In this document: positions 1 to 64,000 of the stretch, piece by piece
Layout: each line of letters opens with the position of its first letter
Numbering within the stretch: the first letter of the stretch is position 1
NCBI GenBank assembly: GCA_026413945.1
Contig: JAOAJX010000002.1
Coordinates: 85,536-149,535 of the forward strand
DNA length: 64,000 bases
Reading direction: 5' to 3'
Origin: Candidatus Iainarchaeum sp.
GTDB lineage: Archaea > Iainarchaeota > Iainarchaeia > Iainarchaeales > DTGL01
Made by a program: the position numbers and the translations under genes
The notes under the pieces: model-generated
What the model was told of the DNA's origin: nothing
Database searches by the model: none
What the model saw: only the letters and a program-made list of their open reading frames with translations

Positions 1-83
1 CGAACCTCTGGAGACAATAGTACCTTGCCCAGACATATGTGAGAATGGTGCATGTCGCTAAATATTAAGCATGGTGAATTTTT

Positions 84-1325
84 TTGAGAAAAAAGAATAA
101 ACTCAAGGAAATAGACCAAACAATGTATACGCTTCTGCTTCGCGAAAAGAAAAGGCAAATGCAAGGCCTTGAGCTTATTCCCAGTGAAAATTTTGTAAGT
201 AAAGCTGTGCTTGAAGCTTTGGGCAGCGTTGCTACTAATAAGTACAGTGAGGGCTATCCGGGAAGGCGATATTATGGCGGAAATGAGATAATTGATGAAA
301 TAGAGTTACTTGCAATTGAACGCCTGAAAAAACTATTCTCTGCTCAGCATGCTAATGTGCAGCCATTAAGCGGTGCACCAGCGAACATGGCTGCTTTTTT
401 TGCATTAATGGAACCTGGTGATAAGTTTATGGCCTTAAAGCTTGATATGGGTGGCCATCTTACGCATGGACATTTGGCAAACTTTTCAGGAAAGCTCTTC
501 AAGCCTGTACATTACTTACTTGACCCAAAAACCGAGATGCTCGATTATGATGCCATTGAAAAATTAGCCATTGAAGAAAAGCCAAAACTTATCTTGGCTG
601 GTTATACAGCATATCCACGTGCAATTGATTTTAAGAGAATAAAAGAAATTGCTGATAAGGTTGGTGCCTATTCAATGGCAGATATTGCACATATTGCTGG
701 GCTTTGCTGCACAGGCGTGCATGAAAACCCTGTACCTTATTTTGATATCATTACCACGACTACGCACAAAACGCTCCGTGGTCCAAGGGGCGCAGCAATA
801 ATGTGCAAAGAAGAGTACGCGAAAAGTGTTGATAAGGCAGTTTTCCCTTTCTTGCAAGGTGGACCTCATGAAAATGTGATTGCGGCAAAAGCCGTAGCTT
901 TCAAGGAAGCATCTACTGAAAAATTCAAAGAATATGCAAAGCAAATAGTCAAAAATTCTAGAGCATTAGCTGACGAACTTATTGCTCTCGGCTTTAGGCT
1001 AGTTTCCGGTGGCACAGACAATCATTTGCTGCTTGTTGATCTCACAAACAAGAAAATAAGCGGGGGCGAAGCCCAAAACGTTCTTGAAAAAGCAAAAATA
1101 TACTGCAATAAAAATGCAATTCCTTATGACAAGCGCTCACTTTTTGATCCAAGTGGAATACGCTTGGGAACACCTGCGCTCACTACAAGAGGAATGAAGG
1201 AAAATGAAATGAGGGAAATTGCCTCTCTTATTGCTCGCGTGCTTGCTAAGCCACAAAGCGGAGCCAACATAAAAGAAGTGGCAAAAGAAGTACAGCAATT
1301 ATGCCAAAGCTTTCCATTTTACTAA
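84..1325 (+). CDS. glyA: Serine hydroxymethyltransferase
   Basis: LIPSENF, NKYSEGYPGRRYYGG, GGHLTHG, TTTHKTLRGPRG (PLP Lys), SGIRLGTPALTTRG; TTG start after GGTGA. Confidence 0.97.
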   Translation: MRKKNKLKEIDQTMYTLLLREKKRQMQGLELIPSENFVSKAVLEALGSVATNKYSEGYPGRRYYGGNEIIDEIELLAIERLKKLFSAQHANVQPLSGAPANMAAFFALMEPGDKFMALKLDMGGHLTHGHLANFSGKLFKPVHYLLDPKTEMLDYDAIEKLAIEEKPKLILAGYTAYPRAIDFKRIKEIADKVGAYSMADIAHIAGLCCTGVHENPVPYFDIITTTTHKTLRGPRGAAIMCKEEYAKSVDKAVFPFLQGGPHENVIAAKAVAFKEASTEKFKEYAKQIVKNSRALADELIALGFRLVSGGTDNHLLLVDLTNKKISGGEAQNVLEKAKIYCNKNAIPYDKRSLFDPSGIRLGTPALTTRGMKENEMREIASLIARVLAKPQSGANIKEVAKEVQQLCQSFPFY

Positions 1326-1344
1326 TTAAGCAAAACTTTCTGGC

Positions 1345-1905
1345 TTACTTTTGCTTTCCCTTTTCATTTTTTTGAGCATTGTCTTCAACATGTTTCTCTG
1401 CTTCGCTCTTAGTTTTGTCAAAAACAGCCGCTGTTTCTTTATCAAAGAAAAGCAGGTATATAATTATGCCACCACCAACCAACAAAAGAATGCCAAATAT
1501 GCTGAGAAAAACCAAAATGCCTGGAATAAGCATTCCGAAAATTACTGACACAAGACTCAAATAACGTGACCAGTTTTTGCCTTTGTATATGAATATTGCA
1601 GACAAAAGGCTTATTATTGAAATTATAAACATTAATGCACCAACAATTGTAAACGTTGTACCAAGCATGGGAAGTACATCCACTAATATTGCTTCTGTGT
1701 TTTTATCCTCAGTTTTTAGAAGTGCCATGAATTCCGGGTTTGATTCTAGCTCTCGAACCATTTGGTTGAATAGTTCATCTCCAGGCTTGAGCGAAGCTAG
1801 AATTGGCCCACTAAATATAAAAATGACTCCAAAAATGGCTAAAAATACAAAATGAATCGCTAATAAAATTATTGAAATAATCTGCCCTCTGGACAAAATT
1901 TGCAT
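1345..1905 (-). CDS. Hypothetical membrane protein (about 4 TM)
   Basis: Long hydrophobic segments, charged C-terminal tail, no recognised motif. Confidence 0.75.
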   Translation of the reverse strand: MQILSRGQIISIILLAIHFVFLAIFGVIFIFSGPILASLKPGDELFNQMVRELESNPEFMALLKTEDKNTEAILVDVLPMLGTTFTIVGALMFIISIISLLSAIFIYKGKNWSRYLSLVSVIFGMLIPGILVFLSIFGILLLVGGGIIIYLLFFDKETAAVFDKTKSEAEKHVEDNAQKNEKGKQK

Positions 1906-1999
1906 ATTACAAAGTAATTACAATAGCTTTAAAAATCTCTGCTTTTTATATGTGCAGTAAGTTTAATAAACCCCTAAAACTATCATTAGTAAGATCTAT

Positions 2000-2470
2000 A
2001 TGCTCAAAGGCAGGGGCAAACTTCTATTGTTGCTTATTTTTGCGTATTTTGGCTTAGCTTCAGCAAGGGTTTCTATAAGCGATACGAATGTTATCATAAC
2101 AGACACAAACAAAGTAACGTTGCATGTTGAATGTTATGATGAGAATGGCAACAAAGTAAGCTCAAGCACAAATGTTAGATATTCGATATATGAAGAGACC
2201 AACTGCAATGATATCAATTATATTATCTCCCAGTCAACAGTCGGATGCAACACATCGGCAGACATTGGTGAATATGGGCCAGGATTACATTGTTTAGTTA
2301 TTGAGACGGTTGGAAGTGAAGCTTATATTCACACAACTTTTTTTAACATAAACAAGCCAAGAGTGGATTATACAAGCATTGACGAAGGCGGTGTTTTGAC
2401 TGCAATTTTGGTTGTTCTGATGTTATTTACAGTTTTAAGCGTTAAAGATAAAGGTAAAGAAGGCCGGTAG
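2000..2470 (+). CDS. Secreted, C-terminally anchored surface protein
   Basis: N-terminal signal peptide, beta-rich Cys-containing ectodomain, C-terminal TM helix plus basic tail. Confidence 0.75.
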   Translation: MLKGRGKLLLLLIFAYFGLASARVSISDTNVIITDTNKVTLHVECYDENGNKVSSSTNVRYSIYEETNCNDINYIISQSTVGCNTSADIGEYGPGLHCLVIETVGSEAYIHTTFFNINKPRVDYTSIDEGGVLTAILVVLMLFTVLSVKDKGKEGR

Positions 2471-2568
2471 GAGGAGCACAGCGTATAAACTCGCTTTTAG
2501 GTTTTGCGATAAGTAAATTGGCTTGCTGAATTATTGTATTTGGGAGTCGCCAAGGCAAACAAAATTGT

Positions 2569-3237
2569 TTACTTGAAATCAGTGATCCTCTTCTGAAGTT
2601 TAGATTCCAGTGTTTTTATTGCTGGATCCCATAAAGATCTTGCAAATGGTGGCAGTTTGCCATTTTCCTCAACATATTTTTCTATAAATTTTTTTGTAGC
2701 CGGATCATGCCAATATCCTGAGCCAATATCGCCATATTTATTGACATATTCTGAAATCTCCGCGTCTCTTTCAACCTTTGCAAGTATAGAAGCTGCGCTC
2801 ACAACAGCATATTTGCTGTCTGCGAAATGCTCTGACTTTATAAGAGGTCTGTAACTAAGATATTTTTGAATTCTTTTTCCATAATTTTCTTGAATTACAT
2901 CTGGAGCATCAACAATAACAATCTCTGGCCTTGGCCTTAATTGTTCTATTATTTGTGCAGCTTTAAATGCTTCAATCTCGTTGAGTGATTTTGTTGGCAT
3001 AAGATTATTAAGTTCAGCTGCGCTTATTTTTACTATTGCGTAATCCTGAACAATATTTTTTATTTTTGAAAACATTGAGCTTCTCTTTTTTGGGCTCAGC
3101 TCTTTGGAATCTCTAACTCCAAGTTCAATAAGCTGCTCCTCTTGCTCTTTGCTTGCGAGTGCGCCACAGATAACTAAAGGGCCTAACACGGGGCCACGAC
3201 CTGCTTCATCTATGCCAGCAACAAAAATTTTCTTCAT
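2569..3237 (-). CDS. rnhB: Ribonuclease HII
   Basis: GIDEAGRGPVLGPL, RDSKEL, VSAASILAKVERD, GSGY motifs. Confidence 0.97.
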   Translation of the reverse strand: MKKIFVAGIDEAGRGPVLGPLVICGALASKEQEEQLIELGVRDSKELSPKKRSSMFSKIKNIVQDYAIVKISAAELNNLMPTKSLNEIEAFKAAQIIEQLRPRPEIVIVDAPDVIQENYGKRIQKYLSYRPLIKSEHFADSKYAVVSAASILAKVERDAEISEYVNKYGDIGSGYWHDPATKKFIEKYVEENGKLPPFARSLWDPAIKTLESKLQKRITDFK

Positions 3238-3301
3238 TGAAACAAATCACTTTGATTAAATTTAAAAATGCTTCATTGGAAGATATTTAGTGCTGATTAA
3301 C

Positions 3302-3562
3302 ATGGAAGGTATCATAAAGAACTATCGACGTGGCCGAAGGACGCAAAACACAAGGCAGGCAATAATATTACTCCCCGGGGTAGATAAGAAAGCCAAAGCA
3401 TATGCCTTTATGGGAAAAAAGGTCGAGTACAAAACAGAATGTGGTAAAAAAATCTGTGGGAAAATAGTAGATGCGCATGGCGATAAGGGTGCTGTCCGTG
3501 CAATATTTGAGAAAGGCCTGCCAGGCCAAGCGATAGGAAGCAAAGTTTTAATACAAGGTTAA
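3302..3562 (+). CDS. rpl35ae: 50S ribosomal protein L35Ae
   Basis: MEGIIKNYRRGRRTQ...GKIVDAHGDKGAVRAIFEKGLPGQAIG; ATG at 3302 preferred over the GTG at 3290. Confidence 0.93.
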   Translation: MEGIIKNYRRGRRTQNTRQAIILLPGVDKKAKAYAFMGKKVEYKTECGKKICGKIVDAHGDKGAVRAIFEKGLPGQAIGSKVLIQG

Positions 3563-3653
3563 GAACTATTTCGCATTTTGAAGAGTTTTAGTTTTACACT
3601 AGTAAGAGCCAAAGAAGTTATTGTAAGATTAGATAATTGAAAATAACTAAAAA

Positions 3654-3953
3654 TTAACCAATCTTTGTGGGAAATGCTCTGTTTACTTGATCAACCGTGC
3701 GATCGCACTTACGGCACATTTCATACAAATCCTTGCAATAGCGCATATTTCCCCACGCTTTTTTGATCTCCTCTGCACTTGCGTTTTTTGCCCTTAAGTC
3801 ATCATATAGATTGCCGTAATAAGCGATCATTTCCTTTAAAGCACTCTCGACTTCCTTGCGCTCTGACTCATCATTTTTTATTGTTCTTCGCGCGTAGCAT
3901 AGGGGGCATTTCTTTTTACATATCTTTACTAGTACTGAAATCCTATCGTCCAT
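3654..3953 (-). CDS. Small Cys-rich hypothetical protein, possibly metal-binding
   Basis: CKKKCPLC near the N-terminus and Cx6CxxC near the C-terminus of a helical 99-aa ORF. Confidence 0.7.
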   Translation of the reverse strand: MDDRISVLVKICKKKCPLCYARRTIKNDESERKEVESALKEMIAYYGNLYDDLRAKNASAEEIKKAWGNMRYCKDLYEMCRKCDRTVDQVNRAFPTKIG

Positions 3954-4050
3954 AGTATTCTATTTATGAGGCATGGTTTTTTAAAGCATCAAGAAATAGT
4001 GTTATGCGCATACATTTAAAAATAGGAAAAATTAAAAAGAAAAAAGTTGC

Positions 4051-4959
4051 TTATGCAGCCACATCTATGCCAAGTTCTTTTTTAAGTTCTCTATATCTGT
4101 TTCTTATGGTAACTTCTGTTACGCCAGCCACATTAGCAACTTCTTTCTGTGTCCTGCGCTCAGCCAATAGCAAGCTCGCTATGTAAACTGCGGCCGCCGC
4201 TACGCCTGTAGGGCCGCGACCGCTTATAAGGCCTTTCTTTATCGCCTTTTCTATGATCTCTCGGCCTTTCTCTTGAACTTCGCCGCTTAGGTTAAGCTCT
4301 GTTGCAAACCTTGGTATGTAATGCACAGGGTTTGTCAAAGGCACGTCAAACTTTAGCTCCCTCACAAGGAACCTATAAGTTCTGCCTATTTCCTTTTTTG
4401 TCAATCCTGATGCCTCAGCCATTTCGTTGAGGGTTCTCGGAACCTGATATGTTCTACAGACAGCGTAGAGGATTGCTGCAACAACTGCTTCAATAAGGCG
4501 TCCCCTTATGAGTCCTTTTTCAACGGTTTTTCTATAAAGGAGGGCTGATGCTTCAACCAAAGACTCGGGGATGTTTAGGTAGCTAGCTATTCTTCGCAGC
4601 TCAGTCAACGCGATGCTTAAGTTTCTTTCCATAGATGAGCTTACTGAAGTGCGCTTATGCCACTTTATAAGCCTATACATTTGGGCTTTACCTTGAGTTG
4701 AAAGCTTGTTCCCGCGCAAATCTCTTCCTTTCCTGTCTATCATAGTAACAAGACCTTTATTGAGCTTTACATACTTTTTAGGAGATCCAGCTCTTGCACG
4801 TTTTTCAAATTGGTCAGAATCAAATGAACGCCAATCTTTGCCTAAGTCAATAAGATCTTCTGAAATTACAAGGCCACATTTGCCACAGATTACTTCGCCT
4901 CTGCTTTCATCCTTCTTGAGCTTTGTTGATCCACATTCTGGGCACTTTGTTGCTTCCAC
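4051..4959 (-). CDS. tfb: Transcription initiation factor IIB (TFB)
   Basis: CPECG/CGKCG zinc ribbon, B-reader WRSF, two cyclin repeats, C-terminal TEVTIRNRYREL; GTG start after GGTGA. Confidence 0.97.
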   Translation of the reverse strand: MEATKCPECGSTKLKKDESRGEVICGKCGLVISEDLIDLGKDWRSFDSDQFEKRARAGSPKKYVKLNKGLVTMIDRKGRDLRGNKLSTQGKAQMYRLIKWHKRTSVSSSMERNLSIALTELRRIASYLNIPESLVEASALLYRKTVEKGLIRGRLIEAVVAAILYAVCRTYQVPRTLNEMAEASGLTKKEIGRTYRFLVRELKFDVPLTNPVHYIPRFATELNLSGEVQEKGREIIEKAIKKGLISGRGPTGVAAAAVYIASLLLAERRTQKEVANVAGVTEVTIRNRYRELKKELGIDVAA

Positions 4960-5214
4960 AAAATCACCTTCCCATACACCCAACTCAAAAATAATATTTC
5001 AAAATCTAGTCCAAAAATTTGCCTCGAAAAAAGATAACTTTATATAAGTAACTGCTGCGTACCTACTATTTAATACTATCGTTTTAGAATTCAGAACCTG
5101 CTGGGCATAAAAAATGGCAAAAAGCACGAAATTTATGCTTAATGCTTACAAAACCGGTTTTTTGCGTGGGCAAATTATTTTAACTTCTACGATACACACA
5201 AAATATAGGGCATT

Positions 5215-6162
5215 ATGGCAAAAATATACAAAAAAGATTCTTCTGTTGCTTATGAGCTTCCAGATGAGATTGCTTCAGGTCTTGGCCTTAGCCAGAATTC
5301 AGATTACGAGCTTGTGGAGCTAAGTCCTGGGTCTTATGCGCTGATTGAAAAAAAATTTCCTGGTGAAATATCAAGGCATACTGAAACAGACAAGAAAATC
5401 TTCAAAATGATTGAAGAAAAGTCATATGCAGAAAGAGTGGAAGGCAAGTTTGAGAAGCTTTTAAGCAGCGAAGAACTAAAAAGATTTAAGGAGCTTTTAA
5501 AAGAAGGCAAGATCGTTCTTTACAAATCATCTGACAAGTATAAAAAAGCAATATACAAGCTTTCAAGTGGGCTTGCGAGTGGAATTGCAAGTGTTGGCAA
5601 AGAGGTGGGCAAAAAAATAATGGAGACGTCGCAGAGCATAGAGGAAGCCGCCGCAAGAGCCAAAATGGAGCAAAAAAAAGAGGAAGCTTCAGAAAGTCCT
5701 ACTCAAATTGAAAATAGAGCCATAAAGGAAAAGATAACCTATAGTGCAAGTGACGCTGATTACAAGAAAAAGCAATATAGCGGTGCGCCGAGCAAAATTG
5801 CAGAAAATTTGGTTGTTCCGAGTACTGAAGAAACAAGACTTATTAAGCAAGAATATGCGATAGTAAGGGATGAAAATGTGGCAAAAGCTTTATCTGCAAG
5901 GCTCAGCGATGATATAAAGCGAAAAGAAGTCTTGGGAATAAAGACATTTGACGGTGAATATTTTATAATTAAGAGGCCTCTTTACGACAAGTGTTCGCCA
6001 ATAATATTACAATATATAATAGCGCACAACACATGCACCATAGAGGCTATCTCAAATGACCTTGGGTTGGATAAGGATTTAGTAAAAATAGTGTGTGAGT
6101 TTTTAAGAGAAAGCGGTGAAATTACGGAAAGAAGAAAAGGAATATATGAATACATAAGTTAG
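5215..6162 (+). CDS. Hypothetical protein with possible AbrB-like N-terminus and C-terminal winged helix
   Basis: N-terminal YELPDEIASGLGL..DYEL pattern; C-terminal IEAISNDLGLDKDLVKIVCEFLRESGEITERRKGIY wHTH-like pattern. Confidence 0.65.
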   Translation: MAKIYKKDSSVAYELPDEIASGLGLSQNSDYELVELSPGSYALIEKKFPGEISRHTETDKKIFKMIEEKSYAERVEGKFEKLLSSEELKRFKELLKEGKIVLYKSSDKYKKAIYKLSSGLASGIASVGKEVGKKIMETSQSIEEAAARAKMEQKKEEASESPTQIENRAIKEKITYSASDADYKKKQYSGAPSKIAENLVVPSTEETRLIKQEYAIVRDENVAKALSARLSDDIKRKEVLGIKTFDGEYFIIKRPLYDKCSPIILQYIIAHNTCTIEAISNDLGLDKDLVKIVCEFLRESGEITERRKGIYEYIS

Positions 6163-6167
6163 GTGTT

Positions 6168-6551
6168 TTGATGCATGCGATGCTTCCGATAATTTCAGGA
6201 GAGGAAGCAAGCATAGAAATATTTGGAAAAATTTCAAAAGGCATAAAAAAGTTAACAGTTCTAATTGTTGTTGACACTGAGATTAAAAAAACATCTTATG
6301 AAGCTACAAGCTTTCTTTCAGAAGCGCAGAGAAAAGCAGAAGAGATTTGCGAAGCCTTTGGAAAAAAGAGGAAATCCTGCGAAGTGATTGTAGAATGGGG
6401 TGACCCTATAAGCAAAATCGATAGGAATGCAAGGCTAAAAGGCGTTAGAAAGATTTTCATAGTTGAAAGTGAAAGTGAATTTGTGAAAAAGGCAGTTGAG
6501 GAGCTCAAAAAAAGAAAGGAATATGCTGTTGAGATAATAAAGACTAAATAA
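6168..6551 (+). CDS. Universal stress protein (UspA)-like
   Basis: LTVLIVVD strand and VEWGDPISKI motif; about 127 aa. Confidence 0.65.
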   Translation: MMHAMLPIISGEEASIEIFGKISKGIKKLTVLIVVDTEIKKTSYEATSFLSEAQRKAEEICEAFGKKRKSCEVIVEWGDPISKIDRNARLKGVRKIFIVESESEFVKKAVEELKKRKEYAVEIIKTK

Positions 6552-6606
6552 TCATAGACAAATAAAAATAAATAGACATTTATTCTAATTATGGCAAGGT
6601 GTCGGT

Positions 6607-7710
6607 ATGGATTTTGATGTTTTTGGGCCTGAGTTCTCATTGACAGTTTATAATCCAAAGGTTGGTCTTAAGGGTTTTGTTGTTATAGACAACACAGCTT
6701 TGGGTCCTGGAAAAGGAGGTATAAGGCTTACTACAAGTGTCACGCTTGAAGAAGTTGCAAAGCTTGCAAGAGGCATGACATGGAAATGTGCAATGGCTGA
6801 TCTTCCTTTTGGTGGTGCCAAGGCAGGGATTGTTGCAGATTCTGACTTTATGACAAAAGAAAGAAAAGCAGAACTTATAAAGGCCTTTGCAGAAAAGCTT
6901 GATGGGATAGTACCGCAGAGATACATTGCTGGCCCGGATATGAACACAACACAAGAAGAAATGCGAGTTTTTGCAGAAACCCTAAAAACAGAAAAAGCAT
7001 GCACAGGCAAACCAAAAGAAATGGGCGGCTTGCCGCATGAGCTCGGAAGCACTGGGTTTGGCGTTTTTCATGCAGCAAAAATTGGGGCTGAATTTGCAGG
7101 CATTGAAATTGCAGAGGCCAAAGTCGCAATAGAAGGCTTTGGAAATGTTGGTAGTTTTGTTGGAAAATTTCTTAACGAAGCTGGTGCAAAGCTTGTTGGC
7201 ATATCAGATATAAAAGGCCTTGTTTTCTGCGAAGATGGGCTAAACTACGAAAAGCTTATGGAAGCAATTAAAAACACTCGCTCGGTAACTGGCTATGATG
7301 GTAATGCTAAGTTGATGGACAAGCATGAGATAATAGGCCTTGATGTCGACATATTAGTAACAGCTGCTGTACCTGACCTAATAAAAATCAACGAGATTAA
7401 TGTAGTGAAGGCAAAACTTATAGTAGAAGGTTCAAATATTCCAATGACTCAGGAAGTTGAAGAAGCATTAGCTGCCAAAGGCAAGGTAATAATTCCTGAC
7501 TTCGTTGCTAATGCTGGTGGTGTTATATCAAGCTATGTTGAATATAAAGGCGGAGATGCTAATGAAATGTTTAAGATTGTCAAAAAAAAGATTACCAACA
7601 ATACTAAGTTAGTTTTGGAGCGTGCTGGAAAAAAAGGAAATACAAGGGCGGTAGCAAACGAAATTGCAAAGGAGCGAGTGCTTAAGAAATGCACATGGTG
7701 CAAGATTTAA
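6607..7710 (+). CDS. Glu/Leu/Phe/Val dehydrogenase
   Basis: GPGKGGIR, MTWKCA, LPFGGAKAG, GPDMNT, EGFGNVG, PDFVANAGGVISS. Confidence 0.95.
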   Translation: MDFDVFGPEFSLTVYNPKVGLKGFVVIDNTALGPGKGGIRLTTSVTLEEVAKLARGMTWKCAMADLPFGGAKAGIVADSDFMTKERKAELIKAFAEKLDGIVPQRYIAGPDMNTTQEEMRVFAETLKTEKACTGKPKEMGGLPHELGSTGFGVFHAAKIGAEFAGIEIAEAKVAIEGFGNVGSFVGKFLNEAGAKLVGISDIKGLVFCEDGLNYEKLMEAIKNTRSVTGYDGNAKLMDKHEIIGLDVDILVTAAVPDLIKINEINVVKAKLIVEGSNIPMTQEVEEALAAKGKVIIPDFVANAGGVISSYVEYKGGDANEMFKIVKKKITNNTKLVLERAGKKGNTRAVANEIAKERVLKKCTWCKI

Positions 7711-7724
7711 GCATTTCTCTTACT

Positions 7725-8822
7725 TCATTGCTTTTGTTTTTTTCTTTTTCCAAAGACAATCTTTGTTGCAATTGGCTCTTTCTCTTTTACCTTCTTTTGG
7801 TGCTCCTTGAGGAAGCCATTTAAAAACTCTATTGTAAGCTTTTTTGTTTCTCCACAAAGACGAGCGCCTTTTTTGCATGAGAAAACTATTTCCTGCAATT
7901 CTTGCGTGTTTGGATAGTGGAACTTCAATATTTCGCAAACTTTGCATATTTCTGGCTTTCCGCCGAGCTTTCTTTGCATTTCAGCAGTTTCTCTGCCTCC
8001 AGTAAAAGCATTTGATATTTTAGCTTTAACTACTTCTGGAGAATCGTTTAGGAATATGGCACTATCAGGCATTGAACTGCTCATCTTTGTGCCTTGCAAA
8101 AGACCTGATTGGTGCATTATATGAATAAAGGATGGCACTTCCATATTATAAGGAAGCCGTTTCGCAACATCCCTTGCAATCCTTGCATGTGGATCTTGAT
8201 CTATTCCTATTGGCGTAATGCTTGGCATTTTTCCCTCAAAATCTTCAAGTTGAGGATGCAAAATGTCGGCGTATTGCAAAAGCGCTGAGCCCATCTTGCC
8301 GAGATCTACATGGCCATATGTTGCTTCAAATGCCCTTTTTGTTATCTTTTTGCTTATCTCAAAAGCTAACTCATAATAGCGCGGCTCATAGCAGCTCTGC
8401 AAGTAGATATCCTCTTCGTCAAGACCTAATGCTAGAAGATGCGCAATGTTATTTGCAGCAATTTTTCTTGCTTGATCCATAGTTTCAATATTTTCTCTGC
8501 TAGCATATGCCTCAATATCTGCGATGCAAAAATAGTTTCTAGCACCAAGATTTTTGAAAACTAGGAAAAGGTCTATCACTGCTTTATGGCCAAGATGCAT
8601 GTTGCCGCTTGGTGCAAGACCAGTAATGTTAATGAATGGCTGCCCTTTTTTTATGCAATTTGCAATCTTTTCAAAATCCCTTTGGCCAACAACTATGTTG
8701 CGCTCTAAAAGATAATGGTTCAAAAGCTTTTTCCAAGAATCTTTAAGCTGTGAGACCCCAAACTCCTTGAAAAGAGCTTCTGAATCGAGCTGCTTTGAAG
8801 ACCAAGGGTCAAATTTCTGCAT
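7725..8822 (-). CDS. trpS: Tryptophanyl-tRNA synthetase
   Basis: PSGNMHLGH (HIGH), QYADILHPQ, GIDQDPH, KMSSS, AFTGGRET. Confidence 0.96.
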   Translation of the reverse strand: MQKFDPWSSKQLDSEALFKEFGVSQLKDSWKKLLNHYLLERNIVVGQRDFEKIANCIKKGQPFINITGLAPSGNMHLGHKAVIDLFLVFKNLGARNYFCIADIEAYASRENIETMDQARKIAANNIAHLLALGLDEEDIYLQSCYEPRYYELAFEISKKITKRAFEATYGHVDLGKMGSALLQYADILHPQLEDFEGKMPSITPIGIDQDPHARIARDVAKRLPYNMEVPSFIHIMHQSGLLQGTKMSSSMPDSAIFLNDSPEVVKAKISNAFTGGRETAEMQRKLGGKPEICKVCEILKFHYPNTQELQEIVFSCKKGARLCGETKKLTIEFLNGFLKEHQKKVKEKEPIATKIVFGKRKKQKQ

Positions 8823-8892
8823 ATTGCATCACATGTATCTTTTAAATTAATTTGTAAGCATTTTAATTTAAAAACAGAAGGCAGGTGTCAAT

Positions 8893-9420
8893 ATAAGCAA
8901 AAAACCAGAAAAAGTTGCAATACTTTTAGAAAACAAAGCAATAGTGGAAAATCCAAGGTTTAGGGATGAACTTTTGCAAGAATCTTTTGGTGAATTAATA
9001 GAAAGGAAGCTTGTTCTTGACCTCAACGAAGCGCTGTATCTCCTCAAGAAAGGTAGAATAAAAATTAAACATGGAAAAAAAGACTTGACAGAAGAAACAC
9101 TCTTAAATATGGGGATTTCGGAGGATAAAAGATTTTACACAAAATATCTTGTTTTCGAGGATTTGCGCAGCAAAGGTTACGTTGTAAAAACTGGCTATAA
9201 ATTTGGCTTTGATTTTAGGGTTTACCCAAAAGGCAAAAAACCAGGTGAAGCTCACACGCAATATGTTGTAAATGTTTGTAAACAAAATGATGTTTTTAAA
9301 ATGCATGAAATGAGCAGAATGATCCGCCTCAGTGGCAATATTAATACTTTATTAGTACAAGCAGTAGTTGACTCTGAAAACCACATCAACTATTACCAAA
9401 TAATACGTTCCCAGCCATAA
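8893..9420 (+). CDS. endA: tRNA-intron endonuclease, probably starting at ATA 8893
   Basis: LNEALYL, VFEDLRSKGYVVKTGYKFGFDFRVY, His motif, C-terminal VD...YY; the frame is open from 8872 and the SD AGGTG lies 5 nt before ATA 8893. Confidence 0.9.
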   Translation: MSKKPEKVAILLENKAIVENPRFRDELLQESFGELIERKLVLDLNEALYLLKKGRIKIKHGKKDLTEETLLNMGISEDKRFYTKYLVFEDLRSKGYVVKTGYKFGFDFRVYPKGKKPGEAHTQYVVNVCKQNDVFKMHEMSRMIRLSGNINTLLVQAVVDSENHINYYQIIRSQP

Positions 9421-9439
9421 ACAAAAAGATAAGTAAAGA

Positions 9440-9480
9440 CAAAAAGAAAAAATAAAGGGCTTTTACAAATCAAAGCCCCT
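9440..9480 (-). terminator. Hairpin plus U-tract at the 3' end of the histone gene
   Basis: Minus strand GGGCTTT-gatttgta-AAAGCCC spans the stop codon and is followed by TTTATTTTTTCTTTTT. Confidence 0.6.
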
Positions 9481-9636
9481 AAGTGTTTTTCTGCCGTTTT
9501 CTTTGGCTCTTTCAACTGCTTTGTCAAGTTTGTACTGAATAACCTTATTAAGGCCATCGAAGAAGTCACCAGCAATCCTTATATCTTTGCTCTTGGCATA
9601 TTCCTTTATTTTGGATTTAACCACATAATCCTCCAT
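9463..9636 (-). CDS. Short histone-fold protein, 57 aa (face-to-face/DUF1931-like type); not in the ORF track
   Basis: MEDYVVKSKIKEYAKSKDIRIAGDFFDGLNKVIQYKLDKAVERAKENGRKTLRGFDL; strong SD AAGGAGG upstream; RKT and RxxD histone motifs. Confidence 0.9.
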   Translation of the reverse strand: MEDYVVKSKIKEYAKSKDIRIAGDFFDGLNKVIQYKLDKAVERAKENGRKTLRGFDL

Positions 9637-9773
9637 CTAATCGCCTCCTTTTTGAAGAACATTGTTTATATGTTTAAAAAAATGCACAAACCTATATTTA
9701 AACCTATGGGATAAGAGTTTTATAGGAAAAATTAAAAAAGTGATGTTTTGGCACGAACGGTATTGCAAAGAGC

Positions 9774-10550
9774 TCAAAAAGTTGAAAATATTGGTTCTTT
9801 AAGCTGCTTCTTATCGCTTTTCTGATTTGAAACTAATTTTGATTCAATTAGTTGTGGCTCCTTAAAATTGCGCCTCAAGCCTGAAATTAGTTCAAGTATT
9901 GCTTTTCTAATATCTTCGCCCTTTCTTCCTTCTGCAGCCTTAAGTGGGGTGATAAAATACTCTGGCATACTGCTTGAAAGCCAATTACTAAAATCATGGT
10001 TAGATGCATGGTGCTCCACTGAGTTTATTGGTGCTTTTGCAATTGCTTGTTCAAACTCTGCCAAATTGCCTGCCTTAAGGTCGCAATACCAGAAGTAAAA
10101 GACAGGCAGCTGTTTGCCAAAGAAATCTTCTTTTTGAACAGCTGCGCTGCCTTTATCACGCACCTCTAAAGCTTTGTTTTCCAAAGGGGGGGCTTCAACT
10201 GCTTTAATTTCCTTTTTGGCATTTTCTTCCGGTTGTGTGCCTTTCATTCTTTTTGTAACCTGTAATGGCTCTTCTTTTGGCTCAGGCACTGCTTTTTTTG
10301 GTTTATTTTTTTCAATTTCCAACTCTTTAAAGTCAATTTCTTCGTGAATTTGCTCCTTTTTAGGTAAATCCTTTTTCTGTGATTTGCTCTCAAGAGCTCT
10401 TATTTCTTCTGCGAGACGTTCAAGCTCTTTTGTCTCATCAATAGTATTTCCTTTGTTGCTGAATAGTCCAATTGCTTTGCGCATTTCCTCTTTTTTCTTT
10501 TCAAGGTCGCTTTTCCTTGTAAAAGGAAGTATGATATCTTGAATACCCAA
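9774..10550 (-). CDS. Hypothetical protein with a DUF5752-like C-terminal domain
   Basis: FYF...AGNLAEFEQAI...SVEHH..NHDFSNWL pattern after a charged low-complexity region. Confidence 0.7.
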   Translation of the reverse strand: MGIQDIILPFTRKSDLEKKKEEMRKAIGLFSNKGNTIDETKELERLAEEIRALESKSQKKDLPKKEQIHEEIDFKELEIEKNKPKKAVPEPKEEPLQVTKRMKGTQPEENAKKEIKAVEAPPLENKALEVRDKGSAAVQKEDFFGKQLPVFYFWYCDLKAGNLAEFEQAIAKAPINSVEHHASNHDFSNWLSSSMPEYFITPLKAAEGRKGEDIRKAILELISGLRRNFKEPQLIESKLVSNQKSDKKQLKEPIFSTF

Positions 10551-10621
10551 ATTTCCACCACCGAGAATTTAACATAATAGATACTAAGTAATATTTAAAC
10601 TTTTGCAATTAGGCATTAATT

Positions 10622-11338
10622 ATGGCCTTACCAAAAGGTTACAAAGCACCTCCGCACTACACCCAAAGAATGCTAAAAGAAAGGATAGCAAGAATTAAGG
10701 AGAGGGAGCAAAAGTTAAGAAAGCGTTACGAGGATAAGTTCAGAGCTATCCCAAAGCTTAGACTGGTACCAGCGATGGAGGAGATAAAAAGAATTGTCAC
10801 ACAGTCGCAAAGGCCTTACATTGTTGCCATTTGTGGCCCAAGCACTTCCGGAAAAACAAGCTTTGCGAAGAGGCTTGCAAGAGACCTCAACGCAGGTTTA
10901 ATATCAACAGATTCTTACTATAAAACAATAGATTATGTTGCAAAGCTGCCGCTTTATTTCGATGATGTGCGCTCTGTTGACATAAGATCAATTGCAGAGG
11001 CCATGAAAGAATGGAAGATGGGAAAAAGCATCATAGTTCCAGTGCATGACCCAATAAAACATGAAAATGTGGGATCAAAAGTTGTGCCACACACTGGAAT
11101 CCTTATCTTAGAAGGCATAGTTGCATTCCATCCAAAGTTGATTAAGTTTGCCGATTTAAAGGTATATTTTGAGTCTTCTCCGCAAAAGCGCCTTAAAAGG
11201 AAATATAGAAGAGATGTTAAAGAAAGGGGCAGGAGCATAGCATATGCCAGGGATAGATTTTATTCAACGGTTGAAGAATCTAGGCTCCAGTATATGGAAC
11301 AGCAAAGACACAAAGCAAATCTAATTGTGCTAGCATAA
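10622..11338 (+). CDS. Uridine kinase-family P-loop kinase, paralog 1, with basic N-terminal extension
   Basis: GPSTSGKTS, DSYY, ILEGI, RLKRKYRRDVKERGRS. Confidence 0.85.
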   Translation: MALPKGYKAPPHYTQRMLKERIARIKEREQKLRKRYEDKFRAIPKLRLVPAMEEIKRIVTQSQRPYIVAICGPSTSGKTSFAKRLARDLNAGLISTDSYYKTIDYVAKLPLYFDDVRSVDIRSIAEAMKEWKMGKSIIVPVHDPIKHENVGSKVVPHTGILILEGIVAFHPKLIKFADLKVYFESSPQKRLKRKYRRDVKERGRSIAYARDRFYSTVEESRLQYMEQQRHKANLIVLA

Positions 11339-11376
11339 AAATTATATTAAAAATATTACAAATACAAGATTTTATT

Positions 11377-12087
11377 ATGCCGTCATACAGATTACCAAAA
11401 CATTTTTCTCAAAGGGCACTAAGAAAAAGAAAACTTGAAATAAAAGCTAAAGAAGAAAGAGTTAAGAAAAGGTATGAAAGCCTTGTCTCGAATATTCCGC
11501 GCTATAGGCTAACAGAAGGTTTCTATGAGCTGAAAAGAAGGATTGGAAGCATGCAAAAGCCAACAGTTGTTGTTCTTATATGCGGCACAATGGGCTCAGG
11601 AAAAACATCATTTACAACGAGGCTTGCAAAGGAGTTTGGCGCAGCAGTCATTTCAACTGACTTATATTTTAGGGAGCAAAGCGTGGCTGAAAAATACCCG
11701 CTCTATTATGACGATCCGCGTGCAGTTAAGCTTGATCTAATGGCGGAGCATATAAAAGGTTGGCGTGAAGGTAAGCCAATAACTATGCCGGTACATGACC
11801 TTGTCACACACAAAGAACTTGAGCCAAAGCAAATACCTCACACAAGAGTGCTTTTTGTTGAAGGAACTATGGCCTTTCACCCTAGAATAAGACATCTTGC
11901 AGACATAAGGGTTTACTTTGAGTCTTCACCCAATAAAAGGTTAAAGAGACGTTACAGAAGGGATGTTAAAATCAGAGGTAGGACCACTGCATATGTGCGC
12001 GATAGGTTTTATTCAACGCTCGAGCCAGCAAGAATAGCACTACTCGAGCAGTGGAAGCACCACGCTGACATGATTATAATTACATAG
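11377..12087 (+). CDS. Uridine kinase-family P-loop kinase, paralog 2, with basic N-terminal extension
   Basis: GTMGSGKTS, DLYF, YDDPRAV, FVEG, RLKRRYRRDVKIRGRT; colinear with paralog 1. Confidence 0.85.
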   Translation: MPSYRLPKHFSQRALRKRKLEIKAKEERVKKRYESLVSNIPRYRLTEGFYELKRRIGSMQKPTVVVLICGTMGSGKTSFTTRLAKEFGAAVISTDLYFREQSVAEKYPLYYDDPRAVKLDLMAEHIKGWREGKPITMPVHDLVTHKELEPKQIPHTRVLFVEGTMAFHPRIRHLADIRVYFESSPNKRLKRRYRRDVKIRGRTTAYVRDRFYSTLEPARIALLEQWKHHADMIIIT

Positions 12088-12089
12088 GG

Positions 12090-12677
12090 TTGGTTATGAG
12101 AAAAAAAGATTTTGCTAAAAATGCTTTTGATGAGCACCTTCTTGTGCTGAAAAAAATAGCTGAGCCAAAGAGCTTACAAAACATAAGGTTTTGCGCAAAA
12201 AAAATAGCCGATTGTTTCAAAAGAGGAAACAAGGTGCTTATCTTTGGAAATGGTGGATCAGCAGCAGACTCAGAACATTTCGCAGCAGAGTTGATTGGAA
12301 AATTGACGAAAAAAAGGAAGCCTTTGCCAGCCATTGCATTACCAAGCTGCGCACCAATTATTACAGCAATATCAAATGACTTCGGTTTTGAAGATGTATT
12401 TTCAAGACAACTTGAGGCCCTTGCAAAAAAAGACGATGTTGTGATAGCTATAAGCACTTCTGGCCTATCGAAGAATGTTATAAAAGGAGTCCTAAAGGCC
12501 AAAGAGAAAGGAGCATATACTATAGCGATAACATCAGTCAATGGCAGGCTTAAGAGCATTGCCGACAATTCAATTTGTATAGATTCTAAAAATACTCAGC
12601 GGATACAAGAGATGCATATCTTTGTTATCCATTTGCTTTGTGAGTTTACACAAGAGTTATGTAAAAAAACAGCATAA
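12090..12677 (+). CDS. gmhA: Phosphoheptose isomerase (SIS domain)
   Basis: GNGGSAADSEHFAAEL, TAISNDFGF, ISTSG.S.NV, RIQEMH. Confidence 0.93.
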   Translation: MVMRKKDFAKNAFDEHLLVLKKIAEPKSLQNIRFCAKKIADCFKRGNKVLIFGNGGSAADSEHFAAELIGKLTKKRKPLPAIALPSCAPIITAISNDFGFEDVFSRQLEALAKKDDVVIAISTSGLSKNVIKGVLKAKEKGAYTIAITSVNGRLKSIADNSICIDSKNTQRIQEMHIFVIHLLCEFTQELCKKTA

Positions 12678-12716
12678 AACATGAAGTATTAAATTTAGTA
12701 TCACTCTAATTATAAG

Positions 12717-14012
12717 ATGCCTCTAAAAAGGGAACTGACGCTAGTTGAAGCGCTTTTCAGCGGCATAGGAATCATAATAGGCGCAGGCATATATGCAATA
12801 ATAGCTCAAGCAGCTTCTATTGCAGGAAATGGAATTTGGCTTTCTTTTGTTTTTGCGGCTTTTGTCGCAGCAACCGCTGGATTAAGTTATGCGGAACTTT
12901 CATCAATGTTTCCTAAAGCTGGTGCAGAATATGATTACATAAAGCCAGCATTTGGACATAGATTTGCTTTTATTGTTGCTTGGCTTGCAATATTTGCCTC
13001 TTTTGTTGGCATTACCACGGTAGCGATGAGTTTTGGTGGCTACATTTCAGCAATATTCTGCCTCAGTTGCACTTTGGGAATTCAAGAAAATCCGAACATT
13101 GCTAATTTTGATTGGCTTTTCTGGGCTGCTATGCTCATAATTTTCTCTGCATTGGTTCTATTAACGGGTGTTAAAAAATCAGCCGAATTGGCTGTTGCTA
13201 TTACTACACTGAGCATAGTTGGGCTTCTCATAGTTATCGGCATGGGTTTACCTCATGCTACAAAGGTTGATCTTTTCGAAATTAAATCTATTGGTGGGAT
13301 TTTTAGCGCGGCTGGTTTGGTCTTTTTTGCTTATATAGGTTTTGAAGAGATAGTGCGCTTATCCGAGGAAACGAAAAATCCTGAAAAAAACATACCTTTG
13401 GCGGTTTTACTTTCAATATTACTTACATCAATATTATATGTTCTTGTATCTATTTCAGTCCTTGGATTGGTTGAGGCTGAAGAGCTTGCCTCAACTCAAA
13501 ACCCAATGGCTGTTGTGGGGGGCATAGTTTTCGGAAGAGAAGGCCATCTTTTGCTTTCACTGATAGCTCTTTTTGCTACCTCAAGCACTGTGCTTTTAAT
13601 AATGCTTGCAACCTCAAGGATACTTTATGGGATGAGCAGCGAGGGGGCGCTGCCATCATTCCTTCAAAAAGTATCTAAAAATGGTGTTCCTAAGGCAGCT
13701 GTCTTTACAACTGCACTAATATCGATGGCTTTTCTTTCTTTTGCCTCAATAGAATTTGTTGCAAGCACAGTTAACTTTTCTATTTTCCTTATATTCCTAA
13801 TTGTAAACTTCGCACTTATTAACTTGAGAATGAAGCTACCTGCTAAGCACAGGCCTTTTAAAGTGCCTTTCAGCCTTGGCCCTGTGCCTTTGCCAACATT
13901 CATTGGAATTATAGTCACAATGCTTTTATTATTAAGCATAGATCACGAAGCAGTACTTTTCGGGACTATTGCTTTAGGCTTTGGTTTCTTATTATCTATT
14001 TTTTATACCTAG
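12717..14012 (+). CDS. APC-family amino acid permease
   Basis: GIIIGAGI, YAELSSMFPKAG, FFAYIGFE, EETKNPEKNIP; about 12 TM. Confidence 0.93.
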   Translation: MPLKRELTLVEALFSGIGIIIGAGIYAIIAQAASIAGNGIWLSFVFAAFVAATAGLSYAELSSMFPKAGAEYDYIKPAFGHRFAFIVAWLAIFASFVGITTVAMSFGGYISAIFCLSCTLGIQENPNIANFDWLFWAAMLIIFSALVLLTGVKKSAELAVAITTLSIVGLLIVIGMGLPHATKVDLFEIKSIGGIFSAAGLVFFAYIGFEEIVRLSEETKNPEKNIPLAVLLSILLTSILYVLVSISVLGLVEAEELASTQNPMAVVGGIVFGREGHLLLSLIALFATSSTVLLIMLATSRILYGMSSEGALPSFLQKVSKNGVPKAAVFTTALISMAFLSFASIEFVASTVNFSIFLIFLIVNFALINLRMKLPAKHRPFKVPFSLGPVPLPTFIGIIVTMLLLLSIDHEAVLFGTIALGFGFLLSIFYT

Positions 14013-14682
14013 GTTTAGCATAAGGTGTTTTAATTTTTTTGTTTCTTTGTGCTCTTCTCTCTAAACGTCGCCTTACAAGTTTTTCTTTTATAAGAAGATC
14101 TCCACAAATTTTTTTATCAACAAAAGCCATCTTGGGATTAAGAAGCAGTCTTAAGTTGTTTATAACTGTTTGTACACAACCTGTGCTAATTTCACCACCT
14201 GCTCTAAGAACAAAATCTCTGCTAAGGGCAACTTTTTTTCTAGCAATTATGCTCACTAATCTTTCACAATCTTGCTTAAGCTCATTCAAGCCGGGAGAAT
14301 TTATTACGATAAGGCGCCTACCAAGAATTTTTTTTGCAAATCCTATTAATCTCATGGCATCATTGAATTCGGAATTCTTCAACAGAGTTTTGTCTTTTTC
14401 TATTATTGCTTTATAGTTTCTTAAGCCCATGGGGACTGCAAATATTGCTACCATTGCTTTGGGGTTTTTTGCTGCTTCAATAATTGCACGGCCATAAATT
14501 GCAAACATGGCTTTCCTATAGCGCTCCCAATCAATAGCTTCTTGGTGACCCTTCGAGTAAAGATTCTTTGTTAATTCAATGGTGCGGTGCTTTTGCAAGC
14601 CAAATTCGGTTGCGTAATTGAGCCAGTTTGGATGTACAAGAACAAGAAGCTCATTGTAAGGCCCTTTGTGATCTGTCTCCAT
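13996..14682 (-). CDS. Highly basic hypothetical protein, possibly cysteine-hydrolase-like fold
   Basis: LLVLVHP near the N-terminus, GGEISTGCV motif, Arg/Lys-rich C-terminus. Confidence 0.65.
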   Translation of the reverse strand: METDHKGPYNELLVLVHPNWLNYATEFGLQKHRTIELTKNLYSKGHQEAIDWERYRKAMFAIYGRAIIEAAKNPKAMVAIFAVPMGLRNYKAIIEKDKTLLKNSEFNDAMRLIGFAKKILGRRLIVINSPGLNELKQDCERLVSIIARKKVALSRDFVLRAGGEISTGCVQTVINNLRLLLNPKMAFVDKKICGDLLIKEKLVRRRLERRAQRNKKIKTPYAKPRYKK

Positions 14683-14696
14683 TGTAATTTATCCGT

Positions 14697-15578
14697 TTAA
14701 AAGTTATTAAAAAGGTTTTTTCTGCTAGGGCTTTTCCCAGATGCTTTTTTCTCTAGTAAGAGCAAGAGTGAAAAACCAAACAATGCGGAGATAATTATCA
14801 AAAGATAATTATCCGGCTGTGAAGCAATAATCTTTTCAACCGGCACTCTAAGAGAGCCGAGCACGAGCCCGGCAAGAGATGCAAAAACGCGCGCCTTGTG
14901 TCTTTTCAGCATCAATGCTAAGAGTTTAGAGAAACCAATTAGGCCTATAAGCATTCCCATTGAGCAGTAAACAAGTGGCGGCAAATCTAATCTGTTTAAA
15001 GCATCAAGCAAATACTCATATTGCCCAAGAACTACTAAAACATATGCACCTGAGATGCCTGGCAAAAGCATTGTGCATGCGGCAGCGATACCTGATAAAA
15101 ACAAAACCATTGGGCTGTGATCTATCAGCAATGTTGGTATAGAAACAAAGAAATAAGCAAATAATAAAGATGCGAAAAATATTAGGAAAGTTGCGATTGA
15201 GTCTTTTTTTGAAATATTTACTACTAAAGCTTGTCTTATGACTAAAGCTACAGATCCAGCAACAAGACCAAAGAAGAATGAATAAGTGAGGGCGGTATAG
15301 TTCTCAAGCATGACCTTTACAAAACCAGCCGTAAGCAAAAAAGATAAAAGAATGCCGCTAAGCAACGGTAAAAAAAATTCAAAATCTATTTTGGAGAATC
15401 CGGCACTCAAGTTGTTTATAGCATATATGAGGCGCTCATATATTCCTGTTATTAATGCAATTGTTCCGCCTGAAATTCCTGGCAATATATTGGCGGCACC
15501 CATTAAAACTCCTTTCAGGAATATGCTAAAAAACTCGCGTAAGGCCATAAAATCCACTAAAAACTTAAAACCACTCAT
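14697..15578 (-). CDS. DUF368 membrane protein (polyprenyl-phosphate translocase family)
   Basis: KGVLMGAANILPGISGGTIALITGIYERL and a second LPGISG repeat; true start probably the ATG about 30 nt downstream. Confidence 0.9.
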   Translation of the reverse strand: MSGFKFLVDFMALREFFSIFLKGVLMGAANILPGISGGTIALITGIYERLIYAINNLSAGFSKIDFEFFLPLLSGILLSFLLTAGFVKVMLENYTALTYSFFFGLVAGSVALVIRQALVVNISKKDSIATFLIFFASLLFAYFFVSIPTLLIDHSPMVLFLSGIAAACTMLLPGISGAYVLVVLGQYEYLLDALNRLDLPPLVYCSMGMLIGLIGFSKLLALMLKRHKARVFASLAGLVLGSLRVPVEKIIASQPDNYLLIIISALFGFSLLLLLEKKASGKSPSRKNLFNNF

Positions 15579-15691
15579 TTTTTAAATAGTTGGCAGGAGA
15601 GATTAATAAAAAAAGTGAAAAGGAAGATGGGTTGTGAGGCTGATTCTAAGTTTGTTGGAAAGCCATATTTTGGGAAAAATTATGCTGAAAT

Positions 15692-15759
15692 GGGCTTTAA
15701 ATGCTTCTTTGCTTTTAACACCCAAAAAGGAGTTAAAAGGGTTGCATTTAAACCCTTTT
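15692..15759 (+). promoter_or_regulatory. Nested, mutually exclusive inverted repeats upstream of the CxxC-x17-CxxC gene
   Basis: TTTAAATGC/GCATTTAAA and CTTTTAAC/GTTAAAAG form one long hairpin; AAAAGGGTT (15735-43)/AACCCTTTT (15751-59) form an alternative one. Confidence 0.5.
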
Positions 15760-15782
15760 CAATAGTGTAAAGGAGTGAGAAA

Positions 15783-15947
15783 ATGCAAGACAAATTTGGC
15801 AGAACTCTCTACAAGGCAATCTGCAGCGAATGCGGAAAAGAGACCGATGTGCCATTTCAGCCGGACGGCACAAGGCCGGTCTATTGTAGAGACTGCTTTA
15901 TGAAAAGAAAAGGCGGCAACAGAAGGTTTGATAGGAGAAGGGAGTAG
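15783..15947 (+). CDS. CxxC-x17-CxxC zinc-ribbon protein, 54 aa; not in the ORF track
   Basis: MQDKFGRTLYKAICSECGKETDVPFQPDGTRPVYCRDCFMKRKGGNRRFDRRRE; SD AGGAGTGA; T-rich tract downstream. Confidence 0.92.
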   Translation: MQDKFGRTLYKAICSECGKETDVPFQPDGTRPVYCRDCFMKRKGGNRRFDRRRE

Positions 15948-16037
15948 AGCTTTTTTTGGCTTAAAATCCTCAAAATCCTATCCTTTTTTTATTTTTTATT
16001 TTTCAAATTATTATAGCTATTTTGTGGAGGTGGGCTT

Positions 16038-16286
16038 ATGCCTAAAAATAGCAAAAACAAGGTAGTAGTCTATTCTACGCCTACTTGCCCTTATTGCATC
16101 ATAGCAAAGAAATTCCTAAAAGAAAATGGCGTAGATTACGTTGAATACAACGTTGCTGCAGACAAGGAAAAAGCAATGGAAATGTATGAGAAAAGCGGCC
16201 AGCTTGGAGTTCCTGTTATTGATATAAATGGCAAAATAATTGTTGGTTTTGACAAAGGAGCAATACTCAAGGCACTTTCAGCATAG
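16038..16286 (+). CDS. Glutaredoxin-like protein (YruB/NrdH type)
   Basis: YSTPTCPYC, SGQLGVPVI, IVGFD. Confidence 0.93.
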   Translation: MPKNSKNKVVVYSTPTCPYCIIAKKFLKENGVDYVEYNVAADKEKAMEMYEKSGQLGVPVIDINGKIIVGFDKGAILKALSA

Positions 16287-16294
16287 GTGTCCTT

Positions 16295-17626
16295 ATGGCA
16301 AAGTCAAAGAAAATTATAATTATGGGCGCGGCTGGACGCGACTTCCACAATTTCAATATTTTTTTCAAAAATAATCCAGAATATAGGGTTTTAGCATTCA
16401 CGGCTACGCAAATACCTTACATTGAAGGTAGAAAATACCCTCCAGAGCTTGCTGGAAAGCTTTACCCTAAAGGAATACCAATATTTGGAGAAGAGGACTT
16501 GCCTAAGCTTATCAGTGAGTACAATGTTGATGCAGTAGTGTTCTCTTACTCAGACGTTTCGCACAATTATGTAATGCAAAGGGCAGCACTTGTTAATGCC
16601 TGCGGAGCATCTTTTTGGCTTCTCGGTGCAAAACAAACCATGTTGAGAGCCAAAAAGCCTGTAATAGCAGTGTGTGCCGTGCGTACTGGTTGTGGAAAAA
16701 GCCAGACAACTAGGTATGTGTGTGAAATACTCAAAAAAATGGGCAAGAAGGTTGCAGTTGTAAGGCATCCAATGCCATATGGAGATCTAAAAAAGCAGGT
16801 TGTTCAAAAGTTTGAAACCTACTATGATCTCAATAAGCACAAATGCACGATAGAAGAGCGCGAAGAATATGAACCACACATAGAATCAGGCAACATTGTT
16901 TTTGCAGGTGTTGATTACGGCAAGATACTTAAAGAGGCTGAGAATTGCGCAGATGTTATCTTGTGGGATGGTGGCAATAACGATCATAGCTTCTATTTTG
17001 CCGATCTTTATATAACGGTTGCAGACCCTCACAGAGTTGGACATGAGCTATCGTATTATGCGGGCACAACAAATGTTATGCTTGCTGATGTTTTCGTTAT
17101 AAATAAAGAGGATACAGCAAGCAAAGAAAATATAGATAATGTTGAAAAAAATCTTAGATGTGCTAATCCTAAAGCAAAAATAATACACTGCGAATCACCT
17201 GTAAATGTCAAAAATCCAGATCTAATAAAGGGCAAAAGGGTTCTTGTAATAGAAGATGGCCCAACGCTCACCCACGGTGAAATGAAGTATGGCGCAGGAA
17301 TTGTTGCTGCAAAAAGATTTGGAGCAAAAGAGATTGTAGATCCAAGAAGGTATGCCGTGGGTGAGATCAAAAAAACATTTGAAAAATATCCTTTAATAGG
17401 AGCTTTGCTTCCGGCAATGGGATATTCTGAAAAGCAGATTAAAGACTTGGAAAAGACAATAAATAGCTGTGATTGCGACTCAGTTGTTGTGGCAACACCA
17501 ATAGATCTTGGCAGGTTACTTAGAATAAACAAACCGTATACAAGAGTTACATATGAGCTAAGAGAAAAATCAGGCCAAAAATTAAGTGAATTAGTTGCAA
17601 ACGCAATTGGAAGGTGTAATAAGTGA
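16295..17626 (+). CDS. COG2403-type ATPase/'GTPase', probable arginine synthetase (ArcE type)
   Basis: MGAAGRDFHNFN, AFTATQIP, AVRTGCGKSQT P-loop, RHPMPYGDL, EEREEYEPH, WDGGNND, EDGPTLTHG, LPAMGY. Confidence 0.8.
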   Translation: MAKSKKIIIMGAAGRDFHNFNIFFKNNPEYRVLAFTATQIPYIEGRKYPPELAGKLYPKGIPIFGEEDLPKLISEYNVDAVVFSYSDVSHNYVMQRAALVNACGASFWLLGAKQTMLRAKKPVIAVCAVRTGCGKSQTTRYVCEILKKMGKKVAVVRHPMPYGDLKKQVVQKFETYYDLNKHKCTIEEREEYEPHIESGNIVFAGVDYGKILKEAENCADVILWDGGNNDHSFYFADLYITVADPHRVGHELSYYAGTTNVMLADVFVINKEDTASKENIDNVEKNLRCANPKAKIIHCESPVNVKNPDLIKGKRVLVIEDGPTLTHGEMKYGAGIVAAKRFGAKEIVDPRRYAVGEIKKTFEKYPLIGALLPAMGYSEKQIKDLEKTINSCDCDSVVVATPIDLGRLLRINKPYTRVTYELREKSGQKLSELVANAIGRCNK

Positions 17627-18318
17627 TATCTGTTATTGTTCCAACGCTTAATGAGGAAAAATTCATTGAAAAGACATTGCTTGCACTCAAAGACCAAACA
17701 ATGCCAAAGAATGAGTATGAGATAATAGTAAGCGATAGCTCAAGCAGTGACTCTACAGTGGAAATAGCAAAGTCACTTGCAGACAAGGTTGTTGTTTGTG
17801 AGCGCATAAGCGCTGGTTACGGGCGCAATTTTGGCGCAAAGCACGCAAAAGGCAGTAAGCTTGCATTTGTGGATGCAGATACAATTGTGTCACCGAGTTA
17901 TATTGAAGGCGTAAAAGAAGCGCTTGATAAGGGCATAGCTGCCACGGGACCTATGAGAGCTCTTGAAAAAGACAGCTTAAAGATAAGGGCTTTTTACAGA
18001 TGGTGGAGCTTACAATCAAGAATATCCATTCTTACAAAAAAGCCGATATTTCCTGGCTTCAATTTTGCTGTCACAAAAAAGGCATTTGAAGATGCTGGCG
18101 GTTTCAGACCTGACCCGATAACAAACGAGGATATAGACCTTTCATTCAAGCTTGCAAAAAAAGGGCGACTTGTTTTCAGCAAAAAAATGCTTGTTTATAC
18201 ATCTACAAGGCGGCTAAAGGAGATAAGCATCCCACAATATGTAATGAATGCTGTTGATTTTGCACTTTTTAATAGATCTAGGCATTGGAAAGAGCACAGA
18301 AAAGATTATGAAAAATAG
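17623..18318 (+). CDS. GT2 family glycosyltransferase, copy 1
   Basis: ISVIVPTLNEE, GRNFGA, FVDAD, GGF, NEDID, TSTRR. Confidence 0.93.
   Translation: MISVIVPTLNEEKFIEKTLLALKDQTMPKNEYEIIVSDSSSSDSTVEIAKSLADKVVVCERISAGYGRNFGAKHAKGSKLAFVDADTIVSPSYIEGVKEALDKGIAATGPMRALEKDSLKIRAFYRWWSLQSRISILTKKPIFPGFNFAVTKKAFEDAGGFRPDPITNEDIDLSFKLAKKGRLVFSKKMLVYTSTRRLKEISIPQYVMNAVDFALFNRSRHWKEHRKDYEK
17632..17960 (+). repeat. 329-bp direct repeat, copy 1 (5' half of GT2 copy 1)
   Basis: Read base by base, identical to 18353-18681 (offset 721). Confidence 0.92.
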
Positions 18319-18334
18319 GAATCAAAATGGTTTT

Positions 18335-19039
18335 ATGCGCGAAAAAATTTCCGTTATTGTTCCAACGCTTAATGAGGAAAAATTCATTGAAAAGACATTG
18401 CTTGCACTCAAAGACCAAACAATGCCAAAGAATGAGTATGAGATAATAGTAAGCGATAGCTCAAGCAGTGACTCTACAGTGGAAATAGCAAAGTCACTTG
18501 CAGACAAGGTTGTTGTTTGTGAGCGCATAAGCGCTGGTTACGGGCGCAATTTTGGCGCAAAGCACGCAAAAGGCAGTAAGCTTGCATTTGTGGATGCAGA
18601 TACAATTGTGTCACCGAGTTATATTGAAGGCGTAAAAGAAGCGCTTGATAAGGGCATAGCTGCCACGGGACCTATGAGAGCATACAAAACAGATAAATTA
18701 AAGCACAGGATTTTTTATAGGGCTTGGAGTGGCCTCACAAGATTTACAGTAATGATTCAATATCCTTTAGTGCCTGGGTTCAGCATGGCTGTAAAAAAAA
18801 GCGTTTTTGATGATGTAGATGGCTTCAGAAAAGACAAGGTTACAACAGAAGACTATGAGTTTTGCATGCGAATAAAAAAGCACGGCAGTTTTGTTTTTAG
18901 CAATAAAATGCTAGTGCATACATCAGCTAGAAGGTTCGAAGAAATTGGGTACCTGCCTTATATAGCGAATGGTATTAACTTCCTTCTATTCAAAAAAAGC
19001 TGGACATGGGAAAAGCACCGCAAAGATTACAGCAAGTGA
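18335..19039 (+). CDS. GT2 family glycosyltransferase, copy 2
   Basis: Same N-terminal half as copy 1; TEDYE, TSARRF; ATG 18335 aligns with the start of copy 1. Confidence 0.92.
   Translation: MREKISVIVPTLNEEKFIEKTLLALKDQTMPKNEYEIIVSDSSSSDSTVEIAKSLADKVVVCERISAGYGRNFGAKHAKGSKLAFVDADTIVSPSYIEGVKEALDKGIAATGPMRAYKTDKLKHRIFYRAWSGLTRFTVMIQYPLVPGFSMAVKKSVFDDVDGFRKDKVTTEDYEFCMRIKKHGSFVFSNKMLVHTSARRFEEIGYLPYIANGINFLLFKKSWTWEKHRKDYSK
18353..18681 (+). repeat. 329-bp direct repeat, copy 2 (5' half of GT2 copy 2)
   Basis: Identical to 17632-17960; sequences diverge abruptly after CCTATGAGAGC. Confidence 0.92.
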
Positions 19040-19043
19040 TTTA

Positions 19044-19325
19044 TCAGCGCTTAAGTTTTGGAATTTGTGTATTTATAAAGCCAATAACATCCATATCAGT
19101 TATCCTTGAAGCGCCAGGGCGATTTTCAAGTATTTTCAAGGCAAGTTCTATGTCTCCTCTTGAATAACCATCCCTAACAAGATTATCAATAAAATGTTGT
19201 CTGATTAGTTCACTGCCACCATATCTATACTGCTTGCCACCTTGCCTTATCTTAAGTTCCAGCCTTCTAAGTCTGTTAGTACTTTTAGGTGGCTTTGGCC
19301 TATTAATGTGTGGTTTTGGACCCAT
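19044..19325 (-). CDS. Small basic orphan protein
   Basis: MGPKPHINRPKPPKSTNRLRR Pro/Arg/Lys-rich N-terminus; fills the gap between convergent and divergent neighbours. Confidence 0.65.
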   Translation of the reverse strand: MGPKPHINRPKPPKSTNRLRRLELKIRQGGKQYRYGGSELIRQHFIDNLVRDGYSRGDIELALKILENRPGASRITDMDVIGFINTQIPKLKR

Positions 19326-19375
19326 AAAATCGAAATATTTTATGTGCTTTCCTCTTAATTAATCTTTCGGATATA

Positions 19376-20164
19376 GTGGATTATATGGATTTTCTTCAAG
19401 CATTAGTTTTAGGTCTTTTGCAGGGCATTTTTGAATGGCTTCCAGTAAGCTCGCAAGGCCAAATAATGGCTATTTCCATGGCTTTTTTTGGCATTAGTGC
19501 AGAAAATGCAACAAGGTATGCGATAATGCTGCATATCGGAACTCTTTTGTCAGCGATTGTATATTTCAGAAAAGAGCTTACAAAGGCTTGTACCTTAAGA
19601 GATACAAATACAATTAACTTTTTGGTAATTGCAGTTTTTGCTACAGCCATAACGGGAATTCCTTGCTACTTGATATTAAAGAGTATTACGAAAATAGAAA
19701 GCAATTACTTGGTTGCAATTATCGGCACTGCTCTTGTAGCAATGGGTGCTTTGCTTATATTTATAGGCTATATTAAAAAGGCTTCCAACAGAAAAAATCC
19801 GACTAGCAAAGATGCAATTCTCACTGGCCTAGCACAAGGCCTTAGTGTGCTTCCTGGCATAAGTAGGAGCGGAATAACTGTTGCTGCCCTCCTTATACAA
19901 AAATTTGAGGCAAAGCAGGCGCTAAAACTTTCCTTTTTGCTTTCAATACCAAGCATAGCTATTGCTGAGATAATGTTCTATGCGGTTGAGCCATTTGCAT
20001 TTGATTTAAATGCGCTTGCTGGAATGGTTGCAGCATTTTTATCAGGCCTTTTATTGATCCATCTAATGATCAAAGTCGCTGAAAAAATAAACTTTGCTTC
20101 ATTTTGCCTTTTTTTTGGAATTGCATATATATCAATTTCCCTATTTGATCTTTTGATATTATAG
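19376..20164 (+). CDS. uppP: Undecaprenyl-diphosphatase (BacA family)
   Basis: GLLQGIFEWLPVSSQG, LHIGT, PGISRSGIT, SFLLSIP. Confidence 0.92.
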   Translation: MDYMDFLQALVLGLLQGIFEWLPVSSQGQIMAISMAFFGISAENATRYAIMLHIGTLLSAIVYFRKELTKACTLRDTNTINFLVIAVFATAITGIPCYLILKSITKIESNYLVAIIGTALVAMGALLIFIGYIKKASNRKNPTSKDAILTGLAQGLSVLPGISRSGITVAALLIQKFEAKQALKLSFLLSIPSIAIAEIMFYAVEPFAFDLNALAGMVAAFLSGLLLIHLMIKVAEKINFASFCLFFGIAYISISLFDLLIL

Positions 20165-20186
20165 TATTATGTAAAGTTGCCTTTTA

Positions 20187-20840
20187 CTATGTTTTTTGTC
20201 GATATTGCGCCAAAAGAACCTTTTTGCATTTTGCAAGGGCATTCTCAACCATCTTCTGCACAGGCATTTTTTTCTCTTCTTCAAGAACTTTCTCCAAAGA
20301 AGCTTTAGTTACTGGATGCTTCGGGCCTAAAGCATCACAATACTCTGGCCCTTTGCTTGCTTCAAATGTTTTGATTTTGTGTGCAATGCGCACAATCTCA
20401 TCCTTTTCCATACAGAGCAAAGGCCTTACTAAAGGAATCATAACCGCTAGTGAAATGACAGACATGTTTTGCAGTGTTTGGCTCGAAACCTGCCCTATAG
20501 ACTCTCCGGTAACAACAAAACTGCAATTTTCCTTCTTTGCAATCTCTTCAGCAACTCTTAGCATAAATCTTCTCATCAGCACGAAGTAATATGCGTGCTT
20601 GCACTTGCTTGCTATCTCAATAAGCTCATCGCTTATATCAACAATAAATAGCTTTTTTATTCTGAGAATTCTGCATAGCTTGATGCTTTTGTTTATGCTC
20701 TCCTTGCCTGTAATTTTCTCGCTTGCGAAATGCAAAGCCACAACTTCAGCGCTTTTCATTGCAATATGGCCGGCAACTGGACTGTCGATGCCACCACTCA
20801 GAAGCAGTAATGCTTTTGGCTTTGCTTTGGCTTTTTGCAT
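20187..20840 (-). CDS. ThiI-like PP-loop domain protein lacking NFLD/THUMP
   Basis: LLSGGIDSPVA at about residue 12, RRFM, TGESIGQVSSQTLQN, RPL..KDEI; only 217 aa. Confidence 0.85.
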   Translation of the reverse strand: MQKAKAKPKALLLLSGGIDSPVAGHIAMKSAEVVALHFASEKITGKESINKSIKLCRILRIKKLFIVDISDELIEIASKCKHAYYFVLMRRFMLRVAEEIAKKENCSFVVTGESIGQVSSQTLQNMSVISLAVMIPLVRPLLCMEKDEIVRIAHKIKTFEASKGPEYCDALGPKHPVTKASLEKVLEEEKKMPVQKMVENALAKCKKVLLAQYRQKT

Positions 20841-20892
20841 AAAGAATTGGCTTCTCCAAAACTTTTAAATCATATTCCACAACAATAGCAAT

Positions 20893-21597
20893 ATGACAGA
20901 GCTTCTTTATCTCAAGGATTGCTACTTGAAGGAATTTGAAGCTTTTGTGACAGATGTTTGGGGAAGCCGTGTCGAGCTTGATAAAACTGCTTTTTACGTT
21001 CATGGCGGTGGGCAGCCTTCCGACACTGGCACACTTTTTTCCGGAGAGTTAAGTTTCAAAGTTTTGGAAGTAAAGCGCGATCAGGGAAAAATATGGCATA
21101 TTTTGGATTCTGGGGGTTTAAAAAAAGGCGATAAGGTAAAGGGAAAGATTGATTGGGCTAGACGCTACAAGCTTATGCGAATGCACACTGCTGCCCATAT
21201 ATTAACAAAGGCAGTGCAGTCATTTTATCCGCAAGCTCTTGTAACAGGCGGGCAACTAGATCTGGAAGAATCAAGAGATGATTATTCCATAGGAGAAATA
21301 AATGAGGAATCAGTCAAGATGATTGAAGAAAAAGCAAACGAAATTGTGAGAGCAAACTTGCCTGTAGAGATAGGTGAGATGCCACGCCAAGAAGCATTAA
21401 AAATACCTTCAATATTCAAGCTAAGGGATGTGATGCCAAAGAACATTCCAATGATTAGATATGTAAAAATAGGCAATGACCACAATGCATGCGGCGGAAC
21501 CCATGTTTCAACTACTGGTGAAGTTGGAAGGATTGAAATAACAAGAGCCATTAACAAGGGAAAAGATAATAAAAGGCTATACTTTAGGGTTCAATGA
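20893..21597 (+). CDS. alaXM: AlaX-M trans-editing protein
   Basis: TELLYLKDCY, FY..GGGQPSDTG, MRMHTAAH, CGGTH. Confidence 0.92.
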   Translation: MTELLYLKDCYLKEFEAFVTDVWGSRVELDKTAFYVHGGGQPSDTGTLFSGELSFKVLEVKRDQGKIWHILDSGGLKKGDKVKGKIDWARRYKLMRMHTAAHILTKAVQSFYPQALVTGGQLDLEESRDDYSIGEINEESVKMIEEKANEIVRANLPVEIGEMPRQEALKIPSIFKLRDVMPKNIPMIRYVKIGNDHNACGGTHVSTTGEVGRIEITRAINKGKDNKRLYFRVQ

Positions 21598-21649
21598 GGT
21601 TTTCTTGGGCTAAAAAATATTGGGTTTGATTTAAAAAGATGGGAATTCT

Positions 21650-22405
21650 ATGGGAAGCGGAACAAGATTTTTAAAAAGACCGCCTGCTTCTGGCTCAATG
21701 GAAGCTGAGTTGAGGAGCAAGCTACCACCAAAGTTAAGAAACAGAGCATATCCACCAGAACTTATGTTGGAGATTCTTAAGTATAGGGCTGAGCCAATTT
21801 CTTCACATGTTATCTCACAAAAAATTGGTGGGCGCCTCACTGCAAAACAGGTTGAAAGAATATTGCGCCTTGGCGGTGGAAGGCCACCAGAGGTGCTTGA
21901 TGGGCTAAAACGGGGAATTGGTTCAAAAGAAAGAAGCAGAAAAACAAAGGTTGGACTTGCTCTAAGTTGGAGAGACGTTTTTTTTGGCCAGGCGCTAACA
22001 AGGTACGGAACTCAACCTTTGGATAAGTTGCTTAAGACAAGAAGACAACTTATGAGTAAATTAAACTCATTAAAAGCCAAGCTAAATAAAGAAATGCAAA
22101 TAGATAACTATGAAAAAACCACTGGCTTGCGCAGAAAAATAACAAAAATGCAAATAGAGCTTAAGGCCATCAACGAAGCCATAAGAAGGGAAGAAGCACT
22201 TAAAGAATGGGGCCTAAAGGCTGATCCTAAAGAAATTGAAGGTGAGATTAAGTACAGGCAAGAGCTTTTGCGCGGCCTTTACGAGCAAAAGGAAATAAAC
22301 AGAAGAATTGGAAAAAAAGCTAGCAACGCAATGGAAAAAGAAATTAGAAGGTTGAGCATTGAAATTGCAATTTTGATGGAAGTTGCTAAGAAAAGAGGCT
22401 TATAA
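21650..22405 (+). CDS. Highly basic helical orphan protein
   Basis: Arg/Lys-rich; possible HTH-like segment followed by coiled helices; no recognised family. Confidence 0.7.
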   Translation: MGSGTRFLKRPPASGSMEAELRSKLPPKLRNRAYPPELMLEILKYRAEPISSHVISQKIGGRLTAKQVERILRLGGGRPPEVLDGLKRGIGSKERSRKTKVGLALSWRDVFFGQALTRYGTQPLDKLLKTRRQLMSKLNSLKAKLNKEMQIDNYEKTTGLRRKITKMQIELKAINEAIRREEALKEWGLKADPKEIEGEIKYRQELLRGLYEQKEINRRIGKKASNAMEKEIRRLSIEIAILMEVAKKRGL

Positions 22406-22417
22406 GAGGTGATTATT

Positions 22418-22984
22418 TTGGAAAACGAGATTGCTAAAATAATTGTAAAAAGGTCTTCTGTCAGGGCTTTTGACAACAGCAAAAAGATTCCAAAGACAAA
22501 AATAATGAAAATACTTAAGGCTGGGACTCTTGCACCGTCTGCCCGCAATTCGCAGCCATGGCGATTTTATGTTGCCATTAGTGAAGAAGCAAAAACGAAA
22601 GTTTGTGAAGCCATGGCTGAAAGAAACCCGTGGGCAAAGGAGGCTAACGCAATAATAGTGCTGCTCGCTGACAAGAACTTTGCGGTAAGACCTGATGAGA
22701 AAAAATATTACATCGACATCGGCCTTTGCCTTGAGAATATTTTGCTTGAAGCAGTAAACCAAGGGCTTGGTGCATGCGCTTGCACCGCATTTGACAAAGA
22801 GCTGCTCACAAAGGCGCTTGGCTTGCCTGAGCATTTAGAGGCAGTTGTTGTAGTGCCTCTCGGATATGAAGCCAAAGGAAAAAAATTTGCAGAAATGAAA
22901 AGAAAATATGGGGAAATTGTTGAGCGCAGAGACCACAAAGATGGAACAAAAAAGCTTGAAGAGTGCATAATTAATTTGGCTTGA
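22418..22984 (+). CDS. Nitroreductase family protein
   Basis: RSSVRAF, APSARNSQPWRF, ENILLEAVNQGLGAC, LGY; TTG after GAGGTGA. Confidence 0.92.
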   Translation: MENEIAKIIVKRSSVRAFDNSKKIPKTKIMKILKAGTLAPSARNSQPWRFYVAISEEAKTKVCEAMAERNPWAKEANAIIVLLADKNFAVRPDEKKYYIDIGLCLENILLEAVNQGLGACACTAFDKELLTKALGLPEHLEAVVVVPLGYEAKGKKFAEMKRKYGEIVERRDHKDGTKKLEECIINLA

Positions 22985-22993
22985 GCAAAAGGC

Positions 22994-23431
22994 TTAATTA
23001 CGCGCTCGCCAGCAAATACATGTGCCTTGATTGCAGCTGGCCTGCATTTTGGTGCATACTATATCCCCTCCAAACATGAAAAAAAAGAAGTTTTCTTGGG
23101 TTACTGAAATGTAGTTTTTGCTTATACAGCCAGTTCCGCAAGCAAACCTACAATCTGAATCTTTCTCGCAAGCCTTTCCATAGTGGGAGTTATAAACTTC
23201 AGCCACAGCATACAAAACTGTGGAAAGCAAAAGAGTTATTGAAAGAAACAAAAAAATGGCTCTCGCAGCATCTTTTTTCTGATTATAGCTACGCTTAGAA
23301 ACTAATGCTGCTGGAAAAGCCAATAAAAGCAGAGTAAAAGGCATTACAAGGAAAAGAATTAGCAATATTATAAGCATTATAGAAGCCAAAAACAGAATTA
23401 CAAGATTCTTATTTGAAGCCTCCGTTGGCAT
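22994..23431 (-). CDS. Membrane protein with a C-terminal Cys-cluster ectodomain
   Basis: 2-3 TM helices, then CEKDSDC..C..GC...C...C.QG.C.C. Confidence 0.7.
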   Translation of the reverse strand: MPTEASNKNLVILFLASIMLIILLILFLVMPFTLLLLAFPAALVSKRSYNQKKDAARAIFLFLSITLLLSTVLYAVAEVYNSHYGKACEKDSDCRFACGTGCISKNYISVTQENFFFFMFGGDIVCTKMQASCNQGTCICWRARN

Positions 23432-23547
23432 AATTATACCACTAATCAGAAAGCATTTTTAACTTTTGCTAATTTGGTTGCGGATGAACGAAATTACTGA
23501 AGGAAATTTGGGCAATTCTCTAGGAGGGCCGATCATCTCATATTAGT

Positions 23548-23940
23548 TTACTCCTCGAAGCCCTTTACATAATATTTCCTGCCTTTTTTAATGATTGTAT
23601 GCCTTTCTTTCTCAAGAAGTTTTTTCTGTTTTTCTGCCCACCCAGGTATTTCTCATTTAGTTTGCCGCTGTTTTTTATCGTTCGCCATTAGGGCACGTCA
23701 CTTTCAGTTTCTTCTGCAGCATTGCGGCAGTCACAACGAAGATGCCGGTGGTTAGGGTACAGCAAAACTTAGTTTTATGTTTTTTGGCTAATTTCTTGCA
23801 AATCTCATTTAAGGTGATAAGTTTGCTTTCTGGCACTTTCTTCATTATCTCATTCACTTCCAATGGTGGCACTAATACAACACTATCTCCAGGCTTTGCC
23901 CCCATTGTTTCCATTGCTTTTCCACAGGGCAATTTCGTGG
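23548..23940 (-). pseudogene. Decayed MGMT/Ada-like (alkylated DNA-binding) gene
   Basis: PLEVNEIMKKVPESKLIT...CCTLTTGIF continues after a frameshift as AAEE..DVP*WRTIK..GKLNEKY; in-frame stop, at least two more frameshifts, 5' end lost. Confidence 0.8.
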
Positions 23941-24083
23941 TTTATTTTTTCTTTTGATAAAACCTTAAGCGAATATTTTTTCAATCAATATCGCAAATTA
24001 GAAAGATTAATTAAAATAAGTTAGCGGGGCCTTGCACCGAAAAAAATATATATAGAATAACCATATTCCTTTAAGGTGAAGGC

Positions 24084-25175
24084 ATGTTGAATCTTCACGA
24101 CAAGGAAAAAATTATTGAAATAAGAACATGGGCTTTTGCGATAGCTTTGCTTTTTTTAGTTTGGTTTGTTATTTCTGCCATCAATTTTCAAAATATTTGG
24201 AATGGCTTCCTTTATAGTTTCAAGAATATTGGTTTTGTAAATTTGCTGCCATCACGCCCGCCTATTTTCTTGTTATTCATTGTTATTATGCCAATAGTTT
24301 ATTTTATCGTAAATAAATACTCAAAGAACGAAACTATAAAAAGAATTGCAATAATCAATGCAATTTTGCTGCCAACTTTGCTATTTTTTGAGTATGCATT
24401 GAATGATATGGGCAACCCTGATTTGACATCTGTTGGCTACTTTCCAAACAATCTTTTGGAATCGTTACTTTATTCATACGCTTTTGGCACGATGTCTTTC
24501 TACCTGTGGGTTCTCTTCTTGCTGCTTATAATATTTGCCTTGCTTTCACCAATAGTTGAGAATGCAAAAATGCAAAGAAAAACAATTTTAGATTCGCTTG
24601 CGGTTAGCTTTGGCTTTGTTTTTATCCTTTTTTCAATCTGCCTTTCTAACTTTGTGTCTCTCTCACAATACGCGGTTACAGTCGATCAGGCAAGACTCTA
24701 CTGCTATGAAAAAACCAATATGGCATACCCATCAAAAGCTTATCCGGAAATCTATGATGTGTGTTATTGGGATGGCAAACCTGGAACTGAAAAACTACAA
24801 AATATAATGAATGCTAGAGAATATTTTAACCGCTGCTTCACATCAAAGCTCCCAATTTCTGATCAGGATATTAGGGAAAGGTCACTCGCGCTCAGCTCAC
24901 TACTTATGGCAATAATTTGCTTGGTTTTGGGCTTTGGGATTTTCAGAACAGGCCGCCTGAAAAACGAAATGATAGGCAAAGGCACGATAGTTGCATCATT
25001 TTTATTCTGGTTCATAAGCTATGATGCTTTGCAATCTTACATTCCAATCCAGGACCATCCGTTTTTAATCGCAATGTTAGCATTTGCATGCTGGTTTGCG
25101 ATCTACTATCTGCTATTTTGGCTTGCCTCAAAGATTTTTATAAGTAGAAAGCAGAAATCGGGTAAGGGCAAGTAA
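24084..25175 (+). CDS. Polytopic membrane protein of unknown function
   Basis: About 8 hydrophobic segments; SD AGGTGA before the ATG. Confidence 0.8.
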   Translation: MLNLHDKEKIIEIRTWAFAIALLFLVWFVISAINFQNIWNGFLYSFKNIGFVNLLPSRPPIFLLFIVIMPIVYFIVNKYSKNETIKRIAIINAILLPTLLFFEYALNDMGNPDLTSVGYFPNNLLESLLYSYAFGTMSFYLWVLFLLLIIFALLSPIVENAKMQRKTILDSLAVSFGFVFILFSICLSNFVSLSQYAVTVDQARLYCYEKTNMAYPSKAYPEIYDVCYWDGKPGTEKLQNIMNAREYFNRCFTSKLPISDQDIRERSLALSSLLMAIICLVLGFGIFRTGRLKNEMIGKGTIVASFLFWFISYDALQSYIPIQDHPFLIAMLAFACWFAIYYLLFWLASKIFISRKQKSGKGK

Positions 25176-25189
25176 AGTGCAGTTTGCAA

Positions 25190-25941
25190 TTAAGGATGCA
25201 ATGCAGTTTTAAATGGGTTATAACCATGGAAGATGGAGCCCTTAAAAAGTATCTTGTAAAAGCCTAGTATGGGGGAGCCAACAAACAGGTTTGCTATTAG
25301 CTTAGCTAGCTCCATTTTGCTAAATTCTAGCACTGGCTCTTTAAGGTAACTAAACATCATAGAAAAAGAACAAATAAATATTAAAGCCAAGACAGGCACT
25401 AAAAGCAAATATATCTTTTTGTTCTCATCAAACAGACAAATCTTTTCGCCTATGAACGAGACAATTAAAACAATGATAATAATGGGCGTGAGAAAGCAAG
25501 CATAAAGTAGTAAATAATAATTGAGCACCATTGATACATTGATAATGCCAGATCAAGATCAAACGAATCTGCTATTTTAAGATATAAACTGCTTTTATCA
25601 ACTAGGTCAAAATTTACTGTTAGCAAAATTAAGAACACAAATGGAATGCCAACTGAAGCACCAAAATCAGCTATTTCTCTTAGAATTAAATGTCCAAACT
25701 CTTTACTACCTCTTACTTCAAGAGAAAAAAAGCGGGCGCTCAGGGGTAGCCTATGTTCTTTCTTTCTGAGATGTGTAACATAAATCGCTATTCCGAGTAT
25801 GAAAACAAAAAATTCGATTATGTTTGGCTTAATAACGAAGTTAATCAAGCAAATGAAGCTAAGAATACCCAAAAAGGTGGCGATTGAATAAAAAGTAGTA
25901 TCGATAACTATTCCAAGAAAAATCTTGCTAAGAGTAAGCAT
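25190..25941 (-). pseudogene. Single membrane-protein gene (about 247 aa) split by an 8-bp tandem duplication
   Basis: CATTGATA is repeated at 25529-36 and 25537-44; removing one copy fuses ORFs 25465-25941 and 25190-25531 in frame (LALSM|VLNYY). Confidence 0.8.
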
Positions 25942-26037
25942 TAGCTCTGTTTTTTTTGTGTTTTTTATCCTTATCTAGATACATAAACAAATGGATATTT
26001 CTTTTCCTTAATAAATATTTCGCAACAGATTCAATTT

Positions 26038-26751
26038 ATGGCAAAAACAAGAAGGGTTCGTCTGATCGAGGCAATAAACTCTGCAATACAAAGCAGAGAA
26101 GGTCAGCAGCTGGGTTTTGAGTTTGTAAAGCCAAGAGGCTTAAGCAGGATGGAACTCATAGAAATAGCAATACAATGTGCAGTCAAACTTGGCAGCACAG
26201 GCTATTCAAAAAGCGACAAAGCGGATTATCTTGCAGAAGTGCTTACATTGTCACAACTTACAGGAAAAGGCATCGGCTTTATCTCACAGAAAGCTGTTAC
26301 TGGTGGCAAGCACTACCGTGGAGTTGCAGAGCATCTTAGGGCATTAGAAAAAGCTGGCGTTGACATTGCTCATTTAACAAAAATATTGCTTACAAGCAGT
26401 GGAGATATAAGGGCTATAATGCAGCGATTACCCCCCACATACGCTGAGAAAAAGAAGAGAGCTATTGAAAGAGAAATAAGTAAAATATTATTTTGGCATA
26501 GAAAGAGGCTGGAAGGGCACGAAAGGATGCAAATTTTAATTGGTTGGCTACGAAGAAAGCATGAAAGTTTGTATGGAACAAAAGTTGAAAACGCTATGCT
26601 CACAAGGGAAGATGTTTTAGAACTGCTCAGCAAAGGGGTACCAAGAGAAGATATTGAAAGGATTTTAAGAGCCAAATACACGAACAATAAAACAAAGAAT
26701 TATGTTCCGAGGCCAAAAAAAGTTAATAGGATTAACAGAAAGCCAATTTAG
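26038..26751 (+). CDS. Highly basic orphan protein
   Basis: MAKTRRVRL start, C-terminus PRPKKVNRINRKPI; TATA-like box about 22 nt upstream, no SD. Confidence 0.7.
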   Translation: MAKTRRVRLIEAINSAIQSREGQQLGFEFVKPRGLSRMELIEIAIQCAVKLGSTGYSKSDKADYLAEVLTLSQLTGKGIGFISQKAVTGGKHYRGVAEHLRALEKAGVDIAHLTKILLTSSGDIRAIMQRLPPTYAEKKKRAIEREISKILFWHRKRLEGHERMQILIGWLRRKHESLYGTKVENAMLTREDVLELLSKGVPREDIERILRAKYTNNKTKNYVPRPKKVNRINRKPI

Positions 26752-26770
26752 TTTGGCCAATTCTTTAGTT

Positions 26771-27670
26771 TCATTTTTTCTGTTCTCTTCTGTTCTCAAA
26801 AACCAGCATTGCAGCGCCTATTGCTGGAGCATCTTCACCTAGTTTTGCCCGAAGTATTTTTGTATCATTTCTTACTAGCTTGTATTTAGAAAGCTCTTTT
26901 TTTGCCGTATCCAAAAGCAGCCCTATTTCTGAAAGCCCACCACCAACAATGATTGCATCTGGGTCAAAGATGTTTATAATATTTACAAAGCCAACTGCCA
27001 AATGCTTAGAAACATCTTTTACTGCTTCAATAGCTCTTATATCATCTCTCTTGAGGTAATAATGCAACTCTTCATTGCTCTTTATTTTAAGGCCTTTTTC
27101 CATTGCCTTTTCAAAAAGGGCTTTTCCATTGCAATGCGCCTCAAAGCAGCCGATGTTTCCACAGCCGCAAATCTTTCCTGATGAATGGTCAATAATCATA
27201 TGGCCAAGTTCAGCACCTAGCCCTTGACCTTTCACTAAAAAGCCATTGCATATTATTCCACTGCCAACACCTGTGCCAAGAGTAATTCCAATGATGTTTT
27301 TGTATTTTCGCTTATAGCCGACAGCATACTCCGCCAAAGCAAATGCATTGGCATCGTTTTCAAAAAAAAGTTCTTCATTGAAACTTTTCTTAAGATATGA
27401 ATTAATGTTAACTCCATTTATCCAAGGCATATTTGGCGAAAATTGGATAATCCCTGTGGAGCTGTCAATGAAGCCGGCAAAATCAAGCCCTATGCCTTCA
27501 ATTTTTTCATTGCCTTTAATATCATTGATACCATCAACAAGAGTTTTAAGAAATGGTTTTTTATCTGTTGGAGTAGCCAACTTTTTTCTTTCTAGAATTT
27601 TCCCCTGGTGATCCAAAAGCAAAAAAAGCATCTTTGTTCCGCCAACATCAACTCCAATGGCCTTTGCCAA
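26771..27670 (-). CDS. ROK family sugar kinase (glucokinase-like)
   Basis: GVDVGGTK, ENDANAFALAE, LGTGVGSG, ELGH, CGCGNIGCFE. Confidence 0.93.
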   Translation of the reverse strand: MAKAIGVDVGGTKMLFLLLDHQGKILERKKLATPTDKKPFLKTLVDGINDIKGNEKIEGIGLDFAGFIDSSTGIIQFSPNMPWINGVNINSYLKKSFNEELFFENDANAFALAEYAVGYKRKYKNIIGITLGTGVGSGIICNGFLVKGQGLGAELGHMIIDHSSGKICGCGNIGCFEAHCNGKALFEKAMEKGLKIKSNEELHYYLKRDDIRAIEAVKDVSKHLAVGFVNIINIFDPDAIIVGGGLSEIGLLLDTAKKELSKYKLVRNDTKILRAKLGEDAPAIGAAMLVFENRREQKK

Positions 27671-27674
27671 AAAA

Positions 27675-28676
27675 TCACCCTGCAAGTATTCTTTTTAGCT
27701 TTGTGATGTTCTCATTTTCGCTTGGATCTTTTTTATTATGCAGGGCAAGATAATAGCTTGCAAAGTCTCCAATCATAATACCATAGAAGAGCCTTTCCAC
27801 AATTGTTTTGCCTTTTAGTCCGATATCTAGAACCTTGCTGTTTTTGCTTACAATCTTTCTTGTGAATTCAAAGCGCTTTTTCATCTTATCACTCTCGCAG
27901 TAGTCTCTGAAAAACAAAAAGGCAAGCTGTCTCTCATAATACCTGAAGCCAACAATCTCGTTGTGGTTCATCTCCGGCAGAACATTGCAATGAGAAAAAA
28001 TTCCGGAATTCTCTGCAAGCTGCCCATGAATTCTCCAAACTAGTGAGGAATAACAATCAGAAGCATAGAGCACCGGAATCTTTTTGTAAATGCTCTTAGC
28101 TATCTTTTTGCCAATTTTCTCTGCAGTGTAGGATTCATTAGCTAAGAAATCAATTGCTGCTGGAAGATTCAGTGGAAAGCTTAGAAGCCCAATGCGCTCA
28201 ACCATTGCAAGAATTGGTATTGTCAAATAGCCAAGCATGTTCCTTGGAAGGTTGCCCGCTGGAACTTTAATGCAAAGGGGACACTCTTTAAGCAACTTAC
28301 CGCCTGAACTTATTCCAATTATTTTTGCATTGCGTTCTTTTGCCTTTGAGAAGGCAGCAAGTGTCTCTTCTGTGTTTCCAGAATAGCTGACAAAAAATGC
28401 TAGCGTTTTATCATTTACGAACTCTGGAATGTCATAGCTGTTGCTCACATAAATAGGCAGCTTGCAAACACCCCTTAGAAGATCCCTTGTTATTGCGCCA
28501 CTTATGCCACTGCCCCCCATCCCTTGTATAAAGATGTTTGAGCAATTATCTCTTTGAAAACTCACGGATATTTTGCTTGTAATCTCGAGTGCGTCCCTAC
28601 AATGCTCAGGAAAAGCGCGCATATAGGAAAGCATATTTTCCTTATCATATTTTACGATTAACTTTTTGTAATCCAT
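27675..28676 (-). CDS. Bifunctional phosphoglucose/phosphomannose isomerase
   Basis: GMGGSGI, SYSGNTEET, ISSGG, QLAEN, PEMNHNEIVG, GDFASYYLA. Confidence 0.93.
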   Translation of the reverse strand: MDYKKLIVKYDKENMLSYMRAFPEHCRDALEITSKISVSFQRDNCSNIFIQGMGGSGISGAITRDLLRGVCKLPIYVSNSYDIPEFVNDKTLAFFVSYSGNTEETLAAFSKAKERNAKIIGISSGGKLLKECPLCIKVPAGNLPRNMLGYLTIPILAMVERIGLLSFPLNLPAAIDFLANESYTAEKIGKKIAKSIYKKIPVLYASDCYSSLVWRIHGQLAENSGIFSHCNVLPEMNHNEIVGFRYYERQLAFLFFRDYCESDKMKKRFEFTRKIVSKNSKVLDIGLKGKTIVERLFYGIMIGDFASYYLALHNKKDPSENENITKLKRILAG

Positions 28677-28697
28677 CTAATCACCATCAAGAGCATA

Positions 28698-30599
28698 TTA
28701 AAAATTCTTATCAATCAATTCCATAAGCTCCTTTTTTAAATTAAGGGCAACTTTACTAGAGTCTGCTTTGCCCTTCAATTCTTTCATCACATCGCCCATC
28801 AATGCATTCAAGCAGCGCTCCTTCTTTTCCATTACTAATGCCTTATTTTTCTTTAAAATTTCCTTTATTATTTTTGCAATCTCCTCATCAGAAACCTTTT
28901 GATAAGAAAATTCCCTTATTATTTCTTTGATTTTTTTTGACGGATTTTTTGCCTTTTGCTTGAGGGCTTCAACAGTATTTTCCTTATTTAGACCACTCCT
29001 TTCGGCCTCCAAAACAGCTAGAATATCTTCATCACAGATATTTTCAACATCAAAACCTTCCCTTTCTAAGCGTTTTAGTTCTTCCAGCAATATTACGGCA
29101 CACCTTTTGCCATCAATGCCTTTTTGTATCGCTTCTTCGAAAAGACAGGCGTAGTTGCTTAGCTTCATCTCTTCTGCGAGTTTATTGCTTAAGCCAACCT
29201 TTTTGTAAAGCGTTAGGCGTTCCTCTAAACCTAGTGGCAGCTTTTTTTGCAGCTCTTTAAGGTAAGATTTATGTATTATTATTTTCGGAAGATCTGTCTC
29301 GGGATACATGCGAGCTGCACCTGGCAAAGGCCTTAAATAGTGCGAAGTTCCATCAGGCAATGCCTCTCTTGTCTCTTCAGGAATTGAGTTAAGAGCAGTT
29401 AGGCAGCGCTCAGCGACACTTGCGAAAGCTTCCTTCGCCTTGTTTTCATCGGCCACAACCAACACAAAAGCATCCCTCTCAGAAACATTCAAGTCAGCCT
29501 TTACAGAGTCGACCTCTTCTTCGGTTATGCCATATTTTGGCAACTCATCACTGTGGAAAAGCCCTGAAAGCGCGTGCCTTGCCCTAAGATAATCAGCCAC
29601 TTCAGTACCAAAGCGCCTTCCTGGTTGTACTTCTGTACCAAATATACCAGCAAAGCCACAAACCTTTAAACCAAATACGTGCTTTTTGCTCTTAAGTGCT
29701 TCTGTGATTATCCTGCAATTGCTTTTAACAAAAATGTAATCAAGTTCCTTAAATGATGCTGAAATGTTTTCTGCCCTTACTTTTCTTTCTTTCAGCACAT
29801 CTTTTATGCGCAAAAGCGCTAACTGTCTCTGAACTTCCATTTCTACACATTTGTCAATCATTTCAAGTTCCTGAACACCTTTAAGCTCAACCCTTGCGCC
29901 ATTGGCTATGCTAATATTTATATCTTGCCTTATCGTACCAAGCCCGCGCTTTGCTTTGCATGTCCTCCTTATGAGTTCGCCAATCTTTATGGCACATTCT
30001 TTTACTTCTTTCGGTGTTTGAAGAGCTGGTGCAGTTGCAATCTCAATTAATGGAATGCCGAGCCGGTCAAGAGAATAAATAGTCTTTTCAGAATTCTTTT
30101 GCACAGGCCTTGCTGCATCTTCCTCAAGCACTATTGTTTGAATAGGCACTTTCTTATTTTGAATATAAATTTCGCCGCCAGTAGCAAGCAAGACGGTGCG
30201 TTGGTATCCTGATACATTCGAACCATCAAGAACTATTTTTCGCATCACGCAAGCGGAGTCAAATATATTAGCATTGCACATCAGAGCTATTTGAAGAGCT
30301 ACTGAAAGAGCTTGAGAATCTATGCTAGAAGGAGGTTCTTCATCACATTCTACAAGACAACAGCAATCATTGAAAAAAAGATATTCATAAGTTATTTTCT
30401 TATGTGCTTGCTCCATTGCTGCTCGATCAAACTCACCAAGCTCAGAAGCGCTCAGGCTTAATTTTCTTGTAAATGAGAAGTCTGCACTATTTGACTTGAG
30501 CTTTGATGGACATCTGCAAAAAAGCTTGCCAGTATCAAGCTGTTGGTGCACCTCAAGGCCTGCCTTTAGGCCAATTGCCTTATAATCAATCTCTGACAT
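28698..30599 (-). CDS. gatE: Glutamyl-tRNA(Gln) amidotransferase subunit E
   Basis: DYKAIGLKAGLEVHQQL, RKIVLDGSNVSGYQRT, LDRLGIPLIEI, RGLGTIRQD, RPLPGAARMYPETD; ATG at 30599. Confidence 0.97.
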   Translation of the reverse strand: MSEIDYKAIGLKAGLEVHQQLDTGKLFCRCPSKLKSNSADFSFTRKLSLSASELGEFDRAAMEQAHKKITYEYLFFNDCCCLVECDEEPPSSIDSQALSVALQIALMCNANIFDSACVMRKIVLDGSNVSGYQRTVLLATGGEIYIQNKKVPIQTIVLEEDAARPVQKNSEKTIYSLDRLGIPLIEIATAPALQTPKEVKECAIKIGELIRRTCKAKRGLGTIRQDINISIANGARVELKGVQELEMIDKCVEMEVQRQLALLRIKDVLKERKVRAENISASFKELDYIFVKSNCRIITEALKSKKHVFGLKVCGFAGIFGTEVQPGRRFGTEVADYLRARHALSGLFHSDELPKYGITEEEVDSVKADLNVSERDAFVLVVADENKAKEAFASVAERCLTALNSIPEETREALPDGTSHYLRPLPGAARMYPETDLPKIIIHKSYLKELQKKLPLGLEERLTLYKKVGLSNKLAEEMKLSNYACLFEEAIQKGIDGKRCAVILLEELKRLEREGFDVENICDEDILAVLEAERSGLNKENTVEALKQKAKNPSKKIKEIIREFSYQKVSDEEIAKIIKEILKKNKALVMEKKERCLNALMGDVMKELKGKADSSKVALNLKKELMELIDKNF

Positions 30600-30648
30600 G
30601 TGTTCTCTAAACTTAAGCCAAAAAAGGTTTATTTTGTTATCGCTTAAC

Positions 30649-31089
30649 TCAAGCAATTTTTTCCCAAGGCTCAATGCCACCATGGACAATTTTGAACACT
30701 GGGTTTGGCTCTATTTTGCGCACCAAAAGGCATTTTTCATAGGCACTTTTATCACGAACCAACAGCTTATTCTTCAAGTGCTTGAATTCGTATTCGATCT
30801 GCCCTTTCTTAACAGGAATTATACTGCGCATTTCCATAGCTGTTATTTTATCCTTCCTAAACCTATAGTCTCTTTTTTTAGCTTCCTCAAAAACATAAGT
30901 TAAGTAAGAATTTATAGCATCTAATGGGCGCCTATATCTGAGAAACCTGAAAAGTTGAGGGTGGTTTTTGTAACCATTAGTTTTGCCCAACAGCACCTTC
31001 TTTGCAAGAAGGCCTTCGCGCCATAATGCAACCAAGCCTTTTGAATCTAGATACTTTGGACTTATACTCCACAAACGCATTTTGTTCAC
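30649..31089 (-). CDS. Pyrimidine dimer DNA glycosylase/endonuclease V family protein
   Basis: MRLWSISPKYLDSKGLVALWREGLLAKKVL..GYKNHPQL. Confidence 0.88.
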   Translation of the reverse strand: MNKMRLWSISPKYLDSKGLVALWREGLLAKKVLLGKTNGYKNHPQLFRFLRYRRPLDAINSYLTYVFEEAKKRDYRFRKDKITAMEMRSIIPVKKGQIEYEFKHLKNKLLVRDKSAYEKCLLVRKIEPNPVFKIVHGGIEPWEKIA

Positions 31090-31134
31090 CAGAATAACAA
31101 CAATATTTAAAAAGAAAATATTATTATTTAGGTT

Positions 31135-31722
31135 ATGCTTGATATAATAAGCATTCCATTAATATTACAAATATTTGTGCTTATAAACCCACTTTCATCT
31201 TTGCCTGTGCTTGTTGCAGCTTATTCAAAACAGATGAAGGTAAAAGACATAGCATTAAGGGCAACCATGATAGCATTTGCATTAGCAGTGACAATAATAT
31301 TGATTGGCCCATTTCTGTTTGATATTTTCAATGTAAGTGTGCCATCATTCAGGGTTGCTGGTGGAATAATACTGCTTATGCTTGGCATAAGCACAGCCAG
31401 AAAAAGTGATGACATGAAATCAAGTCCAGACACTGCGGAAGCGCTTAGTTCGCTGATAGCAACACCATTGCTTACAGGCCCTGCAACCATTTCTTTCCTG
31501 ACAATAAAAACATATGAGCTTGGAATACTGACAATATTGCCAAACACAGTGGTAGCGTTCATACTTGTAGGCGCTGTTTTTACAATATTTGCAGCACTAA
31601 TACCGAGAATAAACACAAAAATTGTTGGTATCGCATCTAGGATTCTTGGTTTATTTCTAACAGCAGTTGCAATAGAGATGATAAGCGCTGGAGTTAAAGG
31701 GCTTTTTGGATTGGCTTCATAA
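31135..31722 (+). CDS. MarC family membrane protein
   Basis: LINPLSSLP, FRVAGGIILL, ATPLLTGPATI, RILGLFLTAVAIEM. Confidence 0.92.
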   Translation: MLDIISIPLILQIFVLINPLSSLPVLVAAYSKQMKVKDIALRATMIAFALAVTIILIGPFLFDIFNVSVPSFRVAGGIILLMLGISTARKSDDMKSSPDTAEALSSLIATPLLTGPATISFLTIKTYELGILTILPNTVVAFILVGAVFTIFAALIPRINTKIVGIASRILGLFLTAVAIEMISAGVKGLFGLAS

Positions 31723-32676
31723 ATAAGGTTTTATCAACTCTTCCAATGTCTTGTATTTTTTTCCTTTAAGTTTAAGCTTTTTTGCCATAAAAATGCCGAA
31801 ATTCTTTGGCTTGAAGACGCCTTGTTCACAGATTATTGCCTTCACAAGTTCTGCTTCAGTTATATCAAAGGCAGGGTTTCTTATTTGCAAGTTAACCGGT
31901 TTTTCGGGCCAGACTTCATTGTAACCACGCTCTTCAATCTCTATTTTTTTGCCATAGTATGTGGCAGGATCAAAACATTGTGAAACTGTAGCAACGTAGT
32001 GCGGCACTTTTTTTCTCTTTGCTGCAAGCGATATCATTGAGGTGCCAATCTTGTTCACAATTGAGCCATTATAAAAAACAGCATCACATCCAGTCAAAAA
32101 GGCATCTGCTTCGCCAATAAAAGCCCTTGCTGCAGAGTCAACAATCATTGTGCAATTTATTCCTGCCTCTAAAAGTTTGGCTGCGGTTATCCTGCCTTGA
32201 AACAAAGGCCTTGTTTCAGTACAAAGCACACGCTTTAGGTGGCCCTTATCATGTAGTGTTTTAAGTATTCTTTCAACTGTGCTTGAGTGGCAATGTGTGA
32301 AAATGGTTTCACACTTTTTTAATTCTCGCTCAGCATTTTTACAGATCTTTTGCATTGATTTTTCACGATTTTGCTCATGAGCCTCGCAAGCTATTACAAT
32401 TTCATTCTTCATTTTCTCTACAGGTATCTCTTGCTCAGCTATTTTCCAAATTTCAACAAGAGCATTTCTTGTCTCTGGCTCAGTCGGCCTTGCTTCTGCA
32501 AGTAAAATTATGTTTCTGCCGAGTTCAGCCCTAAATCTTTTCAAGCTTGTGACCTTGCTTTGCAGAACACTTTCTTTTATCGCAAAGATCACGGCTTTAC
32601 GCACATTGCTCGAGCCTTGTATTTCAAGAGATTTTATCTTGCGCACGGTTTCAAGAACGATTTTGTTGAAGACCAT
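31717..32676 (-). CDS. eIF-2B-like isomerase, probable ribose-1,5-bisphosphate isomerase
   Basis: RPTEP, THCHS, ETRPLFQG, IVDSA, GCDAV, NKIGT, NPAFDIT. Confidence 0.85.
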   Translation of the reverse strand: MVFNKIVLETVRKIKSLEIQGSSNVRKAVIFAIKESVLQSKVTSLKRFRAELGRNIILLAEARPTEPETRNALVEIWKIAEQEIPVEKMKNEIVIACEAHEQNREKSMQKICKNAERELKKCETIFTHCHSSTVERILKTLHDKGHLKRVLCTETRPLFQGRITAAKLLEAGINCTMIVDSAARAFIGEADAFLTGCDAVFYNGSIVNKIGTSMISLAAKRKKVPHYVATVSQCFDPATYYGKKIEIEERGYNEVWPEKPVNLQIRNPAFDITEAELVKAIICEQGVFKPKNFGIFMAKKLKLKGKKYKTLEELIKPYL

Positions 32677-32883
32677 AAAGAATCACTAGTTCGGCTTTTT
32701 TAAAATATTTTCGGTCAGATTCAATAAGATTGTTTGCAAATGTATTTTAATCTTTTTCAGGGAAAGTTATTTTAGAGGCAAAAAAATAATTTGGCTTTGG
32801 CAGAATGCAAACAAAAAGGTTTTAAAGGGTTTCAGAGGAAAAATTCGTTTAATATAATTTTTTAACCTAAAAGGGGGATTTTT

Positions 32884-34011
32884 GTGGAATCGGTCATAAG
32901 GAAAGCAATTAAAAGAGCACAATTAGATGAAGATGCTCCAAAGAAGCCGAAGAAGCTTGATTTTATAGAAGAAGAAGAGCTGCAAAAGATACTAGAGAGC
33001 TCTAGGGCTAAAATAAAAGTATTTGGAGTTGGCGGTGGTGGAAGCAACACTGTGGAAAGAATGCATGAGGTTGGCATTGTTGGAGCTGAAACCTACGCAA
33101 TTAACACAGATGCTCAAGACCTTATAAACACTGTTGCTGACAAGCGCATACTCATTGGCAAAGAAACAACAAGAGGCCTTGGTTCTGGATCAGAGCCACA
33201 GGTTGGTGAAGCCTCGGCAAGAGAAAGCGTAGATGAGCTTGCCGAAGTGCTCAAAGGCACTGATTTATTGTTTGTGACTTGTGGCCTCGGCGGTGGCACT
33301 GGCACTGGCGCAAGCCCCGTAGTTGCTGAAATAGCAAAAGAGGTTGGTGCTCTTACAGTTGCAGTTGTTACATTACCATTCACTGTTGAGGGCAAACGCA
33401 GAGCTGAAAATGCCATGGAGGGACTTGCAAAGCTGAGAGAGCATGCTGATACAATAATAGTAATTCCCAATGATAAAATACTTGAGATTGCACCTGATCT
33501 ACCGTTAAATTCGGCTTTTAAGGTTGCTGATGAAGTATTAACAAATGCAGTAAAAGGAATAACTGAAATGGTGACAAAACCCGGGCTAATAAACCTTGAC
33601 TTTGCTGACCTGCGCACGATACTGAAGAAAGGTGGTGCTGCCATGATTGGACTTGGAGAATCGCATAGTGAAGAAGCCAGCGATGCCCGTGCCCTAGAAG
33701 CTGTAGAAAACGCATTGAACTCACCACTATTAGATGTTGACATAAGCCAATCAAAAAGAGCTTTGGTAAACGTTGTTGGCGGCAGCGACATGACATTACG
33801 TGAAGCTGAGATGGTTGTTGAAACGGTAAGTTTAAGAATTGATTCTAACGCACATATAATCTGGGGTGCCATGGTTGATAAGGAACTTTCCAAGAACAGG
33901 ATACAGGCCATGGTTGTGATAGCTGGAGGTAGATTCCCATACTTAGATGACTTTGAAAAAGGTACCAAAGATAAAGGTGCCATTGATTTGGGAATAGATT
34001 TCACAGGGTGA
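32884..34011 (+). CDS. ftsZ: Cell division protein FtsZ (FtsZ1 type)
   Basis: GVGGGGSN, NTDAQDL, GLGGGTGTG, LPFTVEG, INLDFAD. Confidence 0.98.
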   Translation: MESVIRKAIKRAQLDEDAPKKPKKLDFIEEEELQKILESSRAKIKVFGVGGGGSNTVERMHEVGIVGAETYAINTDAQDLINTVADKRILIGKETTRGLGSGSEPQVGEASARESVDELAEVLKGTDLLFVTCGLGGGTGTGASPVVAEIAKEVGALTVAVVTLPFTVEGKRRAENAMEGLAKLREHADTIIVIPNDKILEIAPDLPLNSAFKVADEVLTNAVKGITEMVTKPGLINLDFADLRTILKKGGAAMIGLGESHSEEASDARALEAVENALNSPLLDVDISQSKRALVNVVGGSDMTLREAEMVVETVSLRIDSNAHIIWGAMVDKELSKNRIQAMVVIAGGRFPYLDDFEKGTKDKGAIDLGIDFTG

Positions 34012-34196
34012 GCTCTTTGGGGATACGTGATTTTATAGAATCATCCAGAAGAGTTTTTACAATATCAAAAAAGCCTGATCTTGAAGAATATCTTCAGATG
34101 CTCAAAATTACTGCCTTGGGCGTTATAGTCCTTGGCCTTATCGGCTTTGTTGTTGCAATTTTGTTTGCGTACTTTGGGCCGACAGCAATCAGATAA
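34008..34196 (+). CDS. secE: Protein translocase subunit SecE/Sec61 gamma
   Basis: RRVFTISKKPDLEEY...GLIGF; conserved position between ftsZ and spt5. Confidence 0.93.
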   Translation: MSSLGIRDFIESSRRVFTISKKPDLEEYLQMLKITALGVIVLGLIGFVVAILFAYFGPTAIR

Positions 34197-34297
34197 TTCA
34201 GCGTTGTTCTTGTCTGAGCAAAAATCAAAGGGAAAGTATTTTAACACTTTTTTAAAAAAGTATATATGCTTTTAATTATAGTAAAAATGGTGAAAAA

Positions 34298-34735
34298 ATG
34301 ATTTTCACGGTGAGGGTTACAGCTGGCCAAGAAAGCTTAGTTGCGGATATGCTAAAGAAAAAGCTCGAGGTTGAAAATCCGGGCGTTACTGCAATACTCG
34401 TAGTGCCTGACTTTAAGGGATACATACTTGTGGAAGGAGAGACAGAAGAATCGGTAAAAAGAGCTATAATAGATGTTCCACATATAAAAACAAAAGGCCT
34501 TGTTGTTGGCGAAGTTAAGATTTCAGAGCTAAGCTCACTGCTTGAAGCACACCCACTTATGGAAGCAATTACTGAAGGTGCAAAAGTAAGGATTGTAACA
34601 GGCACATTTAAAGGCGAGATAGGCAGAGTTATTAGGGTAAACAATGCTAAAGAGGAAGTCACAATTGAGTTGGTAAATGCAGCAGTAAGAGTGCCTGTAA
34701 CAATAAAGGCTGAAAACATAAGGCTTGAAAGGTGA
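34298..34735 (+). CDS. spt5: Transcription elongation factor Spt5
   Basis: NGN (VTAGQE, KGYILVE) and KOW (GTFKGEIGRV) domains. Confidence 0.95.
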   Translation: MIFTVRVTAGQESLVADMLKKKLEVENPGVTAILVVPDFKGYILVEGETEESVKRAIIDVPHIKTKGLVVGEVKISELSSLLEAHPLMEAITEGAKVRIVTGTFKGEIGRVIRVNNAKEEVTIELVNAAVRVPVTIKAENIRLER

Positions 34736-34741
34736 GTTTTT

Positions 34742-35230
34742 ATGCCGGAAATTAAAGCATTGGTTGAAGGCGGAAAAGCAAGTGCTGCGCCGCCTTTGGG
34801 ACCTGCTTTAGGGCCTTTAGGTGTGAACATAGGAGAAGTCATTGCAAAAATAAATGAGCATACAAAAGAGTTTGCTGGAATGCAGGTGCCTGTTAAGGTT
34901 ATTGTTGATTCGCACACAAAGAAATTTGAGATCGAGGTTGGTTCACCCCCAACAACCGAGCTCATAAAGAAAATAACTGGGGCAAAGGGCTCTGCAAACC
35001 CAAAGGCGCAAAAAAGCGGAGATATCACAATAAGCCAAGCAATCGATATAGCAAGAAAGAAAACTAAAAAAATGAATTTCAAGTACTTAAAAAGCATGTT
35101 GCTGCAAGTAGCCGGAAGCTGCAATGCGATGGGTGTGTATATTGAGGGCATGACCGGAGCCCAGATAACCAAAGAAATAAAAGAAGGAAAATATGATGCA
35201 CTTATAGAGGATAGCCTAAAGAAAAAATAG
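34742..35230 (+). CDS. rpl11: 50S ribosomal protein L11
   Basis: GGKASAAPPLGPALGPLG, GMQVPVKV, PPTTELI. Confidence 0.97.
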   Translation: MPEIKALVEGGKASAAPPLGPALGPLGVNIGEVIAKINEHTKEFAGMQVPVKVIVDSHTKKFEIEVGSPPTTELIKKITGAKGSANPKAQKSGDITISQAIDIARKKTKKMNFKYLKSMLLQVAGSCNAMGVYIEGMTGAQITKEIKEGKYDALIEDSLKKK

Positions 35231-35323
35231 CTAAGCGCAAAATATATAAACATTTCACAAGATAATGGTTGTATCGGCTTTTAGGCCGTTAATACTGCTT
35301 TATGCAGGAGGTCAATGGTTTAA

Positions 35324-35965
35324 ATGGAAAAGAAGGACATCATTAGTGCCCTTGAGCAAGCAAGTGGCAAAAAAAGAAATTTTAAACAAAAAATAGAGCT
35401 TATCATAAACTTCAAAAATTTGGATGTGAAAAAGCAGGAAAATCTTATTGACATAAAAGTTGTGTTGCCTCACTCAACTGGCAGAGGAAAAGCAAGGGCA
35501 CTTTTATTTGCAAAAACAGCTTCTTTTATAGAAAGTGTAAAAGACATGTTTGAGCGCGTGATATATGAGAATCAGATCGAGAGCCTTTCAAAAAAAGACG
35601 CTCAAGAAATAGCGCAATATGATATTTTGCTTGCAGAGGGGCCAGTAATGCTAACTGTTGCAAAGCATTTGGGCCAAACACTAGCACCAATTGGCAAGAT
35701 GCCAAAACCGGTTAATCCAGAAAAAAGTGCGGTTGAAAACGCGCTTGCTGGTGCAGAATCTGCAATAAGAGTCACTAATAAAAAAGGCAAAGGCATTCCT
35801 CTCGTACAAGTAGTTATCGGTGATGAGTCAATGGACCCAGAAAAGATCGCAGAAAATGCTATTGAAGTTTACAAAGATGTATTAAATGCATTGCCTGGAC
35901 AAAAGCACAACATAAAGTCAGTTTATATAAAGAAGACGATGAGCCCTGCTGTAAAAATAATTTAG
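35324..35965 (+). CDS. rpl1: 50S ribosomal protein L1
   Basis: KRNFKQKIELIINFK, LPH, LAPIGKMPKP, KKTMSP. Confidence 0.95.
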   Translation: MEKKDIISALEQASGKKRNFKQKIELIINFKNLDVKKQENLIDIKVVLPHSTGRGKARALLFAKTASFIESVKDMFERVIYENQIESLSKKDAQEIAQYDILLAEGPVMLTVAKHLGQTLAPIGKMPKPVNPEKSAVENALAGAESAIRVTNKKGKGIPLVQVVIGDESMDPEKIAENAIEVYKDVLNALPGQKHNIKSVYIKKTMSPAVKII

Positions 35966-35973
35966 GTGAAAAT

Positions 35974-36819
35974 TTGACAAGGCATACAAGAAAATGGAAA
36001 GAAGCCCAACTTGAAGGGCTTAAAAAGTTGATAAATAGTCACAAAGTAATAGCCATAGCAATGGCCGAAAATATGCCTGCAAGAATGCTGCATGAGCTAA
36101 GGGCAAAGCTTGCTGATAAGGCCCAGATAAGGTTTTCAAAGGTGAGGGTTATAAAGAAAGCGCTTTCTGAAAGCAAATTCAGCGGCTTTCCTTTGGATGA
36201 TCATTTAAAAGGTCAGATCGCGATAATTGCATCAAACATAGATCCTTTTGAGCTTTATTCTCTAGTCAAGAAAAACAAGATAAGAACATACTTAAAAGTC
36301 GGCGAGATTGCGGACAATGATATTGTTGTGCCCAGTGGTGATACAAACCTCCCGCCAGGGCCGGACCTATCAATGCTCAAAGCAGCAAACCTGCCTGTTG
36401 CAATGCAGGGTTCTTCAATAAAAATTTTGAAAGACACTGTTGTTCTGAAAAGAGGTCAAGAAGCAACTCAAGAAGTTGTAAACGCCTTGATGAAGCTTGA
36501 TATAAAGCCACATGAGATAATGCTTAGGATTTCAATTGCATGTGATGGTAAAACAATTTATACTGCAGAAGCTTTAGATATAGATCTTGAAAAGTTTTTG
36601 CAGGATCTGCAAACTTGCTATAGCAACGCTTTTGCGCTTGCTTATAGCATATGCTATGTAACGCCGCAGAACATAGGATTGCTGATACAAAAAGCATATA
36701 GAGAGGCGCTAAGTGTTGCAAGGGAAGGCAAAATAATAACCAAGGAAACACTACCTGAAATGCTTGCGAAAGCACACATTGGTGCCCAGAAAGTTAAAGC
36801 GTTGGCTAAGCTTGATTAA
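35974..36819 (+). CDS. rpl10: 50S ribosomal protein L10/P0 (short, no acidic tail)
   Basis: WK..., DIVVPSGDTNLPPGP, LMKLDIKP; position in the L1-L10-L12 operon. Confidence 0.93.
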   Translation: MTRHTRKWKEAQLEGLKKLINSHKVIAIAMAENMPARMLHELRAKLADKAQIRFSKVRVIKKALSESKFSGFPLDDHLKGQIAIIASNIDPFELYSLVKKNKIRTYLKVGEIADNDIVVPSGDTNLPPGPDLSMLKAANLPVAMQGSSIKILKDTVVLKRGQEATQEVVNALMKLDIKPHEIMLRISIACDGKTIYTAEALDIDLEKFLQDLQTCYSNAFALAYSICYVTPQNIGLLIQKAYREALSVAREGKIITKETLPEMLAKAHIGAQKVKALAKLD

Positions 36820-36846
36820 ATTTATGCTCATAAAAAAACTAGTGAG

Positions 36847-37164
36847 GTGAAAAAAGTGGAGTATATATATGCAGCATTGCTTCTGCATTCTGCAGGAAAA
36901 GAAATAACAGAAGATGCAGTTATGAGTGTGTTGAAATCAGCGGGTGTTGCAGCTGATGCGGCAAGAGTTAAAGCACTCATAGCTTCTCTTAAAGAAGTCA
37001 ACATTGACGAAGCTATAAAGAGTGCTGCCTTGATGCAAGCAGCGCCTATGCAGACAGCTCAAGCTGCTGGCCACGCGGCCACAAAGAAAGAAGAGAAAGC
37101 AGTAGAAGAAGAAAAAAAGACAGAGGAAGAGGCTGTTAGCGGATTGAGCTCTTTGTTTGGCTAA
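36847..37164 (+). CDS. rpl12: 50S ribosomal protein L12/P1
   Basis: [16 protein letters not shown]...[13 protein letters not shown]; start may be the GTG at 36856. Confidence 0.96.
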
Positions 37165-38371
37165 ATTTTTTTTCTTTAATCATAGAAGCGGTTTTGCTAA
37201 CCGCTTCTAAAAATAGCTCTACCTCTTCTTTTGTATTGTAAAAACAAAGGGATGCGCGGACACTTGGCTGCAATCTATTGCGTAAATACCAGTTATGTGC
37301 ACAGTGCATGCCACTTCGCACAGCAATCCTATAAAGCTCATCTAATATTATTGCAACCTCTGCTGATGAGAAACCCTTGATGCGGAAATTAACAATAGCA
37401 ACTTTTTTTCTGATATCTGAAACACCCACGTATTGCAAACCATCGGTTTCCAAAAGCCCCGATGTAAGCAACTTATCAAGTCTTCTCTCATATTTTTCGA
37501 TATTTTTATAGCCAATTCTATTGAGGTAATGGCATGCTGTGTCCAAGCCGATGATGCCAGCGTAATCCTGTAAACCTGCCTCAAAACCAGAATTGCTGCT
37601 CTTAAGCACATATTTTTTTTCAGTTGATTTTTCAACTGCGCCACCACCATAAACTAGTGGAGATATTTTGGAAAGAAGCTCCTTTTTGCATATTAGCCCA
37701 CCAATAGAAGGCCCACACATCTTATGACCGCTAAAAGCAAGAAAGTCTAAATCTAATTTAGAAACATTTGGCTTTTTGTGCAAAGAACTTTGTGCAGCAT
37801 CAATCATAACCGGAATGCCCTTTCTGTGAGCATCTGATATTATTTCTCTTATCGGAAGGACATAGCCATCTATGTTGCTGATATGAACCAAGGATATTAA
37901 CCCAACACTTTTTGAAAGCTGCCTTTCAAAAAAGCCAATGTCGTACTCTAAATCTTTTCTACTAGGAACTACAGTTATTGCCAAGCCGCGCCTTTTTTGA
38001 ACCAGCCAAGGCACAAGATTTGAGTTATGCTCACGGTCACTAATAATAATTTTTTTCTTTTTACCGAATTTAAAGCTGTTTGCAACAATATTTATTGCCT
38101 CGGTTGCATTTTTGGTGAAGATTAAGCAATATGAGTTATCAGCACCGAAGTATCGCAAGATGTTTTCTCTTGCCCTTTGTATCTTTTCAGTCAGCTCTGC
38201 GCCAAGCGCATGTGTTGAGCGCTCTGCACATACTCCGCTGTTTTCATAATACCAAGAGACTGCTTCCAAAACTTGTTTTGGTTTAAGAGTGGTGCAAGCA
38301 CTGTCAAAATATACTATTTCTCTTTTTTGCAAAACTGGGAAATCAGCCCTTATGCTCTTTACGTTTAGCAT
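37136..38371 (-). CDS. Cysteine desulfurase (SufS-like class V aminotransferase)
   Basis: [39 protein letters not shown]; 3' end overlaps rpl12 by 29 nt. Confidence 0.92.
37183..37209. terminator. Perfect 11-bp inverted repeat at the convergent rpl12/sufS junction
   Basis: TAGAAGCGGTT-ttgct-AACCGCTTCTA, just after the T-tract that follows the rpl12 stop. Confidence 0.5.
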
Positions 38372-38424
38372 TAAAATATTGTGTTTGCATAAAATATAAA
38401 ATAACTTTTGGCTATCCATAAGGT

Positions 38425-40794
38425 GTGATCTATATGAAAAGCCGAGGCATACTGTTGCTTATACTTACAACTTATTTAATGAGCAGCTGCTATGCAATAG
38501 TAGAAAATGGAAGCATTCCAATCTTTGCAGTAGTAGAATCTGAAACCTCCGCTGTGAAAGCTGAGCTCAACATAAGCATAGTGCCAGGAAATGGCAGAAT
38601 ATGGAGTTCTGTTGGGCCTCTTATAGGGACTTCAACACAGCACACTGAGAAAGTAGCAGTGAATGTTGCAAGAAACTATTCAAAGGATGTTAATAAATAT
38701 GACTATATGTTTGACATAAAATCCGATGCAAGCGTTGTTGAGGGACCAAGCGCTGGTGCAGCAATGGCTCTTTTGCTTATTTCAATGCTTCAAGACAAAA
38801 AGCTACCAAACTATGTTTCCATAACAGGCCAAATATATGAAGATGGCACGGTGGGCTCTGTTGGCGGCGTTTACCTAAAAGCTCAGAAAGCACATGAATC
38901 AGGCATAAAGCTTTTCCTCATACCAAAAGGTGATGCTTACCAGACACACATGTTTCCAGATGGGATAAAAACAGTGAACCTTGTCGAGTATGCCCCAAAA
39001 AATTGGGGCCTAGTAGTAGTTGAGGTTTCAGATATAGATGAAGCATTAAAATATGCATTTATGGATCTCAGCGAAATAGACGTTAATACAAAAATAAAGG
39101 AACAAGAGCCGTTTGCTCCACAAATGAAAGTTTTAAAGGACAAAATGAAGCCAATGAAAGAGCTAACAAAAAAATACATAGGTAATTGCAAGGAAGAGAT
39201 TAAAGAAGCAAAAGCTGCACTGAATGAGATTTCCAACCCAGATATGGAAGTAATGACTGCATTGCTTGAATCTATTACAAACGCTGAAAAACTTATGAAA
39301 GACGCTAACATGCTTTATGAGGCTAATTATTTATATTCGGCAGCCAACAATGCATTTCTTTCGTGTGTCTATGCTGGCTTTGTCAAAGATGTCGCAAAAA
39401 ATCTATCTCTATTGGAATCAGATTCAAGTACAATAACATTCTTGAAAGAAGAATTGATGGAAAAAGTCCAGGAAAGAAAAAATGTTTTAGAAAGCTTTTA
39501 TACTTTGGAGAGAAGCGACTGGCTTATTGCTGCAAAGCAAAGAATACTGTGGGCAGAAACTAGCTTGAAAGGCATGGAAAGTAGGTTAACAACTATTGAG
39601 AAGCTAAAGGACTATGAGTTCGCTGCCGGATGGTATAAGATTTCAGGTGATTTCTACAATATCGCACTCTCAGCAAAAGACAAGTTCACGGCAAAGCCGA
39701 ACCTAAAAGAAATTGCAAGAAAAAAGATAATAGAGGCTGAAAACTGCTACGCAAAGCTTTCTGAAAAGGACGATGACATTGAGAGGCGCATAAAGTCTGC
39801 AAAAGCTGGCATTGAAATTGGCTGGCATGATTCTGCAATAATGGATGCTGCAAGCGCATACAGCCTATGCAAATCACTTGATGAAATTGGCAAGAAAGGC
39901 CTTTCTGAAATAAAAGCAATGATTGAAGAAAAAAATAAAGAAGTTTACGATGAAATAAGCAAAGATAATTTACAAGTATGGGCTGAGCTTTATCTTGACC
40001 ATTCAGAATACTTCAAAAAGGCAGCTGATTATTACCAAGCGGAAGGAATGAATTCTAAAGCAATAGATAATGCAAAGGCAGCGCTGAGTTTAGCTTATCT
40101 TGCAGAACACACATTCAATTCATCCAAAGAAATAATCAAAGCTCTCCAAGAAGCCGATAAAAAAGAGCTTACAATAAAGCTGCCGCCTGCGGAAAACACA
40201 AAAAGCCAAACACCCGCCACAAACACTGGCCAACAGGGCAATGGCAAAGAAAATAGCGATAAAAGCAATGAATCAGCAGTGGCTTACATTTATATCTTGG
40301 CTGCTATTGCGGTTGTTGCAATTTTAATAATGGCTTCAATTTTTTTGCTGCATAGGGCTGAGCTAAAAAGACATCCTATAAAAAAGCACTTAAAAAGAAA
40401 GATTGCGAAGCTTGAAGAAGAACTAACAAAAATAAACAAACTGCATGCGAGAGGCAAAATAAATTCAGAAGAATATGCTGCAAAAAAAGCAGAGTATGAA
40501 AAGCAAATAACCAATTTGAAGAATGAGATTTCAAAATATTCAAAAAAACTTGTTGAGCTTGACAGGCAAGTTGGAGAAATGAAAGGCCTTGTTGCTGCTT
40601 TAGAACAGATAAGGTACCACTATTCAAAAGGCGAGATAACTGACGAAGATTACAACAAATTTGTTGAAGATTATAATGCAAAGATAGAAAAACTTAAGAT
40701 GCACATAAAGAATGCTTCAGAACTTGCTGAAGAGCTACAAAAAAGCAGAGGAGAAAGTGAGCCAAAAAAGCAGAGGAAAAATAAAGGGAATTGA
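38425..40794 (+). CDS. Membrane-anchored Lon-like (S16) serine protease without AAA domain
   Basis: Signal peptide, VEGPSAGAAM (Ser), ITGQI..DG.VG.VGGV.LK (Lys), TM helix at about aa 620-645, cytoplasmic coiled coil. Confidence 0.88.
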   Translation: MIYMKSRGILLLILTTYLMSSCYAIVENGSIPIFAVVESETSAVKAELNISIVPGNGRIWSSVGPLIGTSTQHTEKVAVNVARNYSKDVNKYDYMFDIKSDASVVEGPSAGAAMALLLISMLQDKKLPNYVSITGQIYEDGTVGSVGGVYLKAQKAHESGIKLFLIPKGDAYQTHMFPDGIKTVNLVEYAPKNWGLVVVEVSDIDEALKYAFMDLSEIDVNTKIKEQEPFAPQMKVLKDKMKPMKELTKKYIGNCKEEIKEAKAALNEISNPDMEVMTALLESITNAEKLMKDANMLYEANYLYSAANNAFLSCVYAGFVKDVAKNLSLLESDSSTITFLKEELMEKVQERKNVLESFYTLERSDWLIAAKQRILWAETSLKGMESRLTTIEKLKDYEFAAGWYKISGDFYNIALSAKDKFTAKPNLKEIARKKIIEAENCYAKLSEKDDDIERRIKSAKAGIEIGWHDSAIMDAASAYSLCKSLDEIGKKGLSEIKAMIEEKNKEVYDEISKDNLQVWAELYLDHSEYFKKAADYYQAEGMNSKAIDNAKAALSLAYLAEHTFNSSKEIIKALQEADKKELTIKLPPAENTKSQTPATNTGQQGNGKENSDKSNESAVAYIYILAAIAVVAILIMASIFLLHRAELKRHPIKKHLKRKIAKLEEELTKINKLHARGKINSEEYAAKKAEYEKQITNLKNEISKYSKKLVELDRQVGEMKGLVAALEQIRYHYSKGEITDEDYNKFVEDYNAKIEKLKMHIKNASELAEELQKSRGESEPKKQRKNKGN

Positions 40795-40796
40795 GG

Positions 40797-43748
40797 CTAT
40801 TGTTGAGCCACATCTGAAAGATGTTTTGTGAGATCAAGGCCGACTATTTGAGATCCTGATTTTGTAAGGGTAACTCCTAACACTTGCATCGCATATCTTA
40901 CAACCACATTGTTGTGAGTAATAACTATTATATGCGACTTCTTAGACAACTCTTCTAAAACCTTGCTAACCTTTATTGAATTTACCTCGTCCAATGCAGC
41001 ATCCGTTTCGTCCAAAAAATAAAGGGGTGCAGGCGCATACAAGAGTATTGCAAAAATGAAGGCCAGTGCTGTTAGGGTTTTTTCTCCGCCGCTCATCGCA
41101 TCTATTGACTGTAAATTTTCTTTGTGCCTTGCTTCAATTATTAGACCAGCTTTACTAATATCTTCGTAGTCTGTCAGACTAAGCTTGCCCGTGCCACCAA
41201 AAAAGTTGTAAAACATGTCAGAGAAGTTCTTGTTTATCTTCTCAAAGCAATCCATGAATATTTCTTTCTTCCTGATCTCTATTTTTTGAATCATATCAAT
41301 CACTGCTTTTTGTTCCTCTTCAAGCTTCTCTATCTTGGACTTGACTTCCAGAAGAAGTTCTTCTTCTTCCCTTACAGCTTCGCTTGCCCTAAGATTAACT
41401 GCACCAATTGTATTTAATTCACGATCAACGTCAGATAACATTTTTTTCATATCCTTAATTGGAACATCCTCTATGATTTGTGTCTTTGGAATCTCTTTTA
41501 GCTCTTCTTCAAGGTCTGCTAAACGCACTTCTGCTTTGCCAATTTCAATCCTTATTTCGTTGCTTTCGCGTTCTGCTTTAACTGAATCTGCTTCAACAAG
41601 GTTGAGCTCTGTCTTAAGCTTTTGAATCAGGCCTAAGAGACCTTCTTTCTCCTCAAGAAGTGAAGCTATCTGTTCACTCCTCTTAAGCTTCTTCTCCTCT
41701 ATCTTGGCAAGTTCTTTTTTGAGGCTTTCTAATGCCTTTGTTTTTTCCTCTTTTTGCTTGTTGAGCTGTTGCTTTTCAGATGAAAGCTCATTGATGCGAG
41801 CTCTTAAGGTCGCAATCCTTTCAGCAATATTCTCTATGTTAACTTCAGAAACACGCAAATTGCTTTCAAGAGTTGAAAGCTGGTCTTTTAATTCGGCTAG
41901 CTGTGAATATTTATCATCATAGCTAAAGTCTGAAAGCTCATCAAGAAGTTCTCTTTTTTCCGTACGGATTCTGTTAAGAGAAGATATCTTCTGTTCAAGA
42001 GCTGATATTTCGCCTGAAAGTACTTTAAGATCCTTTATGCTTCTTTTTTCCTCTTCTATTTTGAGTTTTATTTCATCTACTCTCTTAATCTCTTTTTCCT
42101 TGGCTTGCAATTCTTGAGATATTTTTGAAAGCTTACCTAACTCTAATTCGGTTTCCTTTATCTTATTTCGAATCTCTTTGAGGTTTTCTACGATAGATGC
42201 TTTTTGCATTTCAGAATTTTTCAATTCCTTAAGCTTTTTTTCATGGAGTTTTTTCTTTCTTTCTGGGTTTATATTGCTGTCACAAATAGGGCATTTTGCT
42301 GATGCGCTCTCTATGCTAACAATTGCCTCTTTTAGCTGATTTATAAGCCCGGTCTGCAATCCATCTTTGGTTAAGAGATCTCTCTCAAGTTCCTTTAGCT
42401 TTTTTAGCTTTTCCTCTAAAGATTTGGATTCAAGAACATTCAATTGCTCTTTAAGATTTGAAATAGATGTTCTTAGCTGATCACAATCTGTTAATTCAGC
42501 AGATAGCTCTTTTATTCTCTTTTCCCTTAAGTCATTTTCACCTTTTATTTCTCCAAATTCTTTTTGCTTTGTCTTTATTGTGTCTTGCAGATTTTCTATC
42601 TCTTGCTCAATTGAACGTATTTCTTCCTCAATTTCTGCCTTTCGCAAAGAAAGTGCCTCACTATCTTTCTTCTTTTGCTGAATTTCGCTTTCCATGGAGT
42701 TTATTATCGAATTCTGCTCTTCAATCTCAAGCCTTATTGCCTCTATTTGCTGTTGCTCTTCTTCCTGCCTTCTAAGCAAGCTTTGCAGCTCTGTGGCAAG
42801 TGAGTTTTCTTGTGATTCAATTTTTCCAACTGCTTTGGAATTGGCGCTTATTATTTCCTCCGAAACCCTTATCTCAGTTCTGAGCTCTTCTGCCTTTGCT
42901 CCAAACTCAAGATATATTTGTTGCTGTTCTTCAACAATACTCTTGCTTAATTCTTCGCTTTTCTTTTCGAATTCTGAAATTTTTTTGCTTATTGATTCTT
43001 TTTCAGATGACCTTTTAGACACTTTTTCCTGAAGTAGCCTAAGCCTTTCTTTATTCTTTTCAATTTCCTGCTTTATAGCTTTTGCTTCGGAGTTTATTAT
43101 GCTTGCCTTAAGCATATTTCTCCTTTCAACAAGGCCTTTATAGCGCTCTGCCTGCTCACGTTCCTTTTGCAGTTGCTCTAACCGCGCAAGTTTTTCTTGA
43201 AGCACGAGCTTAACATCCTTTATCCTTTCATTTACCTTATCAAGGTTAAGCTGTGCTTCTTTGCGCTTTATCTCAAATTCTTCTATGCCTGCAAGCTCAT
43301 CAATTATTGTGCGCCTCTGCTCTGGATTCATCTCTATTATGCGAGTTATATCGCCTTGTGCTATAAAATTGTGCTTGCTTCTAAGCCCCAACTCTTCAAC
43401 AAGTGAAACGAGCTCATTAAGCGTAACCTTCTTATCATTGATCCTGCATTCACTACGTCCCTTGTTGTCTATAAGCCTGCTTATTAGTATCTCTTCATTA
43501 TCGCGCTTAAGCTTAAGCTCAACCTTTGCATATTTTTCGGCTGAGCTGTAATTTACAAGCTCTGTTATCTTTCCCATCCTCAAGCTTTTCATTGATGTCT
43601 CGCCGAGGACAAAAAGCATCGCATCGAGAAGATTGCTTTTTCCAGAGCCATTTGGGCCTATGATTGCGGTAAGGCCTTTTTTGAAAGGTATCTCTGCGCT
43701 TCTGAACGATTTAAAGTTCTTGAGAACGAGCTTCTTTATTTCAACCAT
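40797..43748 (-). CDS. smc: SMC-family ATPase with condensin-type head and central CxxC zinc hook instead of a hinge
   Basis: NFKSF, GPNGSGKSN, KSLR, QGDI, GAVNLRA, MSGGEK, PLYFLDETDAALD, ITH; CPIC at aa 486-489 of 983. Confidence 0.9.
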   Translation of the reverse strand: MVEIKKLVLKNFKSFRSAEIPFKKGLTAIIGPNGSGKSNLLDAMLFVLGETSMKSLRMGKITELVNYSSAEKYAKVELKLKRDNEEILISRLIDNKGRSECRINDKKVTLNELVSLVEELGLRSKHNFIAQGDITRIIEMNPEQRRTIIDELAGIEEFEIKRKEAQLNLDKVNERIKDVKLVLQEKLARLEQLQKEREQAERYKGLVERRNMLKASIINSEAKAIKQEIEKNKERLRLLQEKVSKRSSEKESISKKISEFEKKSEELSKSIVEEQQQIYLEFGAKAEELRTEIRVSEEIISANSKAVGKIESQENSLATELQSLLRRQEEEQQQIEAIRLEIEEQNSIINSMESEIQQKKKDSEALSLRKAEIEEEIRSIEQEIENLQDTIKTKQKEFGEIKGENDLREKRIKELSAELTDCDQLRTSISNLKEQLNVLESKSLEEKLKKLKELERDLLTKDGLQTGLINQLKEAIVSIESASAKCPICDSNINPERKKKLHEKKLKELKNSEMQKASIVENLKEIRNKIKETELELGKLSKISQELQAKEKEIKRVDEIKLKIEEEKRSIKDLKVLSGEISALEQKISSLNRIRTEKRELLDELSDFSYDDKYSQLAELKDQLSTLESNLRVSEVNIENIAERIATLRARINELSSEKQQLNKQKEEKTKALESLKKELAKIEEKKLKRSEQIASLLEEKEGLLGLIQKLKTELNLVEADSVKAERESNEIRIEIGKAEVRLADLEEELKEIPKTQIIEDVPIKDMKKMLSDVDRELNTIGAVNLRASEAVREEEELLLEVKSKIEKLEEEQKAVIDMIQKIEIRKKEIFMDCFEKINKNFSDMFYNFFGGTGKLSLTDYEDISKAGLIIEARHKENLQSIDAMSGGEKTLTALAFIFAILLYAPAPLYFLDETDAALDEVNSIKVSKVLEELSKKSHIIVITHNNVVVRYAMQVLGVTLTKSGSQIVGLDLTKHLSDVAQQ

Positions 43749-43766
43749 GTGATAACCACTTGCAAT

Positions 43767-44564
43767 TTATTTTTTGTGTTTTGAATAATAGAGCGCTAAA
43801 GCACCAATGCAAAAAGCTGAGTTAAAAGTTCCAAATGCGGAAAATATCGCAAATATAGTTATGTTATCATCAAAAGGCTCAACCACAATATTGTACAAGA
43901 GAGCTGTCAAAAGCAGCACCAAAAGCAAGATAAAGCACAGCAGAACAGTAGCCCAAAAGTGATTATTGACAAAAGCCCAATTTTTTTTCAGGGCTTGTTT
44001 AGCATTTGTTTTTTCCTCTGCAAGCGCCGGCATAACAAAAGTAAACAGCCGTATGCAGATTATCAAAAAAATTAATAAAAACAAGGCAATTAGGCCAAAG
44101 TAAAGGTAAAGGTTAGGTATTGGCAATAATGCAACGACAAAAAAAAGGGTAAAGGCTGATACGAAGACAAGGAACATTATTCCTGAAAGCACAATAGCAT
44201 TCCATAAAGAGCCAATCGCAAAGGCCAAAGCGCTTATGATACTTATTTTTTTCTCCTTTGAAATTATGATTCGGCAATAGTAAATACTTACAAGCAGGAA
44301 AACAGCTAAGCTCAAGAAAGCATAACCAACAATGTAAAAAAGACCTTTTGGGTTTACACTATAAAAATAAGATAAGGCATGAAAAGGATTGCTCAGGGGA
44401 GCCTCTTTTGTTGATATCAGGTAAATAAAATCCAGAAGTTCAAGCTGGAAAAAAACAGATATATTTGCCAAGGCAAACATTGTGATGAAAACAGGCACAA
44501 GAGCAAAAGGCCTTTTAAACATCATGCCCAAAGAGCCTGACAAAGCACCAAGCATATTTATCAA
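43767..44564 (-). CDS. Polytopic membrane protein of unknown function
   Basis: About 6 TM segments; 18 nt upstream of smc on the same strand. Confidence 0.8.
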   Translation of the reverse strand: MINMLGALSGSLGMMFKRPFALVPVFITMFALANISVFFQLELLDFIYLISTKEAPLSNPFHALSYFYSVNPKGLFYIVGYAFLSLAVFLLVSIYYCRIIISKEKKISIISALAFAIGSLWNAIVLSGIMFLVFVSAFTLFFVVALLPIPNLYLYFGLIALFLLIFLIICIRLFTFVMPALAEEKTNAKQALKKNWAFVNNHFWATVLLCFILLLVLLLTALLYNIVVEPFDDNITIFAIFSAFGTFNSAFCIGALALYYSKHKK

Positions 44565-44616
44565 TTCTAATAAGTAATTGAATGTTTATATAACTTTCCT
44601 TGAACTGCATAAGCCA

Positions 44617-44961
44617 ATAAGTAAATCCGGAAATAACCAAATTTAAAAAAGCGTAACAAAAGGAATATAAACTGCAAAAAAGACCTGGACCTTGAGAAAA
44701 AAAGCAAAGGACTTAAAGGCAGAATTAGAAAAGTGCCGAGTTGACCCAAAAAGGAAGCTTACACGTTGGGAGTTAGGCTGATTGTACGACAGAATTCTAC
44801 TTCGTTGCAGGTAAAATTCACCAGAAGAGCTTCTGTTAGAGCTCGAGGCGATCTAATAGGCAATATCAAAAAGCAAGGCCTCAAAAAAAAGGCATTGGCT
44901 CACAGTGCAAAGAAATGCCATAATGGCGCTTCTTGAAAATTTATATGGTGAAAAGCATTAG
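44617..44961 (+). pseudogene. Possible decayed orphan gene with in-frame stops
   Basis: The frame reads KAKDLKAELEKCRVDPKRKLTRWELG*LYDRILLRCR*NSPEELLLELEAI**AISKSKASKKRHWLTVQRNAIMALLENLYGEKH*; TATA-like TTTATATA at about 44585. Confidence 0.4.
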
Positions 44962-44965
44962 TCGC

Positions 44966-45919
44966 CTATTCCAAAATCTCAACATCATCAACTTGGCCAT
45001 CGCTATCAAGGTCAAGGCCTTCAACCACATGCGCAATTCTGCCTTCTGAAAAGCTATTTGGCATTGCCATTTCTGCTGTCTTGAGCATTAAAGCAAGCAC
45101 TGACGCTTTAGTGCCAACGTTCCTTTTGCCGGCAAGAAAAAGTATGTAGCGCCCTTCAAAGAAAGGGTGCTTTATTTTTTCCACAATGCCAACTGAATCC
45201 TCAGTATATTCTTTTTCTGAGTTTTTGCTCTTTATAACCCAATGAGCATTTTTTTGTAAAAATCTAATGCTCAGATGCTCGTTAACCTCTGCACTGGTTT
45301 TATTTGTTATAGGGCCGCCCACCACAATAAGATTTGAATTTTCCTCGTTTATATTGCCAACCATAGTATCTAAGTATACAAACGGCTGTTTTATGCGGCT
45401 GCAAAAAAGCCCAAGAAAGCATGAAAGTTCAGCAGCAATGTGTGCATCCCGTGCTCTTGCCTTAAATATTCCGTGTGAATCTGGCGCACCTATAACAATT
45501 TTCGCATCTAAAGCACCATTTCTGATGAAAGGATAGAAAAAATCATTAATTGCTTTTGGCACGCTCTTTTCTTGGCCAATTATCTCTGTGTTTGACTTTT
45601 GCTCTGGAAAAGGCACAAATGCAAAACATTTTTTTGTTGCAACATAGTATTTTGCAAGCCCACCTTGCTTTTCCTCCTTTTTTGTCATCTCCAAGAGGCC
45701 TGCGCTCTTCAGTCTGTTGATATAGTAATAAACTTCTTGCTGCCCAAGGCCTAATTTCTTAGCAAGTTCTGCAGGATATTTTTCGCCAGAAGCAAACTCG
45801 CAGAATATGCGCCAACATTTTTCATTAAGAAGAGGCCTTATGGCTTCTGGAGATTCAAGAATTTCGCAAAAGCTTTGGTAAGTTTTGCCGTTTTTTTCAA
45901 ATGAAACTCGGCCTTCCAA
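44966..45919 (-). CDS. ArsR/TrmB-like HTH regulator with a C-terminal alpha/beta domain
   Basis: YPAELAKKLGLGQQEVYYYINRLKSAGL wHTH; C-terminal NLIVVGGPITN and LAG..VGTKA; divergent from glmS. Confidence 0.85.
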   Translation of the reverse strand: MEGRVSFEKNGKTYQSFCEILESPEAIRPLLNEKCWRIFCEFASGEKYPAELAKKLGLGQQEVYYYINRLKSAGLLEMTKKEEKQGGLAKYYVATKKCFAFVPFPEQKSNTEIIGQEKSVPKAINDFFYPFIRNGALDAKIVIGAPDSHGIFKARARDAHIAAELSCFLGLFCSRIKQPFVYLDTMVGNINEENSNLIVVGGPITNKTSAEVNEHLSIRFLQKNAHWVIKSKNSEKEYTEDSVGIVEKIKHPFFEGRYILFLAGKRNVGTKASVLALMLKTAEMAMPNSFSEGRIAHVVEGLDLDSDGQVDDVEILE

Positions 45920-46112
45920 AAATAACACCTAATAAAAATATATTACCACTAAAAAATAATTTTTAATTATAGTATGAAAACATTTTTATATATATGCTAT
46001 TTTACCAAAAAAGACCTAATAACCATTTTTTAGAGGTTATTTGCTTATTTTAGTGGCTTTTATATACAAAAAATCATAATTTTATATTAATTAGCTTCCT
46101 ACCGGTGCGCTT

Positions 46113-47864
46113 ATGTGCGGAATAGTTGGCGTAATATCTGAAGAGCAAAATGCAGGTATTTTAGCATATAAAGCCCTCAAAAAGCTTGATTACCGTGGGT
46201 ATGACAGCTGGGGTATTGCTATTTCAAACGGAAAAGGGATAAGCATATATAGGCAAGTAGGCAAAATAGGTGAGTTGCCAAAAAAAATGCATTGTGGCAA
46301 TTTAGCAGTAGCGCATACAAGATGGGCAACGCATGGCAAAGTATGCCAAAAAAACACCCACCCGCACGCATCACTGAATAAAAATATTTTTTTAGTGCAC
46401 AATGGCATCGTTGAGAACTTCCAAGAGTTAAAGTCCTTTCTAAAGAGTAGTGGTTTTTCGTTCAGAAGTGATACAGATACAGAAGTAATTCCAAATCTTA
46501 TAGAACTTTATATAAATAGAGGTAAAAGCCTAAGAGATGCGACAAGACTCGCACTAAAAAAAATCAAGGGGAGTTTTGCAGTAATTTTATTTGCAAAAGG
46601 TCACAATTATATGATTGCCGCCAAGCGTGACCTTCCATTAGTGATTGGCATCGCTGAAAGAAAAAAATTTGTTGCAAGTGATCTACTTGCTATTGCCAAA
46701 AAAGCACGAGGTTTTTTGTTCCTAAGCGACAACGAGATTGCCGAGATCGGTAATGAGGCAAAGTTCTTCGATATCGGAAGTGGAAGGCCAAAGTTTAAGA
46801 GGTTTGAACACCTTGCTGTTGATAATCTCGAAAGTTACAAAAATGGCAACAAACACTACATGATTAAAGAAATAAAGGAGTGTCCAATTGCAATGAAAAA
46901 TGCCTGTATTCAGCCAATAGAATTGCTAGATAATACTACAAAAGAGATCCGAAAAGCAAAAAAGATTTTTTTAATTGGCTGCGGCACAAGTTACCACGCG
47001 GCTCTTTTCGGTGCATGGTTATTTCGTAGCATAGCAAAAAAAGATGCTGTTGCAGTTTTAGCACCAGATCTTAAAAGCTATAGCAAACTCCTGGGAAAAG
47101 CTGCTTTGGTTGTGGCGCTGTCACAAAGTGGTGAGACTGCCGATGTAATCGACGCTGTGCGCCTTGCAAGAAGAAGTGGTGCGAAAATTTTATCCCTAAC
47201 TAATGTTTTTAACTCTACGCTTACAAGACATAGCCACATAAAAATGATGATGAACGCTGGCCCTGAGATTTGTGTTGCATCTACTAAAAACTATGCCGCA
47301 CAGATTTCACTGCTTTATCTTCTAGCCAATGCATGTATAAGCAGAAGAAACTATGCAAAAAAGGAAATTTTTATTGCTGCAAAACAAGCACAAGAAACAA
47401 TTAGAGAAAACAGCAGAATCGCGAGAGCTATTTCAAAGAAGCTAGCTAACTCCAAAAGCGCTTTTGTGATAGGCTCAGAAGAAAACGCTTTTGTGGCCTT
47501 TGAAGGCGCATTGAAGATTAAGGAGGTTAGCTATATACATGCTGAAGGTCTTCCGGCCAAGGAACTAAAGCATGGAACAATAGCGCTCGTAGAAAAAGGT
47601 CTGCCTGTTATCGTGATATGCACCAAAAGCGATGACTTTGCCTTGCACAGCGCACACGAGGTAAAATCTAGGGGTGCTTTTGTTATAGGCATATCTACAG
47701 AGAAAAACAATGTATTTGACTTTTTCATAAGAGTGCCAAGAGGCCCTCTTAGCAGCCTTCTAACAGCAATTCAATTGCAGCTTATAGCATATTATCTTGC
47801 AGTCGAGCGAAAAAATGATCCAGATAAGCCGAGAAACTTAGCTAAGTCTGTAACTGTTAGGTGA
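46113..47864 (+). CDS. glmS: Glutamine-fructose-6-phosphate aminotransferase
   Basis: MCGIVG, YRGYDS, HTRWATHG, VHNGIVEN, SQSGETAD, VASTK, ELKHG, PRNLAKSVTV. Confidence 0.97.
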   Translation: MCGIVGVISEEQNAGILAYKALKKLDYRGYDSWGIAISNGKGISIYRQVGKIGELPKKMHCGNLAVAHTRWATHGKVCQKNTHPHASLNKNIFLVHNGIVENFQELKSFLKSSGFSFRSDTDTEVIPNLIELYINRGKSLRDATRLALKKIKGSFAVILFAKGHNYMIAAKRDLPLVIGIAERKKFVASDLLAIAKKARGFLFLSDNEIAEIGNEAKFFDIGSGRPKFKRFEHLAVDNLESYKNGNKHYMIKEIKECPIAMKNACIQPIELLDNTTKEIRKAKKIFLIGCGTSYHAALFGAWLFRSIAKKDAVAVLAPDLKSYSKLLGKAALVVALSQSGETADVIDAVRLARRSGAKILSLTNVFNSTLTRHSHIKMMMNAGPEICVASTKNYAAQISLLYLLANACISRRNYAKKEIFIAAKQAQETIRENSRIARAISKKLANSKSAFVIGSEENAFVAFEGALKIKEVSYIHAEGLPAKELKHGTIALVEKGLPVIVICTKSDDFALHSAHEVKSRGAFVIGISTEKNNVFDFFIRVPRGPLSSLLTAIQLQLIAYYLAVERKNDPDKPRNLAKSVTVR

Positions 47865-47869
47865 TTGCT

Positions 47870-49216
47870 ATGGGAAAGCTTTTTGGAACTGATGGCATAA
47901 GGGGCATTGCAAATGAATTTCCTATGGAGCCAAATGCAATTGTTTCAATAGGAAAAGCCGTAGGTACTTATTTGAGTAAAAAATATATGAGGCCTAGCAT
48001 TGTAGTTGGCAAAGACACTCGCCTTAGCGGATACATGGTTGAGAATGCAATCACATCAGGCCTATTGTCATCAGGCTGTGACGTAATGCTTGTAGGCCCA
48101 ATGCCAACCCCTGCAATATCTCACCTTATAAAATCCTTGAATTGCGAGGCTGGAATAATGATAAGCGCCTCACACAATCCTGCAGAACATAATGGGATTA
48201 AAGTTTTTGATGAAAATGGCTTCAAGCTATCTGAAGAATTTGAGAAAAACATAGAGAAAATCTTCTTCTCTGAGAAGAGTCTCTTAAAAAATAAAAGAAA
48301 AGTGGCTATAGGCAAAGCCCAGAGGATTGATGATGCAAGAGGTCGCTATATAGAATTTGTGAAAAGCACCATTGAAAACTGTTCTCTCGAAGGACTTAGG
48401 GTTGTGGTTGACTGCGCAAATGGTGCAGCTTATGCGATCGCACCAAAAGTTTTTTCTGAGCTTGGGGCTGAAGTTAATGCAATAAATATATGCCCAGATG
48501 GCCTCAATATAAACGAAGGGTGCGGTGCACTACATCCTGAAAAAATGTGTGATATTGTAAAAAGAACAAAAGCTAATTTTGGTGTTGCATTCGATGGTGA
48601 TGCCGATAGGCTCATAGTTTGTGACGAAAAAGGTGTTGTTGCGGATGGTGATATATTATTGGGTTTGTTTGCAGAGAATATGCTAAAAAATGGATTTTGG
48701 AGGGAAAAAGCTGTAGTCGCGACAAAAATGAGCAATATGGGTCTTGAAATGTTTCTCGCTGAAAGGGGCATAAAGCTAATAAAAACAGATGTTGGCGACA
48801 GGAATGTTGCTGAAAAAATGCGCGAACAAGGTATCTTGCTTGGTGGGGAGAAATCTGGTCATTTGCTTTTCAGAAAATACAACGAAACGCCTGATGCAAT
48901 TGTTGCTGCGCTGCAGCTTGCAAAGCTTTTAAAAGAAGAACAAAAAAAGCTCAGCATTTTGAGGTCAAAAATCTTTCTTTTTCCACAAGTGATAATAAAT
49001 GTGCCAGTAAGGGAAAAGAGGCCTCTTCAAAAGACTCATGCGGTTATGAAAGAAATAAAAATTGCTAAAGAAATCCTTGGTTCTGAAGGCCGAGTTTTTG
49101 TAAGATATTCTGGAACTGAAAACTTAGCAAGAGTAATGGTTGAAGGCAAATCGGAAAAGGTAATTAAAAAAATCGCAAGAGGAATAGGATCAGCAATAAA
49201 GAGTGAGCTCGGATGA
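47870..49216 (+). CDS. glmM: Phosphoglucosamine mutase
   Basis: LFGTDGIRG, GKDTRLSG, ISASHNP, FDGDADR, GGEKSGH, RYSGTE..RVMVE. Confidence 0.95.
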   Translation: MGKLFGTDGIRGIANEFPMEPNAIVSIGKAVGTYLSKKYMRPSIVVGKDTRLSGYMVENAITSGLLSSGCDVMLVGPMPTPAISHLIKSLNCEAGIMISASHNPAEHNGIKVFDENGFKLSEEFEKNIEKIFFSEKSLLKNKRKVAIGKAQRIDDARGRYIEFVKSTIENCSLEGLRVVVDCANGAAYAIAPKVFSELGAEVNAINICPDGLNINEGCGALHPEKMCDIVKRTKANFGVAFDGDADRLIVCDEKGVVADGDILLGLFAENMLKNGFWREKAVVATKMSNMGLEMFLAERGIKLIKTDVGDRNVAEKMREQGILLGGEKSGHLLFRKYNETPDAIVAALQLAKLLKEEQKKLSILRSKIFLFPQVIINVPVREKRPLQKTHAVMKEIKIAKEILGSEGRVFVRYSGTENLARVMVEGKSEKVIKKIARGIGSAIKSELG

Positions 49217-49833
49217 GACCAAAAAAAATAGTTAGTGAAGCAGAGAAAATTATCGAAAAAAGCAGGCCAAATTTTTGGGAAGTTATAAATCTTCTTGACT
49301 ATTTGGATCTAAAAAAAACAACTGACAAGAATAATATTGAGAAAAATGTTGTTGTAAATGGAGTTTTATGTGCAGCCAAAGGAGCAATAATAAAATCAGG
49401 CACATATATTGAAGGTCTTGTTTATGTTGGCAAAAATAGTGTTATTGGCCCAAATGCATATTTAAGAGGTAATACAATAATAGATAAAGATTGCAAAATC
49501 TCAAACTCTGAGGTTAAAAATAGCATACTCCTAGAAGGAGCTAAAGTGCCACACTTTTCGTATATTGGTGATTCAATAATTGGCAAAAGTGTAAACATGG
49601 GTGCGGGTTCAAAAATAGCTAATTTGAGAATGGATGGCTCCACTGTTAAAGTTGACTTTTTTGGAGATAAAGTGGATTCTGGTAAACGAAAACTTGGGGC
49701 TTTAGTAAAAAACGGGGCAAGCATAGGCGTAAATGCAACTTTAAACTGCGGCGTAATAATAGGAAAAAATTGCATTATATATCCTGGCACATTTGTAAGG
49801 AAGAGCGCCAAAGATAATGAGAAAATCTTTTAG
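49213..49833 (+). CDS. Stand-alone GlmU-type left-handed beta-helix acetyltransferase domain
   Basis: IGPNAYLR, SEVKNS, HFSYIGDSIIG, GAGSKIANLR, KRKLGA; no nucleotidyltransferase domain. Confidence 0.88.
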   Translation: MRPKKIVSEAEKIIEKSRPNFWEVINLLDYLDLKKTTDKNNIEKNVVVNGVLCAAKGAIIKSGTYIEGLVYVGKNSVIGPNAYLRGNTIIDKDCKISNSEVKNSILLEGAKVPHFSYIGDSIIGKSVNMGAGSKIANLRMDGSTVKVDFFGDKVDSGKRKLGALVKNGASIGVNATLNCGVIIGKNCIIYPGTFVRKSAKDNEKIF

Positions 49834-49845
49834 AACTTTGAAATG

Positions 49846-52773
49846 TCATAATGGATTTACTACATGGCCGGCAACCGCATCAACGAAAAATCTTTTCTTA
49901 ATTTTTGTCTTTGAGTTTTCAGTTATGCATTCATAAACAGGCCAATATATTTCTTTAATTGCAGTTATAACCATGCGTTTCCATATTCTTTGCAAAAGGT
50001 CGCGAACTTCGTTTTTTGTATATTTTTCTTGTTCTTTCATAAGTACTTCCGAATTAACTAATGGCAAATCTTGAAGTGATTGGTGCAATGGATGCATTGG
50101 GCTTGGCGGCAAGTCGAAGTCTTTGCTAAGCCTATAAAGAATCATGCCTTCTTTGTTGAATATTTCCGCTAAACCAATATCACAAAGGCGCTTAAGTATT
50201 TTCTTCACACGATCCTCATCGAGGAAAGACCTTCTGCTTATGTGATATGCAGTTAGGGGCTCTGTGAGGAAATTAAGAACAAAGATTTCTTCTGCTGACA
50301 AAGAATAAAGTTCTTTTAGGCCTTTAGAATGGACAAAGCCCTTAATAAAGTGTATGAATTCACCATTCAAAGAATTTACAAAAAGTGTTCCTTGCCTAAA
50401 GTTCTGTTCCTTTGTAAAATAATTGAACTCAACCTTGTAAAGCGGGATGTGCTTAAGATTAATCTCTAGTAGCTTCTCGGTGCTACCAAACAAGAAAAAG
50501 CCGGAAAGCTTTTTCTTTATTTTTGTTTCAATTGATTCTCTTGAAACATTTGCAGGAAAACTCAAAAGCTCAATAACGCCTTGCTGCGACACAGGCTTTT
50601 GTATTGGTTGCTCTTTTTGAGGCATTTGTTCTTGAGTTTTCAAAACTTCTTGCTGCACGGAAGGGGCTTTTGTAACATCTTCTTCTCTTTTTAATGGCCT
50701 TTGAATCTTGTCTTCAAGTACAACAAGGCCTTCCTTTTCAAGTATTGTTGCACCTTTCTTTTCAAGCTCTGCTAAAATTGCCTTCTTATCGACGCTTGAG
50801 CTGTACTTTGCATTTAGAGAGTTCAGAGTCCTAAATATTTCAGCAAGCTTTGCTTGACCATCTCTTTTAAGGCGAGACCAATACATTGAGGTTATAAGGG
50901 TTAAAACCTGCTCATTGCTCAGTGAAACTTTAGTTTCAGCTGTTTCTATCTCACGGCCTTCGTGTTGGCTCATCCTGGGCCTTATGCGCATCACAAATCC
51001 GCGGCTTGTTTCCTCGCGCCTATCACATACAAGAGCTACACCAACAGGCAGAGTCCTTATGAAAGAACCAGTTTTATACCTATGTGGAATTATTGCTGGT
51101 GTTCTTTTATAAACTGCCTTTATATCATCGTTGAAAACAAGCTTATGCACAATTATTATGTCAAGCTGGCTAAGAACTCTTACATCTATTGCTGATGGTT
51201 GCTGTGTAGCAAAAACAAGCGAGCATCCTGGGCGCCTTCCTTGCTTTACATATTCTATCAATGCATCGCTAGCCGCTGTCTTAATATTCCCGCTTGGTAT
51301 TAGCGTATGCGCTTCATCTAATATAAGCCAAGTAGGGGGTATTTCAATCTCAAGCATTTCTTCACTTGATTCAAATCTTTTAGCAGCTTCTTTTCTTGTT
51401 GCAATTTTTCTTGCAGCGAGTGTGCGCCTTGCCAAGATTCCTATTACAAGTGCGGTAACATTATCATCCAAAAAGCTTGTGTCTATTATTGTCATTTGCC
51501 CTTCACGGCTAAGCTCTGACAAAGGCGTGCCCTGTACATCAAAAATTCCCCAAGATTTTGATGCTTCAAATCTGCTAACTAACGCACGTATGGAATCAAC
51601 CTTAAAACCCTTGTCTCTAGAACTCAAGTCAATATCGTTCTCAAGACAGAAGATTATGTCATCAATTGAATATTCTTTGGTGCCTTTTATGCGCTCTTTG
51701 TTTACAGTCATATAGCCCTTTGCAACTTTATCAAGTGCCTTTTCTAGCAATAAGCCGGTTGGGCTAAAGCGCTCAAGCCCAAATGTAAGGCACCAGTCTT
51801 GTGCTGTAAGCATTGATGGCTTTATTGAAAATGTGGCATCATATGTGCCAGCAGGTGTTTGCTTTTCCATCCCTTTTGGTATAAAAACGACGATGTTCTC
51901 AAGACCTCTTGGTTCAAGCCCCCAGCCTTTCAAAGAAGCGAGCTCTCTTTCTTCACGATTAGCATATCGCATGCTCCAGAATACACCAACGGGATCTACA
52001 ACAATAATGCCTACATTCTTATTCTTTAATGCGAGCTCTTCAGCTATAACCCCCAAAACATAGCTTTTGCCACTGCCTCTTGCACCACATACAAAAACAA
52101 CATGCGGTCCCAAGCTGTCCATCAGGATGTTCTTTTCAGGATAATTTTCTTCTGAAACCCTGCCTATAAAAAGTGCGGCTTCAGAGCCATATTTTTCAAA
52201 TGTTGACTTGCTTCTGCCAATAAAGGCGTTTCCATCAGCATCCTCTAAAAAACTAAGTTTTGGAAGTATTTCAAGAGTTGGCTCGGAAACAAATATTTTA
52301 CCCTCAGGAGCAGTTTCGTCAACAAAATCCTTTAAATCATCTTCGCTAGTTTCTTGCTGCTTATCGGCTGCTTCACCACCAAGTGCTTCTTTGCCACTTT
52401 CTGTTTGTTCAGACGGAAGTGTTGCCTCTGCTTTTGTTTCTTTTTTATCACTGAGCTTTCTCTTCTTTGTGCTTTGCTTACTCTTTTTATGTACCTCAAT
52501 TAATTCTTCTGCAGTTTCTTGAGATGTGCTTTCCTTCTGTGCTCTGACTTGCGGAGAAGCTTTTTCTTCATCTTCAGTAGAGCTTCCTTTTGCTTCCTTG
52601 TTCTGCGGCTCCTTTGCATATATGCTTTTTTGCATCTTTTCTGATTCTTTTTTGGCTGCCTCGTTCAGCTTCTTTCTTGCTTCTTTTAGCTCATCATCAA
52701 GGCCAAAGACATCTTCAAATAAGTCTTCTTCTTTAGAATCTTTTTCAACTTCAACCCTTTTTTCGTCAGCCAT
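49846..52773 (-). CDS. DUF87/HerA-FtsK superfamily ATPase with acidic N-terminus and extra C-terminal domains
   Basis: PHVVFVCGARGSGKSY (Walker A), VVDPVG, WLILDEAH (Walker B), KQGR, ATQQP. Confidence 0.88.
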   Translation of the reverse strand: MADEKRVEVEKDSKEEDLFEDVFGLDDELKEARKKLNEAAKKESEKMQKSIYAKEPQNKEAKGSSTEDEEKASPQVRAQKESTSQETAEELIEVHKKSKQSTKKRKLSDKKETKAEATLPSEQTESGKEALGGEAADKQQETSEDDLKDFVDETAPEGKIFVSEPTLEILPKLSFLEDADGNAFIGRSKSTFEKYGSEAALFIGRVSEENYPEKNILMDSLGPHVVFVCGARGSGKSYVLGVIAEELALKNKNVGIIVVDPVGVFWSMRYANREERELASLKGWGLEPRGLENIVVFIPKGMEKQTPAGTYDATFSIKPSMLTAQDWCLTFGLERFSPTGLLLEKALDKVAKGYMTVNKERIKGTKEYSIDDIIFCLENDIDLSSRDKGFKVDSIRALVSRFEASKSWGIFDVQGTPLSELSREGQMTIIDTSFLDDNVTALVIGILARRTLAARKIATRKEAAKRFESSEEMLEIEIPPTWLILDEAHTLIPSGNIKTAASDALIEYVKQGRRPGCSLVFATQQPSAIDVRVLSQLDIIIVHKLVFNDDIKAVYKRTPAIIPHRYKTGSFIRTLPVGVALVCDRREETSRGFVMRIRPRMSQHEGREIETAETKVSLSNEQVLTLITSMYWSRLKRDGQAKLAEIFRTLNSLNAKYSSSVDKKAILAELEKKGATILEKEGLVVLEDKIQRPLKREEDVTKAPSVQQEVLKTQEQMPQKEQPIQKPVSQQGVIELLSFPANVSRESIETKIKKKLSGFFLFGSTEKLLEINLKHIPLYKVEFNYFTKEQNFRQGTLFVNSLNGEFIHFIKGFVHSKGLKELYSLSAEEIFVLNFLTEPLTAYHISRRSFLDEDRVKKILKRLCDIGLAEIFNKEGMILYRLSKDFDLPPSPMHPLHQSLQDLPLVNSEVLMKEQEKYTKNEVRDLLQRIWKRMVITAIKEIYWPVYECITENSKTKIKKRFFVDAVAGHVVNPL

Positions 52774-52901
52774 TTATCTCACGGCAAAAAAATTAACTTA
52801 TTTACCATATATTAGAGTTTTCCATATATTAAATATTTACTTTTAATTTAGCATTTAATTTAGTAGGCACCTTTGGCCTTTAAAAAGCATTAATACGTTG
52901 C

Positions 52902-53492
52902 TCAACCACAAGTAATCTCTTCTTTTGCAACCAAGCCATCTTTGTTCTTGTCAAAAAGCCTAGTGTACCAATGCTTGCTTTTGTCAGCTAGAGCAGAGTA
53001 GCAATTGCCTGGCTTAATAAAGTTTGACAGCTCAGAATTTTTGGCTTCTGCGCTCAAGCCTTGGCTTTGCCAAAAATTACATAGGGCTTCAGTGCATCTT
53101 GCCATTGTAAGTGGGCTACCACCGATATTGCACTCTATCAGCTGTGAGCAGTAAATTGTATCCTCACATATGCCAGTACCTATAAGAAAACCCTCGTCAT
53201 AGCCGCTTATCACGCAATCTTTGGTTAGATCAAGGCCTTTATTGTCGCCACCAATGGTTTCCTTACAAAAGTCAGCGATGGTTTTCATGCTTGGCGAGGC
53301 CCTAGCTGTATTGCACAATGTCATGCATTTTGTTTCTGCTACTCTCTTAGCTTCGAGCAGCTTCTCTTCGCAGTTTTTGAGAGGCGGATTAACGTATTGG
53401 GTTACAAGTTGTATGACGAGAAGCGCTACTACAAGGGCAACAAACAGGATTATGAAGGTATTTATTGCAATTTCCATGCCTTTTTGGTCCAC
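52902..53492 (-). CDS. Class III signal peptide (type IV pilin-like) Cys-rich protein
   Basis: MDQKG|MEIAINTFIILFVALVVALLVI; 12 Cys in the ectodomain. Confidence 0.78.
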   Translation of the reverse strand: MDQKGMEIAINTFIILFVALVVALLVIQLVTQYVNPPLKNCEEKLLEAKRVAETKCMTLCNTARASPSMKTIADFCKETIGGDNKGLDLTKDCVISGYDEGFLIGTGICEDTIYCSQLIECNIGGSPLTMARCTEALCNFWQSQGLSAEAKNSELSNFIKPGNCYSALADKSKHWYTRLFDKNKDGLVAKEEITCG

Positions 53493-53610
53493 AAAACCAC
53501 CATAGGTATAAATGCTGAACTCTTTTATAAGATTTTCCTTTAAGCGCCTAATTTTAAAAACGAGGCATCACATTTAAAACATTTAAACAAGGAATATTTT
53601 TGCAGTATGG

Positions 53611-53682
53611 GGGCTGGTAGCTCAATGGCAGAGCGCTTCCCTCGCACGGAAGAGGCTCCGGGTTCAAGTCCCGGCCAGTCCA
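53611..53682 (+). tRNA. tRNA-Ala(CGC)
   Basis: Acceptor stem GGGCTGG/CCAGTCC with G3:U70; anticodon arm CTTCC-CTCGCAC-GGAAG; TTCAAG T-loop; no CCA encoded. Confidence 0.96.
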
Positions 53683-53683
53683 T

Positions 53684-54118
53684 ATGCATGAATATTCGCT
53701 TGCACAAGCTGTTTTGAACAGTGTTGAGGAATTCATTAGTAGAAACAAAGCAAAGGGCAAAGTTATTGTTAAAATTTCATTTGGTGAGCTTCAGCACCTG
53801 GGTGCTGAACAGTTTAAAGACATTCTTCAGAAAGCAGCAAGGGAGAGAAGAATTAAAGCTGAGTTCTTTGTTGAAAACGAGCTTGCATCATTTAGATGTT
53901 TTTCTTGCCATAACGAATGGGAAAATGAGAAAAAGCAGTATATTGTAAAAAGTCACTCTCATGAAGAAGACAGTTTATGCCATGAACATGAGCACCACGA
54001 ATTAGTTGAAGATGTAAGATGCCCAAGGTGTGGAAGCGATGATATTGAAATAATAAAAGGAATAGATGTTAAAATAAAGGAGATAATCATTGATACAAAA
54101 AAAGCAAGGAGTGAATAA
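53684..54118 (+). CDS. hypA: Nickel metallochaperone HypA with His-rich insert
   Basis: MHEYSLA, GELQ, CFSC...CPRCGS, IIKG. Confidence 0.92.
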   Translation: MHEYSLAQAVLNSVEEFISRNKAKGKVIVKISFGELQHLGAEQFKDILQKAARERRIKAEFFVENELASFRCFSCHNEWENEKKQYIVKSHSHEEDSLCHEHEHHELVEDVRCPRCGSDDIEIIKGIDVKIKEIIIDTKKARSE

Positions 54119-55838
54119 TTTGATAGAAAATCTAAAGCATAGGTTAAAAGATAGGGAAAAAACGATTGCATTTGCAATCTTGGCTGTATTTTTCCTAATC
54201 AGCACAACGTCAATACTCAATAAGTACCTCACAATGGATGAATCAGTGTATATAGTTGCTGGATATTCTTATCTAAAGACTTCAGACTTCAGAATCAATT
54301 GGGAACATCCGGTTTTCATGAAAGCGCTATATGGCTTACCATTGCTTTTTTTGAATCCGAAGCTTCCTACGGAATACAACCAAAATTGGGAAAGATGCGC
54401 AAATAATGATGTACCAGCAAGCTATGGCTTCGCTTCTGATTTCTATATTCAAAACAAAGATATGCTGCGCAGCATAATATTTTGGCCTCGCATAGTGGCA
54501 ATAATCGTAGCAACTATGCTTGGAGCAACTGTCTTCCTCTGGGCCAGAGATGCATTTGGGCCCAGAGCAGGAATTTTTGCTTTGATCTTGTATTGTTTTG
54601 AGCCAAACATAATTGCCCATGGAAGCATTGCAACTCTTGATATTCCCATGACATTCTTTTTGTTTTCAAGTTTTTACACGATGTGGAAATTCATAAAAAG
54701 TGGCAAAAAGAGATTTATTATGCTTTCAGGGCTCTGTATAGCGCTTGCAATAATGACAAAGTATACAGCACTTATGTTTGTACCCTTGCTATTTTTTTTC
54801 TCACTTTTTTATTTTGGAGAAGTTAGAGGCAAAGCGAAACAAAAAAGGCCTGAGATTAAAAAAAGACAAACTATTTTTTTTGTATTGCTGACATACGGGA
54901 CAATACTCTTATGCCTTATATTGCCAACTTTGGTCATAACAAATATTATTTATTCTTTTGACACCTACAAGGAAAAATACTTTTATGTTTTGCCAGCCAG
55001 GGTTTTTGAAGGCTATAAATTTATGAGCGACTGGGTTCAAGGTGGCCGCGAAGGTTGGTTCTTCGGACAATTTAGGCAATACATCCCAGAATATTACCTT
55101 GGCTCCTTCTTGATAAAAACTACCTTACCATTTTTGCTATTCTCAACTTTTTCAGTTATTTTGTTTTCATTTTCAATTTTAAAATATTTGCTCAAGAAGA
55201 CTGCTATTAGTAAAGAAGAAGTGAGGCTTAAAAAGGCTGAGATCATTAATCTAGCAGCGGTTGCCTTTCCAGGATTAATTTTTTTTATGGCGCTTTCAAT
55301 ATTTGGAAGATTTTATATTGGCTTCAGGTATGCGCTGCCTGCTTTTCCTTTCCTAATTGTGTTTGTCTCGGGAAACATTTCACCACATATAAAAAACCCG
55401 CTGAAAGAAAAGAGAAAAATAATCTCTATTGCAATAATGACTGTGCTTTGCTGGCACATAGTTTCTGCTGTGTTTATATACCCACATTACCTTGCGTATT
55501 TCAACGAACTTATTGGCGGACCTGCTAATGGCCCAAAATACCTAACTGACTCTAGCATTGATTGGGGACAGGATTTTTTCTATTTTATGGATTTTGCAAA
55601 AAAGCGCAATTGGGATAATCCACACCTAATATATTTTGGCTGGCCATATCCTACATTCTTAATGAAGTTTTATTGGGAAGATATATGTGAGTGGCGCGAA
55701 GATAAATTTGCAATAAGTGTGAGCGCAATAACTGGTGTCGTTCCAGACTGGAACTGCCATAGATGGCTCCTTAATTATGAACCAAAAGAAAGGATTGGAT
55801 GGACTATATACTATTATGAATTTGATAGGCAGAAATAA
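54111..55838 (+). CDS. GT-C fold glycosyltransferase (ArnT/PMT-like)
   Basis: TMDE, EHPVFMK, PNIIAHG..ATLD, TKY, RYALP, YFNELIGG, DSSIDWGQD; multi-TM. Confidence 0.9.
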   Translation: MNNLIENLKHRLKDREKTIAFAILAVFFLISTTSILNKYLTMDESVYIVAGYSYLKTSDFRINWEHPVFMKALYGLPLLFLNPKLPTEYNQNWERCANNDVPASYGFASDFYIQNKDMLRSIIFWPRIVAIIVATMLGATVFLWARDAFGPRAGIFALILYCFEPNIIAHGSIATLDIPMTFFLFSSFYTMWKFIKSGKKRFIMLSGLCIALAIMTKYTALMFVPLLFFFSLFYFGEVRGKAKQKRPEIKKRQTIFFVLLTYGTILLCLILPTLVITNIIYSFDTYKEKYFYVLPARVFEGYKFMSDWVQGGREGWFFGQFRQYIPEYYLGSFLIKTTLPFLLFSTFSVILFSFSILKYLLKKTAISKEEVRLKKAEIINLAAVAFPGLIFFMALSIFGRFYIGFRYALPAFPFLIVFVSGNISPHIKNPLKEKRKIISIAIMTVLCWHIVSAVFIYPHYLAYFNELIGGPANGPKYLTDSSIDWGQDFFYFMDFAKKRNWDNPHLIYFGWPYPTFLMKFYWEDICEWREDKFAISVSAITGVVPDWNCHRWLLNYEPKERIGWTIYYYEFDRQK

Positions 55839-55886
55839 TGCAAAATTAAGCAAATCTTTATAAGCTCAAATTATTTATAATCCTCT

Positions 55887-56882
55887 ATGGCTGGCTCTTC
55901 TAATCACAGAACTTCGAGAATCAAAAATCCAGTGAAACCAGTCGCTGTTTTTGGCGCCGCACCTTGGATCACGAAGGCACAATTAAAAAGAGATGTTGCT
56001 GATAGGCGCAAATACGACATAAGAAGGCAGCCAAACAATTTCTTCCTTAGGCGTTTTTCAAAAGAGCGGCTACAAATAATTAAAGATCTAATAAAAAATG
56101 GTTTTGAACCGGTTTTGATGGTTAGCAACATTGACCTTGTTGACAAAAGGGTTTGGAGGTTCTGTAAGATTGCAAAGGTTGTAGGCGCAAGAGTTTTGAT
56201 CTCTAAGAAAGAGACACCATATACCGGCTCGTGGTTGAGAGATGCATTTTCTGTAATAAAAGGTTACAGGTTTGTTTTTCCCTTTGATGAGCGCCTTTTG
56301 GGAAGAAGAATAGGAAATAAATTTTATTCTTATTTAGGAGATGGTGGCAGTGTCGTAAATATAGAAGATAAATTTATCCTTGTTTCAAAAAAAACAGCTT
56401 TATCCGCAATAAATGAAATCAATTTCCTCAAGAGAAGAGGCATGATTGTCTTTGAAATGCCACCTGGCCTCGTCACTGATTTTTTTAGGAGCCAAAAGGC
56501 CAAAAAGTTTAAGAGGCATCATCACATAGATTTGTTTGTAAACCGCATACCAGGTATGAAAATATTGGTTGTTGATCCTATTTACTATGCTGCTAACAAG
56601 AGGCTTGTTGATGAGATAGCAAAAGTCACAGGTTATAAGATTTTACAAATACCAGAAAAAGATAGGGATTATTATCCAGCAAATTTCCTTGATCTTGGCA
56701 AGGGCAAAATAATGATGAACCGGGCTGCAAGAGAAACAGCAAAGTTACTTGAAAGAGAAGGTGTTGAAGTAGTATTAACAAGTGTTCCGCTAAAAGGCAG
56801 CTCTGCTATTTACGGTGGCCTCAGATGCGCAGTTAATCTGCCAAAGAAGAGCACTCAAAGAATAATGGAAAGCAAGCAATAA
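55887..56882 (+). CDS. Amidinotransferase/deiminase (pentein) superfamily protein, very basic
   Basis: WLRD, DGG, HIDLF, ANFL, C-terminal GGLRC carrying the nucleophile Cys. Confidence 0.78.
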   Translation: MAGSSNHRTSRIKNPVKPVAVFGAAPWITKAQLKRDVADRRKYDIRRQPNNFFLRRFSKERLQIIKDLIKNGFEPVLMVSNIDLVDKRVWRFCKIAKVVGARVLISKKETPYTGSWLRDAFSVIKGYRFVFPFDERLLGRRIGNKFYSYLGDGGSVVNIEDKFILVSKKTALSAINEINFLKRRGMIVFEMPPGLVTDFFRSQKAKKFKRHHHIDLFVNRIPGMKILVVDPIYYAANKRLVDEIAKVTGYKILQIPEKDRDYYPANFLDLGKGKIMMNRAARETAKLLEREGVEVVLTSVPLKGSSAIYGGLRCAVNLPKKSTQRIMESKQ

Positions 56883-56921
56883 GAAAAGTTTAGCTTAAGA
56901 TTTAATTACTTTATAATCTCA

Positions 56922-57065
56922 TTATTTCTTAACTAATTTTCTGTGCAAACGCCTAAAAATAGTTGTTTTTCTGGCAGCAGCTTCAGTGTTATTGGTAAAA
57001 ACTTTGCCTGGGTCAAAATCTTTTTTTGGGGGTTTTGGTTTTCTTTTACTTCTCCAGAATGGCAT
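56922..57065 (-). CDS. Small basic ORF, 47 aa; not in the ORF track
   Basis: MPFWRSKRKPKPPKKDFDPGKVFTNNTEAAARKTTIFRRLHRKLVKK; TATA-like TTTAATTA about 22 nt upstream. Confidence 0.5.
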   Translation of the reverse strand: MPFWRSKRKPKPPKKDFDPGKVFTNNTEAAARKTTIFRRLHRKLVKK

Positions 57066-57099
57066 AAAAAACACTTTCAATAAAGATAATTAAATTTAT

Positions 57100-57705
57100 A
57101 TGCTTTATTTTTTTATGCCTGTCTACAAGCTTTTGCAAACACCTGATTGGCCAGCACTGATGATTGATGGAATATTGATGCATCGCATAAAAGGCACAAG
57201 CCCGAAAAAAGATGCTGAAGATAAAATTGCTTTGCTTAAAATCCGTGGTGGAAATGTTTTGGATATATGCACAGGCCTTGGCTACACGGCTATAATAGCA
57301 TCACATTATGCTGACTACGTTGTGACAATTGAGAAAGACAAAGAAGTTATTAGAATTGCGAGGAAAAACCCAGCATCTGAGGAATTATTTAATTCAAAGA
57401 AGATATCGCTTATCGAAGGTGATGCCACTAAAGTCATTAAAAAATTCCAAAATGAATTCTTTGATTACATAATACATGATCCACCAACATTTGCTCGTGC
57501 TGGAGAGCTTTATAGCGGATCTTTCTATAAAGAGCTTTTTAGGGTTCTCAGATATAAAGGAGTGCTTTTTCATTATACTGGTTTGCCATGTGAGAGATAC
57601 AGGAAAAAGAGCTTAAGAAAAGGCATTATTGAGCGTCTTCGTGCAGCTGGCTTCAGGATAAAAAATTTTAGAGAAAATCTTGGCCTTCTTTGTGAAAAGC
57701 TCTAA
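57100..57705 (+). CDS. Class I SAM-dependent methyltransferase
   Basis: DGILMHR, VLDICTGLGYTAI, TIEKD, IHDPP, GELYS. Confidence 0.9.
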   Translation: MLYFFMPVYKLLQTPDWPALMIDGILMHRIKGTSPKKDAEDKIALLKIRGGNVLDICTGLGYTAIIASHYADYVVTIEKDKEVIRIARKNPASEELFNSKKISLIEGDATKVIKKFQNEFFDYIIHDPPTFARAGELYSGSFYKELFRVLRYKGVLFHYTGLPCERYRKKSLRKGIIERLRAAGFRIKNFRENLGLLCEKL

Positions 57706-57792
57706 CTTAGGCAAAATGGCACATTTTAAAAACTAATGTAGGCAGAATTTATTATCTCGTTGTCGAAAAATACTGCTTATGAAGGTGATATT

Positions 57793-58266
57793 TTGGCAAA
57801 AAAAGTTGTGAAAAAAGCTACAAAAAAAGATGCTGAAAAAATCGTTGAAAAAAAGATTGAGCAACAGCCGAAAGAAAAGGCTTCACAAACTAAAGAAGCA
57901 GTACAAGAAGTTGCAGAAAAATTGCCTTTTCCAAACTCAGTAGTTGTGAGAATAATGCGCCAAAACCTTGACCCCGGAAAGCAGATAAAGAAAAGGGTTA
58001 AGGTTGAGATGAACAAATGGCTTGCAGATATGGCTGCAAAAATTTCACAGGAAATGAACAAGCAGCCATATAGGACAATTGACTATGCAATGTTCAAGGA
58101 TGCTGTAGCTAAATATACAAAGCTTGAGGAAATTGCTGATGAGCGTGAACGTCTTCTTGGCTATGTAAACAAAATAAAGTCAGACTGCGAATACATGGAG
58201 AAAGAAATAAGGAGAAAGTTTGCGCTTAGCGAAGAAGAAATGGAATCTTTAATAAAACAGGAATAA
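57793..58266 (+). CDS. Histone-fold protein of coiled-coil (NF-YB-like) type with Lys-rich N-terminal tail
   Basis: LPFPNSVVVRIMRQNL (alpha1), KRVKVEMNKWLADMAAKISQEMNK (alpha2), PYRTID, alpha3, long C-terminal helix; TTG 57793 after GGTGA. Confidence 0.85.
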   Translation: MAKKVVKKATKKDAEKIVEKKIEQQPKEKASQTKEAVQEVAEKLPFPNSVVVRIMRQNLDPGKQIKKRVKVEMNKWLADMAAKISQEMNKQPYRTIDYAMFKDAVAKYTKLEEIADERERLLGYVNKIKSDCEYMEKEIRRKFALSEEEMESLIKQE

Positions 58267-58273
58267 GCAACTT

Positions 58274-58861
58274 TTAAGCCCCATCATTGAAAAGTATTTT
58301 TCTAATTGTCAATGTTATTGGTGACTTTCCGCCTATGAAAAGCCAGGCAAAAAGCTTTGAAAAATTGTGAGGCTTTCTTTTTTGAGAGGCCTTTTCAAAG
58401 TCAATTATAAAAGGCATTCCATCCATTACCAGTATGTTTTTGCCTTTGCCTCCTAACTGCCCATGATCCAAACCGGCTTTGTCAAGCAATGCTGCCTGAT
58501 AGAAGAGCTCCTCAATAAATGAAAGCAGTTCAGATTTTCTTGGTTCGCTTGCAAGCCAATCTGCAAAAGTAACCCCATCAACGTATTCCATAAGAATAGC
58601 GCGAAGTCTTTTATCGTAGCAAAATAATTTTGGGCCAATGCCGAGAGTATTTGCCTTTTTGAGGTTTGAGACTTCTTTGAGCAGCATATCTTTTCTGCCT
58701 GAGTCATCACGCTCAAGCTTAAGTGCAAATTTTTTGCCTTTTTTTCTTACAAGAAAAACAAATGAGGAATGGCCTCTTGCAAGCATTTTTTCGAGCTTAA
58801 GGCAGTTTCGCTCTAAAAATTCTTCAAGGCGCCTTTTCTCATTTTTGTTTGGCTGAATCAT
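58274..58861 (-). CDS. Archaeal Ser/Thr protein kinase (RIO/Bud32-like)
   Basis: LARGHSSFVF, ALK, MEYVDG, DHGQL, KNIL, IIDFE. Confidence 0.88.
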   Translation of the reverse strand: MIQPNKNEKRRLEEFLERNCLKLEKMLARGHSSFVFLVRKKGKKFALKLERDDSGRKDMLLKEVSNLKKANTLGIGPKLFCYDKRLRAILMEYVDGVTFADWLASEPRKSELLSFIEELFYQAALLDKAGLDHGQLGGKGKNILVMDGMPFIIDFEKASQKRKPHNFSKLFAWLFIGGKSPITLTIRKILFNDGA

Positions 58862-59453
58862 CTAAGGCACCAAGCTTCACAAGCATTTTATAGACTTCTG
58901 CAAGTGGCAGACCTGAGTAGAAAAGCGTATCGCCAACAACGCGCTCACCGAACATTATCACTGCATTTCCATCAAAAGCACCGGAAAAGCTTAGAACAGG
59001 GTAATTTTTTAAGTAATTCCTGATCTGCCAATCGCTTAGCTTCATAAATTTTACCTTGCAGGATCTGAGCACACGGATTTTATTTCCAAAATCTGAATCA
59101 ATGGCTGTTACGCCAGCCAAAATCTCAACCTCTTTGCCTGAAAATTTTTTTAGCATAGCTTCAGCTTCGATCATATCTTTTGGCTTTTCATATATTTTGC
59201 CTTTAAGTGTTACAATCAAATCGGCACCAATCACAATTGCGCCTTTGACTTTTTCCGCAACAGCTTTTGCCTTCATCTCAGAAAGCTTAAGAACACGTCT
59301 CCTTGGGTTGTTTTCATTAATAGCATTTTCATCCACATTTGAGATGATTGCTTCAAACTCAATCCCTAATAAAGCAAAAGAAGCTCTCCTTGAAGATGAT
59401 GCTGTCGCAAGAATAACCTTTTTTTTGGGCTTTACAGCATATTTAGAAAGCAT
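58839..59453 (-). CDS. Maf-like nucleoside triphosphate pyrophosphatase
   Basis: ILATASSSRR, DE, KAKAV, IGAD, IYEKP, GLPL. Confidence 0.9.
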   Translation of the reverse strand: MLSKYAVKPKKKVILATASSSRRASFALLGIEFEAIISNVDENAINENNPRRRVLKLSEMKAKAVAEKVKGAIVIGADLIVTLKGKIYEKPKDMIEAEAMLKKFSGKEVEILAGVTAIDSDFGNKIRVLRSCKVKFMKLSDWQIRNYLKNYPVLSFSGAFDGNAVIMFGERVVGDTLFYSGLPLAEVYKMLVKLGALDDSAKQK

Positions 59454-59579
59454 AATAGCAAAACACCGGGTTAGATTTTAAAATCTTTCTTACTTCTTTC
59501 TTTTTATAGTAATCTAAATTATGTATTAAACGCCAATTTGTTTGCTTCTACATCTAAACATATTTTTGGAGGTGAAAAT

Positions 59580-61220
59580 ATGGTGCAAGACGCAAATCAA
59601 AGGCCTGTTATTTTTCTTTCTGAAGGTGCAAAAAGAACAAGAGGCAAAGACGCCCAGACAATAAATATCCTAGTCGCAAAAGCGGTTGCAGAAGCAGTAA
59701 AAACCACTCTTGGTCCAAAAGGGATGGACAAGATGATTGTAAATGAGCTTGGAGACGTAACCATAAGCAACGACGGCGCAACCATACTCGATGAAATGGA
59801 TGTCGAGCACCCTGTTGGAAAGATGCTTGTTGAAGTTGCAAAGACACAAGATGAAGAGGTCGGCGATGGCACCACAACGGCTGTCGTCCTTGCAGGATCT
59901 TTGCTTGAAAATGCAGAGAAGCTCTTAGCTGATGGAATACACCCAAGCATAATAGTAAAGGGCTATAGGTTGGCCGCAAAGAAAGCATGTGAAATAGCTG
60001 AGGCAACAGCTGACACAATATCAATAGATGACAAAAACACGCTTAAGAGCATTGCATCAACTTCAATGACTGGAAAATGCGGCACTGAGTCAGTTGAAGG
60101 CCTAGCAACGATGATTGTAAATGCAGTTATGCAGGTTGCTGAGAAAAGGGATAACAAATATGTTATTGACAAGGAAATGATAAAAGTTGAAAAGAAGGAG
60201 GGCGGCAACCTTAGTGAAAGCGAACTTATAAATGGCATTGTTGTTGATAAAGAAATAGTTCACAGTGATATGCCAAAGTACATTGAGAATGCAAAGATAG
60301 CCCTTATAGACTCTGCGCTTGAAATAAAGGAAACTGAAACAGATGCAGAGATTAGCATCTCAGATCCGGAGCAATTGCAGGCATTTATAGAGAAAGAAGA
60401 GGGTATGCTCAAAGATATGGTGGAAAGCATAAAGAAGGTTGGTGCAAATTGTGTCTTTTGCCAGAAAGGCATCGATGACCTTGCACAGCATTTCTTGGCA
60501 AAAGCAGGCATCGTTGCTGTGAGGCGCATAACAAAATCAGATATGGAAAAGCTTGCTAAAGCTACGGGTGCAAAGATTGTAACAAGGATAAAGGACATTA
60601 GCAAGGAAGACTTGGGATATGCGAAAGTTGTGGAGGAGAAAAAGTTCGGCGGCGAATCAATGGTTTTCGTAAGGGATTGTAAGAATCCTAAATCAGTGAC
60701 AATACTTATAAGAGGCGGCACTGAGCATGTTGCCGCTGAAGCAGAAAGAGCAGTTAATGATGCAATTGGCACAGTGAGCGCAGCAGTAAAGAGTGGCAAA
60801 ATTGTAAGCGGCGGTGGAAGCATAGAGATGGAGTTATCAATGCAATTGCGCAACTATGCAACCACAATCGGCGGCAGAGAGCAGCTTGCTATTGAAGCAT
60901 TTGCAGATGCTTTAGAAGTGATACCAAAAGCACTTGCTGAAACCGCTGGCATGGATCCAATTGATACATTAGTTGAGCTCAGGGCAAAACACAGGGAAAA
61001 AAGCGGCAAATACTTTGGCATTGACGTATACAAAGCAAAGATTGTGGAAATGAATAAGCTAAAGGTAATAGAGCCATTAGCAGTGAAAACTCAAGCGATA
61101 ACTTCTGCTTCAGAGGTTGCGGAGATGATATTGCGCATCGATGACATAATTGCCGGCTCATCGAAAAGCAAATCAAAAGGCCCGAGCGAAAGCCCTGAAG
61201 GCAGCGGCGAGTTTGACTAA
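59580..61220 (+). CDS. Thermosome (group II chaperonin) subunit
   Basis: [38 protein letters not shown]; ATG 59580 after GGAGGTGA. Confidence 0.98.
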
Positions 61221-61225
61221 ATTTT

Positions 61226-61262
61226 TGTAGGGGCTCAAAAGCCCTTTTACACTATTTTTTTA
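61226..61262 (+). terminator. Hairpin plus T-tract after the thermosome gene
   Basis: GGGCT-caaa-AGCCC stem followed by T-rich tracts. Confidence 0.55.
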
Positions 61263-61286
61263 TACTTATTCTTCTTTTTTCATTGT

Positions 61287-61814
61287 ATGCTAATTATAGC
61301 AGTCGTTGGCCTGGCAAGAAGTGGAAAAGACACCTTCGCAAACTATCTTGAAAGGAGATATGGTTTCAAGAGGTTTGATTTCTATTCTGATGTCATAGTG
61401 CCTATGATGAGAGAGCAGAAGATAAAGCCAACAAAGGCCAATGCGGCAAAGTTTGGCAATAGCATGCGCCAAAAATTTGGAATGGGTGTTTTCGGTCAAA
61501 AGATGGCGCAGATAATAAGGGGCAATGACAAAGTTGTTGTCACCGGAGCGAGATCGCTTGAAGAGCTCTCCGAACTTGAAAAAGCTTCGGAAAAATTCTT
61601 TATAATCAAGATTGAAGCTTCAAAGGAATTAAGGTTCTCGAGGCGCAGTGATCTTGATCCAAAAAACGAAAACGACTTCTTTGCTAGAGATACTGATGAT
61701 CTTATTAACAAAGGGCTTGACAAAGTTTTGAGGGCCTCTGAGCTTGTAATTAAAAACAATTCAACGATAGCTGATTTTGAAAAGGCAATTGATGATATTA
61801 TGAAAAGGATTTAA
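61287..61814 (+). CDS. P-loop nucleotide kinase (UPF0200/dephospho-CoA kinase-like)
   Basis: VVGLARSGKDT, GARSLEE, LRFSR, IKNN. Confidence 0.82.
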   Translation: MLIIAVVGLARSGKDTFANYLERRYGFKRFDFYSDVIVPMMREQKIKPTKANAAKFGNSMRQKFGMGVFGQKMAQIIRGNDKVVVTGARSLEELSELEKASEKFFIIKIEASKELRFSRRSDLDPKNENDFFARDTDDLINKGLDKVLRASELVIKNNSTIADFEKAIDDIMKRI

Positions 61815-61835
61815 ACCTTTTCAACAAGAGTTATT

Positions 61836-62549
61836 TTGAACGCTATGCTATATATTGCGACAGGAAGTGCGGATTTTTTCCGGGACACTGTAACAAAAAT
61901 TTTTGATGAAATCTATCGCGCATTGCCTGGTCTGCTCGGTTTCATAATATTGTCCTTCGTTGGCTATATAATAGGCTTAATACTGAAAAAGTTATTATTA
62001 AGAGCCACAGCTCATATGCGCATAGAAGAATGGCTAGAAGAGCAAAGTCTTTTGCAAGTAGTTACTGCAAAAACATTAACATCAATTCTTGGTAATATAT
62101 TGCACTGGTCAATAATACTTCTTTTTATGGCTCAAGGCGCTGAGCTTATGCGCTATGAGGTTTTAAGGAACGCTTTGCATTGGATAATCTATTTCATTTT
62201 ACTAGTCCTGCTTGCGATTGTTATCTTACTGTCAGGGCTTGTAATAGGCAGATACATAAAAAACACTATTGAAAATTCTGTAGAGAAAATAGGGAAAATC
62301 ATTGGTCTAATTGCAGAGGCTTTTGTTGTCTTTATATCAGCCATAATGGCACTCGAAGTTATTCCTGGAGTAAACACTGCTGTGCTACACTACGCTTTCA
62401 TAATAGTTTTTGGAAGCATAGCAATTGCCATAGCAATTGCCATTGGGATTGGATTTGGGCTTGCACTTAAGGACGAGGCAAAGGAGATAATAGAAGAATT
62501 AAAAAAACCAAATAATATAAAGAGAAAAAAAAGTGCTAAGGGCGAGTAA
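61836..62549 (+). CDS. TM-helix repeat membrane protein (MscS N-terminal/CmpX-like)
   Basis: LPGLLG..IL..VG, AIAIAIGIGFGLALKD pattern. Confidence 0.8.
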   Translation: MNAMLYIATGSADFFRDTVTKIFDEIYRALPGLLGFIILSFVGYIIGLILKKLLLRATAHMRIEEWLEEQSLLQVVTAKTLTSILGNILHWSIILLFMAQGAELMRYEVLRNALHWIIYFILLVLLAIVILLSGLVIGRYIKNTIENSVEKIGKIIGLIAEAFVVFISAIMALEVIPGVNTAVLHYAFIIVFGSIAIAIAIAIGIGFGLALKDEAKEIIEELKKPNNIKRKKSAKGE

Positions 62550-62551
62550 AA

Positions 62552-62746
62552 ATGGAAGAATGGAAAAAGTGGATGTACGTTGAGTGGTGTTTTCTTGGCT
62601 GCGGCGCATTCACAATGATAGTGAATGCCATCGTGATTTTGAGTGGCTCTGATTTGAATACAAATCTGCTTATCTGCATGTTCTCTTCTTTTATCCTTGC
62701 TGGGATATTTGGAATAAAGTCGAAGTTATATAAAAGTGGAAAGTAA
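62552..62746 (+). CDS. Small two-TM membrane protein
   Basis: Starts 2 nt after the previous stop; two hydrophobic segments. Confidence 0.5.
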   Translation: MEEWKKWMYVEWCFLGCGAFTMIVNAIVILSGSDLNTNLLICMFSSFILAGIFGIKSKLYKSGK

Positions 62747-62754
62747 AATAAGTA

Positions 62755-62847
62755 TGGGCGTGGCAGGACTCGAACCTGCGACCGATGGTGCACTTAAGGT
62801 TTTTTGCCTTTATAAGACCATTGCTCTGCCAACTGAGCTACACGCCC
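62755..62847 (-). tRNA. tRNA-Ile(UAU) with a 20-nt intron at position 37/38
   Basis: GGGCGTG/CACGCCC acceptor stem; ATGGT-CTTATA|AAGGCAAAAAACCTTAAGTG|C-ACCAT; canonical BHB (CTTA/TAAG central helix, AGG/CCT helix, two 3-nt bulges); intron at 62791-62810. Confidence 0.93.
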
Positions 62848-62868
62848 TCAGAAAGCATAAGTAACCAA

Positions 62869-63042
62869 CTACTTTAACACAATATAATTCATTATCAAAG
62901 TTACTATAAGTATAGCAACTATTATTATGATAAGCAACTCTGGTCTTATCTGTGGTGCTTTTGTGTCTGCATCAAAAAAGCGCATTATGCCAAGGGCACC
63001 ACTAGGTGCATACGCCTTCTTGCCTTTACCAAGTTTTACCAT
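62869..63042 (-). CDS. secG: Preprotein translocase subunit Sec61beta/SecG
   Basis: PSGALGIMRFFDAD..QIRPE followed by a single TM helix. Confidence 0.88.
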   Translation of the reverse strand: MVKLGKGKKAYAPSGALGIMRFFDADTKAPQIRPELLIIIIVAILIVTLIMNYIVLK

Positions 63043-63105
63043 ATAAAACACGCCTCTATGATCTAAACAATATAATTTTATAAAGAGAAGAACTTATTTA
63101 AAAGT

Positions 63106-64000
63106 ATGGTTAGCGTTTCTGGGAACACTGATATTACAAAACTTGCATCAAGAATATTAATCTTTTTAATTCTTGTTTTCGTGCTCCTTTATGTATTGAC
63201 ATGGACAAATACATTAAAATGCAAATCTTTACCTGGCTGGTGTAGTGTCTATTACGCAATCAGAGGCAAACCAAAGGTGCTAATTGCTGTTGGTGACTAT
63301 GGCTTAGGAGATCCTGAATTGCTGAGAAGACTAATGTCTAACCCAAGGTCGCTTGGTGTAAGACCAGATATAAGGGACATAGATATGCTAAAACCGGGAA
63401 ACCTAAAAGAGTATGACCTTGTGATTGTTGAAAGAGCAAGGAAAATGAGTTCTGAAAAAGTAAGGATGTTTGTAGAATATGCTAACCAAGGTGGAAATCT
63501 CATATGGACGGGTGATTCTGGCGCAGAAGCTTTTGATAACAATGAGTTTCTTTACAGAGACGAGCTCGGTGATTCAAAACAGCCGCACACGATAATAAAC
63601 CCATGGGCTAGAAAACATGAAGATACAGCAATACTTTTGAATGAGCTTCTTTCGCTTGAGTATGTGTGCAACTATAAGGATATCAGGGGAGACGTTAGCC
63701 ACGAGACGCTTATAGGTAATCTTGTGCCACTAAACCTAGAAAACCCTTTTGTATATGGCATTTCTCCATCTTTAGCTTTCTACATAACACCGGAGACTGA
63801 TTTTGCCGTTGTTAGGACAATTGAAAAAGGCACTAGCACTGCAGTAATGGTTCTCGACGTTGGTTCAAATATAACATATGGTGGAAAAAAATATGGTAAG
63901 ACGCTGCCCTTCATTGTTACAAATGCAAAAGGAAATGTTATTGGGCTAAAGATTGGTGAAAATGTTGCCTATTATGCTATGCCACCTGAGTATTTTATGC
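63106..64000 (+). CDS. Membrane-anchored protein with a GATase-like/DUF4350-like domain (runs off the window)
   Basis: N-terminal TM helix, CKSLPGWC, YDLVIV...FVEYANQGGNLIWTGD; frame open to the window end. Confidence 0.75.
   Translation, partial: MVSVSGNTDITKLASRILIFLILVFVLLYVLTWTNTLKCKSLPGWCSVYYAIRGKPKVLIAVGDYGLGDPELLRRLMSNPRSLGVRPDIRDIDMLKPGNLKEYDLVIVERARKMSSEKVRMFVEYANQGGNLIWTGDSGAEAFDNNEFLYRDELGDSKQPHTIINPWARKHEDTAILLNELLSLEYVCNYKDIRGDVSHETLIGNLVPLNLENPFVYGISPSLAFYITPETDFAVVRTIEKGTSTAVMVLDVGSNITYGGKKYGKTLPFIVTNAKGNVIGLKIGENVAYYAMPPEYFM

What the first reader, a model, noticed from the sequence alone, without database searches (positions are those of the whole stretch)
40797..43748. Hinge-less condensin-type SMC that appears to dimerise through a Rad50-like zinc hook
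Seen in sequence: both head halves and the neck carry condensin-Smc signatures (FVLG..KSLR, QGDI..IIEM.P.QRR.IIDELAGI, GAVNLRA, MSGGEK.LTALA.IFA, PAPLYFLDETDAALD). There is no globular hinge and no Gly-rich hinge motif anywhere. Instead, uninterrupted coiled coil leads to ASAKCPICDSNINPERKK at aa 486-489 of 983 (nt 42282-42293), almost the exact midpoint. Established: canonical Smc is about 1150-1200 aa and dimerises through a hinge, whereas a central CxxC hook is the Rad50/SbcC hallmark. As I recall, hooks also occur in some divergent archaeal SMC-like proteins such as ClsN. Inference: this is a genuine Smc-ScpA(B)-type condensin whose hinge was replaced by a hook. That would be a natural test of whether the hinge is needed for loading and loop extrusion. 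No mre11, scpA or scpB lies next to it.
Basis: partly seen in the sequence, partly recalled or inferred. Interest (0 to 1): 0.85.

Follow-up and report, generated by a model that had tools for sequence, protein, structure and literature searches.

The report
Archaeal Smc with zinc hook, no hinge
This small archaeon's only chromosome-organising Smc protein has lost the usual hinge and carries instead a Rad50-type zinc hook, a natural version of a domain swap so far known only from engineered proteins.

Summary
The gene lies on the minus strand at window 40797-43748 and encodes 983 aa. It has intact Smc head motifs and two long coiled-coil arms. It has no SMC hinge, and CPIC sits at aa 486-489, the midpoint.

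- **Heads:** they are Smc, not Rad50. NCBIfam SMC scores 499.8 bits against 128 for Rad50. In head-only trees the protein sits inside hinge-bearing archaeal Smc, far from Rad50.
- **Hook:** the apex is homologous to the Rad50 zinc hook. A profile of 22 such apices hits the solved P. furiosus hook (1L8D, E 1.3e-11). It also hits the same order's Rad50 hooks (hhalign 98.5%). The AF2 model superposes on 1L8D at TM 0.87.
- **Genome:** 0.95 Mb, 92% complete, Diapherotrites/Iainarchaeota-like. It has no hinge anywhere, one ScpA, one ScpB, a separate Rad50 and an Mre11-like gene.
- **Distribution:** the architecture is typical of the genome's order. A hinge was found in 2 of 182 sampled genomes there, against 17 of 19 in sister orders.

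Best reading: a genuine Smc-ScpAB whose hinge was replaced by a Rad50-derived hook. Zinc-dependent dimerisation is inferred, not shown. I found no paper describing a natural case. Engineered swaps are known (Bürmann 2017).

The parts
40797..43748 (-). hook-Smc gene, 983 aa plus stop
   Evidence: ORF list and translation. SMC_N 142 bits. TIGR02169 499.8 bits.
43254..43748 (-). N-terminal half of the ATPase head (aa 1-165). It holds Walker A GPNGSGKS (nt 43635-43658) and Q-loop Q131 (nt 43356-43358).
   Evidence: Coordinates verified by translation. G31, N33, G36, K37, S38 and Q131 are invariant in alignment A1. The AF2 model shows a beta/alpha head.
42306..43286 (-). N-terminal coiled-coil arm (aa ~155-481), with breaks at 202-218 and 441-443
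   Evidence: AF2 helices 155-201, 219-440 and 444-481. Arm length is about 333 residues from the AG motif to the first Cys.
42138..42437 (-). Rad50-type zinc-hook module (aa 438-537) with CPIC at nt 42282-42293 (aa 486-489)
   Evidence: Translation. PF04423 scores 21 bits on this 100-aa piece, and 22 of 22 relatives' pieces hit it at E<=1. The profile hits PDB 1L8D at E 1.3e-11. hhalign against same-order Rad50 hooks gives 98.5%. The AF2 model has pLDDT 90 and its best Foldseek hit is 1l8d_B, TM 0.87, rmsd 1.5.
41199..42266 (-). C-terminal coiled-coil arm (aa 495-850), with breaks at 570-574, 606-609, 747-763 and 781-788
   Evidence: AF2 helices. Arm length is about 292 residues in this protein; the clade median is 297.
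40800..41198 (-). C-terminal half of the ATPase head (aa 851-983). It holds the signature MSGGEK (nt 41079-41096), Walker B LYFLDE (nt 41007-41024), the D-loop and H-loop H945 (nt 40914-40916).
   Evidence: Coordinates verified. S886, G887, G888, E889, D913, E914, D916 and H945 are invariant in A1.

Best explanation
This is the organism's one and only Smc, the ATPase of an Smc-ScpA-ScpB condensin. It descends from ordinary hinge-bearing archaeal Smc. In its lineage the globular hinge, plus roughly 10-15 residues of each adjoining arm, was replaced by a zinc-hook module homologous to the Rad50 hook. Each 983-aa chain folds back on itself into an antiparallel coiled coil of about 330 and 295 residues, with CPIC at the tip. 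Two tips are inferred to share one Zn2+ through their four cysteines, as in Rad50. That would give the constitutive dimer that the hinge normally provides. The heads keep all ATPase motifs. They are inferred to engage on ATP binding and to be bridged by the kleisin ScpA with ScpB, so the complex would still entrap and translocate on DNA. SHOWN HERE: the gene and its motifs; the Smc ancestry of the heads; the absence of a hinge; the homology of the apex to Rad50 hooks; the presence of scpA, scpB and rad50 elsewhere in the genome; the clade-wide distribution; and the tight conservation of arm length. INFERRED: zinc binding, dimerisation through the hook, binding to ScpAB, and loop extrusion or segregation function.
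For: Heads and arms:
- TIGR02169 scores 499.8 bits on profile 2-458, and TIGR02168 scores 433.5 bits on profile 699-1180, so only the hinge segment is unmatched. Rad50 models reach at most 128 bits and ASRP 113.
- Foldseek of the full AF2 model (pLDDT 79) returns yeast condensin Smc and Pyrococcus Smc heads first, including 5xns with ScpA at TMt 0.80.
- In head-only trees Rad50 is separated with 100% SH-aLRT. The window protein lies in a starred clade (95%, 97%) with hinge-bearing Smc of sister orders.
- The catalytic residues are invariant in A1.

Hook:
- The profile of 22 apices hits solved Rad50 hooks: 1L8D at E 1.3e-11, 6ZFF at 1.9e-11 and 5GOX at 3.4e-4. The next unrelated hit is at 0.0012.
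- hhalign against 18 same-order Rad50 hooks gives 98.5% probability and a score of 80.8. Eight coiled-coil controls score 19-27.
- 22 of 22 apices hit PF04423 at E<=1, the best at 1.1e-9.
- The AF2 apex model matches 1l8d_B at TM 0.87 and rmsd 1.5. The two chains of 1L8D are the only hits with E<=0.001.

Genome:
- There is no PF06470 hit in the genome. The only SMC_N proteins are this one, Rad50 and RLI.
- ScpA scores 50.3 bits and ScpB 109.9 bits, both over their cut-offs. A separate Rad50 has its own hook at 27.6 bits.

Relatives (41 genomes of the order, the window's own included):
- A homologue was found in 38 of 41 and a hinge in 1 of 41.
- ScpA was found in 40 of 41, ScpB in 39 of 41 and Rad50 in 41 of 41.
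- In the phylum sample, a hinge was found in 2 of 182 genomes of the order and in 17 of 19 genomes of the other orders.

Arm length: N arm 330-339 and C arm 290-299 residues in 51 of 54 hook proteins, against medians of 348 and 304 in 17 hinge proteins.

Precedent: the engineered B. subtilis Smc with the PfRad50 hook is functional (PMC5344682, passages).
Against: - No experiment or confident model shows zinc binding or dimerisation.
- For this one protein the PF04423 score is below Pfam's cut-off: 17.4 bits on the whole protein and 21 on the 100-aa piece, against 24.3.
- TIGR02169 is below its curated cut-off (499.8 against 729.4).
- The hinge, conventionally a defining SMC feature, is absent.
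- Proteins of about 905-950 aa that lack both hinge and cysteines are nested within the hook clade. The cysteines are therefore dispensable in some lineages, which weakens the claim that the hook is the essential dimer interface.
- Tree support for a single hook clade is moderate (SH-aLRT 89 and 86, 'quick' searches, no bootstraps). One hook protein, P0147, falls outside in a polytomy.
- Three of 41 relatives gave no Smc match: G004 (96% complete), G035 (95%) and G031 (67%).
- scpA and scpB are not linked to the gene, so partnership rests on co-occurrence alone.
Confidence: 0.72

Rival explanations
1. The protein is an Smc orthologue, but the CPxC tip is not a zinc-mediated dimer interface. 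It would be only a stabilised hairpin turn, or a vestige of the recombination that removed the hinge. Dimerisation would then come from arm-arm, head and kleisin contacts.
For: Hinge-less proteins without any central Cys (about 905-950 aa) are nested among hook proteins, and no conserved apex motif replaces the cysteines. The genomes carrying them (G013, G034) still have ScpA and ScpB.
Against: CPxC and its flanks (L..L.K..A.CP.C...L....K..L) are conserved down to about 31% overall identity and match the Rad50 hook profile, not merely a CxxC. Both Cys occur in 22 of 24 relatives' ORFs. 85 of 86 hook proteins have Pro in the second position. In Rad50 this module is a dimer interface (PMC6969161, passages).
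Confidence: 0.13
2. The hook changed the job. Like Rad50 hooks, it might link complexes in trans or serve DNA-end tethering or repair. The protein would then no longer be a loop-extruding condensin, even though it derives from Smc.
For: The module is homologous to the one used by the DNA-repair protein Rad50. The gene has no operon context that points to segregation.
Against: A separate, complete Rad50 with HerA and NurA beside it, plus an Mre11-like gene, is retained in this genome. A Rad50 homologue was found in 41 of 41 relatives, while no other Smc is present. ScpA and ScpB are retained. Arm length is held close to that of hinge Smc. The engineered hook-Smc performs normal Smc function in B. 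subtilis (PMC5344682).
Confidence: 0.1
3. It is a Rad50, ASRP (ClsN/Sph) or other hook-bearing SMC-like paralogue that merely resembles Smc in its heads.
For: It has a central CxxC and no hinge, as in Rad50 and ASRP (PMC9389158).
Against: SMC models score 4-fold higher than Rad50 or ASRP models. The protein is 983 aa, against 796 aa for the genome's Rad50 and a 593-position ASRP model. The Rad50 branch is separated with 100% support and a length of 2.8-4.4 substitutions per site. No ASRP sequences were placed in my trees.
Confidence: 0.03
4. Assembly chimera or frameshift artefact that deleted the hinge.
For: The source is a metagenome-assembled genome in 21 contigs.
Against: One Logan contig covers 40500-44000 with 0 differences, although the run may be the same data. 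The same architecture occurs in dozens of independent assemblies from different sources.
Confidence: 0.01

Closest known systems
Canonical prokaryotic Smc of Smc-ScpAB (e.g. Pyrococcus Smc, PDB 5xei, 5xns, 4i99; NCBIfam TIGR02169/TIGR02168)
   Same: The head sequence and fold match, with all ATPase motifs intact. The arms are about 300-330 residues per strand. It is the only Smc in the genome, and ScpA and ScpB are present. It is nested phylogenetically among hinge-bearing archaeal Smc.
   Different: The whole hinge is missing; PF06470 is absent from the protein and from the genome. The protein is about 130-200 aa shorter. The apex is a CPxC hook. The score falls below the TIGR02169 cut-off, and most NCBI-named records in the hit list are called only 'AAA family ATPase'.
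Rad50 zinc hook (P. furiosus, PDB 1L8D and 6ZFF; Pfam PF04423)
   Same: The apex module matches: the CPxC motif, its flanking pattern and the hairpin coiled-coil fold. Evidence is a profile E of 1.3e-11, TM 0.87 and hhalign 98.5% against same-order Rad50 hooks.
   Different: Everything outside the apex is Smc, not Rad50. The inferred partners are the ScpA kleisin and ScpB, not Mre11. The genome keeps its own Rad50. The donor lineage could not be resolved: the SMC-hook profile scores 20-49 bits on the order's own Rad50 hooks and 47.9 on P. furiosus.
[quoted passage not shown] 2017, PMC5344682; passages read)
   Same: The design is the same: Smc heads and arms with a Rad50 hook at the apex. The chimera supported normal growth on nutrient-rich medium (medium as summarised by the review PMC7752040, passage read), and its function still depended on arm length. 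In the natural proteins, arm length is tightly conserved.
   Different: That construct is man-made, in a bacterium. This one is natural, archaeal, fixed across an order and evidently old, since relatives are down to about 31% identical.
ASRP family (ClsN / coalescin, Sph1, Sph2; Yoshinaga et al. 2022, PMC9389158; passages read)
   Same: These are archaeal SMC-superfamily proteins with a zinc hook instead of a hinge.
   Different: ASRP is described as a clade distinct from SMC and Rad50, and its model is about 590 aa. This protein scores 113 bits on NF045487, whose cut-off is 300, against 499.8 bits on SMC. ASRP is not reported with kleisin partners.
'Hinge-less' SMC of marine Actinobacteria (Sussfeld et al. 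2025, PMC12153180; passages read)
   Same: It is a natural SMC-clade protein lacking the hinge.
   Different: Those proteins are bacterial, and the paper states that they lack the CXXC motif. Here the hinge is replaced by a conserved Rad50-type hook. The Cys-less, roughly 920-aa relatives noted in passing resemble that case more closely.

Membership tests
Smc (Smc-ScpAB condensin ATPase) | Bipartite ABC head with Walker A, Q-loop, signature motif, Walker B, D-loop and H-loop | tested here: met
   GPNGSGKS, Q131, MSGGEK, LYFLDE, D916 and H945 are all present and invariant in 50 aligned relatives.
Smc (Smc-ScpAB condensin ATPase) | Best profile match is SMC, above the curated cut-off | tested here: inconclusive
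   SMC_prok_A is by far the best model (499.8 bits, against 128 for Rad50). It is below its 729.4 cut-off because profile positions of about 459-698, the hinge, are unmatched.
Smc (Smc-ScpAB condensin ATPase) | Globular hinge dimerisation domain (PF06470) | tested here: not met
   No hit in the protein or in the genome. A home-made hinge HMM gave no hit either. An alignment with hinge Smc shows the hinge replaced by about 25 residues.
Smc (Smc-ScpAB condensin ATPase) | Long antiparallel coiled-coil arms of canonical length | tested here: met
   AF2 helices span aa 155-481 and 495-850. The arms are 333 and 292 residues, against medians of 348 and 304 in hinge relatives (regex anchors, approximate).
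Smc (Smc-ScpAB condensin ATPase) | Heads fall within the Smc clade in a phylogeny | tested here: met
   ('quick' ML, SH-aLRT only). Rad50 was the outgroup. Named bacterial and archaeal Smc references were included. No ASRP, RecN or MukB rows were included.
Smc (Smc-ScpAB condensin ATPase) | Kleisin ScpA and KITE ScpB encoded in the genome | tested here: met
   ScpA is 237 aa and scores 50.3 bits; ScpB is 177 aa and scores 109.9 bits. Among relatives ScpA was found in 40 of 41 and ScpB in 39 of 41.
Smc (Smc-ScpAB condensin ATPase) | Physical binding to ScpA, and DNA loading or loop extrusion | not testable with these tools
   Needs biochemistry.
Rad50 / SbcC | Central CxxC zinc hook at the coiled-coil apex | tested here: met
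   CPIC lies at aa 486-489 of 983. Profile and fold both match Rad50 hooks. The single-sequence PF04423 score is sub-threshold, at 17.4-21 bits.
Rad50 / SbcC | Rad50-type ATPase head (Rad50 equivalog models; groups with Rad50) | tested here: not met
   The best Rad50 model scores 128 bits against a cut-off of 700. Rad50 is separated by a branch with 100% support.
Rad50 / SbcC | Partnership or linkage with the Mre11/SbcD nuclease | tested here: not met
   There is no nuclease gene nearby. The genome has its own Rad50 beside herA and nurA, and an unlinked Mre11-like gene.
ASRP (ClsN / Sph) | Match to NF045487 above its cut-off; about 600 aa; a clade distinct from SMC | tested here: not met
   113 bits against a cut-off of 300, and far below the SMC score. 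The protein is 983 aa. No ASRP rows were placed in the trees.

The most novel reading that the evidence does not exclude
An entire order of DPANN archaea (Diapherotrites/Iainarchaeota-like by the NCBI names of homologues) has run its sole Smc-ScpAB condensin for a long evolutionary time with a Rad50-derived zinc hook instead of the hinge. This would show in nature that the hinge's structure, its DNA-binding surface and any hinge-opening gate are dispensable for Smc function, provided arm length is kept. Some descendants have since lost even the cysteines. That would mean a covalent-like apex link may itself be dispensable. It would also offer a graded natural series (hinge, then hook, then bare apex) for dissecting what the SMC apex is for.
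Probability: 0.55. Interest if true: 0.78.

Novelty: new variant of a known kind. Interest (0 to 1): 0.66.

Why it matters
- **Textbook distinction.** Reviews separate SMC proteins, which dimerise by a hinge and work with kleisin and KITE/HAWK partners, from Rad50, which dimerises by a zinc hook and works with Mre11 (for example PMC10586767, passages). This protein crosses that line naturally.
- **Support for engineering results.** It corroborates the engineering result that the dimerisation domain is 'surprisingly uncritical' while arm geometry matters (PMC5344682). The natural hook-Smc proteins hold arm length within about 10 residues.
- **Models of Smc action.** It bears on models in which the hinge binds DNA or acts as an entry gate.
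- **Study material.** It supplies compact natural proteins for structural work.
- **Annotation.** Because these proteins fail the hinge model and the TIGR02169 cut-off, most NCBI-named records in the hit list are called 'AAA family ATPase'. Surveys that score Smc by those models would wrongly call this order Smc-less.

Tried and rejected
- **Complex prediction of the hook dimer.** I ran complex prediction on two copies of aa 425-550 plus Zn. The tool's verdict was 'no answer' (score 0.10 against a mark of 0.42), and the controls were not run. This is no evidence either way.
- **Expression.** The look-up of sequencing runs listed one DNA holder (X1) and no RNA holder, so nothing can be said about expression.
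- **Counting hook-Smc across the phylum with the hook profile A2**. It matched 182 of 201 genomes, but the profile also hits Rad50 hooks (frames of about 680-815 aa), so the tally does not count hook-Smc. I did not use it.
- **Donor of the hook.** The A2 profile scores the order's own Rad50 hooks at 20-49 bits (18 of 18 hit). That is the same range as P. furiosus at 47.9 bits, so the donor is unresolved.
- **The search for related loci with A1 in genome contigs**. I used it only as a source of named Smc references.
- **The 594-aa SMC_N hit on contig C11** is RLI/ABCE1, not an SMC-like protein.
- **Single origin of the hook clade.** The free 'quick' trees did not recover all hook rows together. 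An AU test holding 25 hook and Cys-less rows together did not reject it: p-AU 0.597, and the constrained tree was 3.8 lnL better. I named the group after seeing the tree, so this is weak.
- **Rows dropped.**
  - 24 of 30 loci passed my ORF and Walker-A filter. L027, L032, L035, L036, L039 and L042 did not, for reasons including inteins, stops or a variant start.
  - P0144, P0165 and P0193 were dropped because my regex found no signature motif. Proteins bearing inteins and fragments were not selected.
  - L130, L173 and L122 were dropped.
  - A1 was built from 50 proteins that I picked because they had the central CxxC, so the invariance of the two Cys in A1 follows from that selection.
  - Arm lengths cover only the 54 hook and 17 hinge proteins that my regex anchors matched.
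- **Literature.** Searches found no paper describing a natural Smc with a zinc hook. Krishnan et al. 2020 (NAR, ABC ATPase classification) is not held and could contain such a mention. Supplements were not consulted.


Full report
- Window 40797-43748 is one open frame on the minus strand, 983 aa.
- I verified the coordinates by translation:
  - Walker A GPNGSGKS at nt 43635-43658
  - Q131 at nt 43356-43358
  - CPIC at nt 42282-42293 (aa 486-489)
  - signature MSGGEK at nt 41079-41096
  - Walker B LYFLDE at nt 41007-41024
  - H945 at nt 40914-40916
- The protein has only five cysteines, at 101, 422, 486, 489 and 834.
- Pfam finds SMC_N at 142 bits and no SMC_hinge. Rad50_zn_hook gives a sub-threshold hit of 17.4 bits (cut-off 24.3) at aa 469-507.

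**The heads and arms are Smc.**
- NCBIfam SMC_prok_A scores 499.8 bits, with aa 4-458 on profile positions 2-458. SMC_prok_B scores 433.5 bits, with aa 499-972 on positions 699-1180. Only the hinge part of the models is unmatched.
- Rad50 models reach at most 128 bits, ASRP (ClsN/Sph) 113 and arcadin-4 80.
- The full-length AF2 model used an alignment of 50 relatives and has pLDDT 79.2. It gives a beta/alpha head. Helices 155-481 lead to a short loop at 482-494 that holds the two cysteines. Helices 495-850 then lead back to the head.
- Foldseek puts yeast condensin Smc (6yvu_B, E 1.5e-36) and Pyrococcus Smc heads first: 5xei; 5xns with ScpA, TMt 0.80; and 4i99.
- An alignment with hinge-bearing relatives shows their hinge, including the GxxG...GRxTFIPL...GG block, replaced by about 25 residues here.

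**The apex is a Rad50-type hook, not just a CxxC.**
- I cut 100 aa around the motif from 22 relatives' genes (A2) and from 18 Rad50 genes of the same order (A3). Both share the pattern L..L.K..A.CP.C...L....[KR]..L.
- Profile against profile gives 98.5% probability, E 2.1e-15 and a score of 80.8.
- Eight controls pairing a hook with plain coiled-coil stretches of the same proteins gave scores of 19-27 and probabilities of 6-48%.
- The A2 profile finds the solved P. furiosus Rad50 hook (1L8D, E 1.3e-11; 6ZFF, 1.9e-11) and the human one (5GOX, 3.4e-4). The next unrelated chain is at 0.0012.
- All 22 pieces hit PF04423 at E<=1, the best at 1.1e-9. The window's own piece scores 21 bits.
- An AF2 model of the apex has pLDDT 90. 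Its best match is 1l8d_B, with TM 0.87/0.85 and rmsd 1.5 Å over 95 columns. The two chains of 1L8D are the only hits with E<=0.001.
- The donor lineage cannot be told.

**The genome context fits a condensin.**
- The window lies on contig C14 of a 948,649-bp assembly in 21 contigs, 92% complete.
- No hinge domain is found anywhere in the assembly.
- The SMC_N hits are this gene, a Rad50 and RLI/ABCE1.
- The Rad50 is 796 aa, with its own hook at 27.6 bits and NF003034 at 209.8 bits. It sits beside herA and nurA.
- ScpA is 237 aa at 50.3 bits, and ScpB is 177 aa at 109.9 bits. Both are present and unlinked to the gene.
- An Mre11-like gene of 437 aa lies on C16. Its best match is Mre11_Sulfo at 89.8 bits, below that model's cut-off.
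- None of these genes is next to the smc gene.

**The architecture belongs to a clade.**
- The closest named homologues are 'Candidatus Diapherotrites archaeon' and 'Candidatus ainarchaeum sp.' MAGs, mostly annotated 'AAA family ATPase'.
- Of the 120 best hits:
  - 65 have a central CxxC and no hinge.
  - 2 more have the motif displaced by an intein.
  - 27 have a hinge.
  - 26 have neither.
- Over all 248 proteins collected, the counts are 86 + 3 hook, 122 hinge and 37 neither.
- Among 41 genomes of the window's order (29 families, the window's own genome included):

| Feature | Genomes with it |
|---|---|
| Smc homologue | 38 of 41 |
| Hinge domain | 1 of 41 (G019) |
| ScpA | 40 of 41 |
| ScpB | 39 of 41 |
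| Rad50 | 41 of 41 |

- A central CPxC is present in 22 of the 24 ORFs I could extract from 30 loci.
- In a 201-genome sample of the phylum, a hinge was found in 2 of 182 genomes of this order and in 17 of 19 genomes of the other orders of the class.

**Head-only trees.**
- The first tree had 98 rows and the second had 68 rows with named Smc references. Both were 'quick' ML with SH-aLRT support only.
- Both split Rad50 off with 100% support.
- Both place hook proteins, together with the Cys-less ones, inside a starred clade (95% and 97%) that also holds the sister orders' hinge Smc.
- The node uniting the hook forms has 89% or 86% support. One hook row falls outside in a polytomy.
- An AU test does not reject a single origin (p 0.597). 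I named the group after seeing the tree.

**Arm length.** The hook proteins measure N 330-339 and C 290-299 residues in 51 of 54 cases. The medians for 17 hinge proteins are 348 and 304 (regex anchors, approximate).

**It is not an assembly artefact.** Logan's contigs of run X1, listed as a hot-springs metagenome and possibly the source, hold 40500-44000 in one 34,237-nt contig with no differences or gaps.

**Mechanism proposed.**
- Two chains, each folded into a rod of roughly 45-50 nm, are joined at their tips by one Zn2+ held by four cysteines, as in Rad50.
- The heads bind and hydrolyse ATP.
- ScpA bridges the heads, with ScpB bound to it.
- The complex loads on and moves along DNA as Smc-ScpAB does.
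- Zinc binding, dimerisation, ScpAB binding and DNA transactions are all inferred.
- The Cys-less relatives warn that the apex link may be less critical than supposed.

**Comparison with what is known.**
- Engineered swaps exist in both directions.
  - B. subtilis Smc with the PfRad50 hook grows normally on nutrient-rich medium and still needs correct arm length (PMC5344682, passages; medium as summarised by the review PMC7752040, passage).
  - Yeast Rad50 with a MukB or BsSmc hinge repairs DNA (PMC6969161, passages).
  - Both are summarised in PMC7752040 (passage).
- Hook-bearing archaeal ASRPs (ClsN, Sph) are a separate family (PMC9389158, passages).
- A hinge-less SMC clade of marine Actinobacteria lacks CXXC (PMC12153180, passages).
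- A survey of archaeal SMC did not mention hooks in the passages I searched (10.1101/2021.05.15.444277).
- A 2023 review still states the hinge-versus-hook dichotomy (PMC10586767, passages).
- Five full-text searches found no description of a natural hook-bearing Smc. Krishnan et al. 2020 could not be read.

**Verdict.** This is a real and well-supported feature: a new variant of a known kind. By descent, heads, arms and partners it is Smc. It fails the hinge criterion and carries a Rad50-family module in its place. Interest is moderate to high. The engineered precedent lowers the surprise. The natural, order-wide and ancient fixation, and the further Cys-less derivatives, raise it.

Noticed in passing
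L038 (G013) and L040 (G034); proteins P0044, P0062, P0064, P0066-P0072, P0074, P0087, P0132, P0133, P0135, P0141, P0145, P0151: These Smc homologues of about 905-950 aa lack both the hinge and the central cysteines. Their apex shows no conserved motif. In the head trees they sit in several places within the hook clade, and their genomes keep ScpA and ScpB.
   Followed up: partly
Proteins P0097, P0101, P0102, P0104, P0107-P0112, P0118, P0119, P0171: This group of Smc homologues, about 1076-1084 aa, has a globular middle (for example ...FVVLS...FYFDGF.YK...). Neither PF06470 (precomputed list) nor my hinge HMM recognises it. It may be a very divergent hinge or a third kind of apex.
   Followed up: no
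P0038, P0045, P0047, P0049, P0050, P0054, P0134, P0137 (804-812 aa); P0143 (772 aa): These are short-arm hook-Smc proteins with CPxC again at the exact midpoint, about 90 residues shorter per arm. This could bear on the periodic arm-length rule of Bürmann 2017.
   Followed up: no
P0041, P0059, P0139; L035 (G028), L039 (G037); also P0052, P0060: Inteins or homing-endonuclease domains (PF14528, PF14890) are inserted in hook-Smc genes of relatives, giving frames of 1198-1576 aa. One of them is named 'archaeon GW2011_AR10'.
   Followed up: no
G019:C31 (L043); G197:C241: These are the only two hinge hits inside the window's order. G019 (family f8, 78% complete) seems to have a hinge-type Smc as its only Smc. 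The G197 hit is a 40.7-bit fragment on a small contig, in a genome that also has a hook-type frame. Possible explanations are a basal family, misplacement or contamination.
   Followed up: partly
G004 (same genus, 96% complete): No Smc homologue was found at E<=1e-20, although ScpA, ScpB and Rad50 are present. The cause is either an assembly gap or real loss.
   Followed up: no
window 49846-52773 (-): A 975-aa protein with HerA-type DUF87 and HerA_C ATPase domains lies here, unusually long and 6 kb from the smc gene.
   Followed up: no
window 38425-40794 (+): A 789-aa protein with a Lon_C (S16) protease domain near its N-terminus and a SHOCT motif at aa 665-690 converges on the smc stop codon with a 2-nt gap.
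   Followed up: no
G000 contig C11:58079-63595 (L056) and C16 (L095): rad50 lies next to herA and nurA on the opposite strand, but without mre11. The only Mre11-like gene (437 aa) is on another contig.
   Followed up: partly
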